Source: an uncultured Bacilli bacterium (GTDB lineage: Bacteria; Bacillota_I; Bacilli_A; RF39; UBA660). Taken from it: a DNA stretch of 64,000 nt. Of this stretch, positions 1 through 64,000 are shown in pieces. The stretch spans positions 10,154 through 74,153 of the forward strand of contig CAKPQS010000001.1 in assembly GCA_934179675.1 (NCBI GenBank), read 5' to 3'. How positions within the stretch are numbered: position 1 is the stretch's first letter; each line of letters begins with the position of its first letter. Both the position numbers and the translations under genes were made by a program. The notes under the pieces were generated by a model. That model had not been told where the DNA came from. It was given only the letters and a program-made list of their open reading frames with translations, and did not search any database.

Positions 1-2
1 TG

Positions 3-158
3 GCTGCTGAAGAAAGAGCGAGAGCAACATATGAAAATTTAATGAATGAAACTAATGATCCAGATTTATTAGGTCCATTATCATTTTTAAGACAAAGAGA
101 AGTTGTTCATTACAATCGATTTAAAGAATTACTAGATTTTTATAAAAATGGTCAATAA
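3..158 (+). CDS. Manganese catalase / CotJC-like protein, C-terminal fragment (5' end outside window)
   Basis: The frame is open from the window edge. Translation ...AAEERARATYENLMNETNDPDLLGPLSFLRQREVVHYNRFKELL matches the conserved C-terminus of Mn-catalase/CotJC family proteins. Confidence 0.6.
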   Translation, partial: AAEERARATYENLMNETNDPDLLGPLSFLRQREVVHYNRFKELLDFYKNGQ

Positions 159-195
159 TTGATCATTTTTTGCATATCATCAAATAGGAGGCTTT

Positions 196-1143
196 ATGGA
201 AAAATTAGGTATTATATATGGTGGTAATTCTTATGAGCATGATGTTTCAGTTAAATCTAAAAATAGTTTTATTAAAAATGTTAATAAAAAATATGAAATA
301 TCAGAAATTTATATAGACAAAAAAAATAATTGGTATGAAAATAATAAAAAAATAGATAATATTATAGAATATTTAAAAAAATTTGATATTATTTTTCCTT
401 TAATTCACGGAAATATTGGTGAAGATGGTAAATTGCAAGGATTATTTGAAACTTTTAATATTAAATATACAGGATCAAATACCATCAGTAGTGCACTTGC
501 AATGGATAAAGGATTTTGTAAAATAATTCTTGATAAATATAATATTAAACAAGTACCATATATTATAGTTGATAAAAAAAGTAAGATTAAAGAAATAATA
601 GAAAAATTTAAATACCCAGTTATTATTAAACCAGCAAATGGTGGATCTAGTATCGGAATTAATATAGCACATAATACAAAAGAATTAATTAAAGGATTAA
701 ATAATGCTTTTCAGTATGATAAGAAAGTAATTATAGAAAAATATATAACAGCAAGAGAATTAGAAATTGGTGTCATTAATAATAATGGTTTAATAACATC
801 AAGTATTGGTGAAATAAAAAGTAATGGTTTTTATGATTATGAATCAAAGTATATTAAAAAAACAGAAATTATAATTAATCCTAATTTAAAAAAGGAAACA
901 ACTTTAAAAATTAAAGAAATAGCACGTAATATCTTTAAAATATTAGAATGCAATGATTATGCAAGATGTGATTTTTTATATGATGAAATAAATAATGACT
1001 TATATTTTAATGAAATAAATACAATTCCTGGATTTACAGAAATAAGTATGTTTCCTAAATTATTTATAGATAGTGGTTATACATATGGTGAAATAATTGA
1101 TATAATTATTAAAAGTTCAAAAAAAAGATTTAAACAAAAATAA
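196..1143 (+). CDS. ddl: D-alanine--D-alanine ligase
   Basis: 315 aa; N-terminus GIIYGGNSYEHDVSVKS and an ATP-grasp C-terminus (EINTIPGFT) typical of Ddl; AGGAGG RBS lies 6 nt upstream. Confidence 0.9.
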   Translation: MEKLGIIYGGNSYEHDVSVKSKNSFIKNVNKKYEISEIYIDKKNNWYENNKKIDNIIEYLKKFDIIFPLIHGNIGEDGKLQGLFETFNIKYTGSNTISSALAMDKGFCKIILDKYNIKQVPYIIVDKKSKIKEIIEKFKYPVIIKPANGGSSIGINIAHNTKELIKGLNNAFQYDKKVIIEKYITARELEIGVINNNGLITSSIGEIKSNGFYDYESKYIKKTEIIINPNLKKETTLKIKEIARNIFKILECNDYARCDFLYDEINNDLYFNEINTIPGFTEISMFPKLFIDSGYTYGEIIDIIIKSSKKRFKQK

Positions 1144-1147
1144 TTTA

Positions 1148-1192
1148 TAAGAAAAGAAGACTACTTTTTCTTAGCGTCTTCTTTTTTTCTTA
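1148..1192. terminator. bidirectional rho-independent terminator between convergent ddl and typA
   Basis: Hairpin AGAAGACtactttttcttagcGTCTTCT is flanked by T-runs on both strands. Confidence 0.5.
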
Positions 1193-2975
1193 ATTCAGTA
1201 TTTAATATTCTTTTTCTCATTCTTATATTATGAGGTGTTACTTCTACAAATTCATCAAAATTAATGTAATCCAAAGCATATTCTAGTGTTATTGGACGAG
1301 GTCTTTTTAATACAACAGTATGATCTTTAGAAGATGATCTAGTATTAGTTAAATTTTTACCTTTTACTACATTAACAGCTAAATCATTATCTCTGTTACA
1401 TTCGCCTACAATCATACCTTCATATACTTCAACACCTGGTTCAATAAACATAACACCACGATCTTCAAGTTGTCCTAAAGCGTAAGCAGTTGACTTTCCA
1501 TTTTCCATAGAAACAAGTACACCAAGAGGTCTTTCGCCAACCTCGACATCTTCTACTTTTGCATATTCTTTAAATGTATGATTCATAATTCCGTAACCTT
1601 TTGTTAAAGTCATAAAATCTGTAGCAAATCCTATTAATCCTCTAGAAGGAATAGTATATGTTAATCTAACTAATCCATTATAATTAGACATATTTTCCAT
1701 ATTACCGCCACGATTAGCAAGTTCTTCAATAACATTACCTACACAAGATTCATTAACTTCAAGTTGTAATTCTTCATAAGGTTCACACTTAACACCGTCT
1801 ATTTCTTTAATTATAACAACAGGTTTAGAAACTTGAACTTCAAATCCTTCTCGACGCATATTTTCGATTAATATACCTAAATGTAATTCTCCTCGGCCAG
1901 ATACAATCCAACTTTCAGCATCATTTGGTGCGACTTTTAATGAAACATCTTTTTCTGTTTCTTTTATTAATCTTTCTTCAATTTTACGAGCAGTTAATTG
2001 TTTTCCATCTTGTCCGGCCATTGGACTTGTATTTACACCAATTGTAATTTGCATTGTTGGTTCATCTATTCTTAATTTTGGTAATGCTTCTTCTAATCCA
2101 AGTGTACAAACTGTTTCACCGACTTCAATATCAGGTAATCCTGAAATAGCAATTATTTCTCCTGCTTGTGCTTCTTCTATTTCTACTTTTTTTAAACCTT
2201 TAAAGCCAAATAATTTTGCAATTCTAAATTGTTTTTTACTTCCATCTAATCTAATGCAAGAAACCATTTCGCCTACCTTAACTTTTCCTCTTTTTACTAA
2301 ACCAATACCTATTCTTCCAACATAATCATTATAGTCAATTAAGGCAGGTTGAAATTGAAATCCACCTTCTAAACTAACTCTTGGATCTGGTACTGTATTT
2401 ATAACTGCATCTAATATTGGTTCCATAGTAGGTTTTTGATTTTCAAGACCTATTTCTGTACTACTAGTACCATTTATAGCAGATGCATAAATTACAGGAA
2501 ATTCTAATTGTTCAATGTCAGCTCCCAATTCAATGAATAGGTCTAAAACTTCATCTACTACTTCTTTTGGTCTTGCAGTTGGTTTATCAATTTTATTTAC
2601 TACTACAACAGGTGTAACACCGGCAGCTAAAGCCTTTTTTAAAACAAATCTAGTTTGTGGCATTGTTCCTTCATAAGCATCAACTACTAATATAACACCA
2701 TCTACCATATTCATAATTCTTTCAACTTCGCCACCAAAATCAGCATGTCCTGGAGTATCTAGAATATTAATTGTATATCCTTTGTATTCAATAGATGTTG
2801 TTTTTGCAAGTATTGTAATACCTCTTTCTCTTTCAATATCATTAGAATCCATTACTCTCTCTTGTACTTCTTCATTTGCTCTAAAAGTATTAGCAGATGC
2901 TAGTAATTTATCAACTAATGTTGTTTTACCATGGTCAACATGGGCTATTATCGCTATATTTTTTATTTTCTTCAT
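1161..2975 (-). CDS. typA: Translational GTPase TypA/BipA
   Basis: AHVDHGKTTLVD G1 motif plus DTPGHADF and NKID motifs, ~605 aa. Start chosen at MKKIKN because a GAGGG RBS is correctly spaced; the ORF-track start at 3023 is probably an over-extension. Confidence 0.9.
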   Translation of the reverse strand: MKKIKNIAIIAHVDHGKTTLVDKLLASANTFRANEEVQERVMDSNDIERERGITILAKTTSIEYKGYTINILDTPGHADFGGEVERIMNMVDGVILVVDAYEGTMPQTRFVLKKALAAGVTPVVVVNKIDKPTARPKEVVDEVLDLFIELGADIEQLEFPVIYASAINGTSSTEIGLENQKPTMEPILDAVINTVPDPRVSLEGGFQFQPALIDYNDYVGRIGIGLVKRGKVKVGEMVSCIRLDGSKKQFRIAKLFGFKGLKKVEIEEAQAGEIIAISGLPDIEVGETVCTLGLEEALPKLRIDEPTMQITIGVNTSPMAGQDGKQLTARKIEERLIKETEKDVSLKVAPNDAESWIVSGRGELHLGILIENMRREGFEVQVSKPVVIIKEIDGVKCEPYEELQLEVNESCVGNVIEELANRGGNMENMSNYNGLVRLTYTIPSRGLIGFATDFMTLTKGYGIMNHTFKEYAKVEDVEVGERPLGVLVSMENGKSTAYALGQLEDRGVMFIEPGVEVYEGMIVGECNRDNDLAVNVVKGKNLTNTRSSSKDHTVVLKRPRPITLEYALDYINFDEFVEVTPHNIRMRKRILNTELRKKEDAKKK

Positions 2976-3060
2976 ACTCATCCCTCTTTTTAGTACTTTG
3001 GTATTATAGCACATTTTTAACACTTGTCAAACTGTTTTTTTTATTTTTTTTAACACTTTT

Positions 3061-4074
3061 TTAATCTTTATTAAATAAATCAACTATTTGAGCACCATGT
3101 GTTTTTAATTTTATTGAAGATAATATTTTTGAATTTTTTAATTCTTCTATTGTTTTGGGTTTTAATTCAATCAATTCATCAAGTTCATCATTAGTAAAAA
3201 CATAATATGCCGGAATATTTAACTCTTTAGACCTTTCTTTTCTAAATTCTATTAATTTATTTTTTAATTCATCTACTTTATCAACATTTTTGTTGATAAA
3301 ATTATTTAAACAAAATTTATTCTTATAATATTCATAATAATTTTCTTCATCTTTGCAAGAAATATTAATATATGATTGAGCAGTCTTTTCCATTTCTTTT
3401 TGAGAATCAATAACATCATCAGATCTCCTATTTTCAAAATCAGTTTGTAGCTTTCTTACTAAAGCATCTGCTCTAAGTACTTTTGATTTAATCTCTTTAG
3501 GAGCTTTACTTGTATTAAGGATAGTTTCCGGATTAGCCGCAACTACTAATGTTCTTCTATAATAATTGAACCAACTAGAAGCAATCAATTTTGTAAATCT
3601 TGAAACATTACTCACCCATATCTTTCTAAAAACTTCCCTTTGAGCTTCAACCTGTCTTAATGGTGAATACATCCCCTTACGTACTTTTTTACCTTTTATA
3701 GTATATTCATTAATAAAATCACCATTTTCGTTTACTGTTATATTACCAATCAAATTTTTACACTCAACAAGATAAACATAGATAGGCGTGATTATTATAT
3801 AATCAATCTGCGCTGTTAAATTTTCATATTTTAATTTTATATCTCTTAAAACATACATTCCTATATTAGATTTTTCTAATTGATAAGCAATTTCATTTTC
3901 ACCAGCTAATCCCTTTTTTACAATATACATTTCTGTTTGCAAATCCTCATTATTTGGGTATTCCTCATTTAACTTTTTTAAAGCATCATACTTATCTTGT
4001 AAATCACTTGTTTTTTTATAAAATATCGTATCTGTAAATCTTCCTCCATTTACCAAAGTATCTAATATTCCCAT
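3061..4074 (-). CDS. NERD (nuclease-related) domain protein with a C-terminal HRDC-like helix-hairpin-helix module
   Basis: The central segment IDYIIITPIYVYLVECKNL...NENGDF resembles the NERD core (D..E.K). The C-terminal IPAYYVFTNDELDELIELKPKTIEEL...GAQIV resembles an HRDC/RecQ-type DNA-binding module. Confidence 0.5.
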   Translation of the reverse strand: MGILDTLVNGGRFTDTIFYKKTSDLQDKYDALKKLNEEYPNNEDLQTEMYIVKKGLAGENEIAYQLEKSNIGMYVLRDIKLKYENLTAQIDYIIITPIYVYLVECKNLIGNITVNENGDFINEYTIKGKKVRKGMYSPLRQVEAQREVFRKIWVSNVSRFTKLIASSWFNYYRRTLVVAANPETILNTSKAPKEIKSKVLRADALVRKLQTDFENRRSDDVIDSQKEMEKTAQSYINISCKDEENYYEYYKNKFCLNNFINKNVDKVDELKNKLIEFRKERSKELNIPAYYVFTNDELDELIELKPKTIEELKNSKILSSIKLKTHGAQIVDLFNKD

Positions 4075-4124
4075 TTAATCACCTATTCTTATACATTTTT
4101 AAATCAAGGTTAATGCCTTGATTT

Positions 4125-4754
4125 TTAATGAAAAATACTACTTTCTCCTTTATAGTCTTTTAAAATCATATTGTATTCTTTTTTAGATTCTTCTATACTT
4201 TTATGATAACTTTTAGATGTCCTTTGATAAGCGTAAAAATCATAATTTTTTTTACTCTTAATATTTATATGAATAATAAAATCATAAATATTTTCATTTA
4301 GATCTTGATAAATACATAAAATTCTATTATGACTTATTCCATTTTTGTTTAAATAATTTATTAAAAGCATTTGAATTTGAATAATATCAGAAGAAGCAAC
4401 ATCAAGTGTTGTAAATAATTGTTGATTAATATCACGATCTAATAATTGAGTTCCTTTTATACATTCTCCAGTAAGTAAATCATAAAATCTTATATTACTA
4501 GCAACACCATAACCAATATTTTCAAGCATTATATTAAAAGGAATATCAATTTCCTCGCCTACATCTTGTTTTTTTAAAGTAATATAGTATTTATATTGAT
4601 CAAGCTTTTTTAAAATTTGTAAACTTTTTAAAATTAAATAAGGTTTATGTTTTTCTTTATTTTCATTTTTAACTCTACCATGTACTGTATAAATTGCAAC
4701 AAAAAGAGTAACAATTAGTGTTAAACTAGAAAAAATAATTGTAATTCTATCCAT
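4125..4754 (-). CDS. hypothetical membrane-anchored protein (single N-terminal TM)
   Basis: ORF with a hydrophobic N-terminus. Start set at MDRIT (GGTGA RBS), which overlaps the NUDIX stop in an ATGGATAG junction, i.e. translational coupling. Confidence 0.4.
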   Translation of the reverse strand: MDRITIIFSSLTLIVTLFVAIYTVHGRVKNENKEKHKPYLILKSLQILKKLDQYKYYITLKKQDVGEEIDIPFNIMLENIGYGVASNIRFYDLLTGECIKGTQLLDRDINQQLFTTLDVASSDIIQIQMLLINYLNKNGISHNRILCIYQDLNENIYDFIIHINIKSKKNYDFYAYQRTSKSYHKSIEESKKEYNMILKDYKGESSIFH

Positions 4755-5214
4755 TATAATCACCAAAAAAATGTTTTAATATATAATCCATTGTAATTTT
4801 TATATCTGGAAATACTTTTATACGTTCCAAATCATTTCTTGAATACCATCCAACTTTTGCAACATCATTGTCAGTATCAGTATGATCTATTTTATTAATC
4901 GGTACACCAGCATATATAATATCTATATGAATTTTTCCTTTCAATGTTCTGTTCTTTTGAATACCAAGTGGTCTTATATAGTCTTGTTCTCTTGGAAAAC
5001 GATCGCCTAATAATCTGATTTTAACACCAGTTTCTTCCCAAACTTCTCTTAATACAGCATCTTCTGGAGATTCATTTTTTTCTATATGACCACCTGGTTG
5101 AACCCATCTATCAAAATCGTTATGATAAACTAAAAGTATTTTTTTATTAACAGGGTTTATAACAAAAGCAGAGGCACAAAATTCTTTTTGAACATAATCT
5201 ATATATTCATCCAT
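4747..5214 (-). CDS. NUDIX hydrolase
   Basis: Nudix box GGHIEKNESPEDAVLREVWEETGV (GX5EX7REUXEEXGU); start at MDEY with an AGGTGG RBS. Confidence 0.75.
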   Translation of the reverse strand: MDEYIDYVQKEFCASAFVINPVNKKILLVYHNDFDRWVQPGGHIEKNESPEDAVLREVWEETGVKIRLLGDRFPREQDYIRPLGIQKNRTLKGKIHIDIIYAGVPINKIDHTDTDNDVAKVGWYSRNDLERIKVFPDIKITMDYILKHFFGDYNG

Positions 5215-5291
5215 ACAACCACCTATTCTCATTATAAATTAAAAATATATATAAATCAATTAATTTATCTAAAAGAATTTTGTTAGACGAC

Positions 5292-5320
5292 AAAAAAATG
5301 TAAAATTATAATTTTACATT
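5292..5320 (-). terminator. rho-independent terminator downstream of the DUF421 gene
   Basis: Hairpin aATGTAAAATtataATTTTACATt followed by T6 on the minus strand. Confidence 0.45.
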
Positions 5321-5351
5321 CTAATAGTATATTTTTTAAAAATATTACTTT

Positions 5352-6068
5352 TTATTCAAGAATATTTTTAATATTTTCATTTTCTTTTTGTTTATAAATC
5401 ATAAGAGTACTATTGATGTCTAAAGTAGCAAGTAAAATATCATCTAAAATAATACCTTTATTTTTTAATTCCTTTATTAACCATTTTTCATCTTTACCCA
5501 TCTGCAATAAATTATTTAACATTATTTTTTTGTCAATAACTACATTTGCTACCAAACCATTCCTATTGACTTTAAGCTTCATATCATTTGGTGTTAAAGG
5601 TAAATATTCAGGTTTTAATAAAATACTTAATTTTCCATTAGCCTCCATAAGAGCATAATTAATTTGATTTAAATCAAAAACATTATTATTTCTACATTCT
5701 TCTAACAAATCATTAATATCGAGTTTAACTTTTTTTAAAGATTCTTTAATAATTTTACCATTTTGAATAACTACTGTTGGAGCTCCCATAAAAAATCTTC
5801 GTGCAACAATACTTTTCATAGTTAAAATAGAAACTAAATAAGCAACAACACCAAATATAATAACCGCAACAACACCATTAACCCATTCTGCTTCCAAATT
5901 AATAGTAACTTCAGCTGCAAAATTACCAATTGATATACCAATAACATAATCAAATAAACTTAATTGAGAAACTTGTTTTTTTCCTAATAATTTAGTAATC
6001 AAAAAAAGTGTTACTAAAGAAATTAAAGCTCTATAGGAAACTTCTAGTATTTCTTTATAATCAAACAT
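5352..6068 (-). CDS. DUF421 (YetF/YdfS-like) membrane protein
   Basis: N-terminus ...ALISLVTLFLITKLLGKKQVSQLSLFDYVIGISIGNFAA matches the DUF421 consensus; start at MFDY with an AAAGGTGA RBS. Confidence 0.5.
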   Translation of the reverse strand: MFDYKEILEVSYRALISLVTLFLITKLLGKKQVSQLSLFDYVIGISIGNFAAEVTINLEAEWVNGVVAVIIFGVVAYLVSILTMKSIVARRFFMGAPTVVIQNGKIIKESLKKVKLDINDLLEECRNNNVFDLNQINYALMEANGKLSILLKPEYLPLTPNDMKLKVNRNGLVANVVIDKKIMLNNLLQMGKDEKWLIKELKNKGIILDDILLATLDINSTLMIYKQKENENIKNILE

Positions 6069-6127
6069 ATAATCACCTTTATTAGTATAAGTAAATAATA
6101 TTTTTATATACAAAAAAGTATAGAATT

Positions 6128-6541
6128 CTATACTTTACAAAAAGTTTCTTCAGTATTAGACATATTGTATGATAGAACATAACTACCATCAGATTTAACA
6201 TTAACAACAATATTTCCTGTCATATTTTTAGAACAATTAGGATTAACAGGATATTTATCAAAAACACCTTCACTTATAAAAACACTCATTGGTATTACAA
6301 TTACTTTTTCACCATTAAATAAATCAATTTTAACATTATTTCCATTTACATTTAATGTTTTACCCTCATTTTCCGTAATATAAGTTCTAACTGCACTTTT
6401 TATTGTTTCAAGTTGTTCATCATAAAGTTTATGTTTTGCTTCTTTCTGAACGTTATTATAAACAGCAATACCAATAGTACTTAATATTCCAATGATTACA
6501 ATAATCGCTAAAAGTTCAACTAAAGTAAATCCTTTTTTCAT
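6128..6541 (-). CDS. prepilin-type N-terminal cleavage/methylation domain protein (type IV pilin/pseudopilin, ComGC-like)
   Basis: Class III signal MKKGFTLVELLAIIVIIGILSTIGIAV, with the G-FTLVE cleavage/methylation motif and Glu at +5. Confidence 0.7.
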   Translation of the reverse strand: MKKGFTLVELLAIIVIIGILSTIGIAVYNNVQKEAKHKLYDEQLETIKSAVRTYITENEGKTLNVNGNNVKIDLFNGEKVIVIPMSVFISEGVFDKYPVNPNCSKNMTGNIVVNVKSDGSYVLSYNMSNTEETFCKV

Positions 6542-6543
6542 AA

Positions 6544-7530
6544 CTACCTTTCTATTAAATATAAATTATTAAGTAAAACACCTGTTCCTTCTGCAACACA
6601 AGAAAGTGGATTTTCAGCAATTCTAACAGGTACTTTTAATTCTTTTGCAAGTAAACTATCAAGACCATTAAGTAAAGCGCCACCACCTGTTAAAACTATG
6701 CCTTTTTCTATAATATCAGCAGATAATTCAGGAGGTGTTTGTTCTAAAACGTTCTTAACTGTGCGAACAATAGATAAAGCACTATCAGATAAAGCATCTT
6801 TAATTTCTGATGATGTAACATGAATTGTATGAGGCAAACCAGTTACTAAATTTCTACCTCTAACATCCATTTTTTCATTTGTATCATTAAAAACAGATCC
6901 AATCTGAATTTTAATTTCTTCAGCTGTTCTTTCACCAATTAATAATTTATATTTATCTTTTATATATTTTGTGATGTCCTTATCAAAAGTGTTTCCAGCA
7001 ATTTTTATAGAAGCAGATGTAACAATACCACCTAATGATAAAACAGCAATATCAGTTGTTCCGCCACCAATATCAACAACCATTGAACCACTAGGTGCTG
7101 ATATTTCAAGGCCAGCTCCTAAAGCAGCTGCTTTTGGTTCTTCTTCAATATAAACTTTTTTAGCACCTATTTTTTCAGCAGCTTCTCTAATAGCGTTTTT
7201 TTCAACACCTGTTATATTAGTAGGACAACATATAATAATTTTAGGGCGTAAGAAAATATTTTTTCCTAAAACTTTTTTAATAAAGTAATCTAACATTATC
7301 TCTGTTGTTTCAAAATCAGCAATAACACCATCTTTTAAAGGTCTAATAGCTTTTACTTTACCAGGAGTTCGTCCAAGCATATCTCTTGCTTCACTACCAA
7401 CTGCAAGTATTCTACGATTATCATCATCATAAGCAACAACACTTGGTTCATTTAAAATAATACCTTCACCCTTAACATAAATTAATACATTTGCCGTTCC
7501 TAAATCTATTCCTATATCTTTGCCAAACAT
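6544..7530 (-). CDS. mreB: rod-shape determining actin homologue MreB/Mbl
   Basis: GIDLGTANVLIYVKG..., DIGGGTTD and the rest of the actin-like ATPase fold; 328 aa. Confidence 0.9.
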   Translation of the reverse strand: MFGKDIGIDLGTANVLIYVKGEGIILNEPSVVAYDDDNRRILAVGSEARDMLGRTPGKVKAIRPLKDGVIADFETTEIMLDYFIKKVLGKNIFLRPKIIICCPTNITGVEKNAIREAAEKIGAKKVYIEEEPKAAALGAGLEISAPSGSMVVDIGGGTTDIAVLSLGGIVTSASIKIAGNTFDKDITKYIKDKYKLLIGERTAEEIKIQIGSVFNDTNEKMDVRGRNLVTGLPHTIHVTSSEIKDALSDSALSIVRTVKNVLEQTPPELSADIIEKGIVLTGGGALLNGLDSLLAKELKVPVRIAENPLSCVAEGTGVLLNNLYLIER

Positions 7531-7552
7531 ATTTCCTCCTCTATTATATCAT

Positions 7553-7804
7553 TTATTTGTTTTTATTTAAATACTTATTTTTAGTTGATTCACCACCTCT
7601 TATATGTCTAATATCAATATGATATTTTAATATTTTATCAACTTTTTCATACATTTTTTTATCAATAAGTATTAATCGTTCATGTAAATCTTTATGAACA
7701 GTACTTTTAGAAACACCAAACTTATTCGCGATTTCTCTTACAGTTTTTTCAGTTTCTATCATATATACTGCTTCTTCCAAAACACGATTACGAATTTTTG
7801 ACAT
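7553..7804 (-). CDS. spoIIID: Stage III sporulation protein D, HTH transcription regulator
   Basis: 83 aa; IETEKTVREIANKFGVSKSTVHKDLHERL...ILKYHIDIRHIRGGESTK is near-identical in pattern to B. subtilis SpoIIID. As in B. subtilis (mbl-spoIIID), it is adjacent to mreB. Confidence 0.8.
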   Translation of the reverse strand: MSKIRNRVLEEAVYMIETEKTVREIANKFGVSKSTVHKDLHERLILIDKKMYEKVDKILKYHIDIRHIRGGESTKNKYLNKNK

Positions 7805-7850
7805 AAAAACACCCCTTAATAAAATATATAATTTATAGGGATTTTTATAC

Positions 7851-8468
7851 TTATTTATTTAATTCAGTAAGTGTTTTTCCATAATTTTTTTCAGGGTCAA
7901 TATTTTTTCCATTAACAATTAATTCAAAATGTAAATGTTCTCCTAAACCACTAGATAAATTATTTTTTCCAGCTTCACCAATAACATCCATTTTGTTAAC
8001 AATATCTCCTTCTTTTACTTTTACATTTTGTAAACTAGCATAAATAGTCATAATATTTTCATCATGTTTTATAGTTACAGTAGTACCCATAATCTCATCT
8101 TCTTCTAATTTTACTACTTCACCTTCATAGACAGCTAAACAATCAAATTTACTTTCACCTTTATATATTACACCAGTATTTGGCATATATGTGTTTTCAT
8201 AATATATGATTGAATTTTCATGATTTTCTTCTGTATAGTCATAAAAAGAATTTACAACTTTTACACTAGCATCATTATATGGTCTTTCAATACCTTTTGA
8301 TATATTGATAACTGGGTAAACTTCATCAAATATATTTTTGGTAACATATCTGGTACTTATATATTCTTCTGTATTTGCAACAGCTTGATATATAAATAAT
8401 CCTCCAATCAAACTCAAACTACCAATTGCATATAATCCATATATAACTGATTCTTTTAACTTTCTCAT
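7851..8468 (-). CDS. SpoIIQ-like membrane-anchored M23/LytM-domain protein (degenerate peptidase)
   Basis: N-terminal TM helix; the C-terminal GLGEHLHFELIVNGKNIDP is the HxH block of M23, while the upstream HxxxD block appears degenerate. Position next to spoIIID matches spoIIQ synteny. Confidence 0.55.
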   Translation of the reverse strand: MRKLKESVIYGLYAIGSLSLIGGLFIYQAVANTEEYISTRYVTKNIFDEVYPVINISKGIERPYNDASVKVVNSFYDYTEENHENSIIYYENTYMPNTGVIYKGESKFDCLAVYEGEVVKLEEDEIMGTTVTIKHDENIMTIYASLQNVKVKEGDIVNKMDVIGEAGKNNLSSGLGEHLHFELIVNGKNIDPEKNYGKTLTELNK

Positions 8469-8500
8469 TCATTCACCTCAATTATATATTGTACATTATT

Positions 8501-9424
8501 TTAAAATTTATACTTTTTTATTTTAACACCACTATAATAATGTTTTAATATTTCATTATATTTATATCCTTCAATAGCCATTCCTTGTGCTCCATATTGA
8601 CTCATTCCTACACCATGACCAAATCCAGTTGTAGTAATATTTACATTATTTTTATCTTGTTTTATATTGAAACTCGTAGATCTTAAACCAAAAAGACTAG
8701 ATATTTTACTTCCCGTAAAATTGACATTATTAATTTTTAATGTTTTAATGCGACCTGCTGAAGTTGAATCTATTATTTCTATATTTAATTTTTCATTATA
8801 TTTTATATTTAATTTTTTATAGAAATTTTCTAACGTAAAAGTATAAAAATCGTAAAATACAGGTGAAACATTTTGATCCCATTCACTTGACACACTTTTT
8901 AAATAAGGAAGACTTATATTAAATACATCAATCGAATTTTCTGTTTTTCCTGTACTTGTTGAAAAAAAGAAAGCATCTACAACAGAATTATTGTAATCTA
9001 AATATTCACAAGAAGTATCATTTACAACTTTTCTTATTTTATTAATATTAGCAATATAATTATTACCCCATGCTTTTTTTAAATAATCATTATCTAAATA
9101 AACTTGATTATTAGTATTATCTACAACATCATAATTTTTATTTTTATTGTATTCCATTCTTTTTAAAGCATAACTTCTGGATGCAACTGCTTGCGCTTTT
9201 AAAGCTTCTTCTTTAAAATATAAAGGCATTTCTCCTGCAATAACACCTACAATATATTCTTCAAAAGGAATTTTTTCTACTTTTTTTGATTCACTTCTAT
9301 AAACTCTTATAGTTTTTTCATTATGAATAATACCTAGTATTTTAGTTTCTTTTTTATCTGTAATTTTAATTAAAATATATGGCAATAACAACATAATTAT
9401 TATAACCAAAATAACTTTTTTCAT
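8501..9424 (-). CDS. spoIID: Stage II sporulation protein D (SpoIID/LytB family lytic transglycosylase)
   Basis: Signal/TM N-terminus; EEYIVGVIAGEMP...EALKAQAVASRSYAL and GHGVGMSQYGAQGMA are SpoIID/LytB hallmarks. Confidence 0.8.
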   Translation of the reverse strand: MKKVILVIIIMLLLPYILIKITDKKETKILGIIHNEKTIRVYRSESKKVEKIPFEEYIVGVIAGEMPLYFKEEALKAQAVASRSYALKRMEYNKNKNYDVVDNTNNQVYLDNDYLKKAWGNNYIANINKIRKVVNDTSCEYLDYNNSVVDAFFFSTSTGKTENSIDVFNISLPYLKSVSSEWDQNVSPVFYDFYTFTLENFYKKLNIKYNEKLNIEIIDSTSAGRIKTLKINNVNFTGSKISSLFGLRSTSFNIKQDKNNVNITTTGFGHGVGMSQYGAQGMAIEGYKYNEILKHYYSGVKIKKYKF

Positions 9425-9492
9425 ATCATCACCATAATAATTATATTATTTTAAAATTAAATTTTTTGTCTATTCATAGAAAAAAAAGAGTG

Positions 9493-10335
9493 TTATTCAC
9501 TCTTTACTAAATTATTTTCTTTTAAGAAACTTACATAACTACTTGTTTCAATTTGTGTGTATCCTGATTGAATCTTTGATGCAATCAATTTACCATTTTT
9601 AACAATTAATACTGCAGGTGTTGTTAAACCATCATCAAATAATGATAATGATGCCATAAATTTTTTTGCTATTGCTTTTTGTTCACTTGTAGCTTTATCT
9701 GAATAAGTTTCAGCCATATATACATCATAAACATCTAGTGAATATATTTGAACACCAGTTTCGAAAGAAGCTCTTTTTAATTGTGAAATAGCAAAGTCAT
9801 TATCAGCACTATTACTTCTTCCTAAATATATTACAGAAGTATTTTTGCTTTTTAATAATTTATAGTATTCACTATAGCTTATTTCTTTTAAATCATTCAT
9901 TCCATAATCTTTAATTAATTCATATTTATTTAAAATATTTGCTAAATAATCTTCATTTTTATAACCAATAATTGATTCTGAAACACCATTTTTACCTATT
10001 ACAGCCATTGTAGGAGTTCCAAAATCATCGTAATCAACTTTTATTTTTTCAAGTATATATTTTAATTGACTATCATTAATAGCTCGTGTATCAATATATA
10101 AATATTCTAAACCATAATTTTTTTGTAAATCTTCTAAAATTGGTTCTTGTTTAATACAATAAGTACAACCATCTCTAGCTAATTCAATGAAAGTATATTT
10201 ATCAGCACTATAAGCTTCATCAAATTTAGAAATAGTTTCTCTTCCTTTTTTACCACCTACATAATTAATTATTGGAAGTGCAATTATTAATAGTAATATA
10301 AGTCCTAAAACCGTTAAAAATCTTTTATTTTCCAT
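9493..10335 (-). CDS. membrane-anchored thioredoxin-like protein (two TRX-like folds, CxxC in the first)
   Basis: N-terminal TM; CTYC redox motif in a thioredoxin-like context (FIELARDGCTYCIKQEPIL); a second TRX-like repeat follows without CxxC. Confidence 0.4.
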   Translation of the reverse strand: MENKRFLTVLGLILLLIIALPIINYVGGKKGRETISKFDEAYSADKYTFIELARDGCTYCIKQEPILEDLQKNYGLEYLYIDTRAINDSQLKYILEKIKVDYDDFGTPTMAVIGKNGVSESIIGYKNEDYLANILNKYELIKDYGMNDLKEISYSEYYKLLKSKNTSVIYLGRSNSADNDFAISQLKRASFETGVQIYSLDVYDVYMAETYSDKATSEQKAIAKKFMASLSLFDDGLTTPAVLIVKNGKLIASKIQSGYTQIETSSYVSFLKENNLVKSE

Positions 10336-10439
10336 GTCAACCTCCTATGATGTTTTCACATCGCATTATAATTATATCATAATTTTCATAATTTTAAAGT
10401 GTTTTTATATTTAAAATAAAAAATATAACTATTTGTTTT

Positions 10440-12548
10440 TTATTTTTCAATATTTTCTTTAATAATTCTAGCTAATTCATTATTACCATTTTCATTTAAA
10501 TGGATACCATCAGGCATTAAATATTCATTTTTAATATCAATATTATAAACATTTTCTTTATTAATATTACCATTTATATTAAAAATATAAATAATATTAT
10601 CTTTAGATAAATTAATTAAATTATTATAATCATCTATTGATAAATTATTAAACACAAAAACTAATTTTTTAGTTAAATTACCTTCTTTTAATACATTAAT
10701 AATTTTTTCATAATCATCAATAATAAAATTAGAATCAGAAAAATCTTTTTTAATATATTCGAAAGCATTTAGTAATATTTCATTACCATAAAAAGTGATT
10801 TTATTATTTTTTTTATCTTCATGTTCCTTTATCATATTATCTTTTTTTATTTTATATTCATTTAAATAATTATTATATATTGCATTATAAATAGCATTAG
10901 CATAAGCATTTCTACCAGTAGGAGTTAAATGTATACCATCAGCATAAAAATATTCTCTATGACCACTAGAAATGCTTTTCCAATCAATTAAATAAACATT
11001 TTCATGTTCTGATACATATTTGCTCAAATTATTGTTAACATAATCTAAATTTGTTGTATTAATAAAATATACTATTCTATTACCTAAAATACTCATTATT
11101 TCATCTTTACAAGAAGTAGAACAATCACCATTTGTTCCTAAATGAATAACAATAGGATATCCTAATTTATTATTATTTTTTAAATTTTCAAATATTTCTG
11201 CCGCTGACCAAGCAGTTCTTGATATTTTAGCATCAAAATAACCATTTGGAAAAATATTATATAAATTGTTAACCGCACCAAGCATAACAGAATCACCAAT
11301 ACCAACGATAGGTAATTGTTTAACAATTTCTTTTAATTTTTCTTCATAATTATTAAAGTTTTTTAATTCAGTTTGCCAATCTTCTTCCTCTTTTTTTAAG
11401 TTATCTAAATATTTTTTGTTATTTTCAATTAAATTTTTTTCATTATTAGCAAGTTGTTCCTTTAAATCATTCATTTCTTTTGTATAATCTTTAGCAATAG
11501 AATATTTATAAAATCCGTAAAAAGAAAAACATATTACTAATAAACTTAATAAAATTTTTAAATATTTAAATTTTTTACCATATAAAACATAATGTAACAA
11601 AATTGATAAACTTAAAACTAATAATAGAATTATAAATGTTTTAGAAGAAATATTAATGTATTCAAACAAGAATATTATTGGATATTGTATTAAATACATT
11701 TCATAAGTTATATCAGGTAAATAAGATTTTGAAGATATATTTAAAGATCCATACTCTATCATTCTAGCACTTATAATAGTTGTTAAAATCATAAAAATAC
11801 TATAATAACTATTTGATGATGGTATAAATATAAATAATATTATAAGAATAGTTAAGTAAAAAATAAAAATTATATTTCTAAATATCTTATTATTAAAAAC
11901 CAATATTTTATAGTAATGATTTAAAAATCCTATAAACATTCCAAGAAAAAATGAAAAACTTCGAGCAAAGGTGTCATAATATGCATAATTAATTCCTTTT
12001 GTTAAATTAATTTTATAAAAATAGAAGCTAGATAAAACAAATAAAGAAAAAAGAAAAATACATGGTATTGATCTAAATTTATCACCTATTTTTTTTAATA
12101 TTTTAAATAAAAATGGAAAAATCAATTCAAATTGTATGAGGATTGATATATACCATAAGTGCATAAAAGGTGAATCAATATGGCGTGCAAAGTAGTCTAA
12201 ATTAACGCTTCTTTGCCAAAAATTATTATAGCCAAAGAGAACAGAAGTAGTTTCTGGTTTTAAATTAAACCAATATATATTGTTAAAAAATGAAATTGTA
12301 GCTATTGCAACAAATGTAACAACAATTAATGGTGCATAGACTTTTTTAAATCGATTTTTATAATATGAAATTAAAGAAAAATTATCTTTATTAAAAGCCG
12401 AATAACAAGCTAAATATCCACTAAGTACAAAAAATGTACATACAGCTAAATATCCGCCTTTTATTATTCCTAAATGATAAAATAAAATAGCAATAGCACT
12501 TATTATTCTTATTAATTTTATGTTGCGATAATAAATTTTACTTCTCAT
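10440..12548 (-). CDS. OatA-like O-acetyltransferase: acyltransferase-3 membrane domain fused to an SGNH hydrolase domain
   Basis: The N-terminal ~340 aa are polytopic, as in acyltransferase-3. They are followed by SGNH blocks VGIGDSVMLG (block I) and DGIHLTPTG (block V). The tail carries a second, degenerate SGNH-like repeat (DGIHLNENG). Confidence 0.7.
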   Translation of the reverse strand: MRSKIYYRNIKLIRIISAIAILFYHLGIIKGGYLAVCTFFVLSGYLACYSAFNKDNFSLISYYKNRFKKVYAPLIVVTFVAIATISFFNNIYWFNLKPETTSVLFGYNNFWQRSVNLDYFARHIDSPFMHLWYISILIQFELIFPFLFKILKKIGDKFRSIPCIFLFSLFVLSSFYFYKINLTKGINYAYYDTFARSFSFFLGMFIGFLNHYYKILVFNNKIFRNIIFIFYLTILIILFIFIPSSNSYYSIFMILTTIISARMIEYGSLNISSKSYLPDITYEMYLIQYPIIFLFEYINISSKTFIILLLVLSLSILLHYVLYGKKFKYLKILLSLLVICFSFYGFYKYSIAKDYTKEMNDLKEQLANNEKNLIENNKKYLDNLKKEEEDWQTELKNFNNYEEKLKEIVKQLPIVGIGDSVMLGAVNNLYNIFPNGYFDAKISRTAWSAAEIFENLKNNNKLGYPIVIHLGTNGDCSTSCKDEIMSILGNRIVYFINTTNLDYVNNNLSKYVSEHENVYLIDWKSISSGHREYFYADGIHLTPTGRNAYANAIYNAIYNNYLNEYKIKKDNMIKEHEDKKNNKITFYGNEILLNAFEYIKKDFSDSNFIIDDYEKIINVLKEGNLTKKLVFVFNNLSIDDYNNLINLSKDNIIYIFNINGNINKENVYNIDIKNEYLMPDGIHLNENGNNELARIIKENIEK

Positions 12549-12653
12549 AATAACCTCTCTTATAAATAATTATAGCATATTTGAAATTAATATATAATTT
12601 ATATTATCATCTTTACAGTATAATTTACAAATAAAAACTATTAAATATCAAAA

Positions 12654-13214
12654 CTAATATTTAATAGTATTTGTTTTATTAACAGTGTCTGAATTATTTT
12701 TTAAACAGGGTTTATATTTCCTTCTTAAACCAATCAATAATATTTCTTTAAAATTTTGATAAATAGGTAAATAAAGAACATTACCTTTATTACGACAAAT
12801 TAGTTTAAAATTCTTTTCATTTATAAATTTATCCAAAAATCTATCTTGAAAGTTTTCACAACGACAAACAATCCATTTTTTGCCAAATATTCCTACTTGT
12901 AACCAACCTAATCTCTCAACAGCAAAACTCTCATAAGGTTCATTAGCATCAGCATTATTGTGACTATATTCTTTTAATTCATTTTTTACCTTTTCATATA
13001 TTTTTTTATCATATACTTCTAATCCTAGAAGAAAAATTCTAAATAATTGCCCATGATCTTGTAATATTTTAGGTGCTAAAGATTCATCAATAAAATAACT
13101 AATCATTTGACCATCTGGTAGAACCCAACCCCTAAATCTTTCATCAGCTGTACTATATTTGGAAATATCATTCATTATTTTAAATATTTTTTCATTAGTT
13201 TCTATTTCGTTCAT
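12654..13214 (-). CDS. hypothetical protein
   Basis: 186-aa ORF with coding-like composition; no motif recognised. Confidence 0.35.
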   Translation of the reverse strand: MNEIETNEKIFKIMNDISKYSTADERFRGWVLPDGQMISYFIDESLAPKILQDHGQLFRIFLLGLEVYDKKIYEKVKNELKEYSHNNADANEPYESFAVERLGWLQVGIFGKKWIVCRCENFQDRFLDKFINEKNFKLICRNKGNVLYLPIYQNFKEILLIGLRRKYKPCLKNNSDTVNKTNTIKY

Positions 13215-13353
13215 AATAACAACCCCACTTTAATTATATTATACATAATTTTTTTTAGCAAATTTAAATAATAAATTTTTTAAAAATAATAATATACAAT
13301 TAATATTTTTACAAATATATTTATTAATAATTATTAAAATGATACCCATATAC

Positions 13354-13382
13354 TTGAAAAAATTGTCGAAAAATGGTATAAC
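13354..13382 (+). promoter_or_regulatory. sigma-A-like promoter for ltaS
   Basis: TTGAAA-17 nt-TGgTATAAC (extended -10), about 25 nt upstream of the AGAGGTGA RBS. Confidence 0.4.
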
Positions 13383-13405
13383 TACTACATATAGAGGTGA
13401 ATTAA

Positions 13406-15400
13406 ATGAAAAAGAAAAATTTAATTGATACAATTATTATATCATCCTTCTTCTTTATAGAAGAACTTATATTTAAAGCCTTAACAAATAGTTTTGTATT
13501 AGATTATAGTATTTTAAGAATACTTTTATTATCAACTATTTTGGGATTTATAATATCATTTTTAGCAAATTTAACAAATAGTAAAAAAATTAAAATGTTA
13601 ATAATTTTAATACCATGTATATTAGCAACAATATATGCACTTGCTCAATTAGGGTTTATAGCATATTTTGGTATTTACATGAGTACAAATACTGGAGGAC
13701 AATTAGGTGCTGTTAAATCATATATCATTGATTTTATTAAAAGTTTAAAACCAGTATATTATACAATATTAATTCCAATTGTTCCATTAGTAATTTACTA
13801 TAGTATTAAAAAAGTAAATGAACAAGCTAAAATAACGAATAAAGAATTATTTATAAATTTACTTGTACTTGTTACATTATGTTCAACATTTTATGGAACT
13901 GTCAATTTAAAATTTATGCAAAATAAATATCAACCAATATCAAATAAAGAATTATTTAATTATCCATCAAATCCAAGTACAACTGTTAATCAATTTGGTA
14001 TCAATGGATACTTAATATTAGATGTTAAAAGTTTATTTCAAAAAAAAGTTGAATTGACTTATGAAGCACCTAGAGAAACAATAACAGTAACTGAAAAACA
14101 TTTTGATGATACAACATGGAATAAAATAATTGATGAAGAAAAAAATTCAATAAATAATAATTTAAATAATTATTATATTTCTAGAAATCAAACAATAGAA
14201 AATGATTATACTGGATATTTTGAAGGTAAAAACTTAATAATGATTATGCTAGAATCAGTTAATGAAATTGCAATAAATAAAGAATATTTTCCAACCTTAT
14301 ATAAAATTTATTCAGAAGGATGGTCTTGGGAAAATAATTATTCACCAAGAAATACTTGTCCAACTGGTAATAATGAATTTAGTGCTTTAACATCACTATA
14401 TAGTATAAATAACACCTGCGTAGCACGTGATTATAAAAATAATACCTATTTTGAAAGTATGTTCAATTTATTTAAAAATAAAGGATATGATGTTTCTTCA
14501 TATCATGATTATACTGAACAATATTATGAAAGGTCAACATTGCATAAAAATTTAGGAAGTACATATTATGGTGCAAAGGATTTAGAAATCGAAACAAGTC
14601 CAATATACGGAAAATGGCCATCAGATATTGATTTGATTGAAAAGTCATACCCAATATTTAGCTCCAATAAAAAATATTTTGCTTTTTTAACAACAGTTAC
14701 AAGTCATGCACCATATAATAGATCATCTGAATATGGAGATAAATATTTAGATAAATTTGAAGATTTAGATATACCGACTGATATGAAACGATACTTATCA
14801 AAATTAACAGAAGTAGATAAAGCATTAGAAGCATTAATGAAAAAATTAAAACAAAATAATCAATTAAATAATACTGTAATAGTACTATTTGGTGACCATT
14901 ATCCTTATGCAATTGATACTAAAACAATTGGTGAAATGTTAGATTATGATGTTGATAGCGTTGATATAGATAAAACACCATTTGTAATATATAATTCTAA
15001 AATAACACCTGAAGTACATGAAGAATATACAAGTTATATCAACATATTACCAACAATTGCTAATCTATTTGGATTAGATTATGACGCAAGATTATATATG
15101 GGTGAAGATTTATTTAATGATGATTACAAAAGTATCGTAATATTTCCAAATGGTTCATGGAAAAATGAAATAGCATATTACAATGCAAATAATAACAAAA
15201 TAAAATATTTAGGTGAAAATAAATACACAGATGATGAAATAATAAAAATAAATAAAATAGTAACATCAAGATTACAAATGTCGACAACATCTATTAAAAA
15301 GAATTACTTTAATTATTTAAAAGAAAAATATGAAAAATATGGTATAGATAATCCATTAGATCTTTATATCACAGAAACACATGAGGAAGAAGTATCATAA
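13406..15400 (+). CDS. ltaS: LTA synthase family protein (LtaS-type sulfatase/phosphoglycerol transferase)
   Basis: Five N-terminal TM helices followed by an extracellular sulfatase/alkaline-phosphatase-fold domain (MIMLESVNE, NTCPTGNNEFSALTSLY); 664 aa. Confidence 0.8.
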   Translation: MKKKNLIDTIIISSFFFIEELIFKALTNSFVLDYSILRILLLSTILGFIISFLANLTNSKKIKMLIILIPCILATIYALAQLGFIAYFGIYMSTNTGGQLGAVKSYIIDFIKSLKPVYYTILIPIVPLVIYYSIKKVNEQAKITNKELFINLLVLVTLCSTFYGTVNLKFMQNKYQPISNKELFNYPSNPSTTVNQFGINGYLILDVKSLFQKKVELTYEAPRETITVTEKHFDDTTWNKIIDEEKNSINNNLNNYYISRNQTIENDYTGYFEGKNLIMIMLESVNEIAINKEYFPTLYKIYSEGWSWENNYSPRNTCPTGNNEFSALTSLYSINNTCVARDYKNNTYFESMFNLFKNKGYDVSSYHDYTEQYYERSTLHKNLGSTYYGAKDLEIETSPIYGKWPSDIDLIEKSYPIFSSNKKYFAFLTTVTSHAPYNRSSEYGDKYLDKFEDLDIPTDMKRYLSKLTEVDKALEALMKKLKQNNQLNNTVIVLFGDHYPYAIDTKTIGEMLDYDVDSVDIDKTPFVIYNSKITPEVHEEYTSYINILPTIANLFGLDYDARLYMGEDLFNDDYKSIVIFPNGSWKNEIAYYNANNNKIKYLGENKYTDDEIIKINKIVTSRLQMSTTSIKKNYFNYLKEKYEKYGIDNPLDLYITETHEEEVS

Positions 15401-15401
15401 A

Positions 15402-15425
15402 AAACACCAAAAGGTGTTTTTTTTA
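15402..15425. terminator. bidirectional terminator shared by convergent ltaS and sipW
   Basis: AAAAACACCaaaaGGTGTTTTTTTT hairpin with T-run; the sipW stop codon lies inside it. Confidence 0.5.
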
Positions 15426-15905
15426 TAGTAAAATAATAATAAATAAAAAAATTAAAAATATAAAATACTTAAATTTTGATAAAAATGTAATGAAATTACC
15501 TAAACCTTTAAAAACTTTAACAACTGGTCCAACAACTTTTTCTTTTTCGATTTCTGGATCTTCACTTTCATTATTATCACCTTTAGTTAATATAGTTTTA
15601 TCATTTATTTTTATAACACGATGTGCTATGTAACTAGTTTCTCTTTTAAACATTACAACATCATTAACATCGTAATTAGCGTTAACTTTTGCAATAACAT
15701 AATCACCAATATTTATATTTGGAATCATACTCCCAGAAACAATAGTACCCCCTACATAACCAAATAAATTAGGCATTGGATTTTTTAATACTTTTTTTTG
15801 ATAAACTATTGAACCAAAACAAATAATGAAAAATATCAAAAAAACAATTAAAATTTTTTTCAAAATATCAAGTATTTTTTTACCAACAGTCATTATAATC
15901 CTCAC
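15423..15905 (-). CDS. sipW: Signal peptidase I, SipW type (S26B)
   Basis: SGSMIP (catalytic Ser box), HRVI and TKGDNN boxes typical of SipW/archaeal-type SPase I; 160 aa. Confidence 0.75.
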   Translation of the reverse strand: MRIIMTVGKKILDILKKILIVFLIFFIICFGSIVYQKKVLKNPMPNLFGYVGGTIVSGSMIPNINIGDYVIAKVNANYDVNDVVMFKRETSYIAHRVIKINDKTILTKGDNNESEDPEIEKEKVVGPVVKVFKGLGNFITFLSKFKYFIFLIFLFIIILL

Positions 15906-15942
15906 TTTCTTAATACTATCATATCAAAAAAAAGTAAGAATT

Positions 15943-17043
15943 TCAATTCTTCTTACTTTCACTTAACATAATTTTTAATTCTTTTACATCTTTTCCACGA
16001 TAAAATTTAACAGTAATAGTATCTCCTACATTGTATTTATAAAGTAAATATCTAAAATGTGTTGAATCATCAGTATCTACACCATCTATTTGGAAAATAA
16101 CATCTCCATCTTTTAAGCCAGCTTTTGCAGCTACTGAATTATTCTCAACTGATGCAACTATTACACCTTTTTCAATAGAACTATCAATACTAAAATTATA
16201 ACTTCTTTGATAATAAAATTTATTATTAATATAAGCTTCAGCATCTAATGTTTGAATTCCTAAATAAGGTCTTAATATAGTTTCACCTTTTTCAAGTCTA
16301 TCAACATAAGATAAAGCAATTTCAATTGGTATAGCAAACCCCATTCCTTCAATCTTACTTTCAACAAGTTTCATCGAATTAATACCTATTACTTTACCAG
16401 TAGAAGAACATAATGGTCCTCCACTATTTCCTGGATTAATTGCAGTATCTGTTTGAATAACATCCATCAAATATTCAATATTATTAATGGTAGCTGATAC
16501 AGCCCTATTTGATCCAGATACAATACCTCTTGTAACACTGTTCATATATGTTATTCCTTGCGGAGAACCAACTGCAAATACTGTATCTCCTTTATTAATA
16601 GAACTGCTTTCTCCCATTTGAGCAACTAATAGTACACCTTCTTTAGCAATTCTTAAAACAGCTAAATCCGTAACTTCATCAAATCCTAATACGTCTGCAT
16701 CATAAGTTGCTAAATTATTGTTTGTTACTTTAACAGATGTATAATTATCAATAACATGGCAATTTGTCAAAATATAGCCATATTTATCATCTGTTTTATA
16801 AACAAATCCAGATCCAGATCCACTACCACTTTTAGTTTTTGTTTCGATATAGACAGTAGCATCATCAACTAATTCTATAGCTGATTTTAATGTATCAGAT
16901 TCAGTTACACTTACTGTTTTTTCAGTTTTTTCAATTATTTTTTCTTTTCCAATAGTAGTATTATCAAGTAATAATACAGTACCACCGACTCCTAAAAAGA
17001 ATGCAATTAATATTCCAACTAAATATAAATTTTTATTTTTCAT
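15943..17043 (-). CDS. htrA: HtrA/DegP-family serine protease with C-terminal PDZ domain
   Basis: Catalytic triad contexts TNCHVI, DLAVLRI and GNSGGPL; the C-terminal ~90 aa form a PDZ domain. Confidence 0.85.
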   Translation of the reverse strand: MKNKNLYLVGILIAFFLGVGGTVLLLDNTTIGKEKIIEKTEKTVSVTESDTLKSAIELVDDATVYIETKTKSGSGSGSGFVYKTDDKYGYILTNCHVIDNYTSVKVTNNNLATYDADVLGFDEVTDLAVLRIAKEGVLLVAQMGESSSINKGDTVFAVGSPQGITYMNSVTRGIVSGSNRAVSATINNIEYLMDVIQTDTAINPGNSGGPLCSSTGKVIGINSMKLVESKIEGMGFAIPIEIALSYVDRLEKGETILRPYLGIQTLDAEAYINNKFYYQRSYNFSIDSSIEKGVIVASVENNSVAAKAGLKDGDVIFQIDGVDTDDSTHFRYLLYKYNVGDTITVKFYRGKDVKELKIMLSESKKN

Positions 17044-17051
17044 ATTTCCTC

Positions 17052-17978
17052 CTATATTTCTAATATATCAGTCCAGTTTATTGGAAAACCTATCTTTTTG
17101 AGTATTTCTACTATTGACACACTATTTACTTTTCCATTCAAAACATCAAGTTCATAACTTATTTCATGTACTAAATCTCTAAATTCAGTTTCACTTAACA
17201 TACATTTCATTATTAAAACAAGTGCAAATAAGTCATTTTTTCCAAAAATATATTCATCTTCATTCATATCAATGTCAAGTATTTTATGATATTTTGTATC
17301 GGGTATTTTTCTACCAGTTCTATGGTCAAAGAAAATATCTTCATGAGCACAAATATTTCTAAAATTAGCTAGTAAAGATAAATAAATAATCATAGTATCG
17401 CTATTTATATTATAAATATCTGCAATACTTCTTCGATCTTCATCTTTTAAAATGCCATATAATTCAGCAACAATACCAAATGATAAAACTTTTACTAAAA
17501 CCCATAAAGGTATATATCCATAATTTGATACATAATGTGCTGTAGCACGATGCTGAGCTCCATTAATACGAATTTGTCTTTTCATTTTACTAATAATGTC
17601 ATGAACTTGTTTTATTCTACTTGGATCATCAATAAAATTTTCATCATTTAAGTAATCTTTTTCTTTATAACCATATTTTTTAGACATAAAATAACTTATT
17701 ATAGATTTTACATTATTTTCAATAACTAAAATATATTTAAAAAATATGTTACGAATTCTTCGATCAAAAATGAAAATACCATATAATTCATCAAATGTAG
17801 AACCCTTAATAAATTTTTTTTCACCAGGATACATAAGTAATTGTCTGTAGCCATTCAAAAAGAAATAATTTTCTCTAAATAATATACTTTTTGCTTTGTC
17901 AATATCTAAAATAGTTAAACCCTTAGATTTCATTATTTCAATTTGTTCATCAAGAGTTTTGAATGTCTTATCTCTCAT
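17052..17978 (-). CDS. Abi_2 family (AbiD/AbiF-like) abortive infection protein
   Basis: N-terminus KTLDEQIEIMKSKGLTI...AKSILFRENYFFLNGYRQL and FDRRIRNIFFKYILVIENNVKSII match the Abi_2 (PF07751) pattern (QiellksRGL...YYRLsgY...fDrkLRnll). Start at MRDKTF with a GGAGGA RBS. Confidence 0.7.
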   Translation of the reverse strand: MRDKTFKTLDEQIEIMKSKGLTILDIDKAKSILFRENYFFLNGYRQLLMYPGEKKFIKGSTFDELYGIFIFDRRIRNIFFKYILVIENNVKSIISYFMSKKYGYKEKDYLNDENFIDDPSRIKQVHDIISKMKRQIRINGAQHRATAHYVSNYGYIPLWVLVKVLSFGIVAELYGILKDEDRRSIADIYNINSDTMIIYLSLLANFRNICAHEDIFFDHRTGRKIPDTKYHKILDIDMNEDEYIFGKNDLFALVLIMKCMLSETEFRDLVHEISYELDVLNGKVNSVSIVEILKKIGFPINWTDILEI

Positions 17979-18117
17979 AAGTCCTCCATCCCTATTATTA
18001 ATTATATCACAAAATATGAACAAAAAGAATATCATATAAATATAATTTTACACTCAAATATTAAATAGTCAATAAATTGAAAGTAAAAATAATAATTCTT
18101 AATAAAATAAACAAAAA

Positions 18118-18150
18118 ACTGAATATTTAAATTCAGTTTTAAAATTCATT
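18118..18150 (-). terminator. rho-independent terminator after the tasA-like gene pair
   Basis: AACTGAATatttaaATTCAGTT hairpin followed by T-run on the minus strand. Confidence 0.5.
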
Positions 18151-18165
18151 AATTAATGAACATTA

Positions 18166-18762
18166 CTATTTTTGTGTAGCTACAGCTTTTAAATTAAATG
18201 TTATAGTTTTACCAGCATAAGCATTATCAATTGTACTACCATATGGCCATTCCCAGTTAACTGTAACTGAATTAGTCTTAGGATTAGTTTCAGCTGCCCA
18301 ATTGTATGAAGCAACTTCAGCACCTGCACCTGTTAATTCCGCAGTTTCAAGTGTTTTTTCCCCAACTTTGAAAATTAATCCACTAGGAGCATTAGTTAAA
18401 TTATACATAGTAATACTTGCGTCAGTAGCAACACTACTACTAGAAGCATCAACTTTTAAAGTAAAACTTCCTTTAGAACCAGGAGCAAGTTTAGCATTTT
18501 CTTTACCTAGGTTGGCACATCCCTCAGTACAAGATTTTGCTAAATCAACACGATAAGGAGTGGTATCTTTAAATGAAGTTAATCCATCTACAGCATCACC
18601 TTTATCAGCACCTAAAAAGTCAAATGTCCAAGAAGCAGTTAATGTACCTGATACTTTAGCAGTATAAGTTGTTTGGAAAAATGCATAAGTAGCATATCCA
18701 AATGCACATACTGTTACAATAAGACAAGCAACTATAAATACTTTCAATTGATCTTTTTTCAT
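18166..18762 (-). CDS. TasA/CalY (camelysin, peptidase M73)-like secreted protein with a SipW-cognate signal peptide
   Basis: 198 aa. The N-terminal signal ends in YATYAFFQTT...SGTL, like the TasA/CalY 'AFF(N/S)D...GTL' SipW recognition region. Size matches CalY, and the protein has a beta-rich T/S/A composition. Confidence 0.5.
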   Translation of the reverse strand: MKKDQLKVFIVACLIVTVCAFGYATYAFFQTTYTAKVSGTLTASWTFDFLGADKGDAVDGLTSFKDTTPYRVDLAKSCTEGCANLGKENAKLAPGSKGSFTLKVDASSSSVATDASITMYNLTNAPSGLIFKVGEKTLETAELTGAGAEVASYNWAAETNPKTNSVTVNWEWPYGSTIDNAYAGKTITFNLKAVATQK

Positions 18763-18821
18763 TTTCTTCTTCCTTCCTATAATCTTTATAATATGAAAAT
18801 TGATAAAATCAATTTTTCACC

Positions 18822-19340
18822 TTAATTTGTTTTTTGTACAGCATCAACTAGAACATCAAATTTTAAAGTCTTACCAGCAAATGTTGTATCATCAGAACCA
18901 TTAATTGGCCATTCCCAATAAATTTTGTAATTTTTCTGCATACTTGCACCATAAACTATAACTCCACTTATTTTATATGATGCTAAATTAATAGAAACTT
19001 TCTTACTTTCATCTGTATAAAATTTCAAATTATCTGGTATGTTCTCTAAATTAGCAAATGTAACAACGTAATCGATATCAACTTGACTACCTGTACCATC
19101 TAATTCAATATCAAATGTTCCATTAGAGCCTGGGCCTATTTTTCCATTTAACAAATTAGAAGCATTTTTTGCTAAATCTATAGTAAATGATTCCTTATTT
19201 TTATTTACTTTGAAACGCCATTTAGCAACAATAGATGTACTTTTTGCAGTTGAACTTTGAACAAATACAGCATAAGTAACTCCACCTATTAATACTAGAG
19301 CAACTAAAGCAAATATTATAATACTAGTTTTCTTTTTCAT
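18822..19340 (-). CDS. TasA/CalY-like secreted protein (paralogue) with a SipW-cognate signal peptide
   Basis: Start at MKKKTS (GGAGGG RBS). Signal ...GGVTYAVFVQSS, then a beta-rich domain with an ending similar to the paralogue (GKTLKFDVLVDAVQK vs GKTITFNLKAVATQK). Confidence 0.5.
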   Translation of the reverse strand: MKKKTSIIIFALVALVLIGGVTYAVFVQSSTAKSTSIVAKWRFKVNKNKESFTIDLAKNASNLLNGKIGPGSNGTFDIELDGTGSQVDIDYVVTFANLENIPDNLKFYTDESKKVSINLASYKISGVIVYGASMQKNYKIYWEWPINGSDDTTFAGKTLKFDVLVDAVQKTN

Positions 19341-19420
19341 CGTAAACCCTCCGAACCTTACTATATGTATCATTACCGTACAATATAATTCTACCCCAAA
19401 CAAAAACAAAAGTCAATGAA

Positions 19421-20053
19421 TTAATATTTGTTTCTAAAAAATTTTACAATTCCTTTTATAATATTTGCAGAAATTTTAATTTGATACGTTTTATTTTGTA
19501 AATTAGTTCTATCGGTATAATTACTTATAAACCCAAGTTCTAATAGCACACCTGGTTTAGTAATTCTACTATACATATAATAATTGTGTGCAAGAACAGC
19601 TCTTTTATTACCTAATTCTTTTTGTAAAATATTTGCTAAAAATTTATTATTTTCGTTTGTATCATCATAAAAAACTTGTGAACCATTCCATGTATTGTTT
19701 AAAGATGAATTTAAATGAATAGATAAATATATATCACAATCTGATTTATTAATCATAATAGCTCTATTTAATAAATCACTTCTTTTTCGATAATGTGTAG
19801 TACTAGCTAAGTCATAATTTCCATATCTAGTTAAATATACTTTAGCACCTTCCTTTTCCATTTCTTCCTTTAGTGTCATAACAATAGATAAATTAATATC
19901 TGCTTCTTTTATATCTTTATAATTTGAACCACCATCAATACCACCATGTCCAGCATCTAAATAAATAATTTTATTGGTTAATAAACCATCTCTTGATTTA
20001 ACATTAAAAACAAAAAATAAAATCAAAAACAAAAAAACACATATTTTTTTCAA
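19421..20053 (-). CDS. cwlD: N-acetylmuramoyl-L-alanine amidase, CwlD-like (Amidase_3)
   Basis: IIYLDAGHGGIDGG, YLSIHLNS and KPGVLLELGFISN align with the B. subtilis CwlD motifs; 210 aa with an N-terminal signal. Confidence 0.75.
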   Translation of the reverse strand: MKKICVFLFLILFFVFNVKSRDGLLTNKIIYLDAGHGGIDGGSNYKDIKEADINLSIVMTLKEEMEKEGAKVYLTRYGNYDLASTTHYRKRSDLLNRAIMINKSDCDIYLSIHLNSSLNNTWNGSQVFYDDTNENNKFLANILQKELGNKRAVLAHNYYMYSRITKPGVLLELGFISNYTDRTNLQNKTYQIKISANIIKGIVKFFRNKY

Positions 20054-20088
20054 GATAACACCTCTAATAAAAATATATGTTTAAATAC

Positions 20089-21828
20089 TTATTCTAAAAC
20101 AGCTTTAATTCTTCTTATACCAGCACTACTAGCTTCTTCTTTTATAATTTTAAAATGACCTAATTCACTTGTATTTTTAACATGAGGACCACCACATAAT
20201 TCATGTGAAACATTACCGATACTATAAACAGTTACAATATCAGGATATTTTTCAATAAACATACATTCTGCTCCACTTTTAATAGCGTCTTCTTTTGTCA
20301 TTTCTTTAACTGTTACATCAAGGCCATCATTAATCCATTTATTAACTAAATCTTCAACTTTTTTCTTTTCTTCATCACTTAATTTATGATCCAAACTAAA
20401 ATCAAAACGCATTCTTTCAGATGTAATATTTGATCCTTTTTGATGACAATCTTTGCTAACAACTTCTTTTAAAGCAGCATTAAGTAAATGAGTAGCCGTA
20501 TGATATTTAGTTTCTATTTCACCTGTACTTGCAAGGCCACCTTTAAATTTACCAATACTAGCAGTTCTAGAAAGTTCCTGATGTTCTTTAAATTTATTAT
20601 TAAATCCTTGAACATCAACATTCAAACCTTTTTCTTTTGCAAGTTCAACTGTTAATTCAAGTGGAAAACCATAAGTATCAAACAAATGAAATGCTGTAAT
20701 ACCATCTATATCACAATTTTTAGATGCAATTTTTTCAAATTCTTTCAAACCTTTTTCTAAAGTACGACAGAATTTATTTTTCTCATTTTTTAAAACTTCT
20801 AAAACAATATCTTTATTTTCTACAAGTTCATTATAATATTTTGCATATTTATCAATTATTTTAGAAGCAATAACTTCTTCAAAATTAGTATTAATATCAA
20901 TACCCAATTTTTTAGCATGTCTAATAGCACGTCTAATAAGTCTTCTTAAAATATAACCTTGATCAGTATTACTAGGCTTAATACCTGATTTATCTGCAGA
21001 TATAAATACAGCTGTTCTAATATGATCAGCAATAATTCTCATTGATTCTGGATTTTCTTCATATTTTTTTCCAGAAATTTCTTCAATTAAAGAAATTACA
21101 TCTTTCCATACACTTGACTTATAATTATCAGTAACGCCTTCTAAAACAGCAACAACTCTTTCAAGTCCCATACCAGTATCAACATTTTTTTTAGGAAGTT
21201 CACTAATATTACCATTATTATCTTTATAATATTGCATGAAAACATCATTCCATATTTCAACCCAACGATCATCATCTGGATCAAACTTTTCGGGAATCTC
21301 ATCATCTGATCTAAAATAAAACATTTCTGTATCTGGCCCGCATGGTCCAGTTTCACCAGCTATCCAAAAATTATCGCTAATTTTGGCAATTCTTTCATCA
21401 GAAATACCCATTTGTTTCCATAATTCATAAGATTCTTTATCAAACGGTATATATTCATTTCCAGCAAATACAGTAACAGCTAATCTATTAAGTGGAATAT
21501 TAAGAACTTTTGTCAAAAATTCAAAACTCCAACTTATTGCTTCTTTCTTGAAATAATCTCCCAAACTCCAATTACCTAACATTTCAAAAAAAGTATGATG
21601 GTAAGTATCACCAATATTATCCAAATCATTAGTTCTAATACATTTTTGATAATCACAAAGTCTTGTTCCCATAGGATGTGGTTCACCTAATAAATATGGA
21701 ATCAATGGTTGCATTCCTGCTGTATTAAATAATACCGATGGATCATTTTCTGGTACAACAGGACTACTAGGAATTTGAACATGTCCATGACGAACAAAAA
21801 AATCAATATACATATCTTTTAAATTCAT
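20089..21828 (-). CDS. alaS: Alanine--tRNA ligase, compact form (catalytic + tRNA-recognition + minimal editing core; no C-Ala domain)
   Basis: FNTAGMQP, HHTFFEMLGNWSLGDYFK, GMGLERV and FDTYGFPLELT are class II AlaRS motifs. Editing motifs HTATHLL...CHQKG and C-terminal CGGPHV...GIRRIKAV end the protein at 580 aa. Start at MNLKDM with a GGAGGT RBS directly after the T-box terminator. Confidence 0.8.
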   Translation of the reverse strand: MNLKDMYIDFFVRHGHVQIPSSPVVPENDPSVLFNTAGMQPLIPYLLGEPHPMGTRLCDYQKCIRTNDLDNIGDTYHHTFFEMLGNWSLGDYFKKEAISWSFEFLTKVLNIPLNRLAVTVFAGNEYIPFDKESYELWKQMGISDERIAKISDNFWIAGETGPCGPDTEMFYFRSDDEIPEKFDPDDDRWVEIWNDVFMQYYKDNNGNISELPKKNVDTGMGLERVVAVLEGVTDNYKSSVWKDVISLIEEISGKKYEENPESMRIIADHIRTAVFISADKSGIKPSNTDQGYILRRLIRRAIRHAKKLGIDINTNFEEVIASKIIDKYAKYYNELVENKDIVLEVLKNEKNKFCRTLEKGLKEFEKIASKNCDIDGITAFHLFDTYGFPLELTVELAKEKGLNVDVQGFNNKFKEHQELSRTASIGKFKGGLASTGEIETKYHTATHLLNAALKEVVSKDCHQKGSNITSERMRFDFSLDHKLSDEEKKKVEDLVNKWINDGLDVTVKEMTKEDAIKSGAECMFIEKYPDIVTVYSIGNVSHELCGGPHVKNTSELGHFKIIKEEASSAGIRRIKAVLE

Positions 21829-21840
21829 AAAAACCTCCAC

Positions 21841-22035
21841 AAAAAAGGATAGTACAAGGAGTCTATAAGACGGTACCATCCTTTATTTAACTTAACTATA
21901 TTAACGATCATCAGACCGTGGTAACTTTAATTACCAAGCTCCCAAGTAGCATATCTAAAAAAATATTATTTACTTTTCACCAATAGTAAATTCTCTATAA
22001 ATATTTGTTTTTAGATAATCTTGTTCATTGCTTTT
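21841..22035 (-). promoter_or_regulatory. T-box riboswitch leader (alanine specifier) controlling alaS
   Basis: Minus-strand leader contains T-box sequence AAAGGATGGTACCG and a terminator GGATGGTAC...GTACTATCC + U7 immediately before the alaS RBS. A GCUA specifier candidate (atatGCTAc) is present. Confidence 0.65.
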
Positions 22036-22040
22036 AAATT

Positions 22041-22068
22041 ATTATACTATATTTTTTAAAATAATCAA
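22041..22068 (-). promoter_or_regulatory. sigma-A-like promoter for the T-box/alaS transcript
   Basis: TTGATT-16 nt-TATAAT on the minus strand, just upstream of the leader. Confidence 0.4.
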
Positions 22069-24416
22069 ATGTTTTTTTTAATATTTATTATTTCTTTAGC
22101 ATTTTGATATTCATTTTCATTTCCACCATCAAGAATAGCAGATTTTAAACTACCATTGTTATAATAAATATACCAATTACTAGAACATATAGCATAATCA
22201 ACGTTATCAATAATATTCGAATCAATATCTAATAATCCATTTAACATATTAATTCTAGAAATTGCGCTTTTATCATATAAAGTATCAAATGGTGGTATTT
22301 TATAATAAAAATTATTTAAATCTATTGGATTAACCCCATCTCCATACAAACAAATTGCTTTGCCATCATAATTCATTTTAATACCATACTTGCCATATTT
22401 TAAATCAAAAAACATATCATTTTTTACAATATCGCACTTAATATTTCTTGCATATTTACCAGTACTCATAAAAACTTGTTTAATATTTTGACCAGTATTA
22501 TAAGATTTTTTAACTAATAATAAAACATATTTTTTTACAGCTTTATATAAGTATTCATCACTATATTCTTTATAAATAGGATCTCTTAATTCATTTAAGA
22601 AAACAGAATCACCTAAACATACACCAGCAATTCTAGTAACTAAATCATTATTTTTTTTAATAACAATATTAAATCCATTGGGATTAACAAGAGTATACTC
22701 AAATAAATCATCCATATTTCCATAAGCACGCATACAAGATCCTAATTTTTCTCCAGTTACTAACATTTCAGGATCATAAAAATTATCATTACTAATAACT
22801 AAATCATCATAATTAATAGTTAATATAGGAACTGATACATACCTCCTAATAAGCATTTTTTTATAAATATCTAAACATCTTTTTACTCTATCATCAACTT
22901 TACCTACACTTTTTAATGGATAAGGATCACTTATAATCCAGTAAATAGTATCACCAAAAACTCTAGTATATTTACTATATGGATTATTTAATGATTTAGA
23001 TTGCTTTAAATAATCTAAAAACATACTATAAAAATTTTTATTAACATTTTTGTTAATAATATCAAAATTATTAATTAATGCACATAGATTAACATCACTA
23101 TAAGTACAATCACCACTAAAACATACATCTGTTAATTTTAGACTAGTTGTCAAAAATAATAAATCATGTTTATACATAATATCATAAAATAGATCATAAT
23201 TTTTTTTAATACAGCCATCAAATACCTTTTTTAAATCAAGTGAATTAATAATATTTATTAGATCTTTTTTATCAAAAGGAATATTAAAACACTCATCATT
23301 TAATGGCAAATTTTTATAATCATCTACTATAATATCATCATCCAAATTTGAAGTAATAAAAGAACTAACATAACTAAGTATTTTTCCCATCAAATAATTA
23401 ATATTATTAAATTCAATAAATTTGACGCCTTTTACTCCATCTGTTAATAGAGCAAATAAAATATTAGTATCAAAATCTTTATCAACTATATTTTTGGATA
23501 CCAAATATTTTTTTAATTCATTTAAACTATCTTGATTATAAGCTATTTTATAACACATATTTTTCATTTGTTTCTTCTTATTAATTATTCTTTTCATATT
23601 ATAGCTAACTTCAATTTTGAAAGGAAAACCATTACTAAAATTCATTTTTTTATTTTTAAAAATTTCTCTTTTTTTATTATACGAAACATAACATAGTTCT
23701 TTTATTAATGATGTATATTTAGAAAATGTTTTATAATCATTGGATTTATACAAATTAAAATAAATATTAAAAAGTTCTTGTAAATTAGTATATTCTATAT
23801 TATATTTTAAAAATATATTTTTTTTAATATTATCATCTAAATAATTATCAATTTCTACATAAAGTTTTTTATCAGATAAGACTTTATCAAAAGCATGATT
23901 ATTTAATAAATCATTTCGAGTTATATATATAAAATTATAATCAATTAAAGCATTATAAAAATTAATTAAATTTAAAATTTTTGGTTTTTTTAGGGAAAAC
24001 ACATCAAAAAATTTATTTAAAGTTTCATCATCTAATGATTCAATATATTTGTATTCATTGCTTAATATAATTTTAAATCCATATCTTTTAATAAATTCAT
24101 AAGATTTTTTACCATATAATTTTTTTAAGGAATCAGGGGAAAGAAAATTAAGTATATTTTCATATAAAGGATGTTTTTCTAAATCATTAATACTAATTAA
24201 ATTATTCATTATTTTTTCATTAATAATAGCAAAATAAATATTTGTAAATTCAGAATTAAAATTAATTATTTTTTTTAATTTCATTTTATTATTAAAATCT
24301 TTAACATATTCATTAACAATTTCTTTATGATTTAAGAAAAAGCTATCCAAATCATGAATATCACCTTTATATAAGAAAATAGAATTTAAATTATTTATTA
24401 TTTCATCATAATTCAT
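22065..24416 (-). CDS. large hypothetical protein (783 aa), paralogue of the upstream 925-aa protein
   Basis: Long uninterrupted ORF, extremely AT-rich (N/K/I/Y-rich). Shares KMNFSNGFPFKIEVS / NLPLNDE / NPNGFNIVI...GVCLGDSVFLNEL blocks with the 24413-27190 product. Its ATG overlaps the upstream stop (ATGA). Confidence 0.5.
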   Translation of the reverse strand: MNYDEIINNLNSIFLYKGDIHDLDSFFLNHKEIVNEYVKDFNNKMKLKKIINFNSEFTNIYFAIINEKIMNNLISINDLEKHPLYENILNFLSPDSLKKLYGKKSYEFIKRYGFKIILSNEYKYIESLDDETLNKFFDVFSLKKPKILNLINFYNALIDYNFIYITRNDLLNNHAFDKVLSDKKLYVEIDNYLDDNIKKNIFLKYNIEYTNLQELFNIYFNLYKSNDYKTFSKYTSLIKELCYVSYNKKREIFKNKKMNFSNGFPFKIEVSYNMKRIINKKKQMKNMCYKIAYNQDSLNELKKYLVSKNIVDKDFDTNILFALLTDGVKGVKFIEFNNINYLMGKILSYVSSFITSNLDDDIIVDDYKNLPLNDECFNIPFDKKDLINIINSLDLKKVFDGCIKKNYDLFYDIMYKHDLLFLTTSLKLTDVCFSGDCTYSDVNLCALINNFDIINKNVNKNFYSMFLDYLKQSKSLNNPYSKYTRVFGDTIYWIISDPYPLKSVGKVDDRVKRCLDIYKKMLIRRYVSVPILTINYDDLVISNDNFYDPEMLVTGEKLGSCMRAYGNMDDLFEYTLVNPNGFNIVIKKNNDLVTRIAGVCLGDSVFLNELRDPIYKEYSDEYLYKAVKKYVLLLVKKSYNTGQNIKQVFMSTGKYARNIKCDIVKNDMFFDLKYGKYGIKMNYDGKAICLYGDGVNPIDLNNFYYKIPPFDTLYDKSAISRINMLNGLLDIDSNIIDNVDYAICSSNWYIYYNNGSLKSAILDGGNENEYQNAKEIINIKKNI

Positions 24417-27190
24417 AAATTCTTTCCTCCATTTTTTATTTCTTCAATTATATCATCACTTATTGGTCCAATTACAAATGCATCCTCTTCCTTATACCAG
24501 GATCTACCTGCATAAAATGGTTTACAATATTCTTTATCATTTATAGTTCCTTCTTCATTATGTTTAAATAAATCAAGTATCCTAATCATTTTAGCCCTTT
24601 CATAAGCTTGATCATTAAAATAATATTTAGGTAATATAGGATATTTATTTAAACTATTATTAGAAATTTTAGTAAAATTATCATACATTACTTTTCCGTA
24701 GCCATTATAATCAGTAAAAACAGGAAGTAATTTGCCATTAAAAATTTTATTGTATTCATCCTTTAGACTTAAATAAATATGCCCTATATTATCATCATGA
24801 CTTTCTTCTAAAATAGAATTAATAAATAGTTCAAGTGATGATATAATATATTTAGGATGAACAATGCTAGATAAATTAGATAAAAATATAGTATTACCAT
24901 ATCTTATTCCAAAAATAATACCAATTAACTTATTATCATAAAACTTAATTATAAATCCATTTTCATTTGAAAAGACATAATTATATAAATCTTTATATTT
25001 TACAATATCAAAATTAACCATTAATGGGCAAAATACATCTTCATAATCATAACCTCCTATAGAAACAGTAATTTCATGATTATTAATAATATATTTATTG
25101 GAAATATCAGGAATTGGTAAACTTCTTTTGCATAAAGCATTATAACCGAGGTCAAAAAAATATTTTATGTCATTCACATCATTTTTTATGAAAGAAAAAT
25201 ATTTATCCAAATTAAATAATGATGGTATTTTATTATATTTATTATTATCCATATATTTATCATATGTATCATGACTATTAATTAAATAAAAATTATCTAT
25301 TAAAGATATGGTATTTTTTTTATTGTAAAATGATGGAATTAAGTTAAAAATGTCTAACATATATAAGTTCTGTTTTTCAAAGAAAAAATTTTTAAATTCA
25401 TCATATTTATTGTCAAGTACATATCTTAATTTATTAAAATCAATATTAATAAGTATATCAAGAATAGTTTTTTTATTATAATAAGCTTTCAGATATTCGT
25501 CGGTTAAAGGTAAATTAAAATATTCTATATAAATGTTATCAACATTTTCGTTTTTACAGTATCTGCTTAAATAATTATCAATATTAACATCTAAATTTTC
25601 CAAAACAAAACTAGAATTTTTCAAATATTTTTTCACACTTTTTACAAATGTTGTAAACGAAATATTTTGGTAATTATGATAAATATTAAAACATAATTCA
25701 TTAAGTAAATCGGCATCATTTAGTACTTTCATTTTAATAGAATTTAGTTTTTTTTCTTTATAAATTCTATTAATATAAATATCACTAGGTTCAACCAAAA
25801 AAGGATATCCATCACTAAAATCCATTTTAGTAGACGCAAATAAATCGAATTTTCTTTCATAAGCACTTTTACAAATAGAATCTATTATTGCACCAAATTT
25901 TTCTTGTCTTTTTTTATCAAGTGCTACACTTGCTCTCCTATATGCTTCAAAAATATCATCAATTAATTCATATAATGATTTATTAGTATCCAAAATATTT
26001 TTTACTAAATTGACTAAATAATCATAATATGATGAACCTAATATTTTTTTAATTTTATTTATTTTTCCTTGAATATTATTATCAATAATACCATTATTAT
26101 CTATTGAGTTTTTAATTTTTAAAGACATGTCTTTATTAAATATATCTTTATTAATAAATTCTTCTTTTATTATACTAAAATATAAATTGCGTACATTTTC
26201 CATTTTTATTTTGTCATTAAAACAAAATATTTTTATAAATTTTTCAAATTGAACTATAGAAAAAATATTTATTGTTTCTATTTTTTTATATCCAATTTTA
26301 AATATTTCAATTCCATAATATAAATATAATTGGTATATTTTTTTTCCAAAAACTAATAGAATAGAATCATCATTAAAATATTTAACTAATCTAGATAATT
26401 GTTCGTTTGAATAAATTTTTAAAATTGAAATATCAAATTTTTTATTTTTGATTTCTTTATTTATTAAATTTTTTAAAATTTCATTTAATAAATTAGATTT
26501 TATGTTATCATAATCAATTAAATAATTATTAATTTTAATAAAATTTTCAATTTTATTCTTAAAATTTTTATAATTATTTAATAAATAATTATCCAATTCC
26601 TTATTATTAGTAAATGTCAATATATTGTAATTGTTCGAATTAATTGATGCAATTAAAAATCTAGAATCATTTAAATATCTTTTAGAAGAATACTTATTCA
26701 ATTTTATAATACCATTTTCAATATTTTTTATACAGATATTATCAATTTTTTCCTTATTTTCTAAATAAAAATCAGAATTATTATAATCTAAAATTTCTAA
26801 AAAGCCATTATTTAAACATTGATTAACAAATAATTTATTATTTATCAATACTTTAGGTGTTTTATCAGATAAATTATATAATTTTTCATTCAAAAATTTA
26901 ACAATATGATTTATATTATTAATTAAAAAATTATTAATTTCATCATTATTAAACAATCTAGCAATATCAACATTTGAGGCAATAATAGAAGCTTTTATAA
27001 AATCATTATCATTATAATATCTAATTGCACTTTCATCATCTAGCCACAATTTTAAGTTTAAAATATCATTAAAAATTCTTTTTTTATTTTTTAAAATATA
27101 TTCATGAATAGAAGAATCACAATAAAAATTACAAGTGTATAACTTGTTTAGATCATTATTATCAATTGCCCTTTTAATTTCTTCTATCAT
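24413..27190 (-). CDS. large hypothetical protein (925 aa), paralogue of the downstream 783-aa protein
   Basis: Long ORF with an AGGAG RBS. Shares KMDFSDGYPFLVEPS / NLPLTDEYL / NENGFIIKF...GIRYGNTIFLSNL blocks with the neighbour. No Walker, HTH or catalytic motif recognised. Confidence 0.5.
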   Translation of the reverse strand: MIEEIKRAIDNNDLNKLYTCNFYCDSSIHEYILKNKKRIFNDILNLKLWLDDESAIRYYNDNDFIKASIIASNVDIARLFNNDEINNFLINNINHIVKFLNEKLYNLSDKTPKVLINNKLFVNQCLNNGFLEILDYNNSDFYLENKEKIDNICIKNIENGIIKLNKYSSKRYLNDSRFLIASINSNNYNILTFTNNKELDNYLLNNYKNFKNKIENFIKINNYLIDYDNIKSNLLNEILKNLINKEIKNKKFDISILKIYSNEQLSRLVKYFNDDSILLVFGKKIYQLYLYYGIEIFKIGYKKIETINIFSIVQFEKFIKIFCFNDKIKMENVRNLYFSIIKEEFINKDIFNKDMSLKIKNSIDNNGIIDNNIQGKINKIKKILGSSYYDYLVNLVKNILDTNKSLYELIDDIFEAYRRASVALDKKRQEKFGAIIDSICKSAYERKFDLFASTKMDFSDGYPFLVEPSDIYINRIYKEKKLNSIKMKVLNDADLLNELCFNIYHNYQNISFTTFVKSVKKYLKNSSFVLENLDVNIDNYLSRYCKNENVDNIYIEYFNLPLTDEYLKAYYNKKTILDILINIDFNKLRYVLDNKYDEFKNFFFEKQNLYMLDIFNLIPSFYNKKNTISLIDNFYLINSHDTYDKYMDNNKYNKIPSLFNLDKYFSFIKNDVNDIKYFFDLGYNALCKRSLPIPDISNKYIINNHEITVSIGGYDYEDVFCPLMVNFDIVKYKDLYNYVFSNENGFIIKFYDNKLIGIIFGIRYGNTIFLSNLSSIVHPKYIISSLELFINSILEESHDDNIGHIYLSLKDEYNKIFNGKLLPVFTDYNGYGKVMYDNFTKISNNSLNKYPILPKYYFNDQAYERAKMIRILDLFKHNEEGTINDKEYCKPFYAGRSWYKEEDAFVIGPISDDIIEEIKNGGKNL

Positions 27191-27313
27191 GATACCATAC
27201 TCCTACAATAAATATATCATTTTTTTTATACATTTTCAAGGTATAAAATTTAAAATAAACTTTTTACATTAACAAAATAATAAAATTTGAATAACCTATC
27301 TGTAGGAGGAAAA

Positions 27314-28060
27314 ATGATTGAATTAGAAAATATAAATCCTGTATTACTTGCCTTAATAGCAGGAACAATAACTTTCCTTATAACAGCATTAGGATCTAGT
27401 CTAGTCTATTTTTTTAAAAAACAAACTAAAATAATTCATGAGGCAATGCTTGCTTTTTCGGCCGGAATAATGATTGCTGCATCCTTTTTTTCACTAATAT
27501 TACCAGCTATTGAAACAGAAAATATTAATATTATACTACCTACAATAATCGGATTTGTTTTAGGAACTATTTTATTATTTGTGATGGAAAAAATATGTAA
27601 TAAATTTAAAAATAAAAAATCTTTATTATTACTTTTTTCCATAACGCTTCATAACATTCCTGAAGGATTAGCAATTGGTGTTGCCTTTGGAACATTAGCA
27701 AATACAAATATTGGGGCTGCCTTTGCTGTTGCTCTTGGAATTGGATTACAAAACTTTCCTGAAGGATCAGCTGTTTCATTACCATTATTAAAAGAGGGAT
27801 ATAGTAAAAATAAAGCATTTATATATGGAAGTTTAAGTGCTATAGTAGAACCAATATTTGCATGCATTGGTGCTTATTTAGTAACAAAAGTTCAAATATT
27901 ATTACCATATACATTAATGTTTGCAGCAAGTGCTATGATATTTGTAAGTATAACAGAATTAATACCAGAGAGTCAAAAATCACAAAAAAAAGACATTATG
28001 TCTATAGTCTTTATGGTTGGTTTTTTAATAATGACATTATTGGATCTGATATTTAGTTAA
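27314..28060 (+). CDS. zupT: ZIP family metal (zinc) transporter, ZupT-like
   Basis: HNIPEGLAIGVAFG and GLQNFPEGSAV metal-binding TM motifs, 8 TM; start at MIELEN with an AGGAGG RBS. Confidence 0.8.
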   Translation: MIELENINPVLLALIAGTITFLITALGSSLVYFFKKQTKIIHEAMLAFSAGIMIAASFFSLILPAIETENINIILPTIIGFVLGTILLFVMEKICNKFKNKKSLLLLFSITLHNIPEGLAIGVAFGTLANTNIGAAFAVALGIGLQNFPEGSAVSLPLLKEGYSKNKAFIYGSLSAIVEPIFACIGAYLVTKVQILLPYTLMFAASAMIFVSITELIPESQKSQKKDIMSIVFMVGFLIMTLLDLIFS

Positions 28061-28724
28061 AATTATATGGAAAAATATTTGGTAAAGGAACTGAAAATGT
28101 TATTTTTTCTTGTTTTACAGGATGTAGAAAAGTTAAACTATAAGCAAACAAAGCTATCTGCTCATGCAGTTTAGCTTTTTTATTATATTTTTGATCACCA
28201 TATAATGGAAAGCCGTGATAAGAAAATTGAACCCTTATTTGATGACTTCGTCCTGTTTCAAGATCTATAGAAACAAGGGAAAATTTAGTGTTTGTTTTAA
28301 TTCTATTGAATTTTAATGAACAATCTTTTCCATTTTTTGATACAAAAGATGTATTTGTTTTGCTATTTTTTTCTAATTTATCAATATATATACCGTTTTC
28401 TTGAATTTTACCACAAACAACAGCGTAATATTTTTTTGAAAATTCTTTTTTTCTTATTTGATCACTTAACCTACTAGCAGCTTTAGATGTTTTGGCAAAT
28501 ACCATAACACCACCTACTGGTCTATCAAGTCTATGTACAAGTCCTACAAAAGCATTTTTCTTATTATACTTATTTTCTAAATATTTTTTTATCATACTTA
28601 ATAGATCTAAATCACCTGAACTATCCGGGCATACAGGAACGTTGACTGGTTTCAAAACAACAATTATATGATTATCTTCATATAAAACATCAATCATTTT
28701 CTTCCCATCTTCCAAATATACCAC
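28053..28724 (-). CDS. RluA-family RNA pseudouridine synthase
   Basis: HRLDRPVGGVMVFAKT (catalytic Asp in HRLD) and the YEDNHIIVVLKP N-terminus. The start may instead be MIDV at 28697, giving an 8-nt overlap with the upstream gene. Confidence 0.75.
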   Translation of the reverse strand: MVYLEDGKKMIDVLYEDNHIIVVLKPVNVPVCPDSSGDLDLLSMIKKYLENKYNKKNAFVGLVHRLDRPVGGVMVFAKTSKAASRLSDQIRKKEFSKKYYAVVCGKIQENGIYIDKLEKNSKTNTSFVSKNGKDCSLKFNRIKTNTKFSLVSIDLETGRSHQIRVQFSYHGFPLYGDQKYNKKAKLHEQIALFAYSLTFLHPVKQEKITFSVPLPNIFPYNFN

Positions 28725-29547
28725 AAGGTAAAATTAAATCTCTTTTAGTAATTGGTATTCCAACTTCACCACAACTGATTTTTCCATCCAATTTAATTGT
28801 TGTCTTTAAAATATTAGCGAGCACTGTACTAGATACACCAGTAGTATATGAATTAATCAAGAAAAACAATGGTTTGTCACTTAATATTTTATTACATGCT
28901 TCAATTAAGATATATAAAGAATCTTCAAATTTCCAAACTTCACCATTTGGTCCTTTACCATAACTTGGCGGATCCATTATAATAGCATCATATTTGTTAC
29001 CTCTTCTATATTCTCTTTGAACAAATTTTAAACAATCATCACATATAAAACGAATACTATTATTTTCTAAATGTGACAATTTCATGTTTTCTTTTGCCCA
29101 TTCAATCATACCTTTTGATGCATCTACATGTACTACATTAGCACCGGCTTTACTACATGCCATTGTAGCACATCCAGTATATGCAAATAAATTAAGGACT
29201 TTAATTTTTCTGTTTGCCTTCGATATTTTATTAATCATATAATCCCAATTAACTGATTGTTCTGGAAAAATTCCCATATGTTTAAAATTTGTTGGACCAA
29301 CTTTGAATGTCAAATCTTTATAATTAATAGTAAAATATGGTGGAAATTTTGTAAAATATTCCCAATATCCGCCACCTTTATCACTTCTATGGTAGAAACC
29401 ATCTAAATTTTTATATTCATTTAAATTAGAATTCCACATTGCTTGTGGATCAGGTCTTCTTAATATAATTTTACCAAATCGTTCTATTTTTTCGCCATTA
29501 CCTGCATCAATACATTCATAATCTTTAAAATCTTTATTAATCAACAT
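28690..29547 (-). CDS. class I SAM-dependent RNA methyltransferase (RlmI/YwbD-like catalytic domain)
   Basis: LNLFAYTGCATMACSKAGANVVHVDASK (SAM motif I) and IMDPPSYGKG (motif IV DPP) are typical of RlmI-type m5C methyltransferases. It lacks the N-terminal PUA domain. Confidence 0.6.
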   Translation of the reverse strand: MLINKDFKDYECIDAGNGEKIERFGKIILRRPDPQAMWNSNLNEYKNLDGFYHRSDKGGGYWEYFTKFPPYFTINYKDLTFKVGPTNFKHMGIFPEQSVNWDYMINKISKANRKIKVLNLFAYTGCATMACSKAGANVVHVDASKGMIEWAKENMKLSHLENNSIRFICDDCLKFVQREYRRGNKYDAIIMDPPSYGKGPNGEVWKFEDSLYILIEACNKILSDKPLFFLINSYTTGVSSTVLANILKTTIKLDGKISCGEVGIPITKRDLILPCGIFGRWEEND

Positions 29548-29809
29548 CTAAATATTCCTCCAATTCTAATATTTCGTATTTAGTAATTATTTTAGGTATA
29601 TCATTTTCAAATCTAACTTTTACTATGTCATTTTTATTTAAAATATCACCATATACAATTTCTAAAGGAAAATCATATATTTTATTATTTACTTCTACTT
29701 TCCCAAAACAATTATTAATATCTACAATACTACCTTCTAAAATCACAGTTATCACCTTTTCATATATAATTTTATCAAAATAGCAAAAATATATCAACAA
29801 AAAACCCAA
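29537..29809 (-). CDS. small ORF (90 aa), possibly the detached N-terminal PUA-like part of the RlmI-like methyltransferase
   Basis: Overlaps the methyltransferase start by 11 nt. The beta-rich sequence (GKVEVNNKIYDFPLEIVYGD) has the right size for a PUA/EVE-like module. Either a split gene or a frameshift. Confidence 0.3.
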   Translation of the reverse strand: MGFLLIYFCYFDKIIYEKVITVILEGSIVDINNCFGKVEVNNKIYDFPLEIVYGDILNKNDIVKVRFENDIPKIITKYEILELEEYLDVD

Positions 29810-29844
29810 TAATATAAATTATTGAGTTTAACAATTCTACAAAA

Positions 29845-30258
29845 TTATCTCTTAGAGAATTGTGGTGCACGACGAGCAGCTTTAAGTCCTGGTTTTTTAC
29901 GTTCTTTTTTACGAGAATCACGAGTAACAAATCCAGCTACTTTTAATAATTTACGATAACTATTTTCATTACCTTCGTTTACTTTATCATATTCTAATAA
30001 AGCACGAGTAATACCTAAACGAATTGCACCAGTTTGTCCTGTAAATCCGCCACCTTTAACAACTACATCAATATCAAATGTATTTTCATTATTAGTTGCA
30101 ACAAGTGGTTGTTTTAAGTCCATAACGTTAGTTTCATAAGGAAAGAAATCATGAACGTCACGACCATTAACAGTAATTTTACCTGTTCCAGGTACCATTC
30201 TAACTTGCGCTACAGAAGATTTTCTGCGGCCAGTTCCAATAAATAATCTTTCTGCCAT
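29845..30258 (-). CDS. rpsI: 30S ribosomal protein S9
   Basis: 137 aa; the C-terminal [14 protein letters not shown] and [19 protein letters not shown] are uS9 signatures. Confidence 0.9.
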
Positions 30259-30266
30259 ACTTCCTC

Positions 30267-30701
30267 CTATTTAACTTCCATTTTAATTGGTTTTTGAGCA
30301 GCATGAGGATGATTTTCTCCCTCATATACAAATAATTTTGTATACATTTGACGTCCTAAACGTCCTTTTGGAAGCATACCTTTTACAGCTCTTTCAACCA
30401 TTTCTACTGGATATTTTTCTTTCATAACTCTAGCAGTTCTTTCACGAAGACCACCAGTATAACCACTATGGTTATAATACATTTTGTTATCTAACTTATC
30501 TCCAGTTAAATTTACTTTTGAAGCATTAACAACTATTACACAATCTCCACAATCAACATGAGGTGTAAAAGTTGGTTTATGCTTTCCACGTAAAACATGA
30601 GCAACTTTTGTAGCTAATCTACCTAAATTAACATCAGTAGCATCAATTACATACCAATCACGTTTTACATCTTCTGCTCTTTGCATATAACTATTTTTCA
30701 T
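30267..30701 (-). CDS. rplM: 50S ribosomal protein L13
   Basis: 144 aa; [40 protein letters not shown] is a classic uL13 N-terminus. Confidence 0.9.
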
Positions 30702-30832
30702 ATTTTTCCCTTTCTAATTTTAATCAGATTGTCCCAAGATCTGATTTAATGGGCTTAATAAAATGTACCAGTTAAGATTATAGTAAATTACTGTTTGTTT
30801 GTCAAGTTAAATTAATATAATTTATTTGGAAA

Positions 30833-31558
30833 TTAACTATAATTAACGTTAACTAAATATAAACCATTACTTGAAGCACAAATTCCTGCTTTTTTTCTAT
30901 CTTTAGCATCTAATATTTTTTGAACATCAAAAATATTCTTACTTCCATTTCCAACTTCTATTAATGCTCCAACTATATTTCTTACCATATATTTTAAAAA
31001 CCCATTTCCTATAAAGTCAATTGAAATTATATCATTTTCAATGGTAATATTTATACTATAAATAATTCGTGTACAGTCTTTTTCGTAGTCTAGTGAAGTA
31101 AAGGATCTAAAATCGTGTTTGCCAATAAATATTTTTGCTGTTTCTTGCATTTTTGCTATATCAAGTTTTTCATTATATTGATATACATATTCTTCTTCAA
31201 TTGGATTAAAAATTCCTATATTTATTTTATAAAGATATTCTTTTGAAATTGCACTATATCTTGCATGAAAATCTTCAGAAACAGAATACAATTCTTTAAT
31301 ATAAATATTTTTCAACAAACAATTTAAAGAATGTCTTAATTTAACAAAACTTAATTTCTTTTGACTATCAAAATGTAAACATTGATTATAAGCATGTACG
31401 CCAGCATCAGTTCTTCCAGATGCAACTACTCTAATTTTCTCATTAAATATTTGACTTAAAACATTTTCAATATCACCTTGAACAGTCCTTTTATTAATTT
31501 GTTTTTGATAACCATTAAATTTTGAACCGTTATAACTAAATTTCATAAAATATCTCAT
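30833..31558 (-). CDS. truA: tRNA pseudouridine(38-40) synthase TruA
   Basis: ASGRTDAGVHAYNQ catalytic-Asp motif; 241 aa; conserved position upstream of rplM-rpsI. Confidence 0.85.
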   Translation of the reverse strand: MRYFMKFSYNGSKFNGYQKQINKRTVQGDIENVLSQIFNEKIRVVASGRTDAGVHAYNQCLHFDSQKKLSFVKLRHSLNCLLKNIYIKELYSVSEDFHARYSAISKEYLYKINIGIFNPIEEEYVYQYNEKLDIAKMQETAKIFIGKHDFRSFTSLDYEKDCTRIIYSINITIENDIISIDFIGNGFLKYMVRNIVGALIEVGNGSKNIFDVQKILDAKDRKKAGICASSNGLYLVNVNYS

Positions 31559-32160
31559 TTATATACCTCCAAAAGAAAACAAAAAACAAAACTTACAATA
31601 TGTAAAAAAACAAATAAATAATCATATAAATTAGTTTTGGATGATTTTATATTATAATTTTTTAAATTTTCATATTTTGTGTAATTTATATTTTTAAAAG
31701 ATAAGTATAATGAATTTATTATATTTCTTTTCCCATACATTGAATAATTAGTTTTTATATATAATTTAAAATTATTTTTAATAATTTTATATTTGTAAAA
31801 ATATTTGAATAATTTATGTTTAAATATTTTGTAAAAAGAATTATCTAAATCTAAATAATTATTTGTATATAATAAATACTTTATATAAGAAAAAATTAAC
31901 AAAAATTGAAAAATATAAATAAATTGTAAATGACAAATTATAGATGTCAATAATATAATTATAAAATCAAAAAAATCAATTTTATAAATTTTAAAGTTTA
32001 TTTTGCTACGCAAATTAATAAATAATAAAATACAAAAAAGTAATATTATTCCTAAATAATCATGGGCTAATAAACTTGACAAAAAGAAAAACAAAAAAGA
32101 TATAATCTTAAAATAAGATGGAACTAAAAAAACTATACTATTCTTCAAATCTATACACAT
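31555..32160 (-). CDS. hypothetical polytopic membrane protein (in the ecfT position; highly divergent)
   Basis: Hydrophobic, extremely AT-rich ORF. It occupies the ecfT slot upstream of truA in the conserved Firmicutes ecfA-ecfA'-ecfT-truA-rplM-rpsI arrangement, but no EcfT motif is recognisable. Confidence 0.3.
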   Translation of the reverse strand: MCIDLKNSIVFLVPSYFKIISFLFFFLSSLLAHDYLGIILLFCILLFINLRSKINFKIYKIDFFDFIIILLTSIICHLQFIYIFQFLLIFSYIKYLLYTNNYLDLDNSFYKIFKHKLFKYFYKYKIIKNNFKLYIKTNYSMYGKRNIINSLYLSFKNINYTKYENLKNYNIKSSKTNLYDYLFVFLHIVSFVFCFLLEVYK

Positions 32161-32689
32161 CCTTTGCTAAATCAGCAACATTATTACGATATATTCCTAT
32201 TTTTTTATTTTTGTATTTTTCAATTTTTTGAGCAAATTCAATGCAAAAAGGAACATTATTTTTTTTATTTTTAAATATATCAATTATATTGCCAGTTCCT
32301 TCTTCACAAATGACATAATCACATAAATCAAGTAATATTTCAGTATTTTTTGAACAAATTATAATTTTGCATACTTTATTTTTTTTTATTGTTCTAAATA
32401 AAATTTGTAATTTTTTTATATCATCATATTCAAAATCACAAAACATATTTTTAAATATTATATATTCTGGTTTTTTTAGTAAATAAGAATTAAAAACAAT
32501 TAAAAATTTTTCATAATATGTTAAATTTTTTTTATCAAAAGTGCTAATATCAATATATTCTGACGACTTATAATTTTTTTTTGAAATACATAATAATTGT
32601 TTTTCTATATCACAAATGACATTTCCATCAATTAAATTTTCATCTAATGTAAAACCATTTATAATTCCATCAAATTGATATTTATTCAT
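32138..32689 (-). CDS. hypothetical protein (degenerate EcfA'-like remnant?)
   Basis: 183-aa ORF in the ecfA' slot; weak ABC-like C-terminal pattern only; no Walker motifs. Confidence 0.3.
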   Translation of the reverse strand: MNKYQFDGIINGFTLDENLIDGNVICDIEKQLLCISKKNYKSSEYIDISTFDKKNLTYYEKFLIVFNSYLLKKPEYIIFKNMFCDFEYDDIKKLQILFRTIKKNKVCKIIICSKNTEILLDLCDYVICEEGTGNIIDIFKNKKNNVPFCIEFAQKIEKYKNKKIGIYRNNVADLAKDVYRFEE

Positions 32690-33369
32690 AAATTAAAAAT
32701 TACCTCATCCATATCTATACTTTTTTCTTTTAATATGCCATAATTAATAAGTCTATCACATAAATCAACAATTTTAACATCCGTTATTTCGTTAACTGAA
32801 CAAACGCTAAAATCTTTTTTTATAATTTGTTTTGAATATAATAATTCTTCAGGATTAGTCGTAAAATTTAAAACAATTATATTGTTTTCTATAAGCAAAG
32901 AATAAATTTTATTTCTATCATCTATACTTAAAAAACATAAAACATTATTTAAATAAATAAATTTAAATCTTTTTAATATACCATATAGTATAGAAACTAT
33001 AATTTTTTTATCAAAAGGAATATCATCAATATTTATATATTTATAATTAGATAATTCAAATTTTATAATATACTCGTCTATTAATTTGATATTTTCACTT
33101 CCAAGTAAAAATTCATTATATAAATTATTAGAAACAAAATAAAAATTTTTATCAACATAATATAATTTATTTTTTAAATTATAAATATTATTTTTACTCA
33201 AAAAATTACCATCTATATTTATATAACCCTCATAATCTTCATAACCCATTAAAATAGGTATTAATGTATCACCTGAAAAATAAAATGAATTCCACTTTTC
33301 AGATATACAAAATGAAGCATTTTTAATTACATTTTGATATTTTAAATTATGTACATCAATATATTTCAT
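32686..33369 (-). CDS. degenerate ABC-ATPase-like protein (EcfA-like with catalytic motifs lost)
   Basis: The register matches ECF-type ABC ATPases (IDVHNLKY...ASFCISEK...FSGDT where the GxxGxGKST Walker A should be; LYGILKRF for the LSGGQ signature; IYLNNVLCFLSID for the Walker B DEPTS), so the catalytic residues have been replaced. Confidence 0.4.
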   Translation of the reverse strand: MKYIDVHNLKYQNVIKNASFCISEKWNSFYFSGDTLIPILMGYEDYEGYINIDGNFLSKNNIYNLKNKLYYVDKNFYFVSNNLYNEFLLGSENIKLIDEYIIKFELSNYKYINIDDIPFDKKIIVSILYGILKRFKFIYLNNVLCFLSIDDRNKIYSLLIENNIIVLNFTTNPEELLYSKQIIKKDFSVCSVNEITDVKIVDLCDRLINYGILKEKSIDMDEVIFNL

Positions 33370-33432
33370 AATATCCCCACTTAATTATATCAAATAATTA
33401 AAAGGAAATAAATAAAAAAAGAACCGAAGTTC

Positions 33433-33651
33433 TTATTTAACAAAAGGTATTAAAGCCATAAAACGTGCTTTTTTTACTTCACCAGCGATAAATCTTTGAT
33501 GTTTAGCACATGCTCCTGTAATACGACGAGGTAAAATTTTACCTTTATCAGAGCTTACATATCTTTTAATTACATCAACATCTTTATAATCAACTGTTTT
33601 ACCAGCACACATTTGACAAACCTTTTTCTTTTTTCTAAAAAATTCTGCCAT
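33433..33651 (-). CDS. rpsR: 30S ribosomal protein S18
   Basis: [11 protein letters not shown]...[33 protein letters not shown] is the bS18 pattern; 72 aa. Confidence 0.85.
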
Positions 33652-33659
33652 ATTTTCTC

Positions 33660-34085
33660 CTATTCTAGGAAATTATCATCTATGGAAACGCTTTCTCCAA
33701 ATTCGCTATAAGTATCATTACTCAAGTCAGTACCTTCAGGACTAGACATCATGCTATCATTACTTCTTTGAGATTTTGAATCAAGGAATTGTACATTATC
33801 TGCAACTACTTCAAAAGAAGTGCGATTATTTCCATCTTTATCAGTATAACTTCCAGTTTGTATTCTGCCCTCTATAGCAACTTGGCTTCCTTTATCCAAA
33901 AAGTTACATACATTTTCTGCTTGTTTTCTCCAAACAAGTATGTTAATGAAATCAGCAACTCTTTCACCATTATTGCTAAATGGACGGTTAATTGCTACAC
34001 TAAAACGTGTAAATGGTATTCCAGAACTAGTTGTTCTTAATTCTGGTTTGATCGTTATACGACCAACTAATAATGCTTTATTCAT
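33660..34085 (-). CDS. ssb: Single-stranded DNA-binding protein
   Basis: [38 protein letters not shown]-fold N-terminus and an acidic C-terminal tail (DDNFLE-like ...IDDNFLE). Confidence 0.85.
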
Positions 34086-34087
34086 AA

Positions 34088-34378
34088 TTATTCTCCTACT
34101 TTTGTTATTAAATGACGTACGATATCAGCATCAATAGTAGCAAGTCTATTAAATTCGTTTACAGAATTTTCATTATCTGTTTCAAAATTTAAAACGAAAT
34201 AATGTCCTGATTTAAGCTTTTTGATTTCATAAGCTAATTCTCTTTGTCCCATATCAGTTTCACCTGTAATAGATGCTTTATTATCAGTTAATACTTTTTT
34301 ATATTTGTTAAAAACAGCAGTAACTTCTTCTTCTGATAAAGTAGGTTTTACAATAAACATAACTTCATACTTTTTCAA
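34088..34378 (-). CDS. rpsF: 30S ribosomal protein S6
   Basis: (M)KKYEVMFIVKPTLSEEE...MGQRELAYEIKKLKSGHYFVLNFE is bS6. It apparently starts with TTG, behind a GGAGGTG RBS. Confidence 0.85.
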   Translation of the reverse strand: MKKYEVMFIVKPTLSEEEVTAVFNKYKKVLTDNKASITGETDMGQRELAYEIKKLKSGHYFVLNFETDNENSVNEFNRLATIDADIVRHLITKVGE

Positions 34379-34449
34379 TCTAATTCACCTCCTCATGGTC
34401 AATGGCTTTGCACTAGACAAAGCAAGGAGTAAATAAATACTCGTTTAAG

Positions 34450-34478
34450 ATTATAGCAGAAAAAAAAAGACTTGTAAA
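34450..34478 (-). promoter_or_regulatory. near-consensus sigma-A promoter for the rpsF-ssb-rpsR operon
   Basis: TTTACA-17 nt-TATAAT on the minus strand. It is followed by a leader containing the hairpin GCTTTGtctagtgCAAAGC, a possible S6:S18 autoregulatory leader. Confidence 0.45.
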
Positions 34479-34519
34479 CATCATATCAAAAATTTTATGA
34501 TTTTTTATCAAGTCCAACT

Positions 34520-35623
34520 TTATTTTGTGACATTAAACCTAAAATAACAAATATCTCCATCTTGCATAATATATTCTTTTCCTTCAAGACGAAGTTTACC
34601 TGCTTCTTTAACAGCTTTTTCACTTCCAAGTTCTTTTAAATCACCAAAACTCATTACTTCAGCCTTAATAAATCCTCTTTCAAAATCAGAATGAATAATT
34701 CCTGCGCATTCTGGTGCTTTCATTCCGTTTTTAAAAGTCCATGCTCTTACTTCATCAGTTCCAGATGTAAAAAAAGTTTTTAAGCCAAGTAAACCATATA
34801 AAGACTTAATTAATTTATCAAGTCCACTTTCGCTAATGCCTAAATCATCTAAAAATACTGTCCTATCTTCTAAAGATAGTGTTGATAATTCTTCTTCTAT
34901 TTTTGCACATACAACAATTACATCAGCTTGATCTTTTAATGCATATTCTTTTACCATATCAACATATTTATTAGTATTTAAAATATCTTTTTCTTCAATA
35001 TTAGCCATATAAACAATTGGTTTAGAAGACAATAAAGAAAATGATTTAATCATAAATAATTCTTCCTCATTTAAATCTAAATGTCTAACTGGTATATTTT
35101 CTTCTAATCCATTTCTTATTTTTTTTAAAAGTTCAACTTCTTTTAAAGATTCTTTATCCTTTGCCATAACAGCTTTTTTTTCAATTCTAGCAAGTCTTGA
35201 TGTAACAATTTCTAAATCAGATAACATTAATTCTACACTAATTGTTTCAATATCTCTTATTGGATCAACATTTCCACTTACATGAATTATATTATCATCA
35301 TCAAAACATCTAACAACTTCACATATAGCATCTACTTCTCTAATATGCGATAAAAATTTATTACCTAGTCCTTCACCAGTAGATGCACCTTTTACCAATC
35401 CTGCAATATCAGTAAATTCTAAAGAAGTAGGAACTAGAGATTTTGGTTTATACATTTCATTTAAAAAATCCAATCTTTTATCTGGTACAGCAACCATACC
35501 TACATTTGGTTCTATTGTTGCAAATGGATAATTTGCTGCTAATATATTATTACTAGTTAAAGCATTAAATAAAGTTGATTTACCAACATTAGGTAATCCA
35601 ACAATTCCAACGGTTAAACCCAT
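34520..35623 (-). CDS. ychF: Ribosome-binding ATPase YchF (Obg-family GTPase)
   Basis: GIVGLPNVGKSTLFNALT G1 motif, DIAGLVKGAS, and a C-terminal TGS domain; 367 aa. Confidence 0.9.
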   Translation of the reverse strand: MGLTVGIVGLPNVGKSTLFNALTSNNILAANYPFATIEPNVGMVAVPDKRLDFLNEMYKPKSLVPTSLEFTDIAGLVKGASTGEGLGNKFLSHIREVDAICEVVRCFDDDNIIHVSGNVDPIRDIETISVELMLSDLEIVTSRLARIEKKAVMAKDKESLKEVELLKKIRNGLEENIPVRHLDLNEEELFMIKSFSLLSSKPIVYMANIEEKDILNTNKYVDMVKEYALKDQADVIVVCAKIEEELSTLSLEDRTVFLDDLGISESGLDKLIKSLYGLLGLKTFFTSGTDEVRAWTFKNGMKAPECAGIIHSDFERGFIKAEVMSFGDLKELGSEKAVKEAGKLRLEGKEYIMQDGDICYFRFNVTK

Positions 35624-35714
35624 TTAAATCACCCTTTCAAACTAATTGCTATTATACACTATTTTTTTAAAATAGTACATATAAAGTCAAAAAAACAGAT
35701 AATAAATCTGTTTT

Positions 35715-37217
35715 CTATAAAGTTAAACTAGTTCCAATTCCAAGTGGTAATCCTATAACATACCAGCCAACTAAAATTAATATCCATGTAACAACAAGTA
35801 ATAAAATAGGAACTATTATACTTTTTATTGTACCAAAAATTGTTATTTTTTTATTTTCGTTATATTTTTCAAGATATCCAAGAAAAACTATAAAATAACC
35901 AAATATAGGAGTAATTGCTTTACCAACCCCATCTGCCGCAGTAAAAATAAATTGTGTAAATGATGGAACAATGTTACTTTTCATAAAAAGCGGAACAATA
36001 GTTGGTGCGCATATAGACCATTTACTAATCGCACTTGGCATAACAAATGTCATAATAACAATAATTAAGAAAAATGTAACAATTAAAGGAACACCTGAAA
36101 ATTCGATTAAACCCAATAAATTTGATAAATTAGTGGCAATTACTACATCCAAATTAGTCCATTCTAATATACCAATTAATTGAGATGTAAAAAACATTAA
36201 GATAAAAACATAGCCCAAATTTTCAAATGATGATGAAATACCAACACTGTATTCCGTTGTATTTTTTACATTCTTTGATATATCACCATATACATAACCA
36301 CATATTAACATAATTAAAATAAATATATATAAAAACCCTGCATAAAATGGTGATGATGAACTAAATAGTTTACTAACATAATTAACACCACTATTATCAA
36401 GTAAAAATCCTAATGGTTTAATTGGGATTATTCCTAATATAACAACTAACAATAAAACAAGAAAAGTAATTAAAGTAATTGTATTAGCTCGTCTATCAAC
36501 AATTAATTCATCGTCATCGTAAAAAGTTCTTTTGAAATTAACTGCTACGTATTTTTCAATAACAACTGTTCCTACTAAACTAATTAATAATGTACTGAAT
36601 AACATAATATATAAATTAGACCACATATTATATTTATTACTTAATTTAAACGAAGCTTTTACAGCATCAAGTGTTAAAACACTCAAATCATAATCATTTG
36701 CATTTACAAGTATGCCTGTTCCATAGCCAATACAAATGCCTAAAAAAGCTGTAATAACACCTACCATTGAATTTCTATTAGTATACTTATACAAAATACC
36801 AGCTAATGGAATTAAAATAACAAAACTATATTCTCCTATTACAGAAGATATAACCCCTAAAAAGAAAACAATAAAAGTAATTACAGGTGATTTTAATTTT
36901 TTTAATGGTGTGAATAATGCTTTAAATAGTCCTGATCTCTCTCCTATTCCAATACCAATTAAAGATATAATAAGTAAAAATAATGGATTAAATAATTTAA
37001 AATTAGTAACAACACTTGTTAAAATATATTTAAATCCTGATGGCGTAAATATATTTTGAACAGAAACTAATGATGTAGTTAATGTACCATTAATAATTTC
37101 TGTCTTTTCTCCCTGAAATTCTAATATTGAGCAAACAGAACTTAAGGCTATAACAATTACTGTTAAAATTAAAATAACAACAACCGGCCCAATTCCTTTT
37201 GTATTTTTTTTAAACAT
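35715..37217 (-). CDS. AbgT/MtrF-family transporter (putative)
   Basis: 500 aa, ~12 TM. The N-terminal FNPLFLLIISLIGIGIGERSGLF resembles the AbgT signature PLGvVLvamlGvGvAEksGL. Confidence 0.5.
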   Translation of the reverse strand: MFKKNTKGIGPVVVILILTVIVIALSSVCSILEFQGEKTEIINGTLTTSLVSVQNIFTPSGFKYILTSVVTNFKLFNPLFLLIISLIGIGIGERSGLFKALFTPLKKLKSPVITFIVFFLGVISSVIGEYSFVILIPLAGILYKYTNRNSMVGVITAFLGICIGYGTGILVNANDYDLSVLTLDAVKASFKLSNKYNMWSNLYIMLFSTLLISLVGTVVIEKYVAVNFKRTFYDDDELIVDRRANTITLITFLVLLLVVILGIIPIKPLGFLLDNSGVNYVSKLFSSSSPFYAGFLYIFILIMLICGYVYGDISKNVKNTTEYSVGISSSFENLGYVFILMFFTSQLIGILEWTNLDVVIATNLSNLLGLIEFSGVPLIVTFFLIIVIMTFVMPSAISKWSICAPTIVPLFMKSNIVPSFTQFIFTAADGVGKAITPIFGYFIVFLGYLEKYNENKKITIFGTIKSIIVPILLLVVTWILILVGWYVIGLPLGIGTSLTL

Positions 37218-37226
37218 CCTTGCCTC

Positions 37227-37421
37227 CTAATAAGACTCTATTTTTTTTATTCTTTTATTAAAATCAATCCTTGGAAGCATTACTAAATGGCCACATTCTA
37301 AACACTTAATTTTTATGTCTGCGCCCATTCTAACAACTTCAAATTTGTTTCCACCACAAGGATGATTTTTTTTCATAATTACTATACTACCTAATTTATA
37401 TTCCTTCATATTATCACTCAT
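37227..37421 (-). CDS. DUF951 (YyzM-like) small zinc-ribbon protein
   Basis: 64 aa; LGSIVIMKKNHPCGGNKFEVVRMGADIKIKCLECGH matches the DUF951 family encoded downstream of spo0J in Bacillus. Confidence 0.6.
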   Translation of the reverse strand: MSDNMKEYKLGSIVIMKKNHPCGGNKFEVVRMGADIKIKCLECGHLVMLPRIDFNKRIKKIESY

Positions 37422-38292
37422 TGTATTTAATTATTTCTAATATTCTGTTTAAATCAGCTATATTATTAAACTTAATTTCTATTTTATTATCACGAATTTT
37501 AACTTTTGTATCAAATTTTTCCATTAAATTATTTTCAATATCACGAAGATTAGGATCAACTGATTCTACATGTTTATGATTTTTGACTTTTCTTTCAAAA
37601 CTATCATCTATCATTCTTTCCAAATCACGAACACTTAAATCATTGTCAACGATTTTATTTGCAAGTTCAGCAATTTTTTTATTATCTTCTAATTTACTTA
37701 ATACTCTAGCATGTCCCATAGATAATTTACCAAATTTTAATAATGATTGCACATCATCTGGTAATCTTAAAATACCTAAAATATTAGTGATATGGCTTCT
37801 GCTTTTTCCTACTTTAACTGATAATTCTTCTTGTGTTAATGATAATCTTTCAAGCATTAATTTATAAGCTTTTGCTTCTTCTATAATGTTCAAATTTTCT
37901 CTTTGTAAATTTTCAAGTAAAGCAATACTCATCATTTGATCATCAGTGAATGTTCTTATAATTGCTGGTATAGTTTTTAATCCAGCAATACGACTAGCAC
38001 GAACTCTTCTTTCGCCAGCTATAATTTCATATCCTTTTATACTTTTTTTAACAATAATAGGTTGAAATACACCATTTTCTTTAATTGATGAAGCTAAATC
38101 ATTTAAGGCTTCTTCATTAAAATTTATACGTGGTTGATAAGGATTTGGTCTCAACTCATCTAAATTTAACTCGACAATTTCTTCACTTGATGTTGATTCA
38201 TATATTTTTTTTTCAAATGAAGCAATATCTATATTATCGCCATTAAATAATTGTTCTAATCCCATTCCTAAAGCTTTTTTCTTAGTTTCCAT
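37414..38292 (-). CDS. parB: Chromosome partitioning protein ParB (Spo0J)
   Basis: LRPNPYQPR (ParB box I), IIAGERRVRAS (box II GERRxRA), an HTH and a C-terminal dimerisation region; 292 aa; directly downstream of parA. Confidence 0.8.
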   Translation of the reverse strand: METKKKALGMGLEQLFNGDNIDIASFEKKIYESTSSEEIVELNLDELRPNPYQPRINFNEEALNDLASSIKENGVFQPIIVKKSIKGYEIIAGERRVRASRIAGLKTIPAIIRTFTDDQMMSIALLENLQRENLNIIEEAKAYKLMLERLSLTQEELSVKVGKSRSHITNILGILRLPDDVQSLLKFGKLSMGHARVLSKLEDNKKIAELANKIVDNDLSVRDLERMIDDSFERKVKNHKHVESVDPNLRDIENNLMEKFDTKVKIRDNKIEIKFNNIADLNRILEIIKYNE

Positions 38293-39067
38293 TTTTACTA
38301 ATCACTTCCTTAGCTAAATTTATATAAGCTTCTGTGCCTCTACTTTGAAAATCGTAAGCTAATATTGGTTTGCCATGACTTGGTGCTTCAGATAATCTTA
38401 CAAGTCTAGGAATAATAGTTTCATAAACTTTTTCCTTAAAATAACTTTTTACTTCTTCTACAACTTCTAATCCCAAATTAGTTCTACTGTCCAACATAGT
38501 TAATAAGACACCTTCTATTTCCAATTTTGGATTTATATCTCTTTGAGCAAGTACAATTGTATTTAAAAGTTGCATTATTCCTTCAAGTGCAAAGAATTCA
38601 CATTGAACAGGAATAATTACTGAATCAGATGCCATTAGAGCATTTAATGTCAAAAGTTCCAATGAAGGTGGACAATCAATTATAATGTAATCAAAATTTT
38701 CTTTGGCTTGATCTAAATACTTCTTTAATTGAGCGTTTTTTACAAATGTTGGATCAAGTCTACTCTTTTCCATTAATTCAAAATTAACACCTGCTAAATT
38801 TATGTATGATGGTATTATATACAAATTTTGAAATTTTGTTTTTATAATAACATCTTTTAATTCACACTTATCTGTCAATAATTCATAAATACTATTTTCA
38901 AAGTTAGATTTATGAATTCCAAGTCCAGTAGAAGAATTACCTTGTGGATCTAAATCAACAAGTAATACTTTCTTTTTTAAATATCCTAATGAAGCAGCTA
39001 AATTAATACTAGTTGTTGTTTTTCCTACTCCACCTTTTTGATTAACTAATGCAATTATTTTTCCCAT
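38282..39067 (-). CDS. parA: Chromosome partitioning ATPase ParA (Soj)
   Basis: Deviant Walker A KGGVGKTT, DLDPQGN, and DCPPSLE (Walker B'); start at MGKIIAL with a GGTGA RBS. Confidence 0.85.
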   Translation of the reverse strand: MGKIIALVNQKGGVGKTTTSINLAASLGYLKKKVLLVDLDPQGNSSTGLGIHKSNFENSIYELLTDKCELKDVIIKTKFQNLYIIPSYINLAGVNFELMEKSRLDPTFVKNAQLKKYLDQAKENFDYIIIDCPPSLELLTLNALMASDSVIIPVQCEFFALEGIMQLLNTIVLAQRDINPKLEIEGVLLTMLDSRTNLGLEVVEEVKSYFKEKVYETIIPRLVRLSEAPSHGKPILAYDFQSRGTEAYINLAKEVISKNGN

Positions 39068-39251
39068 GTACATCACCATTTCTATTCATATATATATGAT
39101 ATCATATTTTTATTTTTTTTTCGATAGTTTTATTTAATATTTTTTTACTTTTATTTATAACTTACTTTACACAAAATTAAATTTATTTAATTAATAAAAT
39201 AATAATTATTTTATTATATTTAAAATAATAGTTATTTTAAATACATAAAAG

Positions 39252-39908
39252 TCATTTTTTACTAAATTTATCTATTAATTTTTCATGTAATAATTCTTCC
39301 GTATTGCTCAAATTTGTTTCTTCTATTCTATCCACTCTACATCTTTCTGCTACAATGATAGATTGCATTTTTGATACAGCTTCATCTAGAATATTATTAA
39401 CTATTACATAATTATATTTTGATATTTCGTTTATTTCTTTATATGCAGTTTTAAATCTTTCTAGTATTTTTTCAGTACTTTCAGTACCTCTTTTAATAAG
39501 TCTATTTTTTAATTCTTCCATACTTGGTGGCAAAATAAATATAAAAATTGCATCTGGATATATTTTTTTCACTTTTAGAGCACCTTGTACTTCAATAACT
39601 AAAACAACATCAATCCCTTTATTTAAATTTTCTTCTATTTTATATAAAGGTGTTCCATAATAATTGTTATTGTAAATTGCATATTCTAAAAAATCATTAT
39701 TTTTTATTTTATTTTCAAATTCTTCTTTTGTTAAATAAAAATAATTAATTCCATCTTCTTCACCTTTTCTTATTTCTCTTGATGTACAAGAAATAGAAAT
39801 CCACATATTGTTATTTTTTTCTTTTACTAAATTACAAACACTATCTTTTCCAGCACCTGAAGGGCCTGAAACTACAATTAATAATCCTCTTTTTTTGAAT
39901 TTAATCAT
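39252..39908 (-). CDS. gmk: Guanylate kinase
   Basis: GLLIVVSGPSGAGKDSV P-loop, ...YGTP, and GIDVVLVIEVQGA; 218 aa aligning along the length of Gmk. Confidence 0.8.
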   Translation of the reverse strand: MIKFKKRGLLIVVSGPSGAGKDSVCNLVKEKNNNMWISISCTSREIRKGEEDGINYFYLTKEEFENKIKNNDFLEYAIYNNNYYGTPLYKIEENLNKGIDVVLVIEVQGALKVKKIYPDAIFIFILPPSMEELKNRLIKRGTESTEKILERFKTAYKEINEISKYNYVIVNNILDEAVSKMQSIIVAERCRVDRIEETNLSNTEELLHEKLIDKFSKK

Positions 39909-39967
39909 AATTAACCTCGCTTTTTATATTGTATCAAATTATTGAAAAAAAATAAACAAAAAGAACA

Positions 39968-41944
39968 CTATTTACTAGCGTCCTTTAATTCTTTAATAAT
40001 ATCTTCTTTTTTAGTTGAACTTATACTTATATTATTATCTTCTGCATATTTTTTTAGTTCAACAACTGTCATATCATCAAAAGAAATATCATCTTCTTTT
40101 GGTAAAGAACCTGTCTTAACTAAACTATCAATTTCTTCTTTAGTTAAAGTTTCTTTCTCAATTAAAGTTTTGGCAATTAATTCAAGTAAATCCATATTAT
40201 CTTTAATTATTTTTTCAGTTACCTTATATTGTTCATTGATAATTCTTCTCATTTCTTCGTCAATTTGAAATGCTATTTGACCGCTGAAATTACGACTCTT
40301 ATTATAATCTCTACCTAGAAAAACACTACCTTCGCTTTGTTGTTCAAATTGAACAGGTCCTAAACTACTCATTCCATATTCTGTAACCATGGCACGAGCA
40401 ATTTTAGTAGCTTTTTCAAAATCATTATGAGCACCTGTAGTCATTTCACCAAATTTTAATACTTCAGCAACACGTCCTCCAAGTAAGCCACTAATAGTTT
40501 CTAAAAGTTCTTTTTTTGTAGATAAATAAGTTTCTTCTTTAGGAAGCATCAAATTATAACCACCAGCTTGACCACGTGGAATAATTGTTATTTTCTGAAC
40601 GTCATGAGCTCCATCAAGTTTAATACCAACAACAGCATGTCCTGCTTCATGGTATGCAACAACCTCTTTTTCATGTTCAGTATATTTATGAGTAACTTTA
40701 GCAGGTCCCATTAAAACCCTATCTTGTGCTTCATCTATTTCAGCCATAGAAATTTTATCTTTATTTCTTCTTACAGCAAGTAAAGCAGCTTCATTTAATA
40801 AGTTTTCAAGATCAGCTCCGCTAAATCCAGCAGTTCTTTTTGCTAAATTAGCAAGATTAACACCTCTATTAAAGTATTTACCTTTAGCATGAACAGCAAG
40901 TATTTCTTCTCTGCCTTTAACATCTGGTAAATTAACAGTAATTTGTCTATCAAATCTTCCTGGTCTTAAAAGAGCAGGATCTAAAACATCCGGTCTATTA
41001 GTAGCTGCAAGTATTATAATACCTTCATTAGCACCAAAACCATCCATTTCAGTTAATAATTGATTTAACGTTTGTTCTCTTTCATCATGTCCTCCACCAA
41101 GACCAGCACCTCTTTGGCGACCTACAGCATCTATTTCATCGATAAATATTAAACAAGGAGCGTTATGTTTAGCTTGTCTAAACATATCACGAACACGCGA
41201 AGCACCAATACCAACAAAAAGTTCGACAAAATCAGATCCGCTTATAAAATAAAATGGAACATTTGCTTCTCCAGCAACGGCTCTAGCAAGTAATGTTTTA
41301 CCAGTACCAGGAGGCCCAACTAATAAAACACCTTTAGGAATTCTTGCTCCCATTTTTTGAAATTTTTTAGGTTCTTTTAAGAAGTCGATTAATTCTTGAA
41401 CTTCTTCTTTTTCTTCTTCTAATCCAGCAACGTCTTTAAATGTTACTTTATTTCCGCCGTCACTTAAACGAGCTCTACTGCGGCCAAAATCCATTGATTT
41501 ATTTGCACTACCCATTTGTTTTGACAAAAAAACAAATATAACAACACCAAAGATCAAAAATGGTAATATATTTACAACGAAATACAAAACAGTACTTGAT
41601 CCTGGATCACGTGATGCTTTAATAGAAAAATTATATTCATTTGCTAATTCGTAAATGTTACCTACAACAGCATCGGAATTGGCAATAGAAAAAGTAAATG
41701 TTTCTTTTTCGCCATAACTATTTAGTTTACCTGTAATAGTATAAATTCCAGCTGAACTATTGGAAGTTATATCTATATATTTAATTTTATTAGCTTCATC
41801 TTCACTTTTAGCATAATTCAAAAATTGTTCATAAGTAATTTCATTTGTCTTATATCCTGTACCATTTAAAAAACCAAGTACAAGCATAACTACTAAAAAG
41901 AAAGCTAGATAAGGTATTAAACCTTTTTTAACATTATTTTTCAT
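39968..41944 (-). CDS. ftsH: ATP-dependent zinc metalloprotease FtsH
   Basis: Two N-terminal TMs, AAA+ module ([23 protein letters not shown]), and the HEAGHAV zinc motif; 658 aa. Confidence 0.9.
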
Positions 41945-43223
41945 TTTCTTCCTCCAAACAGTATAAAAGTATTATATCATACTTTTCATCTTTTGTTTTA
42001 CAAAATTTTGATTTTTTCACACCTGGTAACCACAATATATTATTTGAACTATCTAAAACAATTGGAAAACTATTTCTATCGCTTATTTTATTATCAATAA
42101 AAATATCTGATACTTTTTTATTATAACTATTTTTAATATTAATTCTATCACCTTTATTATAATTTCTTACATGTAAAGGCAAATTAATTTCTTTAGAATC
42201 TAATTTACAAACATAATTAGAATTATCTGTAGTATCTTCAATTTTCTTAATAATATAACCATTATCTAGTTTAACATAATTATTTAGTTCATATAAATAG
42301 TTACTTTTTTCCTTAAATACACCCAATTTATTATATTTTCTTTCTAAAGTAATACCAGGCAAATTAATTATAACATTTTTTTTACTAGATGAAATAACTT
42401 TTTTTACAAATTCAATATGTCGTGTATTAATATTATCGGAAATATTAACTAAATATTTATAAATAATGTTATCAATAATTAATTCATCTTCTTTTAAAAG
42501 TAAAGGAATATTAATCTCATCATTTACTATAGATGGATAAATCTTATCAATATATGAATTAATAAAATTATCATATTTATTTAATATATTTGAAAATTGT
42601 AAAAATTTAATATGAGCATCTTTATTTATTTCTTTATATACAGGCAAAACTTTATGTCTAAATTTATTTCTTAAATAATCAGTATTATTATTGCTAGAAT
42701 CAATTGCATAAGGAATATTATTTTTTTTAACATATTCCATTATTTCATCTTTACTATACCAAACTAATGGTCTAAAAATAGTATAATTTTCTCTTTCAGA
42801 AATATATTTAAATCCTGCATATCCTTCTAAACTGGAACCTCTAACTAATCTATATAATATAGTTTCCATTAAATCGTCACCATGATGAGCTGTTAATAAA
42901 TTTTTATATTTATATTTTTTTAAAACAGATTCAAAAAACATATATCTTTTTTCTCTTGCTTCTGCTTCAAAATTAATCCCACTATACTCTGATATTTCAT
43001 ATAACTCAAAAGGAATTTTGTTTTTTAAACAAAAATTTTTTACCATAATAGCTTCTGAATCACTTTCAGCTCTAACTTTGTGATTAACATGAGCACATAC
43101 AATGTTTTTTAAACTTGATTTTAATAGGACATCAAAAAGGGCCATTGAATCTGGTCCACCAGAACATGCAATTACAACACCATCATCAATATATTTATTT
43201 ATAAAATCCAAAGCTTTATCCAT
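41934..43223 (-). CDS. tilS: tRNA(Ile)-lysidine synthetase TilS
   Basis: PP-loop VIACSGGPDSMAL; conserved position upstream of ftsH. Confidence 0.8.
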   Translation of the reverse strand: MDKALDFINKYIDDGVVIACSGGPDSMALFDVLLKSSLKNIVCAHVNHKVRAESDSEAIMVKNFCLKNKIPFELYEISEYSGINFEAEAREKRYMFFESVLKKYKYKNLLTAHHGDDLMETILYRLVRGSSLEGYAGFKYISERENYTIFRPLVWYSKDEIMEYVKKNNIPYAIDSSNNNTDYLRNKFRHKVLPVYKEINKDAHIKFLQFSNILNKYDNFINSYIDKIYPSIVNDEINIPLLLKEDELIIDNIIYKYLVNISDNINTRHIEFVKKVISSSKKNVIINLPGITLERKYNKLGVFKEKSNYLYELNNYVKLDNGYIIKKIEDTTDNSNYVCKLDSKEINLPLHVRNYNKGDRINIKNSYNKKVSDIFIDNKISDRNSFPIVLDSSNNILWLPGVKKSKFCKTKDEKYDIILLYCLEEENEK

Positions 43224-43226
43224 AAA

Positions 43227-43877
43227 TCACCACTTAATTTCTTTTAAACCTTCACTTTTTAAAATATTATTTACTTTAGAAAATGGTTTACTTCCAAAAA
43301 ATCCCCTATAACAAGATAAAGGAGATGGATGTACGCTCTCTATTATATAGTTTTTTTTAGTATTAATCAATACCTTTTTACTTCGTGCAAAACTTCCCCA
43401 TAATACAAATATTACATGACCACGATTGGATAATTTTTGAATAACAACATCAGTAAATTTTTCCCAATTTAAAAACGAATGTGATAGTGGCTTATCTTTT
43501 TCAACAGTAAGAATTGAATTTAAAAGTAAAACACCTTGGTATGCCCAATCAGATAAATCTGTTTTACTTCTTTTTATGCCTAAATCATCATACAATTCCT
43601 TAAATATATTATTAAGTGATGGTGGCATTTTAATACCTTCCTTGACAGAAAAAGATAATCCATGAGCTTCATTTTCTCCATGATAAGGATCTTGACCCAA
43701 AATTACTACTTTAACATATTTAAAAGGTGTATAAATGAAAGCATTAAATACATTTTGTTCTAAAGGAAAAATAGTTTTTGTTTTATATTCTTTTTTTACT
43801 TCTTCAAGTAAATCTAAAAACCATTTTTCATTCATTACATCTTTTAAAACAATATCCCAATCATTACCAAACATCAT
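43227..43877 (-). CDS. ung: Uracil-DNA glycosylase (family 1)
   Basis: VVILGQDPYHG (water-activating loop) and HPSPLS (HPSPL motif); 216 aa. Confidence 0.85.
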   Translation of the reverse strand: MMFGNDWDIVLKDVMNEKWFLDLLEEVKKEYKTKTIFPLEQNVFNAFIYTPFKYVKVVILGQDPYHGENEAHGLSFSVKEGIKMPPSLNNIFKELYDDLGIKRSKTDLSDWAYQGVLLLNSILTVEKDKPLSHSFLNWEKFTDVVIQKLSNRGHVIFVLWGSFARSKKVLINTKKNYIIESVHPSPLSCYRGFFGSKPFSKVNNILKSEGLKEIKW

Positions 43878-45175
43878 TTACCATACTCCTCATATTCTTG
43901 AATAACATCTTTTCTTAAAGCAAACATTGCGTATATGTTAATTAGCGCTAATAAAGCGATAAACATATCAACTAAATTCCATAAAATTTGACTAGATATA
44001 ACTGATCCTATAAAAACAACTATAACTGTTCCTAATTTAATTATTAAATTACCTTTATTACTTTTAAAAATATGTTTAAAACATGCTTCTCCATAATAAT
44101 AACCTGTTAATATAGTTGAAAAGCTAAACATAAATACACACATAAATAGTGAAATTGAACCAAATGAACCAAAATGATAATCAAAGGCATTTTGAGCAAA
44201 TTCAATACCATTTGCATCAATTATATCTGTTAATGTTGGACCAAGCAAAATGATCATTGCTGTAGAAGTACATATAATAAGTGTTGTTACATATATACCA
44301 AGCATTTGAACATATCCTAAAGATGCTGGATATTTAGTATCACTAATACTAGAAGCAATCGCTCCTGTTCCAATTCCTGCTTCACTCGAAAAAACACTTC
44401 TTTTTATGCCTGTTAAAATAACGCCGCCTATTAAAGCACCTAATCCTGCTTTTAAACTGAATGCATTTTTAATTATAGTATTTAAAACTATAGGTACATC
44501 GTTTATGTTTTTTAAAACAGCATAAAAAGATAAACTTAAATAAAATATTCCCATTATTGGTACTAATTTATTAGTAAAACTAGTAATTCTATCTATTCCC
44601 CCAAATATAATGAATGAAATTAAAATAGCAAGTAAACTACCAATAATATATGATAAATATTGGATATTTGAAAATATTTCAAAATTTCCTACTGATTTAG
44701 TAATTGTATTAGATTGAATAGCTATAAAAAAACAAACATAAGCAATAATTATTGTAATTGAATATAAAATTCCTAACCATCTCTTTTTTAAACCTTTTTC
44801 AATATAATAAGATGGTCCTCCAACGAAAACATTTCCATCTTTAATATGATATTTTGATGCAAGTACCGTTTCAGAAAATGTCAAAATAGAACCAATAAAT
44901 GCCATAATCCATAACCAAAATATTGTTCCACTTCCACCTATATAAATAGCAAGTGCAACTCCACTAATACTGCCTACACCAATTCTTCCTGCTAAAGAAA
45001 GCATGAGAGCACTAAAAGGAGATACTTTAGCATTAGAATCATTTCTAATAATATTTTTTAGCATCTCCTTAAAATTGAATTGAGCTCCTTTTAATTTAAA
45101 TGTAAAATACAAAGATGATAAAATCATTATAATAACAACAAAAATCCATAAATAATTATTAATAATTTCTATCAT
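43874..45175 (-). CDS. Alanine/glycine:cation symporter (AGCS) family transporter
   Basis: GGSGTIFWLWIMAFIG matches the AGCS signature; ~11 TM; 433 aa. Confidence 0.8.
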   Translation of the reverse strand: MIEIINNYLWIFVVIIMILSSLYFTFKLKGAQFNFKEMLKNIIRNDSNAKVSPFSALMLSLAGRIGVGSISGVALAIYIGGSGTIFWLWIMAFIGSILTFSETVLASKYHIKDGNVFVGGPSYYIEKGLKKRWLGILYSITIIIAYVCFFIAIQSNTITKSVGNFEIFSNIQYLSYIIGSLLAILISFIIFGGIDRITSFTNKLVPIMGIFYLSLSFYAVLKNINDVPIVLNTIIKNAFSLKAGLGALIGGVILTGIKRSVFSSEAGIGTGAIASSISDTKYPASLGYVQMLGIYVTTLIICTSTAMIILLGPTLTDIIDANGIEFAQNAFDYHFGSFGSISLFMCVFMFSFSTILTGYYYGEACFKHIFKSNKGNLIIKLGTVIVVFIGSVISSQILWNLVDMFIALLALINIYAMFALRKDVIQEYEEYGK

Positions 45176-45963
45176 ATATCCATCCCATTAGCAATTTTTA
45201 TGAACATTTCTAAACTTAAAGTTTCAGCTCTTACTTGTAAAGAAAGTCCATTTTCCTTTAAAATTTTATCAATTTTTTCTAAATCATAACCAATTAAATT
45301 ATTTTTTAAAGTTTTGCGTTTATATTTAAAACTATCTCTTACTAATTTGAAAAACAATTCTTCGTTTTTTACATAAATTTTATTTTGTTTTTTAGAAAGT
45401 TCGATGACCATACTATCAACATTTGGTACTGGTACGAATACATTTCTTGGAACATTAATTAATTTTTTTATATCATAATAATAATTTAAAAATACAGTTA
45501 ATGAATTATATTCATGATCTCCTGATTTGGCATTAAATCTTTCAGCTACTTCTTTTTGAACCATAATTACCAATTTGCTAACATCAATATTTTCGTTTAT
45601 AAATTTTAAAATAATTGGTGTAGTAATATAATAAGGTAAATTTGAAACCATTATTTTTTTTGAATAATTATATTTATTAATTATTTCATTAACATTGGTA
45701 TCTAAAAAATCACCATATATTACTTCTACATTATTATATTCATTTAGTTTAGAATCAAGAATATTTTTTAAGCTTTCATCAATCTCAAAAGCTATTAAAT
45801 GTCCTGACTTTTTAGCAAGTTCACATGTTAAAGCACCTGCACCAGGACCTATTTCTAAAACTAAAGTATCATTATCTACATTCGATTTATAAACAATGCT
45901 TTCAATAATTCTTTTATCTTTTAAAAAATTTTGACCATATTTTTTTTTAAAGTTAAAATCCAT
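45172..45963 (-). CDS. rsmA: 16S rRNA (adenine1518/1519-N6)-dimethyltransferase RsmA/KsgA
   Basis: YGQNFL, VLEIGPGAGALT (SAM motif) and NLPYYITTPI. Confidence 0.85.
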   Translation of the reverse strand: MDFNFKKKYGQNFLKDKRIIESIVYKSNVDNDTLVLEIGPGAGALTCELAKKSGHLIAFEIDESLKNILDSKLNEYNNVEVIYGDFLDTNVNEIINKYNYSKKIMVSNLPYYITTPIILKFINENIDVSKLVIMVQKEVAERFNAKSGDHEYNSLTVFLNYYYDIKKLINVPRNVFVPVPNVDSMVIELSKKQNKIYVKNEELFFKLVRDSFKYKRKTLKNNLIGYDLEKIDKILKENGLSLQVRAETLSLEMFIKIANGMDI

Positions 45964-46613
45964 TACCAACCCCACCTTAATACTGTAAATTTTGTATTAT
46001 TATTTGTTACATGTGCTGTTATAGATTCACCTGTAAAAGCTAAATCTATTAATACATTTCCATATAATCGCCATGCATTTCTCATAGCAATACCAGTATC
46101 CATACAAACTCCAATTATATCCATATTATCATTTACAACATGAATAATTGTTCCACATGGAAATAATGTTGGATCACTTGCTAAAATATGTATTTTACCA
46201 TATTCTTTATCATTAAAAAAAGTACTTTCAACATCATTAGTCAAATAGTGATAATTTCCATCACTATCTGGACAATATAATAAACCTGTACATCCATAAC
46301 AATCAGGACCATATCCAGTTAATTTTCCAGTATAATCTGCTTCTGGACCAGTTCCTATAACAACTTGTTCTGTTATACTTTCAAAAACTTGGACTTCACC
46401 AGTAGTTAAATTTGTAATAATTTTACCATTTTGACCAGCAACTAATACATTCTTATTATTTTTAGGTATCGAATCATCATATGTTTCAATTGTATCATAT
46501 TTAATTATTTCTGTTTTAATTATATCTCTTTTTGTATATTTATCAACACCATATATTAAAGTAATAGAAATTACTATATACATGATATCTAAAAGTCTCT
46601 TTTTCATAAGCAC
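45963..46613 (-). CDS. 3D-domain protein (YabE-like, RlpA-type double-psi beta-barrel), membrane-anchored
   Basis: N-terminal TM; the C-terminal region GTIIHVVNDNMDIIGVCMDTGIAMRNAW... has the conserved Asp pattern of the 3D domain. Position between tatD and rsmA matches B. subtilis yabE. Confidence 0.5.
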   Translation of the reverse strand: MLMKKRLLDIMYIVISITLIYGVDKYTKRDIIKTEIIKYDTIETYDDSIPKNNKNVLVAGQNGKIITNLTTGEVQVFESITEQVVIGTGPEADYTGKLTGYGPDCYGCTGLLYCPDSDGNYHYLTNDVESTFFNDKEYGKIHILASDPTLFPCGTIIHVVNDNMDIIGVCMDTGIAMRNAWRLYGNVLIDLAFTGESITAHVTNNNTKFTVLRWGW

Positions 46614-46634
46614 CTCAAATATATATTACACTAA

Positions 46635-47366
46635 TTATATATTTAAGTCAAATAATCTAATAGCATTGCGAGTGGTAATATTTAACACTTCTTCATAAGA
46701 AATGCCTTTAATTTGTGCGATTTGTTGAGCTACTAAACATATATTTTTAGGTTCATTTTTTTGACCTCTAAAAGGGCTTAAAAAAGGACTATCTGTTTCT
46801 AACACTATACGTTCAAGTGGTAATTTTTTTACAACGTCAACTAATTTATTGTTTTTAAAAGTTAGAACTCCACCTATACCAAAATAAGTATCAAGTTTGA
46901 TTAATTCATTAGCGCTTTCAATACTACCACTATAGCAATGAAATACTTTTCTAACATCTTTATAATTTTTTAAAATATTTATAGTATCATTAATTGCATC
47001 TCTACTATGAATAACAACTGCTTTATTGTATTTTTTTGCTAAATCTAGTTGCGTTTTAAATAAACAAATTTGTTTATCTCGTGTTTCCTTTTCATAATGA
47101 TAATCAAGACCTATTTCACCTATTCCTACTATCTTATTAATATTCATTTCTATAAAATTCAGATCACTTTTTTTATATTCTAAAACAGCCTCCGGATGAA
47201 TTCCTAAAGTTATAAAAACATTTTTATATTTTAAATTTAATACTTCTCTGTTTGTAGAATCATCTGTTCCACTAACTATTATATAGCCATTAAAAGAATT
47301 AATAATGTTTATCTTTTCTTCATCAGTATAATACTCTTTAAATAAATGAGCATGTGTATCGATCAT
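46635..47366 (-). CDS. tatD: TatD-family metal-dependent DNase/hydrolase (YabD)
   Basis: MIDTHAHL (HxH metal site), GEIGLDY and VLETDSPF; 243 aa. Confidence 0.85.
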   Translation of the reverse strand: MIDTHAHLFKEYYTDEEKINIINSFNGYIIVSGTDDSTNREVLNLKYKNVFITLGIHPEAVLEYKKSDLNFIEMNINKIVGIGEIGLDYHYEKETRDKQICLFKTQLDLAKKYNKAVVIHSRDAINDTINILKNYKDVRKVFHCYSGSIESANELIKLDTYFGIGGVLTFKNNKLVDVVKKLPLERIVLETDSPFLSPFRGQKNEPKNICLVAQQIAQIKGISYEEVLNITTRNAIRLFDLNI

Positions 47367-47437
47367 AAAATCACCTTCATAAAATATTTTAACATAATAT
47401 ATAGAAAAAATCCAAAAAGAAAATGCACTATGTGCAT

Positions 47438-47599
47438 CTAATATACAAAATTTTTAATTATAATATATTCAGCAGTAACTGCATTTAAACTAAGACAAAA
47501 TAATAATCCAACAGTTTTAAAATCAAGGATCATCATTATTAAGAAGAAAAACATACAAAAGCCATAAACATACATCATTTTATTAACATTTTCTACCAT
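47438..47599 (-). CDS. small hydrophobic peptide (53 aa), candidate unannotated membrane micro-protein
   Basis: Not in the ORF track (<60 aa). Translates to MVENVNKMMYVYGFCMFFFLIMMILDFKTVGLLFCLSLNAVTAEYIIIKNFVY. GGTGGGTGG lies 7 nt upstream. It is followed by the hairpin ATGCACtatGTGCAT plus a T-rich tract. Confidence 0.3.
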   Translation of the reverse strand: MVENVNKMMYVYGFCMFFFLIMMILDFKTVGLLFCLSLNAVTAEYIIIKNFVY

Positions 47600-47678
47600 A
47601 TTTTTCCACCCACCATTTTTATTTTAACATATTATTAGATAAATAAACAATATTAAATACAAGTCATTTTACGACATT

Positions 47679-48143
47679 TTACATTAAAGTACTACCAATG
47701 CCACCATTTCTCTTACCAAAAGAATTATCATCATCTATGGTTAAATAGTTCATAAACACCCCTTGAGCAAAACGAGTTCCTTTTTTTATTTCAAAATCAT
47801 TATCAGATGTATTTTCAATAACAAAAATAATATTTCCTTCATTATCTGGATTATTATAATAATCAGAATCAATGACACCGACGCTATTTTTTAAAACTAA
47901 ACCATATTTAATTGCAAAGCTACTTCTAATATATAAATATAAAACATCTCTTTCTTCCATACAGGCTTTAACCCCAGTAAAAATTTTTAGACATTCTCCC
48001 TTTTTTATTATAAAATCAGAAGGTGCAAAAAAATCATAACCTGCACTTTTTTTAGTACTTCTAGAAGGTAAATCAAAATCGTATAATGATTTATCATAAT
48101 TTTTTTCAAATTCATTTAAACTAACTTTTTCAAAACATCTCAT
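47679..48143 (-). CDS. dut: dUTP diphosphatase (trimeric dUTPase)
   Basis: SAGYDFFAP, IRSSFAIKYGL, GVIDSDYYNN (motif III GVIDxDYRG) and a C-terminal GG...FG motif V. Confidence 0.7.
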   Translation of the reverse strand: MRCFEKVSLNEFEKNYDKSLYDFDLPSRSTKKSAGYDFFAPSDFIIKKGECLKIFTGVKACMEERDVLYLYIRSSFAIKYGLVLKNSVGVIDSDYYNNPDNEGNIIFVIENTSDNDFEIKKGTRFAQGVFMNYLTIDDDNSFGKRNGGIGSTLM

Positions 48144-48147
48144 AAAA

Positions 48148-48651
48148 TCACTCCTCTAAATATTTAGATATAAATTTAGAAACAAATTTACATAATTCGA
48201 AGTCATTATTCGTAATATCATCATCAAAAATAACAACAATACCACAGACATCACTATTACTTATAATTGATGAATAACAATAATGATTAGAAAAAACATT
48301 TGAACAAATACAAATTTCCTTATTTCCTATTTTACTTGTTCTAGAAAACATTAAAATATCCAAATCATCACTGATTTCTTTATCAATTAAATATTTATTT
48401 CCTGCAACTATTCTACTAGTATCAGTAATAATAAAACTTTTTTTTGTATAACCTAAAACAGAATTAGCAAGCATATCAAATAAATCTTTTTTATCATCAA
48501 AAATATTAAATTTACTTAAAACAATATCTCTATCATTCATAAATATTTCTAAACTATCTCCTGCTTTTATTTTTAAATTTTTTCTTATTTCTTTTGGTAA
48601 AACTATTCGACCTAGTTCATCTATTCTTCTAACTACACCAGTAGATTTCAT
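48148..48651 (-). CDS. spoVT: Stage V sporulation protein T (AbrB-type swapped-hairpin N-domain + GAF-like C-domain)
   Basis: N-terminus KSTGVVRRIDELGRIVLPKEIRKNLKIKAGDSLEIF is the AbrB/SpoVT DNA-binding domain; ~170 aa; located next to mfd as in B. subtilis. Confidence 0.75.
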   Translation of the reverse strand: MKSTGVVRRIDELGRIVLPKEIRKNLKIKAGDSLEIFMNDRDIVLSKFNIFDDKKDLFDMLANSVLGYTKKSFIITDTSRIVAGNKYLIDKEISDDLDILMFSRTSKIGNKEICICSNVFSNHYCYSSIISNSDVCGIVVIFDDDITNNDFELCKFVSKFISKYLEE

Positions 48652-48691
48652 TAAATGCCTCACTTTCTAAATATATTGTGAAACATTTATT

Positions 48692-51600
48692 TTATTTTAT
48701 ACTTTTTTTAACAAGTTTTACTAAATCAATTAAATAATAGATATAATGTTTATCTAATTTAATAGTATCTAATGTAATTACTAAAGAGTTATCTTTCATG
48801 CTAAATCTAAACATTCTTGATAATTTATTAACTTCCATAAATAATTCTTTACCATCAATTTTATTAGTAATATTTTTATTAAATATAACATCAACACTAT
48901 TTCGGTTAATTTTAATTTTATCAACAATATCTGTTGCCAATTTTTCAAACCATTCACTATACATATAAATAATTACATCATCATCTAATTTACCAAATCT
49001 ATCAGTTAATTCTTTTTTAACTTTTTCAAGACTTTCTAAAGAATCAATTGTATTAATTTTTTTATGAATTAATAATTTCATATCTGATTCTATTGCTAAA
49101 TCATCACCAATACTACTTGGGGCATCAAGTAATGGCGATTCTTTAACTTCAACTTTTTCCTTACCATTTAAACGATCTATTTCTTCATTTAACATTTTCA
49201 TAAATAGTTCAATACCAACATCATCAACAAAACCTGCTTGTTCACTACCAAGTATAGATCCAGCACCTCTTAATGACAAATCACGCATAGCAATAGAAAA
49301 ACCACTTCCTAGTTCAGTGAACTCTTTTATTGCTTTTAATCTTTTCATTGCAGTTTCATTTAAATTTTTATCCGGCTTATACATCAAATAACAATAAGCA
49401 ACTTTATTACTACGACCTACACGGCCCCTTATTTGATATAATTGAGATAAACCAAATCTATCAGAATCCATAATTATTAAAGTATTAACATTAGGTATAT
49501 CAATTCCAGTTTCAATTATAGTAGTACAAATCAAGCAATCGTATTCTTTATTAATAAACTTTTGCATAACATCTTCAAGCTCAATTTTAGACATTCTTCC
49601 ATGAGCATGAACAATTTTTAATTCAGGAATCAATTTCTTTATTTCATTCATTTTTTCTTCTATAGTTTCAACATAATTGTATAAAATAAATATTTGACCA
49701 CCTCTAGATATTTCTTTATATATAGCATCTTTAATAATAGTTTTATTTTCTTTTAATACGTATGTTTGAACAGGATATCTATTAACCGGTGGTGTTTCAA
49801 TTAATGATAAACTTCTTAATCCAGTCATCGACATTTGCAAAGTACGTGGGATAGGAGTTGCTGATAGTGTTAAAACATCAATATTATTTTTATATGATTT
49901 AATTTTTTCTTTGTGTCGTACACCAAATCGTTGTTCTTCATCAACAACAAGTAAACCTAGATCTTTAAATACTACATCATTTGATAAAATACGATGCGTG
50001 CCAATAACTATATCTATTTCTCCTTTTCGTATTTTTTCAATATTTGCGTCCATTATTTTTTTAGAAACAAATCTATTAATTAAACATATTTTTACGTCAA
50101 AATCTTTAAATCGTTCAACAGCATTTTTATAATGCTGACTTGATAAAATAGTTGTCGGACATAAGAGCGCTACTTGTTTTGAAGAACAAACAGCCTTAAA
50201 CATTGCTCTAAAAGCTACTTCTGTTTTTCCATAACCAACATCACCACATAAAAGACGATCCATTGGATGGCTAGATTCCATGTCTTTTGATATTTCTTTT
50301 TCCACTTTTATTTGATCACTTGTTTCAGTATAAGCAAAATCATTATCAAATTCTTCTTGTAATTCTTTATTGTCTAGAAACTTAAATCCAACTGACTTCT
50401 CTCTTTTAGCATACAACTCCAAAAGTTCTTTTGTCATTTCTTCAATATGTTTACGTGCTTTTGCTTTAGCTTTATTCCACTCACTTGATCCTAATTTATT
50501 AATTTTAGGCTTTACACCATCACCTGATGAATATTTAGTAATAAATTCCATTTTTGATGCTGGAACATATAACTTATCATCCCCATCATAGTTGATTTGC
50601 AAATAATCTTTTTTTATACCATTTTTTACAAGTGTTTTAATTCCCATATATTTGCCAATTCCATAGGAAGAATGAACGACATAATCACCAACGTTTAATT
50701 TATTAAGATCTCTAATTTTTGTACCCATTTTAAAATTAGTTTTATATTGATAATTATCTTTGGAATTAAATATTTCAGTTTCTGAAATAACTACATAATC
50801 CTTAAATATGAAACCACTTTTTATGTCACCTATAATAAAATTAATTTTGCCTTTTACTAAATTATCTTCATCAGTTAAAATAGTATTTTCATTTTCTAAA
50901 TCATTAATTAATTTATTAATTTTATTTAAAGAATTAATATAGATAATAATAATATAATTTTTTTTTATATATTCATTTAATCTTTTATTTATATCATCAA
51001 TACCATTAAAAGGTGTAATATTAGCTGAAATATATTTTTCACCTGATAATGAGTTTATATCTAACATATTTTGTAATTTAAAATCATTAATATCATGCAT
51101 ATATTTAAAAGATGCTGAAACATCATTTGAAATACTATATTCCATCATTTCGTTAACTAAATTAACATAAGAATCATTAAATCTTTCAAAATCATCAAAA
51201 ACAACATTCTTATCTTTTAAATAATCAACAATTCCTACAACATCTGTATAATCTTTCAAATTTTTTTGTAATCGATATTCAAAAGGCGCTGATTTAGTAG
51301 ATAAAAATTCTGTATATGAAAATATATTAATTTCTTTAACATTATCCTGTGACATTTGAGAATCAACATTAAAATATCTAATAGAATCAACTGTATCACC
51401 CCAAAATTCAACTCTTATAGGTTTATTATAATTTATTGGAAAAACATCTACCACAAAACCTCTAACAGCTATTTCTCCTGTTTTATTAACAACACTTTCT
51501 CTTGAATATCCTAAATCATAAAGTTTGTTAACAAGTTTATGAATATCTACTGTATCACCTAATTTTATTTTTAAATCAGATTTTTTATATAATTCAATAG

Positions 51601-51931
51601 TAGGTAAATATCGCAAATATCCCATCATGTTAGTTATAACAATTCGATTATTATTTTTAACTAATTCATTCATTGTTTCTAATCTTGTTACTTTCAATTC
51701 AGGACTAACTGCTATTGCTTCACTGGTCAAAAAATCATCCATAGGAAAAAACAAACATTCCACATGTTTGGAAATTGACTGAAAATAGGTATTTGCTTCA
51801 TATAAGGTATTGCAAACAACTAATATAGAGCCATATTTTTTATATAATTCAATTATATATTCTGTTTTTAATTCTTCATTTAATCCATTTACCTTGCTAG
51901 GAAACTTTTTAATATCAAAAAGTTTTAACAT
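48692..51931 (-). CDS. mfd: Transcription-repair coupling factor Mfd
   Basis: UvrB-homology N-domain, RNAP-interacting domain, superfamily-2 helicase motifs (LLCGDVGYGKTEVA, DEEQRFG, TATPIPRT), and the TRCF C-domain; 1079 aa. Confidence 0.9.
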   Translation of the reverse strand: MLKLFDIKKFPSKVNGLNEELKTEYIIELYKKYGSILVVCNTLYEANTYFQSISKHVECLFFPMDDFLTSEAIAVSPELKVTRLETMNELVKNNNRIVITNMMGYLRYLPTIELYKKSDLKIKLGDTVDIHKLVNKLYDLGYSRESVVNKTGEIAVRGFVVDVFPINYNKPIRVEFWGDTVDSIRYFNVDSQMSQDNVKEINIFSYTEFLSTKSAPFEYRLQKNLKDYTDVVGIVDYLKDKNVVFDDFERFNDSYVNLVNEMMEYSISNDVSASFKYMHDINDFKLQNMLDINSLSGEKYISANITPFNGIDDINKRLNEYIKKNYIIIIYINSLNKINKLINDLENENTILTDEDNLVKGKINFIIGDIKSGFIFKDYVVISETEIFNSKDNYQYKTNFKMGTKIRDLNKLNVGDYVVHSSYGIGKYMGIKTLVKNGIKKDYLQINYDGDDKLYVPASKMEFITKYSSGDGVKPKINKLGSSEWNKAKAKARKHIEEMTKELLELYAKREKSVGFKFLDNKELQEEFDNDFAYTETSDQIKVEKEISKDMESSHPMDRLLCGDVGYGKTEVAFRAMFKAVCSSKQVALLCPTTILSSQHYKNAVERFKDFDVKICLINRFVSKKIMDANIEKIRKGEIDIVIGTHRILSNDVVFKDLGLLVVDEEQRFGVRHKEKIKSYKNNIDVLTLSATPIPRTLQMSMTGLRSLSLIETPPVNRYPVQTYVLKENKTIIKDAIYKEISRGGQIFILYNYVETIEEKMNEIKKLIPELKIVHAHGRMSKIELEDVMQKFINKEYDCLICTTIIETGIDIPNVNTLIIMDSDRFGLSQLYQIRGRVGRSNKVAYCYLMYKPDKNLNETAMKRLKAIKEFTELGSGFSIAMRDLSLRGAGSILGSEQAGFVDDVGIELFMKMLNEEIDRLNGKEKVEVKESPLLDAPSSIGDDLAIESDMKLLIHKKINTIDSLESLEKVKKELTDRFGKLDDDVIIYMYSEWFEKLATDIVDKIKINRNSVDVIFNKNITNKIDGKELFMEVNKLSRMFRFSMKDNSLVITLDTIKLDKHYIYYLIDLVKLVKKSIK

Positions 51932-51935
51932 ACAA

Positions 51936-52496
51936 TCATCCTTTTTTATTATATTTATTCATTAAATTATCAAAAGATAAAATAAAATAATCATCTAATA
52001 TATTATTTGTTTCTTTTAAAACATCATCAAATTTACATTTTTCGACATTTGAAAATTTACCCAATACAAAAGATACCATATCTGTATTATTTTTCGATAA
52101 TCCTACTTTTAATCTTTTAAATTTGTCTGTTTTTAGATTATCAATAATATTTCTTATACCATTATGGCCACCACAAGAACCACTTTTTTTAAGTTTTACA
52201 CTTCCAAGTTCGATATCTTTATCATCATAAACAATCAATATATCATCTATATTAATTTTAAAATAGTTAACAAAAGATAAAACAACAGTTCCTGACAAGT
52301 TCATAAAACTGAGTGGTTTTAGAACAATAACATCTTCATTTTGATATTTAATTAAAGAGTATTCGCCATTAAATTTTTTTTTATCAAATTTATAATTATG
52401 ATAATTCATCCAATTATCTAAAACCATAAATCCTACATTATGTCTTGTATTTTTATATTCATTACCGGGATTGCCCAAACCAACTAATAATTTCAT
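51936..52496 (-). CDS. pth: Peptidyl-tRNA hydrolase
   Basis: KLLVGLGNPGNEY..TRHNVGF and GGHNGIRN motifs; 186 aa. Confidence 0.85.
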   Translation of the reverse strand: MKLLVGLGNPGNEYKNTRHNVGFMVLDNWMNYHNYKFDKKKFNGEYSLIKYQNEDVIVLKPLSFMNLSGTVVLSFVNYFKINIDDILIVYDDKDIELGSVKLKKSGSCGGHNGIRNIIDNLKTDKFKRLKVGLSKNNTDMVSFVLGKFSNVEKCKFDDVLKETNNILDDYFILSFDNLMNKYNKKG

Positions 52497-53308
52497 TTAT
52501 TATCACCTATTCCATGAAATTCTTTATAAACTTCATCTTTTTTTAAATTATATTTTTTAGCAATCATTTTTATTGCATCATTAGATTTCATACCATTATC
52601 GATTAATTCTTTTATTTCATCATTATAATTTTCATCTATTTCATCATTTATAGAACCACTAACAACTATAACAAATTGACCTTTTAAAACTATTTTATCA
52701 ATTAATTGACTTATATTTCCTCTATAAATTTCTTCATATTTTTTAGATATTTCCCGGGAAATAGAAATATATCTGTCGCCAAAAACATTTTTCATATCTT
52801 CAAGTACTTCAATCAAACGGTGTGGTGCTTCATAAAAAATTAATGTATGTTTTATTTTTTTTAAATTTTCTAATTCTTTAATTCTTTTAAATTGTTTAGC
52901 ATTTAAAAAACCATAAAAAGAAAAAGGAAGTGGTGCAATACCAGAAGCAATCAATGCCGGAAGTAAAGCATTTGCACCAGGAAGTGCTACTACATTAAAT
53001 CCTTTATTACTAGCTTCCCTAACAATAACATAACCAGGATCACTAATAATCGGGCATCCTTGGTCACTAACTATTCCAACATTTTGGCCATTTTCCAAAC
53101 ATTCTAAAACTTTATCAATGTTTTTTCTCTCATTTTGTTCATTATTTGAAATTAATTTTTTTGATATTTTATAATATGAAAGAAGTATACCAGTTTCTCT
53201 TGTATCTTCGCAAAACAACACATCAACTTTTTTTAATACATCGAGTGCTCTTATTGTAATATCATCCATATTTCCAATTGGAACAGGAATTAAATATAAT
53301 GTAGGCAT
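52493..53308 (-). CDS. rsmI: 16S rRNA (cytidine1402-2'-O)-methyltransferase RsmI (tetrapyrrole-methylase fold)
   Basis: LYLIPVPIGNMDDITIRAL..., VSDQGCPIISDPG and EAPHRL match RsmI/YabC. Confidence 0.85.
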   Translation of the reverse strand: MPTLYLIPVPIGNMDDITIRALDVLKKVDVLFCEDTRETGILLSYYKISKKLISNNEQNERKNIDKVLECLENGQNVGIVSDQGCPIISDPGYVIVREASNKGFNVVALPGANALLPALIASGIAPLPFSFYGFLNAKQFKRIKELENLKKIKHTLIFYEAPHRLIEVLEDMKNVFGDRYISISREISKKYEEIYRGNISQLIDKIVLKGQFVIVVSGSINDEIDENYNDEIKELIDNGMKSNDAIKMIAKKYNLKKDEVYKEFHGIGDNK

Positions 53309-53317
53309 AAAAACCTC

Positions 53318-54025
53318 CTAACTAAAATAATTTTTTATTTCTTCTGTATATTCGCCATTTTCATAAACATATAATGGATCCATAATCTTTAGTCCTGGTT
53401 TACCATTTTTCATACCTTCTACTAATAAAATATTAGCATTTTTCCCTTTATATGGGTAAACAAATCTTATTTTTTTAGGTTCAATATTATTTTTTCTCAT
53501 AGTAAATAATATTTCCATTAAATTTTCAGGTCTATGAACAATAGCAACTATACCATTATTTTTAAGTATTTTTTTTGATATTAAAATAACATCATTATAA
53601 TCTAAATAAAAGGAATGACGAGCAATTTTTTTAGATATTGTTTTACTTACATTATCACCACTAAAATATGGTGGATTACAAACAACAACATCAAATGAAT
53701 CACTTTCTAAAGATTTATAAAATTCTTTTATATCTTCATTATAAACTGTTATTTGGCTGTTCAAATTATTGATTTTAATACTTTCTAAAGAATTCAAATA
53801 ACTTTCATTTTGTATTTCTACACCTATAATTTTAGCATTTGTTCGCATAGACAAAAGGATTGATATTATGCCATTTCCACATCCTATATCCATAACATTA
53901 TTAATTCTTTTATTTAATGTAACAAAATTCGCTAATAAAACAGAATCAAGTGAAAATTTAAAGCCATCAGTGTCTTGTACTATTTTCATTCCATCAAATC
54001 CCAATATATTATTAATTACTTTCAT
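53318..54025 (-). CDS. class I SAM-dependent methyltransferase (YabB / tRNA m6A37 TrmN6-like)
   Basis: VMDIGCGNGIISILL (motif I) and VVCNPPYF (NPPY motif of N6-adenine/ N5-glutamine MTases); conserved position between rsmI and yaaT. Confidence 0.6.
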   Translation of the reverse strand: MKVINNILGFDGMKIVQDTDGFKFSLDSVLLANFVTLNKRINNVMDIGCGNGIISILLSMRTNAKIIGVEIQNESYLNSLESIKINNLNSQITVYNEDIKEFYKSLESDSFDVVVCNPPYFSGDNVSKTISKKIARHSFYLDYNDVILISKKILKNNGIVAIVHRPENLMEILFTMRKNNIEPKKIRFVYPYKGKNANILLVEGMKNGKPGLKIMDPLYVYENGEYTEEIKNYFS

Positions 54026-54806
54026 TAATTTTTACCTCAATAATATTATTTCCAACGTCCACTTTAATAGTTCTTGAAAGTACATCAACACTAATAACTT
54101 TGCCTATTCCTTTTTCAGTTTCATAATTTTTACCAACATTTGGAAGTCCTTTTCTTTTTGAAGCATAAACATCATCTTCATACTTTAAGCAGCATAAAAG
54201 TCGACCACAAACTCCATTAATTTTCGAAGGATTTAAAGCTATATTTTGATTTTTAGCCATATTAATAGAAACAGAATCAAATTCTTTTAAAAACCTGGCA
54301 CAACAAAGTTCGCCACCACAAATACCAATGCCACCGATACAACCTGCTTTATCACGGACACCAATCTGTCTTAATTCAATTCTTGTCTTATATATTGATG
54401 CAAGATCACGCGCTAATTCTCTAAAATCGACTCTAGAATCAGCAACAAAAAAAACTATTAATTGATCTCGCTCAAAAGTATATATAGCATTTATTGCATG
54501 CATATCAAGGTTATGTTTTTTAATAAGTTCTTTACATTTTTCAAGAGCATCTTTTGAATCATTTGTGTTTTTTTTGTCTTTTTCTATATCTTCAGAAGAA
54601 GCTATCCTAATTATATTTGTAATTTCATAATTAATTTTTTTTATATCAATGTCAATTTTGTTAGTAACAATATTTCCTAAACATATACCATAATCTGAAT
54701 TACATATAACCGACATTCCTTTACTGCATTCAAAGCCTTCAAAAGAATAATAACGAATTCTTTTAGTATATGAAAAACGTACACCAATCACTTCCACAAT
54801 TAACAT
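54012..54806 (-). CDS. ricT: PSP1-domain protein YaaT/RicT (stage 0 sporulation / RNase Y regulator)
   Basis: EVIGVRF...RYYSFEGF...G aligns with the B. subtilis YaaT N-terminus; the cysteine-rich C-terminal part fits an Fe-S cluster site; located next to holB. Confidence 0.65.
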   Translation of the reverse strand: MLIVEVIGVRFSYTKRIRYYSFEGFECSKGMSVICNSDYGICLGNIVTNKIDIDIKKINYEITNIIRIASSEDIEKDKKNTNDSKDALEKCKELIKKHNLDMHAINAIYTFERDQLIVFFVADSRVDFRELARDLASIYKTRIELRQIGVRDKAGCIGGIGICGGELCCARFLKEFDSVSINMAKNQNIALNPSKINGVCGRLLCCLKYEDDVYASKRKGLPNVGKNYETEKGIGKVISVDVLSRTIKVDVGNNIIEVKINESN

Positions 54807-55702
54807 CTCCCTTCAAAGAGTAAGATAAGTCTTTCAATAAGTAAACTACCATTTATATTATATCGCAATTTATTCTTAATTAAAATAGTAGATTTTATTT
54901 TATTACTTATACTTTCCAAAGTATTATTATTTTTTACATATTCCATAAGTTCACTTTTATTAAATGTATTTGTATCAAATGAAGAATATAATCTGATAAT
55001 ATCATAATAAAACAAAACTAAAATTTCTAAAAATAACTCAATATCATTTTTAACCATTTTACCAAAAAAAAGATTTGTTTTAGTTAATGCTAAAATTCCA
55101 TTTTTTTCATAGCAATCAATAAAAAGTAAAACTTTTTCCATTATTTTTTTTACATATTCATACATACTTTCATCTAAAGGTCTAGAACTATTTGATGCAT
55201 AATAAATTATATTATAAACATCATCTATATTTTTATCTAATGATTTAAATTTTAATTTAATAATCTGACATCTAGATAGTATCGTTGTCAAAAGTGCAAA
55301 TCGATTTTCTGTAACTAATATTGCAAATATATTTTCTGCTGGTTCTTCAATAAATTTTAACAACGAGTTTGAACTAACTTCATTCATTTTATCAGCACCA
55401 TATATAATATATACTTTCTTTTTTGAAACAAATGATTTAGTAAAAAATTTTTTTTGTAATTCATCTATTTGATTTTTTTTTATAACACCATTATCTGGTT
55501 TAATTATATAAATATCAGGATTATTATTTATATCAATATCATTTTTATCAAGCAAATTTGAAACAAAAAATTGCAAAAATAAATCTAAATTATTATAATT
55601 TTTTGATTCTACAATGTACGCATGAGAAAAAGAATCATTTTCATGATTTTTCTTTATAAAATCATAAACTTTTTCTTGTTCATTTTTAAGTATATCAAAC
55701 AT
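54800..55702 (-). CDS. holB: DNA polymerase III subunit delta' (HolB)
   Basis: AAA+-like fold with a degenerate P-loop (SHAYIVESKNYNN), as is typical for delta'. Conserved position upstream of yaaT. Confidence 0.6.
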   Translation of the reverse strand: MFDILKNEQEKVYDFIKKNHENDSFSHAYIVESKNYNNLDLFLQFFVSNLLDKNDIDINNNPDIYIIKPDNGVIKKNQIDELQKKFFTKSFVSKKKVYIIYGADKMNEVSSNSLLKFIEEPAENIFAILVTENRFALLTTILSRCQIIKLKFKSLDKNIDDVYNIIYYASNSSRPLDESMYEYVKKIMEKVLLFIDCYEKNGILALTKTNLFFGKMVKNDIELFLEILVLFYYDIIRLYSSFDTNTFNKSELMEYVKNNNTLESISNKIKSTILIKNKLRYNINGSLLIERLILLFEGRC

Positions 55703-55720
55703 CTTAAATCTCCTTAAGCA

Positions 55721-55921
55721 TTAAGCTACAAAAAATATACATATTAAAGATAACAAACCAGGAATATCAAATAAAATAAGCATTCCTAATGTATAATAAT
55801 TAATGGGTATAACCATATTATAAGAAACAGCAAAAACATTATATGCATACAAAAGAATAAAACTTATAACAATTTTTTGAATTAATTTTATTATTTTTTT
55901 TAACATTTTGCACCTACTCAA
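55721..55921 (-). CDS. BofA-like small membrane protein (pro-sigma-K processing inhibitor family), tentative
   Basis: 66 aa, two TM helices with a C-terminal ...FDIPGLLSL motif similar to the BofA end. Adjacent to recR, as bofA is in B. subtilis. Confidence 0.35.
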   Translation of the reverse strand: MSRCKMLKKIIKLIQKIVISFILLYAYNVFAVSYNMVIPINYYTLGMLILFDIPGLLSLICIFFVA

Positions 55922-55942
55922 ATATATGAGCGAAAAAACAAA

Positions 55943-56548
55943 TTATTTACTATTAATTTGTTTTCTATCAGCAAGTGCTGTTTCTAAAGTTAATAAATCT
56001 AAATAATCCATATCAGCACCAAGAGGTACCCCATGTGCTAATTTTGAAATTGTTAGATTTTTTGATTGAAGTAATTTTGAAATATAAAGTGATGTAACTT
56101 CTCCATCAATATTAGGCTCAAGTGCAAGTATAATTTCACGAGTATTATTGTCATCAATCATTTTTAATAATTTATCAATATTAAAATTACTATAATTACT
56201 ATTTTGTATCAAATCATTTAAGACGAAATATTTACCATTAAATGATCCTGTTTTTTCAAATAAAATAACATTTTTAGGCTTTTCTACAATACAAATAATA
56301 GAGCCATCACGTTCACTATCACTACAGATATTACATATATCATCTTCAGAAAAATTATTGCATACTGAACATTTTCTAATATTTTTTTTAGCAGTTATTA
56401 AACTATCAGCAAATTTATTAATAAATTCTTCATCGCAATCAAGAGTCCACAAGGCCATTCTTTCAGCGCTTTTTTCACCAACACCTGGGATTTTCTTAAA
56501 ACATTCAATTAAATCTTGGATTGATCTTGAATAATTAACATAATTCAT
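55943..56548 (-). CDS. recR: Recombination protein RecR
   Basis: HhH N-terminus, C4 zinc finger (CSVCNNFSEDDICNICSD), Toprim domain; 201 aa. Confidence 0.9.
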   Translation of the reverse strand: MNYVNYSRSIQDLIECFKKIPGVGEKSAERMALWTLDCDEEFINKFADSLITAKKNIRKCSVCNNFSEDDICNICSDSERDGSIICIVEKPKNVILFEKTGSFNGKYFVLNDLIQNSNYSNFNIDKLLKMIDDNNTREIILALEPNIDGEVTSLYISKLLQSKNLTISKLAHGVPLGADMDYLDLLTLETALADRKQINSK

Positions 56549-56856
56549 TAAAATAAACCACTCATACCATTTGTATATTTACCCATTTTTTCTTCTGTCT
56601 TTTTATCAATTTTAGAAATAACATCATTAAAAGCAATTAGTAACATATCTTCAAGCATTTCTTTATCTTCCATAGCTTCATCTTTTATAGAAACACTTTC
56701 TATTTTTCTATTTCCATAAGCCTTAACTGTTACTAATTCTGAATTTCCTTCAAATAAAGTTTCATCAATAGCCTTTTTTTCTTTCATCATTTCACTTTGT
56801 AATTTTTGAGCTTGTCTAAGCATAGCTTGCATGTTCATATTGTTCCTCCTATTCAA
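56548..56856 (-). CDS. ybaB: Nucleoid-associated protein YbaB/EbfC
   Basis: 102 aa; N-terminus ...NMNMQAMLRQAQKLQSEM is characteristic; lies between dnaX and recR. Confidence 0.85.
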   Translation of the reverse strand: MNRRNNMNMQAMLRQAQKLQSEMMKEKKAIDETLFEGNSELVTVKAYGNRKIESVSIKDEAMEDKEMLEDMLLIAFNDVISKIDKKTEEKMGKYTNGMSGLF

Positions 56857-58543
56857 TCGTTATTAAACTTCCAAAGTCATCCTCAATTTGATTGGTAAAA
56901 TTATTTAATTCTTGATTATTTTCTTCTTTTTCCTCTATATAATTAAATACTCTTTTTTTATGATTGAAATCATCTCTAATTTTTTCCCATTCATCTATTG
57001 AAGTTGCAATAACTTTGTATTTCTTATTATATAACATTTCAAATAATAATTCAATCTTATCAATGTTTTCATTAAATAAATTAGCATCATGAATATTTGT
57101 ATAAACAAATATTAAATATTCCCCTCCAGCAGCCTTTAAAGTTCCATCAATAACTAAACTTGCAACAAAATTATAATTTACATCTAATATATAATTTCTG
57201 ACTTCTGGTAATTTTTCGCGAATTTCATTTAATAATACTCTATTATATTTTGCTAATGTATTTCCTATACGAATATTCTTTTTTGCTTCAAATTTTTTCA
57301 ATGCTTCTGTATCAATTCTGATTTCTATTTTTTTGGAAATATTATTAATATTTTTATGTTCTTCTTTTGTATTTTCTTTTATATTTTCAAGGCTAGAATT
57401 ATTTCCCAAATTATTTCCCGGGAAATAATTTATTTTATTTTCCGGTAATTTTTCCTGTGAGATTTGCGATATATCAGCAATATTTAGAGTAAGTAAATCA
57501 AATAAAACCTTTGGATTATTGCTCAATCTCATATCATATAATGAATCGTTCATCAATTTCATTATCTTATTAATTTGTTCTATGTTATATTCATCTGCAG
57601 TTTTTTTATAAAAATCAGCATATACATTTTCATTTAAATAATCTGGTACAATTTTAGCAATTAAAACATTTCTAAAAAAGGTAATAAGTTCTTCTAAAAC
57701 TTTTGTCATATTTTTACCGACATCATTATATGAATCAGATAACAATAATGCATCTTTTAAATCATTATTTTTTATCTTGCTAATAAAATCGTATAATTCT
57801 TCTGGTTTTAATGTTCCATTAACGTCATGTACATCTTTAAAAGTAATTTCTACTCCAGATCCAACATAAGCATTAACTTGGTCTAAAAGATTTATCGAAT
57901 CTCGCATGCCACCATCGGAAAGCAATGCAATTTCTTTTAAAATATCATCTGAAATGTTAATATTTTCATTTTGAGATATAATATGTAATCTTTTAACTAT
58001 ATCATCAACTGATATTTTTTTAAAATCGAATCTCTGGCATCTAGACAAAATAGTAATTGGTATTTTATAAGGTTCTGTCGTTGCTAAAACGAATATAACA
58101 TGTTTTGGCGGTTCTTCCAATGTTTTCAAAAGGGCATTAAAAGCACTTGTTGTTAACATATGAACTTCATCTATTATGTATATTTTATATTTTCCATAAG
58201 ATGGTACTAAATTTACTTTATCTCGCAATTCGCGTATTTCATCCACACCGTTATTAGAGGCAGCATCTATTTCTATTATATCAACACTTTGTTTATTGTT
58301 ATATTGCAAACAATTTTCGCATTGATTACATGGTAAGTAATCTTTTAAATTTGTACAATTAACTGTTTTTGCAAGTATTTTAGCAATACTAGTTTTTCCT
58401 GTACCTCTAGGACCGCAAAATAAGTATGCATGTGAAATTCTATCATATTTTATTGCATTTTTTAATGTTTTAACAATTACTTGTTGTCCAACAACTTCAT
58501 CAAAATTACTTGGTCTATATTTTCTATATAAAACTTGATACAT
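56849..58543 (-). CDS. dnaX: DNA polymerase III subunit tau/gamma
   Basis: YRKYRPSNFDEVVGQ, GPRGTGKTS, IIDEVHMLT, and a zinc module CTNLKDYLPCNQCENC. Confidence 0.9.
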   Translation of the reverse strand: MYQVLYRKYRPSNFDEVVGQQVIVKTLKNAIKYDRISHAYLFCGPRGTGKTSIAKILAKTVNCTNLKDYLPCNQCENCLQYNNKQSVDIIEIDAASNNGVDEIRELRDKVNLVPSYGKYKIYIIDEVHMLTTSAFNALLKTLEEPPKHVIFVLATTEPYKIPITILSRCQRFDFKKISVDDIVKRLHIISQNENINISDDILKEIALLSDGGMRDSINLLDQVNAYVGSGVEITFKDVHDVNGTLKPEELYDFISKIKNNDLKDALLLSDSYNDVGKNMTKVLEELITFFRNVLIAKIVPDYLNENVYADFYKKTADEYNIEQINKIMKLMNDSLYDMRLSNNPKVLFDLLTLNIADISQISQEKLPENKINYFPGNNLGNNSSLENIKENTKEEHKNINNISKKIEIRIDTEALKKFEAKKNIRIGNTLAKYNRVLLNEIREKLPEVRNYILDVNYNFVASLVIDGTLKAAGGEYLIFVYTNIHDANLFNENIDKIELLFEMLYNKKYKVIATSIDEWEKIRDDFNHKKRVFNYIEEKEENNQELNNFTNQIEDDFGSLITIE

Positions 58544-58591
58544 ATAACACCTCACTCATCACAATTATAGCACAAAAGAAAAAAGAAAAGA

Positions 58592-59029
58592 TTACTTTTT
58601 TCTTCTTTCTTCAAAAAAACTTTTAATTATTTTTAATGACTGTTCTTTTTCTAGTGTATTATCAATAATAATTCCATATTTTTTATTTTGGGAAATATTT
58701 TTTAAAGCACCAAATTCATTATTTTCTATGGAATAATATACCTTTTTTATTCTTGATTGAATAATAGCACCAGTACACATTAAACACGGTTCCATCGTCA
58801 CATATAATTCGCAATCATCTAATCTCCATCGTTTTAACTTTTTGGATGCCTTATTTATTGCTATGATTTCAGCATGTAATAATGGATTATGCTTTTTTTC
58901 TTTTAAATTATGTGCTTTTGCGATAATTTTGTTGTTTTTTACAATCACTGCACCGACAGGGACATCACCTTTTCTATAGCTTTTTTTAGCTTCATCCAAG
59001 GCAATCTTCATATAATTATTCATGCTCAC
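58592..59029 (-). CDS. tadA: tRNA-specific adenosine-34 deaminase TadA
   Basis: HAEIIAI (HAE) and PCLMCTGAI (PCxxC) zinc-deaminase motifs; 145 aa. Confidence 0.85.
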   Translation of the reverse strand: MSMNNYMKIALDEAKKSYRKGDVPVGAVIVKNNKIIAKAHNLKEKKHNPLLHAEIIAINKASKKLKRWRLDDCELYVTMEPCLMCTGAIIQSRIKKVYYSIENNEFGALKNISQNKKYGIIIDNTLEKEQSLKIIKSFFEERRKK

Positions 59030-59069
59030 CTCTATCCAAACATTTGTTCGCTTATGATGTTATTTTTAC

Positions 59070-59160
59070 AATAAAAAATAGTGCACACGTTTAGAGGTTT
59101 TTAAGGCTGCTATCTTCCAATTCTGACCTGTTTCAAACATAATCGTTGCACCAAATAAAA
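59070..59160 (-). ncRNA. ffs: small SRP RNA (4.5S/scRNA, ffs), tentative boundaries
   Basis: The minus-strand sequence ...GGUGCAACG...AACAGGUCAGAAUUGGAAGAUAGCAGCCUUAA...CGUGUGCAC+U6 contains the conserved domain IV (CAGGUCAG...GGAA tetraloop...AGCAGCC) of bacterial 4.5S RNA. A closing helix GUGCAACG/CGUGUGCAC and a U-tail are also present. Confidence 0.55.
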
Positions 59161-59251
59161 TATACAATATTTTAATTTTTTTTTCAAGGTTTTAATGTAT
59201 TTTTTAATCATTTTTATAATAAACATTTAAACAATAATAAATAGCTGTTTT

Positions 59252-59267
59252 ATGTTCCACGTGGAAC
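59252..59267. promoter_or_regulatory. parS-like site 1 (TGTTCCACGTGGAACA)
   Basis: Perfect 16-bp palindrome, extended to ATGTTCCACGTGGAACAT. Confidence 0.75.
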
Positions 59268-59441
59268 ATAAAAAAATATTTCTTAATATATTGTATTTAA
59301 TAATTAAAAAGACTTATTAACATTTGTGCTATTATGCATAATAAATTATATATAAAATACTATTTATTTAAATATTAAATTATATTGTACATTAAATAAA
59401 ACTAATTACATAATTTTAATTATTTAATTATTATTTATTAA

Positions 59442-59457
59442 TGTTCCACGTGGAACA
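59442..59457. promoter_or_regulatory. parS-like site 2
   Basis: Perfect palindrome, extended to the 24-bp TTAATGTTCCACGTGGAACATTAA. Confidence 0.75.
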
Positions 59458-59546
59458 TTAATAAACTTATTGACGTATCATATATTATGATCATTCTTAT
59501 CAGATATATATTATATATAAATAATAATTTTATATTTATGAAGCAA

Positions 59547-59562
59547 TGTTCCACGTGGAACA
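59547..59562. promoter_or_regulatory. parS-like site 3
   Basis: Perfect palindrome, extended to CAATGTTCCACGTGGAACATTG. Confidence 0.75.
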
Positions 59563-59705
59563 TTGTAGTTATTTTAGATAAAATAACATATCATCTGTAT
59601 TTGGCATAAATATATTTTATAAATATTCAATTATTGTTAGCAATAATATAAACACATTAAATTATAATATAAAAAATAAATTTAAATATCAAAATATATT
59701 TTAAT

Positions 59706-59721
59706 GTTTCACGTGGAACAT
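59706..59721. promoter_or_regulatory. parS-like site 4 (TGTTTCACGTGGAACA)
   Basis: Reverse orientation of the B. subtilis parS consensus; starts a 125-bp direct repeat unit. Confidence 0.75.
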
Positions 59722-59810
59722 TAACAAATCTAGATTTATGTAGTTTATCACTTATTTCCCAAAATAATTATTTTAAAATATAGAGTGAAATATTAACTTT
59801 TTTAGATCTA

Positions 59811-59826
59811 TGTTTCACGTGGAACA
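59811..59826. promoter_or_regulatory. parS-like site 5 (TGTTTCACGTGGAACA)
   Basis: Ends the first 125-bp direct repeat unit. Confidence 0.75.
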
Positions 59827-59965
59827 TCAATAAAACTACCAAACTATCATAAATTATTAATTAAATCGTTAAATTTATATTAAATTTCATACAAATTATT
59901 TAATTCAAAATTATAGTTTAGATAAGCAAGTATTTTTATCTTAAAATTTTTATTTATAAAACAAT

Positions 59966-59981
59966 GTTCCACGTGGAACAT
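59966..59981. promoter_or_regulatory. parS-like site 6
   Basis: Perfect palindrome, extended to the 24-bp ACAATGTTCCACGTGGAACATTGT. Confidence 0.75.
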
Positions 59982-60073
59982 TGTATCCAATTTATACAAA
60001 ACAAAATATAAATATTTAATTGTTATAAAAATATTATATTTATGCAAAATAATAATATTAAAAATAGACTAAA

Positions 60074-60125
60074 TAATATAATATAATATAATATAATATA
60101 ATATAATATAATATAATATAATATA
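60074..60125. repeat. (TAATA)n microsatellite, ~10 units
   Basis: aatataatataatataatataatataatataatataatataatata, between parS sites 6 and 7; absent from the equivalent position of the other repeat unit. Confidence 0.85.
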
Positions 60126-60131
60126 TGTTAA

Positions 60132-60147
60132 TGTTCCACGTGAAACA
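60132..60147. promoter_or_regulatory. parS-like site 7 (TGTTCCACGTGAAACA)
   Basis: Exact match to the canonical Firmicutes parS; starts the second 125-bp repeat unit. Confidence 0.75.
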
Positions 60148-60238
60148 TTAACAAATTTAGATTTAAGTAGTTTATCACTTATTTCCCAAAATAATTATTT
60201 TAAAATATAAAGTGAAATATTAACTTTTTTTAGATCTA

Positions 60239-60254
60239 TGTTCCACGTGGAACA
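60239..60254. promoter_or_regulatory. parS-like site 8
   Basis: Perfect palindrome; ends the second 125-bp repeat unit. Confidence 0.75.
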
Positions 60255-60375
60255 TAATAATTTATATATTAAAGAAAAATATTGTTTAAGTACAAAAACA
60301 ATATTTTTTATGTTGCAAATTATATACAATTAAAACTAATTGCATAATTATAATTATTTGGTCATTATTTATTGA

Positions 60376-60391
60376 TGTTCCACGTGGAACA
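60376..60391. promoter_or_regulatory. parS-like site 9
   Basis: Perfect palindrome; its flank (aaactaattgcataatt...tatttattgATGTTCC) resembles the site 2 flank. Confidence 0.75.
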
Positions 60392-60552
60392 TTGTTTTTA
60401 ATATATGCATTTATTATATTATAAATACTTCCACAAAATATTAACCTAAAATATTTTTACATATATTTTCACGAAGAGTTATTAACAAACATTAATGTAG
60501 ACATATTTAAGAAAAAATTATAAATAAAGTTATTAACAAAACTTTCTAATTT

Positions 60553-60585
60553 TAAACAAAAAGAAGAAGTTTAAACTTCTTCCTC
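60553..60585 (-). terminator. rho-independent terminator of gyrA (overlaps the last codons)
   Basis: GAAGAAGTTtaaAACTTCTTC hairpin followed by TTTTTGTTT on the minus strand. Confidence 0.5.
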
Positions 60586-63108
60586 TATATCACTTGTAAC
60601 TATTTCAGCAGAACCAACCTTTTGATCATCACGTAAATTAATTAACTTAACGCCTTGAGCTACACGACCAGTTTGAGAAACCTGATTCAAAGGTAATCTA
60701 ATAATTGTTCCACTACTTGTAATAATCATTAAATCACAATTATCTTTAATCGCCTTAAAAGATACAATTGAACCATTTTTTTCCGTAATATTAAGTGCTT
60801 TTACACCTTTACTACCCCTATGAGTCAAACGATATTCAGAAACTGCTGTTTTTTTACCATAACCATTTTCAGTAACAACTAAAACTAATTCATCAGGTTC
60901 AAAAACTTCCATTCCAATACATTTAGAATTATCGACATTTACACCTTTAACACCAGAAGCAGTACGTCCCATAACACGAATTTCATTTTCATTAAACCTA
61001 ATCATACGTCCATCTGAAGTAGCAAGTATTACCTCATTTGAACCATTTGTTTTTTTAACCGCGATTAATTCATCATTTTCTCTTAAGCTAATTGCAATTT
61101 TACCACTAGTTCTGATATTTTCGAATTCATTTAGTGAAGTTCTCTTAACAATACCAGTTTGTGTACAGAATACAAGATATTTTTTTTGTTCATCGTTTGA
61201 AACAGCGGTCATAACTTTAACATATTCATCTTTAGCAAGTGGTAATAAATTAATAATAGGTAATCCTTTAGATTGACGACTATATAAAGGTACTTCATAT
61301 CCTTTCATACGATATACACGACCTTTATTTGTAAAGAACATAACATAATCATGTGTTGTCATATTTAAAATATGTTTAGCAAAATCCTCTTCGTTTGTAG
61401 TCATTCCTTTAATACCAACACCACCACGATTTTGAATCTTATAAGTATCAGAATTAACACGTTTTATATATCCTTTATTTGTAAACGTAATGATAATATC
61501 TTCGACAGGAATTAATGATTCATCCTCTATATAATCAATTGCACTCATATCAATATGTGTTCTTCTCTCATCTGCATATTTATCTTTAATTTCAAGCATT
61601 TCAGATTTAATAATATCTAAAACTTTTTGATCTGAAGCAAGTATTTCTTTATATTGTTCAATAAGTTTTAATAAATCATTCAATTCATCAATAACCTTAT
61701 CAATTTCCATACCAGTTAATCTTCTTAACTTCATTTCCAAAATTGCATTAGATTGTATATCATCTAAACCAAAATCCTTATTTAATCTTTCTTTAGCAAT
61801 TATATCAGTTTTAGAACCTCTAATTATTTTGATAACAGCATCAATATTGTCTAAAGCAATTTTTAACCCCTCTAAAATATGTACTCTTTCTTCTGCTTTT
61901 TTCAGATCATATCTAGTTCTTCTAATAATTACTTCTTTCTGAAAATCAATATATTTAGAAATAATATCTTTCAATCCTAATGTTCTTGGCGTTAAACCAT
62001 CTAACATTAATAATGTTATACCATAAGTAATTTGAAAATCTGTATGTTTGTATAAATTATTTAAAACAACTTGAGGATTTGCTTCTTTTTTTAAAGTAAT
62101 TATTATCTTAACCCCATCTTTTAAATCAATATGGTAATCAGCAATGCCCTCAATAGTCTTATTATGAACAAGTTCAGCAAGTTTTGTCTTAAGATCAAGT
62201 GTATTAACACCATAAGGAACTTCTGTAACAATAATTTCATTATGACCATCAATTTCTTCAATTGAAGCTTTACTTCTTATTGTAATAGTTCCTTTACCAG
62301 TATCGTATGCTTTTTTTATACCAGAATTTCCTAATATAACAGCACCAGTAGGAAAATCTGGTCCTTTAATATACTGCATAAGACCTAATGTATCAATGTC
62401 AGGATTATCAATATATGCAATACAGCCATCAATAACTTCACCTAAATTATGTGGTGGAATATTAGTAGCCATACCAACTGCAATACCCATAGTTCCATTT
62501 ACCAAAATATTTGGAAATCTAGAAGGTAAAACTTGTGGTTCTTTCCATTCTTCATCAAAATTAGGAACCATATTCACAGTATCTTTATTAATATCTCTTA
62601 AAAGTTCAAGAGAAATTTTAGAAAGACGAGCTTCTGTATAACGCATTGCTGCCGCTCCATCGCCATCAATATTACCAAAATTGCCATGACCATCTACTAA
62701 TGGAGCTCTATAAGAAAAATCTTGAGCCATTCTTACCATTGCTTCATAAATTGATGAATCACCATGTGGATGATAATGTCCCATTACATAACCAACTGTA
62801 GTAGCTGATTTTCTATGTGGTTTATCAGGAGTATAACCACATTCTAACATTGACCACAAAATTCTTCTATGAACAGGTTTTAATCCATCTCTTAAATCTG
62901 GTAAGGCACGTGACGCAATTACACTCATTGAATAATCAAGAAAAGATTTTTCTATTTCAGAAACAATGTTATTTTCTGATAAACTATCTCTTTCATGAAA
63001 AGTACCACCATAAATATTATCAGAATTATCTAATGTGTCAAAATTTGCTAAAGAATTATTATCATTTTTTTTAATATTTTCTTCATTTTTAATAACTTCA
63101 TTATCCAT
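60571..63108 (-). CDS. gyrA: DNA gyrase subunit A
   Basis: 845 aa; AMRYTEARL (active-site Tyr), the QRDR region, GyrA-box-containing C-terminal beta-pinwheel repeats, and an acidic tail. Confidence 0.95.
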
Positions 63109-63117
63109 AATATCCCC

Positions 63118-64000
63118 CTATATATCTAGATTTTGAACATAACCAGCTTTTTCTTCTATAAACTGTCTTCTAGGTCCAACATCTTCTCCCATTAGTTTTT
63201 CAAAAGCAGCATCAGCAGCAATACAATCATTAACTGTAATTCTACGCAATGTTCTTTTTTCTATATCCATGGTAGTTTCATTTAATTCAGGAGGATCCAT
63301 TTCTCCTAAACCTTTCATTCTAGCAATACTTGCTCTAGCTCGTACTTTTTCATCTAAAGAATTTAAATATTCTTGAAGTTCATTTTCATCAAGTACATAT
63401 TTACGCACCTTACCGTGTGTTATTCTAAATAAAGGTGGTTGAGCAGCATAAACATGTCCAGCTTCAACAATTGGTCTAAAAAATCTATAAAATAAAGTAA
63501 GTAACAATACTCTGATATGAGCACCATCAACATCGGCATCAGTCATAATTATAATTTTATTATATCTTAATTTTGAAATATCAAAATCTTCGCCAATTCC
63601 AGTCCCAAAAGCTGTTATAATTGTCCTTATTTCTTCATTTTGTAAGGCTTTATCTAACCTAGCTTTTTCAACATTAAGAATTTTACCTCTTAATGGAAGA
63701 ATTGCTTGTGTCATTGCATCACGACATTTTTTAGCACTACCACCAGCCGAATCTCCCTCGACTATAAAAATTTCTGATACACTATGATCTTTACTTTTGC
63801 AATCAACAAGTTTTCCATAAAAATTACTAATTGCTAAATCACTCTTTCTAGCAACTTCTCGTGCCCTTTTAGCAGCATTTCTACCTCTACATGCTATAAT
63901 ACACTTTTCAACAATTATTTTAGCTTGAGTAGGGTTTTCTAACAAAAATCTTTCAAATCCTTCTGAAAAAACATTATCTGCTAATTTTCTAACTTCTGAA
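63118..64000 (-). CDS. gyrB: DNA gyrase subunit B, C-terminal part (5' end beyond window)
   Basis: Frame open to the window edge; Toprim and tail motifs ([41 protein letters not shown]); immediately upstream of gyrA. Confidence 0.9.

Follow-up and report, generated by a model that had tools for sequence, protein, structure and literature searches.

Two secreted paralogues near a SipW-type signal peptidase gene in an uncultured Bacilli bacterium belong, by sequence, to a large unannotated family separate from TasA/camelysin

In Bacillus biofilms the main protein scaffold is built from fibres of the TasA type, relatives of which occur in Clostridium perfringens and in archaea. For TasA and BsaA, assembly by donor-strand exchange and coupling to the signal peptidase SipW have been described, within a BsaA/TasA superfamily that is very divergent (PMC9674648, PMC11580942, PMC9245690); the C. 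perfringens system is encoded as sipW-bsaA-bsaB-bsaC, with the BsaA family represented by TIGR04090 (PMC7395162, PMC11580942). Here we analyse a locus within a 64-kb stretch of DNA (the window) from an uncultured Bacilli bacterium, which a preliminary description had read as a SipW cluster with two TasA/CalY-like secreted proteins. As judged from sequence, the two proteins, A and B, are members of a large unannotated family separate from the TasA/camelysin family, and we think it somewhat more probable than otherwise that they work as TasA and BsaA do, as SipW-processed donor-strand fibre subunits, outside Peptidase_M73.

The minus strand carries, in order, a CwlD-like amidase gene, B, A, a hairpin terminator, Abi_2, htrA and the gene for a SipW-type peptidase; this six-gene order had been proposed before, and all six genes were recovered at their positions, with the start codons of B, Abi_2 and sipW lying downstream of the starts of the longest ORFs. 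Paralogue B (minus strand, 18822..19340; family profile 174 bits) lies within an ORF of 18822-19409 and probably begins with the ATG at 19340, which follows a GGAGGG ribosome-binding site and on which the gene callers concur. Paralogue A (minus strand, 18166..18762; family profile 130 bits) shares 30% identity with B (E 4e-22) and has an additional loop and a C-x-x-x-C pair. The paralogy of the two is therefore as first described, and A, at 198 aa, agrees with the length of about 195 aa assigned to both, but B comprises 172 aa from its likely start. The terminator reported after the pair is likewise present 3' of A, as an intrinsic-terminator-like, A-T-rich hairpin with a U-tract at the end of the B-A transcription unit (minus strand, about 18116..18139; RNA fold -12.7 kcal/mol, z -3.69, a stability that none of 200 shuffles reached), which a consensus terminator scan missed because the scan demands G-C pairs.

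Beyond this hairpin lies an Abi_2-htrA-sipW unit on the same strand. Its first gene encodes a 308-aa AbiD/F-like Abi_2 protein (17052..17978) that matches PF07751 across profile positions 2-183 of 184 (136.6 bits against a gathering score of 25.6; E 1.6e-39), and a gap of 8 nt separates its stop codon from the start of htrA (15943..17043), which encodes a membrane-anchored HtrA/DegP-type serine protease with Trypsin_2 (E 3.3e-31) and PDZ (PDZ_2, E 1.9e-17) domains and a TIGR02037 score of 249.6 bits, under the subfamily cut-off. The unit ends in sipW (15423..15893), 3' of which a second hairpin with a U-tract (minus strand, 15399..15422; RNA fold -11.3 kcal/mol, z -4.75) is common to the convergent gene of an LtaS-like sulfatase. 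Abi_2 had been regarded as inserted between the peptidase gene and its substrates; we reject a recent insertion because related species keep the gene at the same position (loci L007, L010 and L015) and its product is 89% identical between species, like HtrA and AlaRS. Neither HtrA nor Abi_2 has a homologue in the 80 metagenomic loci of the A/B family described below, and both are accordingly placed outside the usual operon of that family. An exact look-up gave no functional name for A, B or Abi_2 in any source, and only an uninformative MGnify tag for the peptidase.

The 156-aa peptidase is a signal peptidase I of the SipW (archaeal/ER) type, as had been claimed: it scores 61.5 bits against TIGR02228 (cut-off 51.85), contains the motifs SGSMIP (SGSM), IAHRV (AHR) and GDNN, and has a C-terminal hydrophobic segment. 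It has no ortholog-level match to Bacillus SipW, reaching 53.2 bits against the 190 of the equivalog model NF046067. Its gene lies 2.3 kb downstream of the A/B pair, on the same strand and in a separate transcription unit, and the 64-kb window has no other signal-peptidase-like ORF; the product may serve the organism as its general signal peptidase. The position of sipW beside htrA and away from A and B, together with its being the sole such ORF, favours an alternative that we regard as unlikely, namely that A and B are secreted or surface beta-sandwich proteins of an ordinary kind that do not polymerise (such as binding or envelope modules) and that this low-GC lineage uses the SipW-type enzyme as its general type I signal peptidase, housed in an HtrA secretion-housekeeping operon. 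A further point in its favour is that the predicted cleavage junction of A and B, T-Y-A, also satisfies the ordinary rule of small residues at -3 and -1.

The conservation around this junction is what such an alternative would not lead one to expect. The predicted signal peptide of B comprises residues 1-24 (MKKKTSIIIFALVALVLIGGVTYA; 19269..19340, minus strand), ending at a junction that aligns with GGTWA/AF of TasA (the slash marks the junction), where the mature N-terminus is A28, as confirmed from PDB 8aur; that of A comprises residues 1-27 (...CAFGYATYA; 18682..18762, minus strand), and an alignment of the close family shows no variation at Y26 and A27 and next to none at T25. Both proteins would thus be cleaved after T-Y-A. 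The motifs quoted earlier as evidence of SipW-cognate signals, YATYAFFQTT and VTYAVFVQSS, are both present, and T-Y-A followed by an aromatic residue does resemble T-W-A/A-F of TasA; the formal assignment falls short, with B reaching 14.2-14.5 bits against TIGR04088 (cut-off 19 bits) over the signal peptide only and A giving no match. No lipobox is present in either protein, and we reject the possibility that they are lipoproteins. Across the family the junction reads [AT]-[YWF]-[AS]/[KR]-Y...A-K-W-x-F, and the best-conserved part of the proteins is this junction with the next ~20 residues (among 149 family sequences, A27 is conserved in 121, Y29 in 139, A43 in 142, W45 in 136 and F47 in 145). 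To our knowledge, ordinary signal peptides show no such conservation. In mature B the corresponding N-terminal extension (VFVQSSTAKSTSIVAKWRFKV; 19206..19268, minus strand) contains A-K-W-x-F and is, from the conservation of its columns, a candidate donor strand.

The family is large: profile searches retrieved 3,427 clusters (50% identity) with E<=1e-3, of which 1,226 have E<=1e-10, and no Pfam or NCBIfam model represents it; with B, every curated family stays under its cut-off. Big_2, Flg_new and GLUG domains occur in the long members of the A/B family. A search of the genome collection with B alone found two loci only, and tblastn of plasmids with a typical family member found no match. A, B and SipW are 54-72% identical between species, against 89-91% for their neighbours AlaRS, HtrA and Abi_2, and A evolves fastest of all genes in the cluster (54-57% identity in related species, against 90% for AlaRS); within species, the A and B alleles show scattered polymorphisms only, with nothing decisive among them.

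Membership of the TasA/CalY family (Peptidase_M73), as first proposed, is not borne out. PF12389 (IPR022121; gathering score 22.5 bits) does not match A and matches B at 14.6-14.8 bits (E 0.03), across residues 2-46 only, that is, the signal peptide and first strand, and among 83 family members it yields 2 sub-threshold matches. TIGR04088 is the NCBIfam model with the most matches among these members, 5 of 83, all sub-threshold. Both models suggested as a check stay below threshold for A and B. When 69 family members were aligned with 42 TasA-family members by hhalign, similarity was confined to 26 signal-peptide columns (probability 55%, E 1.2e-4); once signal peptides were trimmed, the mature domains gave E 0.24 (probability 0.3%), and hhalign against a single TasA sequence likewise found no significant similarity past the signal peptide. 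A family-profile HMM search of PDB sequences returned only a chance-level match to 5wox (E 0.45) and none to TasA. Nor are A and B members of the BsaA family as modelled: TIGR04090 matches neither at E<=1, and of the 83 family members it finds a single one, at E 0.0014. The family alignment has no invariant Asn or Glu columns, and a Lys before P-G is found in 74 of 149 sequences; with no evident Asn-Glu-Lys triad in invariant columns, an isopeptide lock is not expected.

Structure prediction suggests a likeness that the profiles miss. The AlphaFold2 models, both of single chains, have a pLDDT of 84.9 for B and 73 for A, and B is predicted to fold as a beta-sandwich with TasA as its best PDB match: Foldseek ranks the TasA fibre 8aur_A first (E 8.6e-4), at a borderline TM-score of 0.49, followed by CsuA/B, PapE, FimG, AbpA (7ueg) and other donor-strand subunits. 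For the TasA-like jelly roll that had been anticipated, the model thus offers a best match of borderline quality. The fibre subunits at the top of this list argue against ordinary beta-sandwich modules served by a general peptidase, and the donor-strand pilins among these structural neighbours, with the conserved N-terminal strand, are the grounds on which we infer polymerisation. In the B monomer residues 25-34 are modelled at low confidence. Both models begin with a long N-terminal helix, which would suit an uncleaved hydrophobic segment that anchors A and B as membrane-tethered surface proteins, as would weak matches to DUF4179, a domain of membrane-anchored anti-sigma-type proteins, in 13 of 83 family members. 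The model proposed for BsaA (PMC11580942), in which the protein is transiently anchored in the membrane until SipW cleaves it, would fit too. We nevertheless consider permanent anchoring very improbable: the hydrophobic region ends in a small-x-small junction, [AT]-[YWF]-[AS], in nearly all members, and many family operons contain an embedded signal peptidase gene.

Gene neighbourhoods elsewhere bear out the genomic coupling of SipW-type peptidases to these putative substrates that the preliminary description had proposed. In all four distant loci (L014, L016, L019 and L023) a SipW-type peptidase gene adjoins the family genes, together with 1-3 further paralogues. A metagenomic sample, mostly of human-gut origin, gave 80 loci in 32 clusters, ~23 of which have enough flank to be informative; 10 of these (~43%) have a TIGR02228-type peptidase within the family operon, two of the ten being confirmed as TIGR02228 at 91-96 bits. 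Only in L033 is a SipW-type match (E<=1e-5) separated from the main family gene by more than ~150 bp, and there it abuts another family fragment. The recurrence of operons of 2-4 paralogues with an embedded SipW-type gene counts against the enzyme's being merely a general peptidase; on the other side, many family operons are without a SipW gene in the surrounding 8 kb, among them those of ~13 informative clusters. The usual neighbours are paralogues, adhesins, SipW and a TIGR04086 (TIGR04086/DUF3792) membrane protein, and in L091 a thioester/SpaA-repeat protein and a MucBP protein flank the family operon. In the window itself no minus-strand (gene-coding) ORF contains LPXTG, the sole match being in a 56-aa plus-strand ORF.

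The amidase gene (19421..20053, minus strand) encodes a CwlD-like N-acetylmuramoyl-L-alanine amidase that has a hydrophobic segment at its N-terminus and a clear Amidase_3 domain (130.5 bits, E 8.7e-38); CwlD TIGR02883 is its best NCBIfam match over the full model length, at 175.3 bits, under the equivalog cut-off of 221.55. The earliest description of TasA was of a spore-associated protein, CotN, and spoIID and spoIIID-like genes do lie near by, as had been stated, together with a spoIIQ-like gene, at 7.5-9.4 kb of the window. With the amidase, and with the SleB-like Hydrolase_2 gene that precedes the family operon in L093, these give some substance to the idea that A and B are spore-associated (coat, crust or appendage) proteins made during sporulation and functionally tied to the amidase. 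We hold this to be improbable, and the spore link drawn through cwlD to be weak. An amidase next to family genes is confined to this clade (one of the 80 other loci has a homologue, 5 kb away), a Hydrolase_2 gene lies beside the operon in a single cluster, and as each is limited to one lineage we reject a general link of the family to peptidoglycan hydrolases. The family's usual neighbours are those listed above, B has a sigma-70-like promoter match (of a kind no commoner here than in shuffled sequence), and Sec export from the mother cell would lead to the intermembrane space or the cell exterior rather than the coat. The amidase is probably a neighbour and no functional part of the SipW/A/B system.

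We therefore return to the reading of A and B as fibre subunits. The Sec pathway would export B and A, and the nearby SipW-type peptidase would remove their signal peptides after the conserved T-Y-A. The mature proteins (about 171 aa for A and 148 aa for B) would each consist of a flexible N-terminal strand with the family's invariant A-x-W-x-F followed by an Ig-like/jelly-roll beta-sandwich, and surface fibres would form as the N-terminal strand of one subunit inserts into the next sandwich, as in the donor-strand exchange of TasA, BsaA and archaeal AbpA; A and B may be two subunit types, such as a major subunit and a minor or initiator one. Cleavage by this particular peptidase, polymerisation, the donor-strand mechanism and the separate roles of A and B are all part of this putative scheme. 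More tentatively, A and B could represent a large unnamed class of surface fibres of low-GC Gram-positive gut bacteria, distinct from TasA/CalY and BsaA, with the window holding a reduced and dispersed version whose sipW was recruited into a conserved Abi_2-htrA-sipW operon. If the family does form fibres, it would be a widespread unannotated matrix or adhesion system in abundant uncultured low-GC gut Firmicutes, one that current Pfam and NCBIfam annotation misses completely. The family signature, the TIGR04086 partner and the embedded SipW genes together make a simple operon finder and define a small set of proteins for polymerisation tests. Taken alone, the window is of modest significance: it corrects the TasA/CalY assignment, the "inserted" Abi_2 and the spore link, and adds no new mechanism.

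Compared with tapA-sipW-tasA of B. subtilis (TasA, PF12389; PDB 8AUR), the locus shares an archaeal/ER-type peptidase gene near small secreted beta-sandwich paralogues, signal peptides with T-[WY]-A at the end and an aromatic residue thereafter, and the TasA fibre subunit as the closest PDB match of model B. It differs in that neither A nor B matches M73 past the signal peptide or shows similarity in the mature domain (hhalign E 0.24), in the length of the mature proteins (about 148-171 aa, against 234 aa in TasA), in the consensus after the junction ([KR]-Y...A-K-W-x-F in the family, A-F-N-D...G-T-L-D-L in TasA), in lacking a TapA-like gene in the window, and in having sipW in a separate Abi_2-htrA-sipW unit. 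The BsaA system is alike in being of clostridial type and in coupling SipW to several small paralogous matrix proteins; its proteins have only a remote kinship to TasA, donor-strand exchange is proposed for them, and reported neighbourhoods of the BsaA/TasA superfamily include adhesins, SpaA domains and several paralogues. In contrast to BsaA, A and B do not match TIGR04090, their family has no evident Asn-Glu-Lys triad, and a von Willebrand A (BsaC-like) gene is absent at this locus. The archaeal bundling pili of AbpA (PDB 7UEG; PMC9245690) differ in being archaeal and in having no dedicated peptidase gene beside abpA, and AbpA ranks seventh in the Foldseek search with model B at a probability of 0.96 but a TM-score of only 0.33. 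As is proposed for A and B, AbpA is a small jelly-roll subunit whose signal peptide is cleaved off and which has a donor strand, and its relation to TasA is visible by structure or profile-profile methods only (PMC9245690).

The genes encoded on the minus strand of the window from 15.4 to 20.1 kb are exactly those listed there in a preliminary description, whose observation as a whole was confirmed and whose interpretation is supported in part. In reading order, an Amidase_3-domain protein, whose best NCBIfam match by far is CwlD (175 bits over the whole model, short of the equivalog cut-off of 221.55 bits), is followed by two small secreted beta-sandwich proteins, B (18822-19340) and A (18166-18762), and then by Abi_2 (17052-17978), htrA (15943-17043) and sipW (15423-15893). 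The DNA, read directly, places the start of B (172 aa) at an ATG at position 19340, preceded by a GGAGGG ribosome-binding site, that of Abi_2 at 17978 and that of sipW at 15893, and all three match independent gene calls on identical metagenomic contigs; the identical copies of the locus come from human-gut metagenome assemblies. RNA folding reveals an AT-rich hairpin with a U-tract 3' of A (z -3.7) and a second hairpin with a U-tract 3' of sipW (z -4.75), and the layout is therefore amidase / B-A / terminator / Abi_2-htrA-sipW / terminator, with only 8 nt between the Abi_2 stop and the htrA start. A consensus terminator scan found no terminator because it demands G-C pairs.

Several neighboring features deserve mention in their own right. 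The hairpin terminator of sipW is shared with a convergent, membrane-anchored sulfatase-family gene (13406-15400, plus strand), LtaS-like in architecture, which is broken into two ORFs in one metagenomic copy of the locus (L003). On the other side, the alanyl-tRNA synthetase (20089-21828, minus strand; tRNA-synt_2c and tRNA_SAD) is only ~579 aa long and is called at equal length in all related contigs; bacterial AlaRS usually reaches ~870 aa, and the enzyme here therefore seems to lack the C-terminal domain. Beyond it, two large adjacent ORFs of 783 aa (22065-24416, minus strand) and ~925 aa (the next upstream; length from the search locus L001), neither with a Pfam match on record, lie where G+C falls to 14-20%, relative to ~25% for the window. 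Rfam gives a single match at gathering score across the window, a Small bacterial SRP RNA (59065-59162, minus strand).

The peptidase is indeed of the SipW type: it scores 61.5 bits against TIGR02228 (cut-off 51.85), the model for archaeal/ER-type signal peptidase I, the group that includes SipW, and it has SGSM, AHR and GDNN motifs and a hydrophobic C-terminal tail. It falls below the threshold of the equivalog model for Bacillus SipW, and its only database label is an uninformative MGnify tag; no database source offers a functional name for A, B or Abi_2.

In close relatives (A 41-57% identical), the order amidase-B-A-Abi_2-HtrA-SipW is preserved, and the locus has gained insertion sequences or an AbiEii gene elsewhere. 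In the related species (L007 8793-9941; L010 11450-12669; 5132-6495 in both L007 and L010), A and Abi_2 are separated by an IS605 OrfB/TnpB-like gene, sipW is followed by an IS3-type transposase, and an AbiEii gene pair has settled between alaS and the amidase; the cluster order is otherwise unchanged. Compared with the window, the proteins of L007 and L010 range from HtrA (91% identity), AlaRS (90%) and Abi_2 (89%) through the amidase (82-83%) to B (70-72%), SipW (69%) and A (54-57%), the last three being the fast-evolving genes of the cluster. Abi_2 had been regarded as an insertion, a view that these identities and the retained gene order do not bear out; at 89%, near HtrA and AlaRS, it is therefore a stable resident and not a recent arrival, as conserved between species as those two genes (window versus L007, L010 and L015, all loci found by our searches) and apparently the first gene of an Abi_2-htrA-sipW operon. 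Such conservation and operon position are unusual for a supposed phage-defence gene, as these are normally variable and mobile.

A and B are true paralogues (30% identity, E 4e-22), and neither reaches a Pfam or NCBIfam threshold. B has sub-threshold matches to Peptidase_M73 (14.6 bits versus 22.5) and to the SipW-signal model TIGR04088 (14.2-14.5 bits versus 19) that span only the signal peptide and first strand, and A matches neither model. A word-indexed search returned only ~25 close relatives for each, none with a Pfam domain; an exhaustive profile search expanded the family to 3,427 clusters at 50% identity (E<=1e-3; 1,226 at E<=1e-10). Members are typically ~190-200 aa long, and some of 400-880 aa carry Big_2, Flg_new, GLUG or DUF6273 surface-protein domains C-terminal to the family domain. 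No curated model covers the family in scans of 69 and 83 members, which gave only faint, sub-threshold matches to TIGR04088 (five members), TapA TIGR04087 (two) and BsaA TIGR04090 (one).

The family has a signature of its own. Among 149 sequences aligned to the profile, the signal-peptide junction and the following 20 residues are among the most conserved regions of the protein, with the consensus [AT]-[YWF]-[AS] before the junction and [KR]-Y-x-[ST]-x-[VIL]-x-G-x3-A-x-[VI]-A-K-W-x-F-K-V after it. In A numbering, Ala at -1 (A27) is conserved in 121 of the 149, Tyr at +2 (Y29) in 139, A43 in 142, W45 in 136 and F47 in 145; the window's A and B, whose mature chains are predicted to begin at F28 and V25 respectively, depart slightly from this pattern, with F/V-F where the family has [KR]-Y. 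The post-junction segment alternates hydrophobic and polar residues, as expected of an edge or donor strand, and the first ~10 mature residues are modeled with low confidence in the monomers. Other invariant sandwich positions are P-G-x-x-G-x-F, W-x-W, D179 and a C-terminal Gln. A and its orthologues also share a C-T-x-(x)-C pair (SCTEGC or SCTN-C; A residues 76-80, window 18523-18537, minus strand) in a loop absent from B; a conserved pair of cysteines is surprising in a protein secreted by what is presumably an anaerobic gut bacterium, and the two might form a disulfide or bind metal.

The mature N-terminus of TasA is A28, that is, cleavage follows T-W-A (sequence checked against PDB 8AUR). 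In a profile-profile comparison with a 42-member TasA/CalY alignment, only the hydrophobic region and junction of the family align (26 columns, E 1.2e-4, probability 55%); once signal peptides are removed nothing is significant (E 0.24), and the family profile found no TasA chain among PDB sequences. The proposed TasA/CalY (Peptidase_M73) membership of A and B therefore fails. In structure, the model of B, built from a deeper alignment and better than that of A (pLDDT 84.9), has the TasA fibre subunit 8aur_A as its top PDB match (E 8.6e-4, probability 1.00, TM 0.49), followed by the donor-strand-complemented pilins CsuA/B, PapE and FimG and archaeal AbpA (7ueg), with the cryo-EM "Hyper2 tube" entry 9bab also among the matches. 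This resemblance to TasA is suggestive but borderline because the TM-score lies below 0.5.

At distant family loci, a SipW-type peptidase adjoins the family genes, with one to three further paralogues. One (L016), situated downstream of GGDEF and two-component genes, reads SipW, major subunit, 522-aa member, second SipW and two more members; another (L019) reads major subunit, SipW and two more members; SipW is also adjacent in L014 and L023, and absent within 8 kb of the long-form member at L021. L014 (contig CAZTUM010000030.1), with two family members beside the peptidase, is binned as uncultured Muribaculaceae (Bacteroidota), reflecting either a mis-binned Firmicute contig or horizontal transfer. 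A metagenome scan with the KIAPGTxGxF signature added 80 loci (32 clusters at 80% identity), many labeled human-gut metagenome assemblies, with 24-30% G+C in the twelve representatives checked. In ten of the 32 clusters the operon itself contains a SipW-type gene (two such peptidases score 91-96 bits against TIGR02228), and in ~13 clusters whose flanks are long enough no such gene occurs within 8 kb. Only one SipW-type match (E<=1e-5) lies farther than ~150 bp from the main family gene; it is in L033 and directly adjoins another family fragment. The main rival explanation treats A and B as ordinary secreted sandwiches and the SipW-type enzyme as the general peptidase of the lineage; it fits both the pairing of htrA with sipW and the many family operons that lack a SipW gene.

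In 50 of the 80 metagenomic loci (for example, L093 7423-7785) the family operon is directly preceded, on the same strand, by a TIGR04086/DUF3792 membrane-protein gene, which is absent from the 64-kb window; one operon (L091) has as its neighbors a thioester-domain/SpaA-repeat protein and a MucBP protein, which flank it. HtrA and Abi_2 are absent from all 80, as is the amidase with one distant exception; the three adjacencies are peculiar to the window's clade. This bears on the suggested spore-surface role for A and B, which is conceivable given spoIID (above cut-off), spoIIQ-like and spoIIID-like genes in the window, which also carries mreB; however, the cwlD adjacency that prompted the idea is lineage-specific. 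Beside mreB and spoIIID lies a small gene (6128-6541, minus strand) with an N-terminus like that of type IV pilins and pseudopilins (E ~1e-8 against GspG and prepilin models, below cut-off); the type IV pilus proteins of Clostridium perfringens are reported to aid BsaA oligomer secretion (PMC11580942).

Most economically, A and B are read as subunits of a donor-strand surface fibre that would be exported by Sec, processed by the SipW-type enzyme and assembled through donor-strand exchange, perhaps with separate roles for the two paralogues. Experimentally studied analogues are TasA (PMC9674648), BsaA (UniProt Q8XN23; PMC11580942) and AbpA (PMC9245690). The published BsaA/TasA superfamily, of 2,172 proteins, is so divergent that kinship frequently shows only in iterative profiles or structure, and its operons often combine several paralogues with signal peptidases and adhesin-domain proteins (PMC9674648; PMC11580942; PMC9245690); both its divergence and its operon content match the loci described here. 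This kind of system, a SipW-type peptidase with small paralogous beta-sandwich matrix or fibre proteins, is already known; what is new is that the substrates come from a large family without a Pfam or NCBIfam model, marked by a junction signature and a conserved TIGR04086 partner of its own, and that in the window's clade sipW has moved into a conserved Abi_2-htrA-sipW unit.

What the first reader, a model, noticed from the sequence alone, without database searches (positions are those of the whole stretch)
20089..22068. Domain-minimal alanyl-tRNA synthetase (580 aa, no C-Ala domain, shortened editing region) behind a T-box leader
The ORF has all class II AlaRS catalytic and tRNA-recognition motifs and the HxxxH...CxxxH editing core. 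It ends immediately after the GIRRIKAV element, whereas bacterial AlaRS (~870-880 aa) continues into the C-Ala oligomerisation/tRNA-binding domain. The segment between FDTYGFPLELT and HTATHLL is also ~100 aa shorter than in E. coli, consistent with loss of the editing beta-barrel subdomain (AlaX-S/M-like core). It is preceded by a canonical T-box leader with a GCU specifier candidate (AAAGGATGGTACCG T-box sequence; terminator GGATGGTAC/GTACTATCC + U7). Either this lineage uses a naturally minimal AlaRS, or this is a second specialised copy.
Basis: partly seen in the sequence, partly recalled or inferred. Interest (0 to 1): 0.5.

Follow-up and report, generated by a model that had tools for sequence, protein, structure and literature searches.

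The report
Short alanyl-tRNA synthetase behind T-box
This gut bacterium carries an intact, well-conserved alanyl-tRNA synthetase that naturally lacks two of the enzyme's usual five domains and is switched on by an alanine-tRNA-sensing T-box; the short form is real, but it belongs to an already catalogued class called small-AlaRS.

Summary
On the minus strand there is a promoter-like site, a T-box leader with a GCU (Ala) specifier and a terminator/antiterminator switch. A 579-aa alaS gene follows (21828..20089).

The protein has the catalytic domain, the tRNA-recognition domain and a Zn-motif editing core. It lacks about 105 aa (the beta-barrel) and about 176 aa (the coiled coil plus C-Ala) relative to E. 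coli AlaRS.

This is not a frameshift or an assembly error:
- The identical protein occurs on more than 140 independent contigs.
- All 80 species-level relatives that were fetched stop within 0-6 codons of the same position.
- dN/dS is about 0.1.
- No C-Ala or barrel remnant lies nearby.

The architecture is already known. NCBIfam NF002436 is a 595-position curated model of it. A 2023 preprint names this three-domain form "small-AlaRS", reported from CPR bacteria and some archaea.

This copy is a new member, from low-GC gut Bacilli. An alanine T-box in front of it is conserved in at least 28 related species.

Whether it is the genome's only AlaRS could not be tested. I think it likely (about 0.75).

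Interest is modest. The class is biochemically uncharacterised and contradicts textbook statements about AlaRS, but it is not new.

The parts
22041..22068 (-). Promoter-like site: TTGATT, 16-nt spacer, TATAAT (10 of 12 matches)
   Evidence: Identical in 8 strains. This is a consensus match only; the transcription start was not determined.
21854..22037 (-). T-box leader (the Rfam RF00230 match): Stem I, Stem II-like and Stem III hairpins, and the antiterminator
   Evidence: 72.7 bits, E 4.4e-16, model positions 1-219 of 219, below the gathering score of 93. Homologous leaders in L015 and L016 reach 108.7 and 97.7 bits. Compensatory changes occur in distal Stem I and in the antiterminator helix across 28 leaders.
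21947..21950 (-). Specifier codon GCU (Ala) plus the conserved 3' purine A
   Evidence: GCU is invariant in 28 aligned leaders. GCU[A/G] lies 53-69 nt before the T-box motif in the alaS leaders of related species.
21871..21884 (-). T-box sequence AAAGGAUGGUACCG. The bulge UGGU (21878-21875) is complementary to the ACCA-3' end of a tRNA with discriminator A
   Evidence: GGAUGGUACC is invariant in all 28 aligned alaS leaders. That tRNA-Ala has discriminator A73 is established knowledge, not tested here.
21857..21882 (-). Antiterminator: AGGA / bulge UGGUACC / GUCU-UAU-AGAC / UCCU
   Evidence: Structure line of the Rfam alignment. 2, 12 and 14 double-sided changes in its inner helix across relatives.
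21841..21884 (-). Intrinsic terminator: 12-bp stem AAAGGAUGGUAC/GUACUAUCCUUU, then a U run (6 U in all, 3 of them in the stem). Its 5' arm overlaps the T-box sequence, so it excludes the antiterminator
   Evidence: -15.9 kcal/mol, z = -3.07. The simple terminator scan missed it because the loop is 17 nt.
21834..21838 (-). Ribosome-binding site GGAGG, 5 nt before the ATG
20089..21828 (-). alaS coding sequence, 579 aa plus TAA stop (small-AlaRS)
20548..21828 (-). Aminoacylation domain, residues 1-427: class II catalytic core plus the helical tRNA-recognition (ATL) domain
   Evidence: PF01411, E 4e-141. 40-42% identity and target TM 0.79-0.84 to the E. coli and A. aeolicus catalytic fragments. 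N287 and D384 align with E. coli N303 and D400.
20521..20547 (-). Linker, residues 428-436, in place of the roughly 105-aa beta-barrel subdomain; predicted disordered
   Evidence: pLDDT below 50 at residues 426-432. Alignment gap at E. coli 441-533 and 551-562.
20092..20520 (-). Editing core, residues 437-579, AlaX-S-like. Zn motif H443, H447, C545, H549; also Q463 and R572
   Evidence: tRNA_SAD. AlaX-S 1v4p aligns at 4-136 of 157. The AlaXM model matches only at positions 96-233 of 234. Foldseek target TM 0.83-0.88 to AlaX-S. The motif residues are invariant in 44 diverse short forms.

Best explanation
The gene encodes a functional three-domain alanyl-tRNA synthetase of the small-AlaRS class, and it serves as the cell's alanine-charging enzyme.

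Shown. The catalytic domain, the tRNA-recognition domain and the Zn-dependent editing core are intact and under purifying selection. The beta-barrel and C-Ala domains have been absent since before the divergence of hundreds of species.

Inferred mechanism.
- Without the C-Ala coiled coil the enzyme is probably a monomer.
- It probably binds tRNA-Ala only through the acceptor stem. The residues aligned with the E. coli G3:U70-reading N303 and D400 are kept.
- It probably has no contact with the tRNA elbow.
- Mischarged Ser-tRNA-Ala would be cleared in cis by an AlaX-S-sized editing core tethered by a short flexible linker. That core keeps the C-terminal segment that carries tRNA-Ala specificity for editing in E. 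coli (residues 680-699).

Expression. Transcription is controlled by an alanine T-box. Uncharged tRNA-Ala pairs its anticodon with the GCU specifier and its ACCA end with the UGGU bulge. This stabilises the antiterminator and allows read-through into alaS. Charged tRNA-Ala lets the terminator form.

I infer, but could not show, that this is the only AlaRS of the genome.
For: Family assignment. NCBIfam equivalog NF002436 scores 787.8 bits (cut-off 529) over profile positions 5-593 of 595. TIGR00344 scores 621 bits (cut-off 457). Pfam agrees.

Not an artefact.
- The identical protein is on 146 contigs from independent gut assemblies, with the same neighbours.
- All 80 species-level relatives at 55-80% identity have ORFs of 577-588 aa that stop 0-6 codons from the same point.
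- The next gene starts 35 nt after the stop.

Selection.
- All 10 variable sites among 8 strains are synonymous third positions.
- dN/dS is 0.096 overall, 0.089 for the aminoacylation part and 0.115 for the editing part.
- The Zn-motif residues and the catalytic residues are invariant in 44 short forms that share 40-64% identity with the query.

Missing domains..

Breadth. 71 of the best 152 sequences from 50%-identity clusters have the same two-domain loss.

T-box.. Two homologous leaders exceed Rfam's gathering score. The GCU specifier and the UGGU bulge are conserved, with compensatory changes in two helices.

Literature. The same architecture is described as small-AlaRS. C-Ala-free AlaRS can work: Tupanvirus mini-AlaRS and the A. 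aeolicus N453 fragment. The editing-domain tRNA specificity element is at E. coli 680-699.
Against: - No aminoacylation, editing or oligomeric-state data exist for any small-AlaRS in the searched literature.
- Reviews state that bacterial AlaRS needs C-Ala-mediated dimerisation and elbow binding for efficient charging, and that deleting C-Ala from E. coli AlaRS sharply lowers activity. So compensation is assumed, not shown.
- T-box control does not prove sole-copy status. From my own knowledge, B. subtilis thrS/thrZ and tyrS/tyrZ are all T-box regulated.
- The window's T-box scores below Rfam's gathering threshold.
Confidence: 0.75

Rival explanations
1. It is a second, specialised AlaRS paralogue (for example a starvation-induced backup), and a canonical 870-aa alaS sits elsewhere in the genome.
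For: The genome beyond 64 kb was not readable. T-box-regulated duplicate synthetases exist in Bacillota (own knowledge: thrZ and tyrZ of B. subtilis). Canonical AlaRS sequences at 41-49% identity exist in the databases.
Against: The short form is conserved in at least 588 matched stretches of species-representative genomes. These include relatives whose single contigs of 0.53-1.19 Mb suggest small genomes. Selection is as strong as expected for an essential enzyme. The window and 88 loci contain no other AlaRS-like sequence. In relatives the gene sits in an operon with housekeeping kinases such as cmk.
Confidence: 0.15
2. The short enzyme works together with a separately encoded partner, such as a free-standing C-Ala/AlaX-L or AlaX-M protein. 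The partner would supply elbow binding or glycine editing in trans, as in split AlaRS systems.
For: Split and free-standing AlaRS modules are known: N. equitans split AlaRS and the AlaX-S/M/L proteins. P. horikoshii AlaX-S alone does not clear Gly-tRNA-Ala, so a helper (AlaX-M or DTD) would make sense.
Against: tblastn with C-Ala and barrel segments from E. coli and ten canonical AlaRS sequences found nothing better than E = 0.058 in the window plus 88 loci. No AlaX or DTD appeared among the ten small window ORFs scanned. The gene placed between the T-box and alaS in relatives is a P-loop kinase-like protein, not an AlaRS module.
Confidence: 0.08
3. It is a truncated pseudogene, or a frameshift or assembly artefact of a canonical alaS.
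For: None beyond the unusual length.
Against: The same length is seen in more than 140 independent contigs and in 80 species at 55-80% identity. Between-strain changes are synonymous only and dN/dS is about 0.1. No C-Ala remnant occurs in any frame downstream. A curated 595-position family model fits end to end.
Confidence: 0.01

Closest known systems
small-AlaRS subgroup (bioRxiv 10.1101/2023.05.29.542759, 'Common evolutionary origins of the bacterial glycyl tRNA synthetase and alanyl tRNA synthetase')
   Same: Exactly the same architecture: catalytic, ATL (tRNA-recognition) and editing domains, with no cradle-loop barrel and no C-Ala.
   Different: The paper reports it from CPR bacteria, Thermoplasmatota, DPANN and Asgard archaea. 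This copy is from low-GC gut Bacilli-type MAGs and sits behind an alanine T-box, which the text I searched does not mention. The paper gives no biochemistry.
NCBIfam NF002436 (PRK01584), 'alanine--tRNA ligase', equivalog, 595 positions
   Same: The protein matches end to end (positions 5-593 of 595) at 787.8 bits against a cut-off of 529. An 87%-identical homologue is already named alanine--tRNA ligase (CCY93665.1, Firmicutes bacterium CAG:884).
   Different: Nothing structural. The model is an annotation device and says nothing about mechanism or the missing domains.
Canonical bacterial AlaRS (E. coli AlaS, 876 aa; TIGR00344)
   Same: 45% identity over the shared parts. The class II catalytic core is conserved. 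The residues aligned with N303 and D400, and with the editing residues H564, H568, Q584, C666, H670 and R693, are conserved.
   Different: It lacks E. coli 441-533 plus 551-562 (the beta-barrel) and 699-874 (the coiled coil plus the globular C-Ala). In E. coli these mediate oligomerisation and binding of the tRNA elbow.
Tupanvirus mini-AlaRS (PMC10036535)
   Same: A natural AlaRS without C-Ala. It still charges tRNA-Ala through the acceptor stem alone and complements yeast. This is functional precedent for C-Ala-free charging.
   Different: [quoted passage not shown] The window enzyme keeps both.
C. elegans mitochondrial AlaRS (PMC8887476)
   Same: A natural AlaRS with only a residual C-Ala.
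   Different: It keeps the full editing domain, and its C-Ala loss accompanies T-arm-less tRNAs. Here the T-box keeps a conserved Stem I distal region, so a normal tRNA elbow is expected (inference).
AlaX-S free-standing editing protein (P. horikoshii PH0574; PDB 1v4p, 1wnu)
   Same: The editing part of the window protein has the same size, fold and Zn motif.
   Different: Here it is fused in cis to the synthetase. It also keeps the C-terminal GxRRIxAV segment that carries tRNA-Ala specificity in E. coli AlaRS. AlaX-S acts in trans and also clears Ser-tRNA-Thr.
alaS T-box leaders of Bacillota (for example C. acetobutylicum alaS, PMC4695836; Rfam RF00230)
   Same: Ala specifier, T-box bulge, and competing terminator and antiterminator upstream of alaS.
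   Different: Very AT-rich and below Rfam's gathering score in this genome. It controls a small-AlaRS. In many relatives it controls a P-loop kinase-like gene plus alaS.

Membership tests
Alanyl-tRNA synthetase (class II, alanine--tRNA ligase) | Class IIc catalytic core plus the helical tRNA-recognition domain (PF01411; curated equivalog models) | tested here: met
   PF01411, E 4e-141. NF002436, 787.8 bits (cut-off 529), and TIGR00344, 621 bits (cut-off 457). Target TM 0.79-0.84 to solved catalytic fragments.
Alanyl-tRNA synthetase (class II, alanine--tRNA ligase) | Residues that read the G3:U70 pair (E. coli N303 and D400) | tested here: met
   N287 and D384 align with them. N287 is at least 90% conserved in 44 short forms.
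Alanyl-tRNA synthetase (class II, alanine--tRNA ligase) | Charges tRNA-Ala with alanine | not testable with these tools
   Needs an enzyme assay or complementation.
small-AlaRS (three-domain AlaRS) | Catalytic, ATL and editing domains all present | tested here: met
small-AlaRS (three-domain AlaRS) | Cradle-loop (beta) barrel absent | tested here: met
   PF01411 stops at profile position 436 of 552, against 548 in the canonical P0141. 105-aa gap relative to E. coli. A 9-residue disordered linker in the model. No barrel remnant by tblastn.
small-AlaRS (three-domain AlaRS) | C-Ala domain absent | tested here: met
   No DHHA1 hit. The protein ends 30 residues after CxxxH. The next gene starts 35 nt after the stop. 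tblastn is negative.
small-AlaRS (three-domain AlaRS) | Groups with other short forms rather than with canonical AlaRS | tested here: inconclusive
   In a neighbour-joining tree all 71 short forms fall in one clan that contains one of the 70 canonical forms. The backbone branches are very short, the sample is biased towards the query, and no support values were computed.
Canonical ('prototype') bacterial AlaRS | Beta-barrel subdomain of the editing domain | tested here: not met
Canonical ('prototype') bacterial AlaRS | C-terminal coiled coil plus globular C-Ala (DHHA1-like) domain | tested here: not met
T-box riboswitch (RF00230) | Score at or above Rfam's gathering threshold | tested here: not met
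   72.7 bits against 93. The E-value is still 4.4e-16, the match is full length, and homologous leaders in L015 and L016 score 108.7 and 97.7 bits.
T-box riboswitch (RF00230) | Stem I with a specifier loop that presents a codon followed by a purine | tested here: met
   GCU-A at 21950-21947. GCU is invariant in 28 leaders. Distal Stem I shows 2-10 double-sided changes per pair.
T-box riboswitch (RF00230) | Conserved T-box sequence with a UGGN bulge, in an antiterminator that competes with a terminator | tested here: met
T-box riboswitch (RF00230) | Uncharged-tRNA-dependent antitermination | not testable with these tools
   Needs in-vitro transcription or reporter assays.
AlaX-S-type editing core | HxxxH and CxxxH Zn motif in an alpha/beta fold of about 150 aa with no N-terminal barrel | tested here: met
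AlaX-S-type editing core | Deacylates Ser-tRNA-Ala | not testable with these tools
   Needs a deacylation assay.
Viral mini-AlaRS (Tupanvirus type) | Editing domain absent as well as C-Ala | tested here: not met
   The editing core is present and conserved.

The most novel reading that the evidence does not exclude
The three-domain enzyme is the only AlaRS of an abundant human-gut Bacilli lineage and of hundreds of related species. If so, free-living-type bacteria with normal L-shaped tRNAs manage without C-Ala, without AlaRS oligomerisation and without the editing barrel. The family would then have been exchanged between Patescibacteria and Bacillota (55-59% identity across genomes of 25-54% GC) and placed under a resident alanine T-box. 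In that case its AlaX-S-like core would probably edit Ser- but not Gly-tRNA-Ala.
Probability: 0.55. Interest if true: 0.45.

Novelty: new member of a known kind. Interest (0 to 1): 0.3.

Why it matters
AlaRS reviews and recent primary papers state that the enzyme keeps one prototype four-domain structure throughout biology. They also state that prokaryotic AlaRS needs C-Ala-mediated oligomerisation and elbow binding.

A large, strongly conserved natural class without C-Ala and without the barrel contradicts that generalisation. It is common in human-gut bacteria: 146 contigs carry this exact protein, and 588 or more matched stretches occur in species-representative genomes.

The class offers a ready-made natural experiment on three questions:
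- what C-Ala and the barrel are for;
- whether acceptor-stem binding alone suffices in bacteria;
- how editing specificity (Ser versus Gly) is maintained.

The practical value is limited. The class is already annotated correctly and has been named, so this is a well-documented example rather than a discovery.

Tried and rejected
1. Frameshift or assembly error. Rejected.

2. Upstream ATG at 21879 (596-aa ORF). Rejected, because it lies inside the terminator and no homologue uses it.

3. Looking for a second alaS, AlaX, C-Ala or DTD.
- tblastn of the query, of C-Ala segments and of barrel segments against the window and 88 loci found nothing.
- A Pfam scan of ten small window ORFs found none.
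- The whole genome could not be fetched.

4. Organism names for distant short forms. A cluster look-up of ten representatives and a profile search gave almost no names. The profile search was dominated by one 586-aa gut clade. A second cluster look-up added only CCY93665.1.

5. tRNA-Ala, to inspect G3:U70 and the elbow. There is no tRNA in the window and no tRNA-Ala in 60 related loci.

6. My recollection that spirochaete (Borreliella) AlaRS is about 594 aa and seeded PRK01584. A literature search found nothing on it. It stays unverified and is not used as evidence.

7. Order of domain loss. Barrel-less forms with C-Ala (5 sequences) and one barrel-containing form without C-Ala exist. The neighbour-joining tree is too poorly resolved to order the events. 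The one canonical form (P0141) that nests beside the window clade sits on a long branch, and I do not interpret it.

8. The simple terminator scan found none, because its loop limit is 8 nt. Folding shows the terminator.
Full report
WHAT IS THERE

The region lies on the minus strand of a low-GC stretch of chromosome (about 25% GC) in which almost every gene is on the minus strand. Reading 5' to 3' on that strand:
- A promoter-like TTGATT, 16-nt spacer, TATAAT at 22068-22041.
- A leader of about 210 nt.
- GGAGG at 21838-21834.
- ATG at 21828 and TAA at 20091-20089.

The mechanical ORF list extends the frame to an ATG at 21879 (596 aa). That codon lies inside the leader's terminator. All homologues and all public gene calls start at 21828, so the product is 579 aa. 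The next gene, an Amidase_3 protein, starts 35 nt after the stop.

THE PROTEIN

Family hits:
- Pfam tRNA-synt_2c on residues 3-428 (E 4e-141), covering only profile positions 2-436 of 552.
- Pfam tRNA_SAD on residues 532-574.
- No DHHA1 (C-Ala) domain.
- A canonical AlaRS scanned in the same way (P0141, 885 aa) covers profile positions 1-548 and has DHHA1.

Aligned with E. coli AlaS, taken from NC_000913.3, identity is 45% over the shared parts. There are two large deletions:
- E. coli 441-533 plus 551-562 (105 aa, the beta-barrel of the editing domain).
- E. coli 699-874 (176 aa, the coiled coil and the globular C-Ala).

Residues aligned with E. coli N303 and D400 are kept (N287, D384). So are those aligned with the editing residues H564, H568, Q584, C666, H670 and R693 (H443, H447, Q463, C545, H549, R572). 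E. coli numbers here count the initiator Met as 1.

The protein ends two residues after the GxRRIxAV segment. That segment lies within E. coli 680-699, the stretch a review assigns to tRNA-Ala recognition by the editing domain.

An AlphaFold2 model built on 44 diverse short forms has mean pLDDT 92.6. It shows an aminoacylation body (1-427), a disordered linker (pLDDT below 50 at 426-432) and an alpha/beta editing body (437-579). There is no barrel.

Foldseek against the PDB gives three sets of matches:
- Catalytic fragments of the E. coli, A. aeolicus and human enzymes: target TM 0.79-0.88.
- AlaX-S: target TM 0.83-0.88 over about 152 residues.
- AlaX-M: only about half of the target, target TM 0.51-0.53.

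Sequence searches agree. AlaX-S 1v4p aligns at 4-136 of 157. The AlaXM model aligns only at positions 96-233 of 234.

NOT AN ARTEFACT, NOT A PSEUDOGENE

- The identical 579-aa protein is recorded on 146 contigs. In eight independent human-gut assemblies it has the same neighbours.
- Among those eight strains the gene differs from the window at 0-5 sites each, 10 distinct sites in all. Every one is a synonymous third position, and the leader is identical.
- Against a 92%-identical allele, dN/dS is 0.096: 0.089 for the aminoacylation part and 0.115 for the linker plus editing part.
- The 80 loci that were kept (55-80% identity) all have ORFs of 577-588 aa that stop 0-6 codons from the window's stop.
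- tblastn used C-Ala and barrel segments from E. coli and ten canonical AlaRS sequences, against the window and 88 loci. Nothing scored better than E = 0.058.

HOW WIDESPREAD, AND IS IT KNOWN?

An exhaustive HMMER search of 1.84 billion cluster representatives returned 24,506 hits. I classified the best 150, plus the window protein and E. coli AlaS, by alignment to E. coli:
- 71 lack both the barrel and C-Ala.
- 70 are canonical.
- 5 lack the barrel but keep C-Ala. For four of these Pfam confirms DHHA1.
- 1 keeps the barrel but lacks C-Ala.
- 5 are fragments.

In 44 short forms that share 40-64% identity with the window protein, the Zn-motif residues and the key catalytic residues are invariant.

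A neighbour-joining tree puts all 71 short forms in one clan, together with one canonical sequence. The backbone is nearly unresolved.

The short form occurs in genomes from 25% to 54% GC. Their record labels include Bacilli, Clostridia, Saccharibacteria and Patescibacteria. Several MAG labels are plainly unreliable.

The form is catalogued in two places:
- NCBIfam NF002436 (PRK01584) is a 595-position equivalog model for 'alanine--tRNA ligase'. It fits this protein end to end at 787.8 bits, against a cut-off of 529. An 87%-identical homologue is already named alanine--tRNA ligase (CCY93665.1).
[quoted passage not shown] It calls the subgroup small-AlaRS and reports it from CPR, Thermoplasmatota, DPANN and Asgard. 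This is the only paper in the library that uses the term, and it gives no biochemistry.

[quoted passage not shown] They also state that prokaryotic AlaRS needs C-Ala for dimerisation and elbow binding.

THE LEADER

Rfam's T-box model matches 22037-21854 over its whole length at 72.7 bits and E 4.4e-16 in the 341-nt search. That is below the gathering score of 93, so the default whole-window scan shows only an SRP RNA.

Its parts are:
- Stem I, with AGAGA and a UGGUGAAA distal loop.
- Specifier GCU at 21950-21948, followed by A.
- Two further hairpins.
- The T-box sequence AAAGGAUGGUACCG at 21884-21871.
- An antiterminator: AGGA / bulge UGGUACC / GUCU-UAU-AGAC / UCCU.
- A competing 12-bp terminator, AAAGGAUGGUAC/GUACUAUCCUUU, with a run of six U.

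The bulge UGGU would pair with an ACCA 3' end, which fits the A73 discriminator of tRNA-Ala (established knowledge).

Homologous leaders were found by nhmmer upstream of alaS in about 30 related species. Two of them exceed Rfam's threshold at 108.7 and 97.7 bits. In an alignment of 28 leaders:
- GCU and GGAUGGUACC are invariant.
- The distal Stem I helix shows 2-10 double-sided changes per pair.
- The antiterminator inner helix shows 2, 12 and 14 double-sided changes.

In most of those relatives the T-box lies 530-1100 nt upstream of alaS. A P-loop, dNMP-kinase-like ORF of about 174 aa, and sometimes a second kinase gene, sits between the two. In the window and its nearest relatives the T-box directly precedes alaS. 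More distant relatives, including the Patescibacteria-labelled ones, show no T-box within 420 nt.

MECHANISM

Shown: an intact, selected AlaRS with an editing core and without the barrel and C-Ala; an alanine-specific T-box in front of it.

Inferred:
- The enzyme is monomeric.
- It recognises tRNA-Ala through the acceptor stem only.
- It edits in cis through a flexibly tethered AlaX-S-like core.

Precedents for C-Ala-free charging are the Tupanvirus mini-AlaRS and the A. aeolicus N453 fragment.

P. horikoshii AlaX-S clears Ser-tRNA-Ala but not Gly-tRNA-Ala. A testable prediction follows: glycine editing is weak here and is left to another factor.

The T-box keeps a conserved Stem I distal region, which in T-boxes docks on the tRNA elbow (established knowledge). 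I therefore expect a normal L-shaped tRNA-Ala. This differs from the C. elegans mitochondrial case, where C-Ala loss accompanies T-arm-less tRNAs.

WHAT REMAINS OPEN

I could not read the rest of the genome, so 'sole AlaRS' is an inference (about 0.75). It rests on three points:
- conservation across the whole lineage;
- strong purifying selection;
- the absence of any other AlaRS-like sequence in 64 kb plus the 88 loci.

T-box control alone does not decide the question.

VERDICT

It is a new member of a known kind, and interest is modest (0.3).

Noticed in passing
window 22065-24416 (-) and 24413-27190 (-): Two large tandem ORFs (783 and 925 aa, overlapping by 4 nt) lie immediately upstream of the alaS promoter. 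They are paralogues of each other (26% identity over 665 aa, E 2e-21). They are very N/K/I-rich and sit in the lowest-GC part of the window (about 19.8%). There is no Pfam hit on record and no PADLOC hit. They are conserved next to alaS in related strains. Function unknown.
   Followed up: partly
L010:3480-4004 and equivalents (for example L011, L018, L022, L030, L038, L042-L046): In about 25 related species the alanine T-box is followed first by a P-loop ORF of about 174 aa. It has weak matches to deoxynucleotide monophosphate kinase PF21448 and to P-mevalo_kinase. In some species a cytidylate-kinase-like or dephospho-CoA-kinase-like gene comes next, and only then small alaS. A nucleotide-kinase-like gene under an alanine T-box is unexplained. 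The window lacks this ORF.
   Followed up: partly
proteins P0122 (781 aa) and P0124 (776 aa): These are short-form AlaRS representatives with a foreign domain inserted inside the aminoacylation domain: Ham1p_like at residues 379-552 and His_Phos_1 at residues 221-384 respectively. They could be real insertions or assembly or gene-call chimeras.
   Followed up: no
proteins P0170, P0191, P0227, P0243, P0265, P0175: Intermediate AlaRS architectures exist. Five sequences of 773-834 aa lack the barrel but keep C-Ala (DHHA1 confirmed for four). One 692-aa sequence keeps the barrel but lacks C-Ala. The two losses are therefore separable.
   Followed up: partly
L091:3001-4740: This alaS allele looks recombinant. 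Its first 1260 nt are close to the window (dS 0.13). Its last 477 nt give exactly the same dN and dS as the 92% allele in L090 (dS 0.54).
   Followed up: no
window 17052-18035 (-): An AbiD/Abi_2 abortive-infection gene (PADLOC PDLC02344, E 5.5e-60). It lies about 2 kb downstream of alaS, past the amidase gene and two small signal-peptide-like ORFs (18166-18762 and 18822-19409) that have no family hit.
   Followed up: partly
window 59065-59162 (-): Bacterial small SRP RNA (RF00169, 55.4 bits). This is the only Rfam family above its gathering score in the window.
   Followed up: no
window 47679-52496 (-): A Bacillota-type housekeeping block: peptidyl-tRNA hydrolase (51936-52496), a 1079-aa ORF (48692-51931, not scanned), a SpoVT/AbrB-like regulator (48148-48663) and a dUTPase (47679-48143). 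This is consistent with the Bacilli assignment of the related MAGs.
   Followed up: partly
L087 (CAYSVV010000015.1), L014, L019, L044, L061: Several public MAG records that carry close relatives of this Bacilli-type alaS are labelled Methanosarcinales, Muribaculaceae, Bacteroidaceae, Actinomycetes or Bacteroides helcogenes. These are likely mis-binned or mislabelled contigs, so taxon labels should be used with caution.
   Followed up: no

Follow-up and report, generated by a model that had tools for sequence, protein, structure and literature searches.

The three genes directly upstream of truA in the window (the whole 64,000-nucleotide stretch that was analysed, to which all positions refer) appear to encode a complex that descends from the energising module of an ECF transporter and has lost the motifs for binding and splitting ATP, and yet the genes have been kept by selection, which argues that the complex probably works without ATP. 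We put the probability that this is a non-catalytic ECF-derived complex, retained by selection after the loss of both nucleotide-binding sites, at about 0.7. Firmicutes import vitamins mainly through ECF transporters, which are also drug targets. In the literature searched, the coverage of which was incomplete, we found no description of a degenerate or pseudo-ATPase ECF module.

Organisation of the locus

The module is located on the minus strand between rpsF-ssb-rpsR upstream and truA-rplM-rpsI downstream. It consists of ORF1 (33369-32686, 227 aa), a putative EcfA1-derived pseudo-ATPase, ORF2 (32689-32138, 183 aa), a putative truncated pseudo-ATPase derived from EcfA2, and ORF3 (32160-31555, 201 aa), a predicted EcfT-derived membrane protein; coordinates, strand and lengths agree with those given in an earlier note on this DNA. 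The three ORFs overlap one another, with ORF2 starting and ORF1 stopping in the same ATGA, and a further ATGA joins the stop of ORF3 to the start of truA, whose ribosome-binding site (GGAGG) sits within the invariant LEVY C-terminus of ORF3. An alternative TTG start of ORF3 at 32148 coincides with the start of most homologues. No plus-strand ORF of at least 40 aa was found across the module interval.

The extreme AT-richness that the earlier note had remarked on was evident in all three ORFs, with GC contents of 17.1% (ORF1), 18.1% (ORF2) and 13.7% (ORF3); the window as a whole has 24.6% and truA 23.7%. Codon positions 1 and 2 account for the drop, and position 3 does not. At this composition the probability of a stop is 0.109 per codon, the probability that the module ORFs are free of stops is 4e-12 to 6e-10, and stop-free runs in 2000 shuffles reached 96 codons at most; thus, the ORFs are longer than chance permits.

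The spacer between rpsR and ORF1 (33370..33434, minus strand), read by eye from the sequence, contains a hairpin (AAGAAC-TTCG-GTTCTT) followed by a T-run right after the rpsR stop (33434-33414), an extended -10-like element (TGATATAAT, 33392-33384) and a ribosome-binding site, GGGG(A), at 33378-33374, 4-5 nt ahead of the ORF1 ATG. These elements weakly suggest that the module may have its own transcription start. In a consensus promoter/terminator scan both the hairpin and the -10-like element fell below the criteria; the scan returned 49 hits versus 38 expected, near background in AT-rich DNA, and 0 terminators.

Descent from an ECF module

Profile comparison, fold matching and the intact modules that occupy the same slot directly upstream of truA in relatives show, at the level of sequence and predicted structure, that ORF1, ORF2 and ORF3 are orthologues of ecfA1, ecfA2 and ecfT, the energising module of group II ECF vitamin transporters. 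The suggestion that an ecfA-ecfA'-ecfT module occupies its usual place before truA was thus borne out. Using hhalign, ORF1 was aligned with the intact EcfA1 of related gut Bacilli over its full length including the C-terminus (probability 98.9%, E 2.7e-17), and a profile of the ORF1 family returned EcfA1 (8bmr/5jsz) as the top match in the PDB (E 0.005). Residues 54-183 of ORF2, from the signature slot to the C-terminus, aligned with residues 121-259 of intact EcfA2 (probability 92.9%, E 3.7e-7); the EcfA2 of the relative L015, as a tblastn query, matched ORF2 with an E of 7e-8, and the EcfA2 C-terminus is preserved in it (DLAKDVYRF versus ELMKDIYRNV). ORF3 matched the EcfT of related uncultured gut Bacilli (E 1e-5, hhalign) and combines an EcfT fold with a position between ecfA2 and truA. 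Peptide landmarks such as YDGYINIDG and D[IL]xKD[IV]YR are common to the module and its relatives.

Confidence in the structure models is moderate (pLDDT 65-69, falling below 50 in the coupling-helix region of ORF3). For ORF2, the AF2 model (pLDDT 68.6, C-terminus below 50) gave the ECF ATPases 8bmr_A, 4mki and 4huq_A as the top Foldseek matches in the PDB (E 3.6e-5 to 6e-5). In the ORF3 model, four N-terminal helices lie in the transmembrane region, the cytoplasmic helical region is shortened, and a further transmembrane helix is found at the C-terminus.

Conventional domain searches gave a different picture and are the argument for regarding the three as unrelated hypothetical genes that merely sit in the ECF slot. 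Neither ORF1 nor ORF2 matched Pfam ABC_tran (PF00005) up to an E of 10, ORF3 did not match CbiQ (PF02361) and reached only noise level with NCBIfam TIGR02454 (ECF_T_CbiQ; E 7.8, 6 bits), and searches of the PDB with ORF2- and ORF3-family profiles returned nothing relevant. The same scans recognised relatives used as positive controls: L007 scored 96-102 bits with ABC_tran, and L007 and L008 scored 86-94 bits with CbiQ. The search with these two models, which the earlier note had proposed as a check, finds no match among the window proteins and, taken literally, would wrongly speak against homology. Among the families, 4 of the 12 ORF1 members match ABC_tran (E up to 1), the best match (1.4e-8) presumably being the outlier P0020, whereas none of the 11 ORF2 members does. 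That P0020, a family member with 44% identity, matches ABC_tran, and that profile-profile alignment, pairwise tblastn, fold and synteny all lead to EcfA1, EcfA2 and EcfT, leaves a negligible chance that the genes are unrelated to ECF modules. Other matches of the three proteins in Pfam/NCBIfam were noise (CydD, E 0.0076; DUF3110, 21 bits); DUF3110 recurs weakly in 8 of the 12 family members and was tentatively treated as compositional.

Loss of the ATP sites

Alignment with intact relatives shows that every ATP-site motif is missing from the module at the sequence level. In the Walker A slot of ORF1, WNSFYFSG--DT stands against IGPNGSGKTT, with a four-residue deletion and no Lys, and the FSG..DT reading of the earlier note was correct here. 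Its other two placements were off register: the signature slot, where LSGGQ is replaced, is IPFDKK (residues 117-122) and not LYGILKRF, which forms a helix about 9 residues downstream, and the Walker B slot is IYLNNV (residues 138-143, versus ILILDE) and not FLSID, which falls in the D-loop slot. Its conclusion that all ATPase motifs are gone holds nonetheless. In ORF1 the Walker B Asp is changed to Asn, the catalytic Glu is gone, and the H-loop reads FTTN instead of ITHN and so lacks the His; the EcfA-type C-terminal helices are still present. ORF2 lacks the N-terminal beta-strands, the P-loop and the first helix (~55 aa) together with a further ~20 aa; its signature slot reads LTYYE, with YY where the GG had been, its Walker B slot IIFKNM and its H-loop slot ICSKN.

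The changes extend to ORF3. In EcfT, two cytoplasmic X-Arg-X (Ala-Arg-Gly/Ser) signatures dock in grooves of the ATPases (PMC3246461, PMC10368641). Both are absent from ORF3, in which FYKY and NNFKLY / KTN.S.YGK stand opposite the LRFIP and AQxxRG, respectively, of relatives, and the coupling-helix region carries deletions of 11 and 9 residues. The earlier observation that the protein in the EcfT slot has no recognisable EcfT motif holds.

Compared with group II EcfA-EcfA'-EcfT modules such as Lactobacillus delbrueckii ECF-FolT2 (PDB 5jsz/5d3m/8bmr) and that of L. brevis (4huq), the window ATPases thus lack the Walker A Lys in both subunits, LSGGQ, the catalytic Glu and the H-loop His; ORF2 has 183 aa instead of about 260-273, without the P-loop-bearing N-terminus, and ORF3 has 201 aa instead of about 245, without the two X-Arg-X motifs. 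Unlike their group II counterparts, none of the three proteins is recognised by Pfam models.

Could the module nevertheless be energised, either by binding or hydrolysing nucleotide with non-canonical residues or by borrowing an ATPase from elsewhere? The perfect Walker A (GLSRSGKT) in the EcfA1 of L011/P0020 would be in keeping with this, as would the strong conservation, among the highest in the family, of the positions that once formed the ATP site. The P-loop of the window clade is, however, four residues shorter and without Lys, Asn has taken the place of the Walker B Asp, the catalytic Glu and the H-loop His are gone, and in the partner subunit the signature GG has become YY and the P-loop region is wholly deleted. 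As to a borrowed ATPase, no ABC-type P-loop was found when the ORFs of the window were scanned by regex. We consider an energised transporter very improbable. A second intact ECF module was likewise not found in the ~64 kb window, some flanks and some orthologous loci, S-component genes were not found in the window or in a further ~40 kb made up of flanks and orthologous loci, and the neighbouring sequence beyond the window (the replication-origin side, a sporulation-gene neighbourhood) contained no ECF or S-component genes.

Sequencing error as the cause of the missing motifs, which the earlier note had raised as a way in which intact Walker motifs might be hidden, was ruled out, since more than 20 independently assembled homologues share the loss.

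Conservation and selection

Full-length orthologues were found in more than 20 protein clusters at 45-99% identity and, with identical gene order, in at least five species-level MAGs (GTDB species representatives); the site-less module is confined to a narrow set of uncultured bacteria of the human gut, and besides the genome of this window it is carried by CAKPJE01, CAJKKJ01, CAKOXR01, CAYLJU01 and Firmicutes bacterium CAG:884, the MAGs coming from the Hadza and other cohorts. The NG86 dN/dS versus the relatives L001/L002 was 0.21 for ORF1, 0.13 for ORF2 and 0.23 for ORF3, with 0.10 for truA, at a dS of 0.5-0.75. Overall, omega ranged from 0.13 to 0.35, with all bootstrap upper 95% limits below 0.6. 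At larger divergence (versus L004 and L005) the ratio climbs to 0.35-0.57, which we attribute to dS saturation at 8-12% GC3 and not to neutrality; NG86 being crude at this GC3, the selection estimate is based on the closer pairs. Intact, overlapping ORFs and the signature of purifying selection together show, as far as substitution patterns can, that the three genes are not pseudogenes.

The earlier note had offered two readings of the module, an inactivated, decaying one and a pseudo-ATPase scaffold. Under the first, the ORFs would still be open simply for want of time to lose them. Besides the loss of all catalytic motifs, it could draw on the GC content at codon positions 1 and 2, which has drifted toward the mutational AT bias, and on the rate of change: with a dN about twice that of truA, the module genes are the fastest-evolving of the neighbourhood. 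Low GC at these positions and the higher dN do indicate a constraint more relaxed than that on the genes around the module. A relic is nevertheless hardly credible, because each of the more than 20 clusters, even at 45% identity, has the ORFs intact, as have the five species-level genomes (no stop or frameshift was found in any orthologue of the three), because a neutral sequence would be broken within tens of codons at a stop probability of 0.11 per codon, and because dozens of invariant residues persist (58 invariant columns in the ORF1 family alignment). The dN/dS comparison against relatives proposed in the earlier note, with 0.13-0.23 for the three genes, also speaks against decay, and of the two readings the pseudo-ATPase scaffold is the one that survives, at the sequence level.

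Possible function of the module

Many of the most conserved residues of the family fall where the ATP-site motifs used to be: WNSFY, DKKII, NVLCFL and NFT.NPEE in ORF1, and FKN.FCDF, C..IC.KN and LCDYV in ORF2. This conservation suggests that the old ATP-site/dimer surface has become a fixed protein interface. In the non-catalytic complex that we favour, ORF1 and ORF2 would still pair via the conserved EcfA-type C-terminal helices, and the pair would sit on ORF3 as a membrane platform, although, with the X-Arg-X motifs and part of ORF2 gone, the T-A contacts could have been broken instead of remodelled.

When ATP binds to a genuine ECF module, its ATPases close and the S-component is expelled; free of nucleotide, the module is open and competent for docking (PMC10368641). 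A module without sites would therefore be locked in a single conformation. BioY and other solitary S-components are known, as are subgroup I modules that withstand the loss of T-unit arginines (PMC3246461); since ECF parts can mediate some transport, or stay assembled, with weakened coupling, an ATP-independent mode is conceivable. The ATPase module is either missing or still active there, whereas the window retains a complete but catalytically empty one. Our preferred guess is that the complex may act as a passive docking or toppling platform for S-components, with metabolic trapping drawing an equilibrative uptake; recruitment to a role other than transport is nearly as likely a guess. More broadly, we tentatively raise the possibility of a 'zero-site' ABC module, still needed without nucleotide binding, either as an ATP-independent docking/toppling platform on which high-affinity S-components would bring in vitamins by facilitated diffusion or in a wholly new role.

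A complex that no longer serves S-components or vitamins, having been neo-functionalised for another membrane-associated job (structural, regulatory or redox/metal-linked) served by its new fixed residues, is a real though minority possibility. The ECF coupling surfaces have changed, with X-Arg-X lost, the coupling region 20 residues shorter and ORF2 truncated at its N-terminus, and new invariant motifs have appeared along with invariant Cys residues (C145 and C204 in ORF1; C84, C107, C112 and C123 in ORF2) that are missing from intact relatives. Cys codons are themselves AT-rich (TGT), however, so these gains are partly expected from mutational bias; the ancestral operon link to truA is kept, and no new domain, partner gene or altered genomic context points to another process. 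A precedent for function is MMSYN1_0138 of JCVI-syn3.0, a homologue of ABC ATPases in which Walker A and B are mutated and which is indispensable in a low-GC, reduced minimal genome (PMC13621843). Like the window ATPases it is a retained dead ABC ATPase homologue, but it is FtsE-like with inserted domains, not ECF, and does not belong to a set of three genes that are all degenerate.

If the non-catalytic reading is true, the module is a natural experiment, in which the contribution of EcfAA'T as a scaffold can be viewed apart from energy and it can be asked whether toppling and docking run passively. It also has a practical side: with all three proteins missed by Pfam/NCBIfam, metabolic reconstructions of these gut Bacilli would call ECF transport absent or, going by synteny, wrongly present and active.

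A possible graded series in relatives

Comparison across relatives suggests a graded series from one competent ATP site to none. In L006-L010 one consensus site is left, composed of the EcfA1 P-loop and the EcfA2 signature, and in L015 it is the opposite site that is left. L011 retains only the EcfA1 P-loop and its EcfA2 is already truncated; in the window clade no site is left. L013 is an independently degenerate lineage.

Asymmetric ABC transporters with a single degenerate nucleotide site include TM287/288, TAP1/2, CFTR and Pdr5. The ECF ATPases of L006-L010 and L015 resemble them in having one composite site eroded. To our knowledge, however, asymmetric transporters always retain one competent consensus site, whereas both composite sites are gone in the window module. 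If the zero-site reading is right, L006-L010 and L015, L011, the window clade and L013 would record a stepwise change from an ABC motor to a pseudo-enzyme scaffold, and the module would show a route from an ABC ATPase to a pseudo-enzyme.

The earlier note had also taken the rpsR neighbour, in place of rpoA-rplQ, as a sign of rearrangement. The upstream gene is indeed rpsR, but its link with degeneration is only partly specific, as rpoA-rplQ is also missing upstream of the intact modules of relatives; L011, the intermediate lineage, has the rpsR junction in common with the degenerate clade.

Three degenerate genes between rpsR and truA

The interval between rpsR and truA is taken up exactly by three minus-strand genes, ORF1 (33369-32686, 227 aa), ORF2 (32689-32138, 183 aa) and ORF3 (32160-31555, 201 aa), flanked by ychF-rpsF-ssb-rpsR on the 5' side and truA-rplM-rpsI on the 3' side; no plus-strand ORF of at least 40 aa competes with them there. 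The ORF1 stop shares an ATGA with the ORF2 start, as does the ORF3 stop with the start of truA, whose GGAGG ribosome-binding site lies within the C-terminal codons of ORF3. The overlap of ORF2 with ORF3 is 23 nt long, shrinking to 11 nt if the TTG at 32148, the start that agrees with most homologues, is taken for ORF3. A perfect sigma-70 consensus promoter (TTGACA-17-TATAAT, 30805-30777, minus strand) was observed in the truA-rplM spacer and suggests that rplM-rpsI may be transcribed apart from the ORF1-ORF3-truA unit.

The trio comprises the most AT-rich genes of the neighbourhood (GC 17.1%, 18.1% and 13.7% for ORF1, ORF2 and ORF3; 24.6% for the window and 23.7% for truA). The shortfall sits in codon positions 1 and 2, with GC3 equal to that elsewhere. 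A codon is a stop with a probability of 0.109, which gives frames of 183-227 codons a 4e-12 to 6e-10 chance of staying open; the longest open run in 2000 shuffles was 96 codons.

Descent from an ECF module

Pfam and NCBIfam scans gave no significant match for any of the three proteins; ABC_tran matched none of 11 ORF2 relatives and CbiQ none of 13 ORF3 relatives. An earlier note had proposed ABC_tran and CbiQ/EcfT models as the check on these genes. Controls taken from relatives whose modules are intact scored 96-102 bits with ABC_tran (locus L007) and 86-94 bits with CbiQ (L007, L008) while the trio stayed silent, and the check, taken at face value, would therefore mislead to a wrong verdict of no homology. 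Profile-profile comparison (hhalign) aligned ORF1 with intact EcfA1 over its full length (probability 98.9%, E 2.7e-17), ORF2 residues 54-183 with residues 121-259 of intact EcfA2 (92.9%, E 3.7e-7) and ORF3 with intact EcfT over the N-terminal 107 columns (82%, E 1e-5), the MAFFT alignment of the latter pair being collinear as far as the C-terminus. The best PDB matches of the ORF1 family profile were EcfA1 chains (8bmr/5jsz, E 0.005), and plain tblastn with intact EcfA2 found ORF2 (E 7e-8). EcfA1 and ORF1 have the landmark YDGYINIDG in common, EcfA2 and ORF2 the C-terminal D[IL]xKD[IV]YR. Descent of the trio from the ABC_tran and CbiQ families is well supported, although membership by their defining motifs fails. 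A marginal DUF3110 match at ORF1 residues 143-206 (21.0 bits, cut-off 20.2, E 4e-4), recurring in 8 of 12 ORF1-family members (E up to 1), is probably compositional.

Loss of the ATP sites

Motif slots were read from alignments to intact relatives. The Walker A sequence IGPNGSGKTT has become FSG----DT in ORF1, and the region is absent from ORF2. The signature (LTNSEKQ in EcfA1, LSGGE in EcfA2) corresponds to IPFDKKI and LTYYE in ORF1 and ORF2, respectively, Walker B (ILILDE, IILDEP) to IYLNNV and IIFKNM, and the H-loop (ITHN, IITND) to FTTN and ICSKN. The FSGDT named in the earlier note as Walker A is rightly placed; its signature LYGILKRF is placed 9 residues, and its Walker B FLSID 5-6 residues, too far downstream. 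ORF1 carries further deletions of about 8, 4 and 14 residues. ORF2 has lost its first ~55 residues, with two beta-strands, the P-loop and helix 1, as well as a further ~20; over the N-terminal part, its alignment is suggestive only. In ORF3, the coupling-helix region has deletions of 11 and 9 residues, and both Arg signatures (LRFIP, AQxxRG) are missing. T units conserve these signatures above all other features and contact the ATPase grooves through them (PMC3246461; PMC10368641).

Six cysteines (C145 and C204 of ORF1; C84, C107, C112 and C123 of ORF2) never vary within the degenerate families, and intact EcfA1/EcfA2 of relatives lack them. They occupy what used to be the Walker B/D-loop and H-loop slots, and could represent a metal or redox site, a fixed interface, or AT-biased codon drift (TGT).

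Purifying selection

Measured against the nearest species (loci L001 and L002), amino-acid identity is 80% for ORF1, 81-84% for ORF2 and 73-74% for ORF3, compared with 85% for truA and 95-100% for ychF and the ribosomal proteins. NG86 dN/dS against L001 was 0.21, 0.13 and 0.23 for ORF1, ORF2 and ORF3 (dS 0.5-0.6) and 0.10 for truA; in the closest pair, L001-L002, the trio gave 0.075, 0.16 and 0.19. Bootstrap 95% intervals lay below 0.6 throughout (three pairs), and the estimates are conservative because of saturation at 8-12% GC3. Each family has ~45-58 invariant columns, many in the former ATP-site slots. Given these identities, low ratios and invariant columns, the trio is under purifying selection that is relaxed but clear. 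The suggestion of an inactivated, decaying module is rejected on the dN/dS bounds and the invariant columns. In L001, rpsF (L001:2244-2531) has an in-frame TAA where other genomes have GAA (AY*IKK versus AYEIKK), probably an assembly or consensus error.

A graded series in relatives

Full-length homologues form compact families without Pfam annotation (21 clusters at 44-99% identity for ORF1, 16 for ORF2 and 13 for ORF3). When GTDB was scanned with one genome per species, five of the representatives had the ORF1 family; each is an uncultured human-gut Bacilli MAG or Firmicutes bacterium CAG:884, and one carries the label Muribaculaceae, probably through a binning error. The order rpsF-ssb-rpsR-ORF1-ORF2-ORF3-truA-rplM-rpsI is identical in all five. 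In 1.84 billion representatives, searched exhaustively with the profile, P0011, P0020 and fragments alone stood for the ORF1 family before scores fell from 296 to 75 bits at ordinary EcfA1-like proteins. The degenerate clade is small.

Five more distant relatives in the same species scan (L006-L010) have recognisable ecfA1 (268-275 aa), ecfA2 (259-273 aa) and ecfT (242-250 aa) directly upstream of truA. Even these 'intact' modules are asymmetric: EcfA1 keeps Walker A, D-E and the His with a degenerate signature (LTNSE, LNDSE, LKEST), and EcfA2 keeps LS[GSY]GE without the H-loop His, leaving a single consensus ATP site formed by the EcfA1 P-loop and the EcfA2 signature. Glu is replaced by Asp in two of the five (L008, L010), and the Walker A Lys by Cys in L010 (L010:2124-2903). 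A spore-former contig (L015:5001-7329) is the mirror image, pairing the P-loop of an apparently competent EcfA2 with LSGGQ of an EcfA1 without Walker A; truA follows directly, with no ecfT between.

In the intermediate lineage L011, to which P0020 belongs, the rpsR junction is as in the window clade, EcfA1 has a perfect Walker A and LDN without the His, and EcfA2 is already shortened (190 aa). A second, separate strongly degenerate lineage in a different genomic context (L013:4617-6779; also L014) has EcfA1 without a P-loop, EcfA2 whose P-loop is shortened (GFGKTT) and whose signature is absent, and a 226-aa T-slot protein unrecognised by Pfam and without the Arg motifs. The window clade keeps none of the ATP-site motifs. 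Read along this series, the sequences may reflect the order in which the motifs were lost.

A possible function without ATP

Genuine ECF modules are open and docking-competent when nucleotide-free; once ATP binds, the ATPases close, the coupling helices bend and the S-component is expelled (PMC10368641). With no nucleotide sites, a module would be locked in one state. Most likely, ORF1 and ORF2 would form a constitutive heterodimer on an ORF3 platform, the conserved C-terminal helices and the former ATP-site surface, now remodelled, providing the contacts, and the trio would act without ATP. Our preferred guess is that S-components use it as a platform for passive docking or toppling. A new role outside transport is nearly as likely. 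No S-component or second intact ECF module was found in the window, its flanks or the orthologous loci examined. That dead ABC ATPases can function has a precedent in MMSYN1_0138 of JCVI-syn3.0, an essential inactivated ABC-type ATPase (PMC13621843). The searchable literature yielded no account of an ECF module without either nucleotide site.

Genomic surroundings

The locus is origin-proximal: in the flanks, dnaA-dnaN-recF-gyrB-gyrA come directly after the window end, dnaA-dnaN-recF-gyrB lying just beyond gyrA. The window ends and flanks (loci L016-L019) carry sporulation genes (SpoIIID, SpoIID, CotJB, BofA, CotZ) and ComK, a gene content that marks the organism as a low-GC, spore-forming gut Bacillota and not as a Mollicutes-like minimal cell.

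A 1.4-kb ORF-free gap of 13-20% GC, ~10 kb from dnaA, separates gyrA from the SRP RNA gene. It contains, at 59253-60391, the 16-bp palindrome TGTTCCACGTGGAACA in nine copies, of which six are exact and three have one mismatch; they are spaced ~105-190 bp apart, and none is expected by chance. The palindrome matches the Firmicutes parS/Spo0J-binding consensus, TGTTNCACGTGAAACA. If this match is right, the copies would constitute an unusually dense chromosomal parS array; parA and parB lie at ~39079-37414. The bacterial small SRP RNA gene (RF00169, 59065-59162, minus strand, 55.4 bits), the only Rfam match of the window at the gathering threshold, is located immediately upstream of a tadA-like deaminase gene and dnaX.

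Follow-up and report, generated by a model that had tools for sequence, protein, structure and literature searches.

The gyrA–tadA spacer and its parS sites

Three minus-strand genes lie in close succession in the 64,000-nt stretch of DNA analysed here (the window), which derives from an uncultured Bacilli bacterium: gyrA (60571–63108; Pfam), ffs, specifying the small SRP RNA (59065–59162; Rfam, 55 bits), and tadA, encoding a tRNA adenosine deaminase (58592–59029). The Pfam and Rfam matches bear out the neighbours named in the initial annotation. The tadA reading frame comprises 145 aa, and gene callers probably take a later start (143 aa). Between gyrA and ffs, ~1.1 kb of non-coding DNA carries an array of palindromes bounded upstream by the intrinsic terminator of gyrA (60553–60586, minus strand), which folds with a 12-bp stem, a loop that contains the stop codon and a U tract thereafter, and downstream by a promoter-like site directly upstream of ffs (59159–59187, minus strand; TTGAAA-17-TATATT), assigned by consensus match only. 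In contigs of the same species the spacer is free of gene calls, in agreement with its earlier description as non-coding. At gathering thresholds Rfam recognized no family other than ffs, and we reject a structured RNA as an explanation of the array, given that ffs alone was matched.

A motif scan of the whole window located nine matches to TGTTYCACGTGRAACA at 59253–60391, a span of 1139 bp, the same nine being all the matches to TGTTCCACGTGGAACA at up to two mismatches. Six of the nine are perfect palindromes, namely site 1 (59253–59268; TGTTCCACGTGGAACA), which is closest to ffs and lies ~66 nt upstream of its −35-like hexamer, and sites 2 (59442–59457), 3 (59547–59562), 6 (59965–59980), 8 (60239–60254) and 9 (60376–60391). 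The other three vary at the degenerate position 5/12 only (TGTTTCAC or GTGAAACA): sites 4 (59705–59720) and 5 (59811–59826) both read TGTTTCACGTGGAACA, site 4 being a variant at degenerate position 5, and site 7 (60132–60147) reads TGTTCCACGTGAAACA. All nine fit the chromosomal parS pattern TGTTNCACGTGNAACA, a 16-bp palindrome, and none would be expected by chance (no match in 100 dinucleotide-preserving shuffles vs nine observed). The matches and the flanking genes agree with the proposal that nine parS sites lie between gyrA and ffs/tadA. No further match at up to two mismatches occurs outside the array in the 64 kb window, and allowing three mismatches adds a single weak match at 46149. In this species, all sites within two mismatches in the ~85 kb surrounding oriC fall inside the array, the ~17 kb to the left of oriC having none; other parS sites may lie farther away in the genome.

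Several of the sites had been described as extended palindromes of 22–24 bp, suggestive of an additional binding determinant. Of this, the base pair immediately flanking the 16-mer stands: the flanking A (−1) and T (+17) occur in all 18 half-sites of the window and in 98% of 230 half-sites in relatives, vs a background of 40%. Positions −2 and −3 display compositional bias only, and the sequence farther out is AT-rich background; the 22–24-bp palindrome is rejected as a binding determinant, −1/+17 alone being invariant. Any extra determinant would therefore appear to reduce to a near-invariant, clade-specific A/T at −1/+17, that is, to an 18-mer.

Start-to-start spacings run 189, 105, 158, 106, 154, 167, 107 and 137 nt, which are irregular, and Tandem Repeats Finder (TRF) detected no array-wide period. 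The spacings lie near multiples of 10.5 bp (R=0.68, p ~0.02; Rayleigh, post hoc), and helical phasing was considered. We reject it on the evidence of the relatives, in which R is ~0.1 with a preferred phase that is not zero (231–280 spacings) and in which exact tandem periods include 26, 36, 38 and 55 bp.

Partition proteins, origin and replicon

The presumed binder of the array is a Spo0J-type ParB (37414–38292, minus strand), encoded next to a Soj-type ParA ATPase (38282–39079, minus strand) at a distance of 21 kb from the array. Both genes of the parA–parB operon, already placed ~21 kb away in the initial annotation, were confirmed by domain and profile searches. ParB carries the Pfam domains ParB_N, HTH_ParB and ParB_C and a GERRVRA CTP motif; it scores 200 bits against TIGR00180 (cut-off 58), whereas the Noc model stays below its own cut-off, and its closest solved structure is B. 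subtilis Spo0J (6SDK, 207 bits, vs 144–148 bits for Noc). Downstream of parB lie DUF951, ychF and rpsF-ssb-rpsR, a context resembling that in B. subtilis. In Caulobacter numbering, the protein has the parS-contact residues Q162, G170, K171, S172, N178 and R204 together with the parS-specific residues R173 and G201, the spacing of its GKSR-x4-N-x22-G-H-A-R motif aligning with Caulobacter G170–R173, N178, G201 and R204. In ParB orthologues R173 and G201 do not vary, and these two residues determine specificity for parS (PMC7383237). The window has no recognizable SMC gene.

The position of the array relative to the origin is given by strain L006, which has an identical GyrA and the gene order rpmH / dnaA-dnaN-comK-recF-gyrB-gyrA-array-tadA. 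The array lies ~9–10 kb to the right of dnaA/oriC, and in L006 ~9 kb from the region upstream of dnaA. Variants of the DnaA box (TTATCAACA) are concentrated to either side of dnaA and are absent from the array, which also contains no TTATCCACA-like DnaA box at up to one mismatch. Since the DnaA boxes flank dnaA and the array has none, we reject the notion that the array is part of oriC.

The array had also been likened to the centromere of a plasmid or phage. As an analogy the comparison stands, but the context is one of chromosomal housekeeping genes (dnaA-dnaN-recF-gyrB-gyrA on one side, tadA-dnaX-recR on the other), and a search of 72,556 plasmids returned a single weak match of 78 nt; a plasmid or phage origin is rejected. 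Separately, 43 contigs in IMG/VR carry parS pairs.

Conservation and turnover of the array

The relatives comprised 80 loci from a metagenome collection, an unbiased sample found via GyrA (68–89% identical), of which the 42 that continue for 2.5 kb or more downstream of gyrA were informative. In 36 of these 42 the gyrA–tadA spacer holds 2–10 parS sites, and none of the 80 has a parS site elsewhere in the locus. The proposed comparison of the gyrA–ffs region across related genomes therefore comes out in favour of a conserved array. Among the matches listed from reference genomes, at least 22 further species have an array in the gyrA–tadA context; the parS-pair counts from reference genomes are lower bounds and give no estimate of prevalence, the reference genome of the species studied here being absent from the loci listed. 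The array is thus a feature of the lineage as a whole, with a fixed place in the gyrA–tadA spacer and not beside parAB. As many as 32 of the 80 related metagenomic contigs stop within 1.5 kb past gyrA, which implies that the array is a recurrent breakpoint in metagenome assembly.

What is conserved is the sites. The spacers between them are not, only low-identity AT-rich matches being alignable, and copy number in the relatives ranges from 0 to 13 (median 3–5, single-site loci being rare), with a period that goes from exact 26-bp tandem units to ~200 bp. Arrays of exact tandem units of 26–125 bp are found, with the repeat unit fixed at 26 bp in L158, 38 bp in L206 and 55 bp in L080. Within the window, two blocks on the plus strand (59645–59803 and 60072–60230; family D3 in the repeat-family comparison) are 84% identical at an offset of 427 nt, each holding one parS (site 4 or 7), the half Noc-binding site ATTTCCC and the spacer up to site 5 or 8; two such similar blocks 427 nt apart indicate that the array has grown by segmental duplication. 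Further, the flank of site 2 is 89% identical to that of site 9 (family D2), and the flank of site 3 is 82% identical to that of site 6 (family D4).

Differences between strains are of the same kind. L006 has an extra 140-nt unit with a tenth parS on the gyrA side of site 9, and an (ATAAT)x10.6 microsatellite inside one spacer (60073–60125, plus strand) varies in length among strains. Changes within sites are limited to the degenerate position 5/12, save for one decayed site (site 7, which reads TATTCCATGTGGAACA in L006). The 140-nt indel between strains, the ~420-nt block duplicated within the array and the exact tandem units of the relatives show that the array changes as whole units are duplicated or lost, selection keeping only the 18-mer ATGTTYCACGTGRAACAT.

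Probable centromere function, alternatives and known systems

Taken together, the consensus sites, the parS-type ParB, the origin ~9 kb away and the conservation of sites without conservation of spacers argue for the earlier proposal of a parS centromere served by parAB. We consider it very probable, on the strength of these sequence features, that this uncultured low-GC gut Bacilli bacterium has its chromosomal centromere (parS cluster) in the array, which evolves by unit duplication and loss. According to the established ParB mechanism, each parS would load CTP-bound ParB dimers, which would close into clamps and slide onto the DNA to either side; nine such sites within 1.1 kb would be expected to increase the flux of loading and to give rise to a single partition complex, probably reaching oriC. 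This complex would then be moved by ParA and, provided that the organism possesses SMC, would load it. That ParB occupies the array, spreads from it and loads SMC there is in each case a prediction from this mechanism.

Whether nine sites are of any use is a separate matter. ParB may bind them all while their number is functionless, number and spacing being a neutral by-product of slippage and unequal recombination in AT-rich repetitive DNA, where one or two sites would suffice. Several model species indeed manage with a single parS (PMC7022226, PMC8299390), no helical phasing is preserved among relatives, and the range of 0–13 copies and of periods from 26 to ~200 bp among relatives, together with the strain differences in unit indel, decayed site and microsatellite length, is in keeping with such neutrality; since copy number varies so widely and differs between strains, site multiplicity may be weakly selected or neutral. 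On the other hand, at least two sites are kept in 36 of 42 relatives, where the median is 3–5 and single-site loci are rare, and in vitro ParB loads faster and condensation is more stable with extra parS copies (PMC8299390), both effects scaling with copy number. Moreover, sites held at consensus while spacers diverge point to many copies being under purifying selection simultaneously. On balance we regard a functionless number as rather unlikely. The cause of variation in parS number and spacing is listed as an open question in reviews (PMC7333895), and the relatives provide a natural series (0–13 sites, periods of 26 to ~200 bp) that can be used to ask why both vary.

We give considerably less credence to the suggestion that the palindromes are a transcriptional element, either insulator or terminator hairpins or an operator array by which ParB or some other factor would control ffs-tadA-dnaX, rather than a centromere. 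Five sites score as terminator-like hairpins vs 0.2 expected, the promoter-like hexamers of ffs have the nearest parS ~66 nt upstream, and P. aeruginosa ParB at an intergenic parS represses neighbouring genes (PMC7022226). Such a score is, however, trivial for a GC-containing palindrome in AT-rich DNA, and the 16-mer is invariant and identical to the universal parS, whereas compensatory changes would be acceptable in an RNA hairpin. In addition, the strong gyrA terminator upstream implies that the array is probably not transcribed, and this reading appears improbable. Another CACGTG-recognizing regulator, the alternative named in the initial annotation, or a mobile MITE-like repeat, with a merely coincidental likeness to parS, is most improbable of all: nothing was found in its support, all 16 positions and not just the CACGTG core fit parS, the flanks are not conserved (unlike those of a mobile element), the sites are confined to one spacer in the 80 relatives and absent elsewhere in the 64 kb, the genome encodes a parS-type ParB, and there is only ffs in Rfam and one short weak match among known plasmids.

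Returning to the proposed centromere, the analyses confirm the array and its conservation among relatives, but dense parS arrays are already known elsewhere. The initial annotation had regarded the tight array as atypical against scattered chromosomal parS sites. This is overstated, given that clustered parS sites are the norm for most bacteria and scattered B. subtilis the exception (PMC8357415), that Myxococcus xanthus has 22–24 parS sites in ~3 kb, to which ParB binds in vitro (PMC3899335, PMC3778016), and that many lineages have at least five sites in 1.5 kb (at least 35 reference-genome species loci among the 120 listed). Among the same 120 reference-genome loci listed, at least 54 include parA or parB in the stretch that holds the sites (≤8 kb). 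Typical clusters, for example P. aeruginosa parS1–4, are generally 'within 5–40 kb' (PMC8357415, PMC7022226). The array shares with them multiple origin-proximal parS sites, thought to form one partition complex, but packs its sites 1–2 orders of magnitude more densely, with nine in 1.1 kb vs a few over several kb. The closest likeness in density is to M. xanthus, in that both have a chromosomal ParABS and dense, origin-proximal consensus parS sites (TGTTCCACGTGGAAC[G/A]) at about one site per 130–140 bp; with nine sites 105–189 bp apart, the array falls within the spacing of up to ~200 bp of a Myxococcus-type dense cluster. The M. xanthus cluster, which has 2–3 times more sites, lies ~4 kb upstream of parA and ~30 kb from the origin, whereas the array here occupies the gyrA–tadA spacer of a 25% GC Bacilli genome, 21 kb from parAB and hence not immediately upstream of it. 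With B. subtilis Spo0J/parS the system shares the ParB most similar to Spo0J (6SDK) and an identical site consensus, but B. subtilis has 8–10 parS sites over ~0.75 Mb, mostly inside genes, instead of one 1.1-kb non-coding spacer. The sopC centromere of the F plasmid consists of 12 tandem 43-bp repeats. The array resembles sopC in having many ParB-family palindromes in a short non-coding stretch, and the 26–125 bp units of relatives are similar in form; unlike sopC, it is chromosomal, away from parAB, composed of the universal chromosomal parS and irregularly spaced in the window, where it shows no fixed-length head-to-tail unit; nor does it lie on an extrachromosomal or phage replicon beside partition genes of its own. 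The analyses thus identify a candidate centromere for a gut lineage of uncultured Bacilli, the significance of the window itself being modest.

The more interesting lead is the interleaving of parS with Noc-binding sites (NBS) in relatives, together with an atypical Noc-like protein encoded at 5080–6501 of L209. In many relatives the tandem unit consists of one parS and one NBS palindrome in strict alternation, composite units lying for example at 2264–2962 in L024 and at 8518–9009 in L199, and in some the gyrA–tadA spacer carries NBS only. No NBS palindrome (TATTTCCCGGGAAATA) at up to two mismatches occurs in the array of the window, which has just two half-NBS, at 59754 and 60181, where NBS sit in relatives; judging from this placement, we infer that the two are probably relics of NBS. 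Tentatively, the gyrA–tadA spacer of this lineage might serve the two ParB-family CTP clamps alike as a dedicated loading region that evolves fast, a possibility to which we attach limited confidence. If it is true that ParB and the Noc-like protein co-load from a composite array close to oriC, centromere and Noc function would be coupled in a way not described before. The species studied here encodes its atypical Noc-like paralogue in the canonical noc position.

The parS array beside gyrA and the ParB of the window

The array in the gyrA–ffs/tadA spacer is real, is conserved and lies close to the origin; it is very probably a parS centromere, of an already known kind of arrangement. A search of the whole 64 kb window with TGTTCCACGTGGAACA, allowing up to two mismatches, returned exactly nine matches, all within 59253–60391, as opposed to none in 100 dinucleotide-preserving shuffles, which bears out the nine palindromes of the initial annotation; allowing three mismatches added one weak match (46149). 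Six of the nine sites are perfect palindromes and the other three deviate only at position 5/12, where the parS consensus is degenerate. Start-to-start spacings are, in order, 189, 105, 158, 106, 154, 167, 107 and 137 bp.

The flanking genes were recovered where they had first been placed: gyrA (60571–63108, minus strand, with the gyrB 3′ end also present) on one side, and on the other ffs (59065–59162, minus strand; Rfam RF00169, 55 bits) and tadA (58592–59029, minus strand), then dnaX (56849–58555, from tblastn matches) and ybaB and recR ORFs, named by correspondence to genes called in the same-species strain contig L006. In same-species contigs the gyrA–ffs spacer is free of called genes. 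Its gyrA-side boundary (60553–60586) is a strong hairpin with a U tract and the gyrA stop codon in the loop, and its ffs-side boundary, directly upstream of ffs, is a promoter-like TTGAAA-17-TATATT; judged from these boundaries, the array, which fills the spacer, is probably non-transcribed. An influence of the array on ffs expression is possible.

The host is an uncultured bacterium of 25 % GC from human gut metagenomes, Hadza samples among them, and related reference genomes are labelled uncultured Bacilli, Mycoplasmatota, Tenericutes or Candidatus Onthocola. L006, which encodes a GyrA identical to that of the window, has the gene order rpmH | dnaA–dnaN–comK–recF–gyrB–gyrA–[array]–tadA–dnaX–ybaB–recR–bofA. 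Copies of the DnaA-box variant TTATCAACA are concentrated just before dnaA and in the dnaA–dnaN interval, and no DnaA box falls inside the array; the array therefore begins about 9 kb right of oriC and lies outside it. GC skew is negative throughout the window, which is therefore on a single replichore. The comK in this order is a ComK-family gene (PF06338, 149–151 aa; L006 6370–6825, also in the strain contig L007 and in L008 and L210), located between dnaN and recF within the origin gene cluster. A direct repeat, GTTATTAACAAA, is present in two copies 51 nt apart (60478–60489 and 60529–60540) in the stretch that separates the gyrA terminator from the first parS site, and is identical in three strains; it includes TTATTAACA, one mismatch off TTATCAACA, a resemblance that may be due to chance in AT-rich DNA.

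The single ParB-family gene in the window (37414–38292) encodes ParB_N, HTH_ParB and ParB_C domains, passes TIGR00180 and scores under the cut-off of the Noc model; its closest match is B. subtilis Spo0J (6SDK, 207 bits, versus 144–148 bits for Noc structures). The adjoining parA forms with it a parA–parB pair (37414–39079) about 30 kb to the right of oriC, after tilS–ftsH–gmk and followed by the B. subtilis-like run DUF951–ychF–rpsF–ssb–rpsR. ParB carries the motif GERRVRA and, in the DNA-binding domain, LTQ...GKSRSHITN...(22 residues)...GHAR, the spacing of which equals that of Caulobacter Q162, G170, K171, S172, R173, N178, G201 and R204 (numbering assigned by motif spacing, with no computed alignment to the Caulobacter protein). 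R173 and G201 are reported to be invariant across ParB orthologues and to distinguish proteins that bind parS from those that bind NBS, such as Noc (PMC7383237).

The initial annotation had also proposed that several sites extend to longer palindromes. What stands of this is a nearly invariant A(−1)/T(+17), found in all 18 half-sites of the window array and, among 230 half-sites of 22 related species, in 98 %, compared with 49 % in other phyla and a background A frequency of 40–44 %. The remaining flank shows compositional bias at positions −2 and −3 (at −3, C enriched and G absent) and is background farther out. The clade's effective parS is an 18-mer, and where palindromes reach 22–32 bp this is mostly a product of AT-rich flanks.

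By the established mechanism, ParB-CTP loads at parS, then closes and slides (PMC7053999, PMC8367383), and a higher parS copy number in vitro gives faster clamp loading and stabilized condensation (PMC8299390). Nine loaders within 1.1 kb would supply a single partition complex that, assuming typical spreading distances, would cover gyrBA, dnaA/oriC and ffs–tadA–dnaX and would be moved by ParA. The complex might also load SMC; the 64 kb window contains no smc gene.

Conservation, turnover and density

The parS array is kept at the gyrA–tadA spacer in relatives. In 80 metagenomic loci fetched by GyrA (68–89 % identity), an unbiased sample, sites lie directly after gyrA in 36 of the 42 informative loci, those that extend 2.5 kb or more beyond this gene (two to ten sites each), and parS was found elsewhere in none of the 80 (up to 14 kb each). 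One further locus, L142, has 13 sites divided around tadA; only about 2.0 kb is available downstream, hence its absence from the 42. The window array (nine sites, 1.14-kb span) is near the top of the range. Site spacing is highly variable and frequently an exact tandem period: 36 bp in the closest relative (L129, 89 %), 26 bp in L158, 38 bp in L206, 42, 105 and 119 bp in GyrA-fetched loci, and 55, 63 and ~125 bp in reference genomes. Array spacers show no conservation between species. Of the 80 contigs, 32 stop no more than 1.5 kb beyond gyrA, with parS already visible in 26 of these, a pattern consistent with assemblies breaking at repeats and with the array being a systematic assembly breakpoint in the lineage.

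Within the species, L006 has an additional 140-nt unit bearing a tenth parS site and one site decayed to TATTCCATGTGGAACA; its other three within-site differences are switches at the degenerate position only. The window array also contains a duplication of a ~420-nt, three-site block, seen most strongly at 59645–59803 versus 60072–60230 (84 % identity; additional flanks also pair). Considering this internal duplication together with the unit indel between strains, the array evolves by whole-unit gain and loss, with the binding site held constant. One spacer contains an (ATAAT)x10.6 microsatellite (60073–60125), shorter by 40 nt (eight repeat units) in L006 and by 5 nt in L007.

The premise that so tight an array is atypical did not hold. 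Bacterial genomes usually have one or few parS, closely placed and mostly clustered within 5–40 kb, the scattered sites of B. subtilis being the exception (PMC8357415), and the M. xanthus cluster, bound by its ParB in vitro, has 22 sites (24 by another count) in 3 kb upstream of parAB (PMC3899335, PMC3778016), a density equal to that of the window array. Scanning reference genomes (one per species) for two sites 96–126 bp apart gave at least 120 loci. Among the 120 listed, at least 35 have five or more sites in 1.5 kb, 54 also include parA or parB in the sequence examined around the sites (up to 8 kb) and 22 belong to the low-GC Bacilli group with the gyrA–tadA context; dense loci among the matches listed include Moranbacteria and Moraniibacteriota (10–11 sites), Paceibacterota (8), Bdellovibrionales (8), Bacteroidetes (7) and several Clostridia. 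Dense parS arrays are therefore a recurrent architecture, and the present one stands out by its locus and its lineage. The same spacing of two host-type sites occurs in 43 IMG/VR contigs, which may be phage-plasmids or prophages with host flanks.

Noc-binding sites and a Noc-like paralogue

The significance of the window array itself is modest, and the lead most worth following is the interleaving of parS with Noc-binding sites (NBS; consensus ATTTCCCGGGAAAT, PMC7383237) in relatives, of which our literature search found no description; B. subtilis NBS are described as scattered around the chromosome (PMC8429893). In relatives, NBS number 88 in 76 kb inside parS arrays versus 55 in 878 kb outside, an ~18-fold enrichment. 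Strict parS/NBS alternation per tandem unit is seen in L024, L071, L133, L193, L199, L201 and L203, and in L168 save for one additional terminal NBS. These composite units, such as those in the gyrA–tadA spacers of L024 (2264–2962) and L199 (8518–9009), have periods of ~114–125 bp in regular tandem arrays. Six relatives lack parS in this spacer, and in four of them it contains NBS instead.

Perfect ATTTCCCGGGAAAT occurs twice in the window, at 52749–52762 (in an rsmI-like methylase gene) and 57413–57426 (in dnaX; also in L006 at 15772 and L007 at 11863), where ~0.15 matches are expected even allowing two mismatches. The window array holds no intact NBS. It has a half NBS, ATTTCCC (within TTATTTCCCAAAATAA), once per copy of the duplicated block (59754–59760 and 60181–60187), mid-way between two parS sites as are the intact NBS of relatives, and this looks like a decayed composite unit.

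The region left of oriC, reached via MnmE (99 % identical), encodes a Noc-like ParB paralogue of 473 aa right after rsmG (5080–6501 in the same-species contig L209), with orthologues in L210 (14098–15606) and L211 (5918–7426; family size 473–502 aa). The soj–spo0J pair has been split from noc, and the noc-like gene is still left of oriC beside rsmG. The best match of the paralogue is to Noc structures in the PDB (214 bits, versus 119–163 bits for ParB/Spo0J structures), and it has the Noc-type (NBS) specificity residues Q173, K179, K184 and R201 (QKKR). [quoted passage not shown] Finally, the short rsmG/noc-like spacer contains a perfect NBS in all three contigs (L209 4959–4972, L210 13916 and L211 5736), with a second half-site beside a masked run of N in L209; the protein may thus regulate its own gene or be loaded there.
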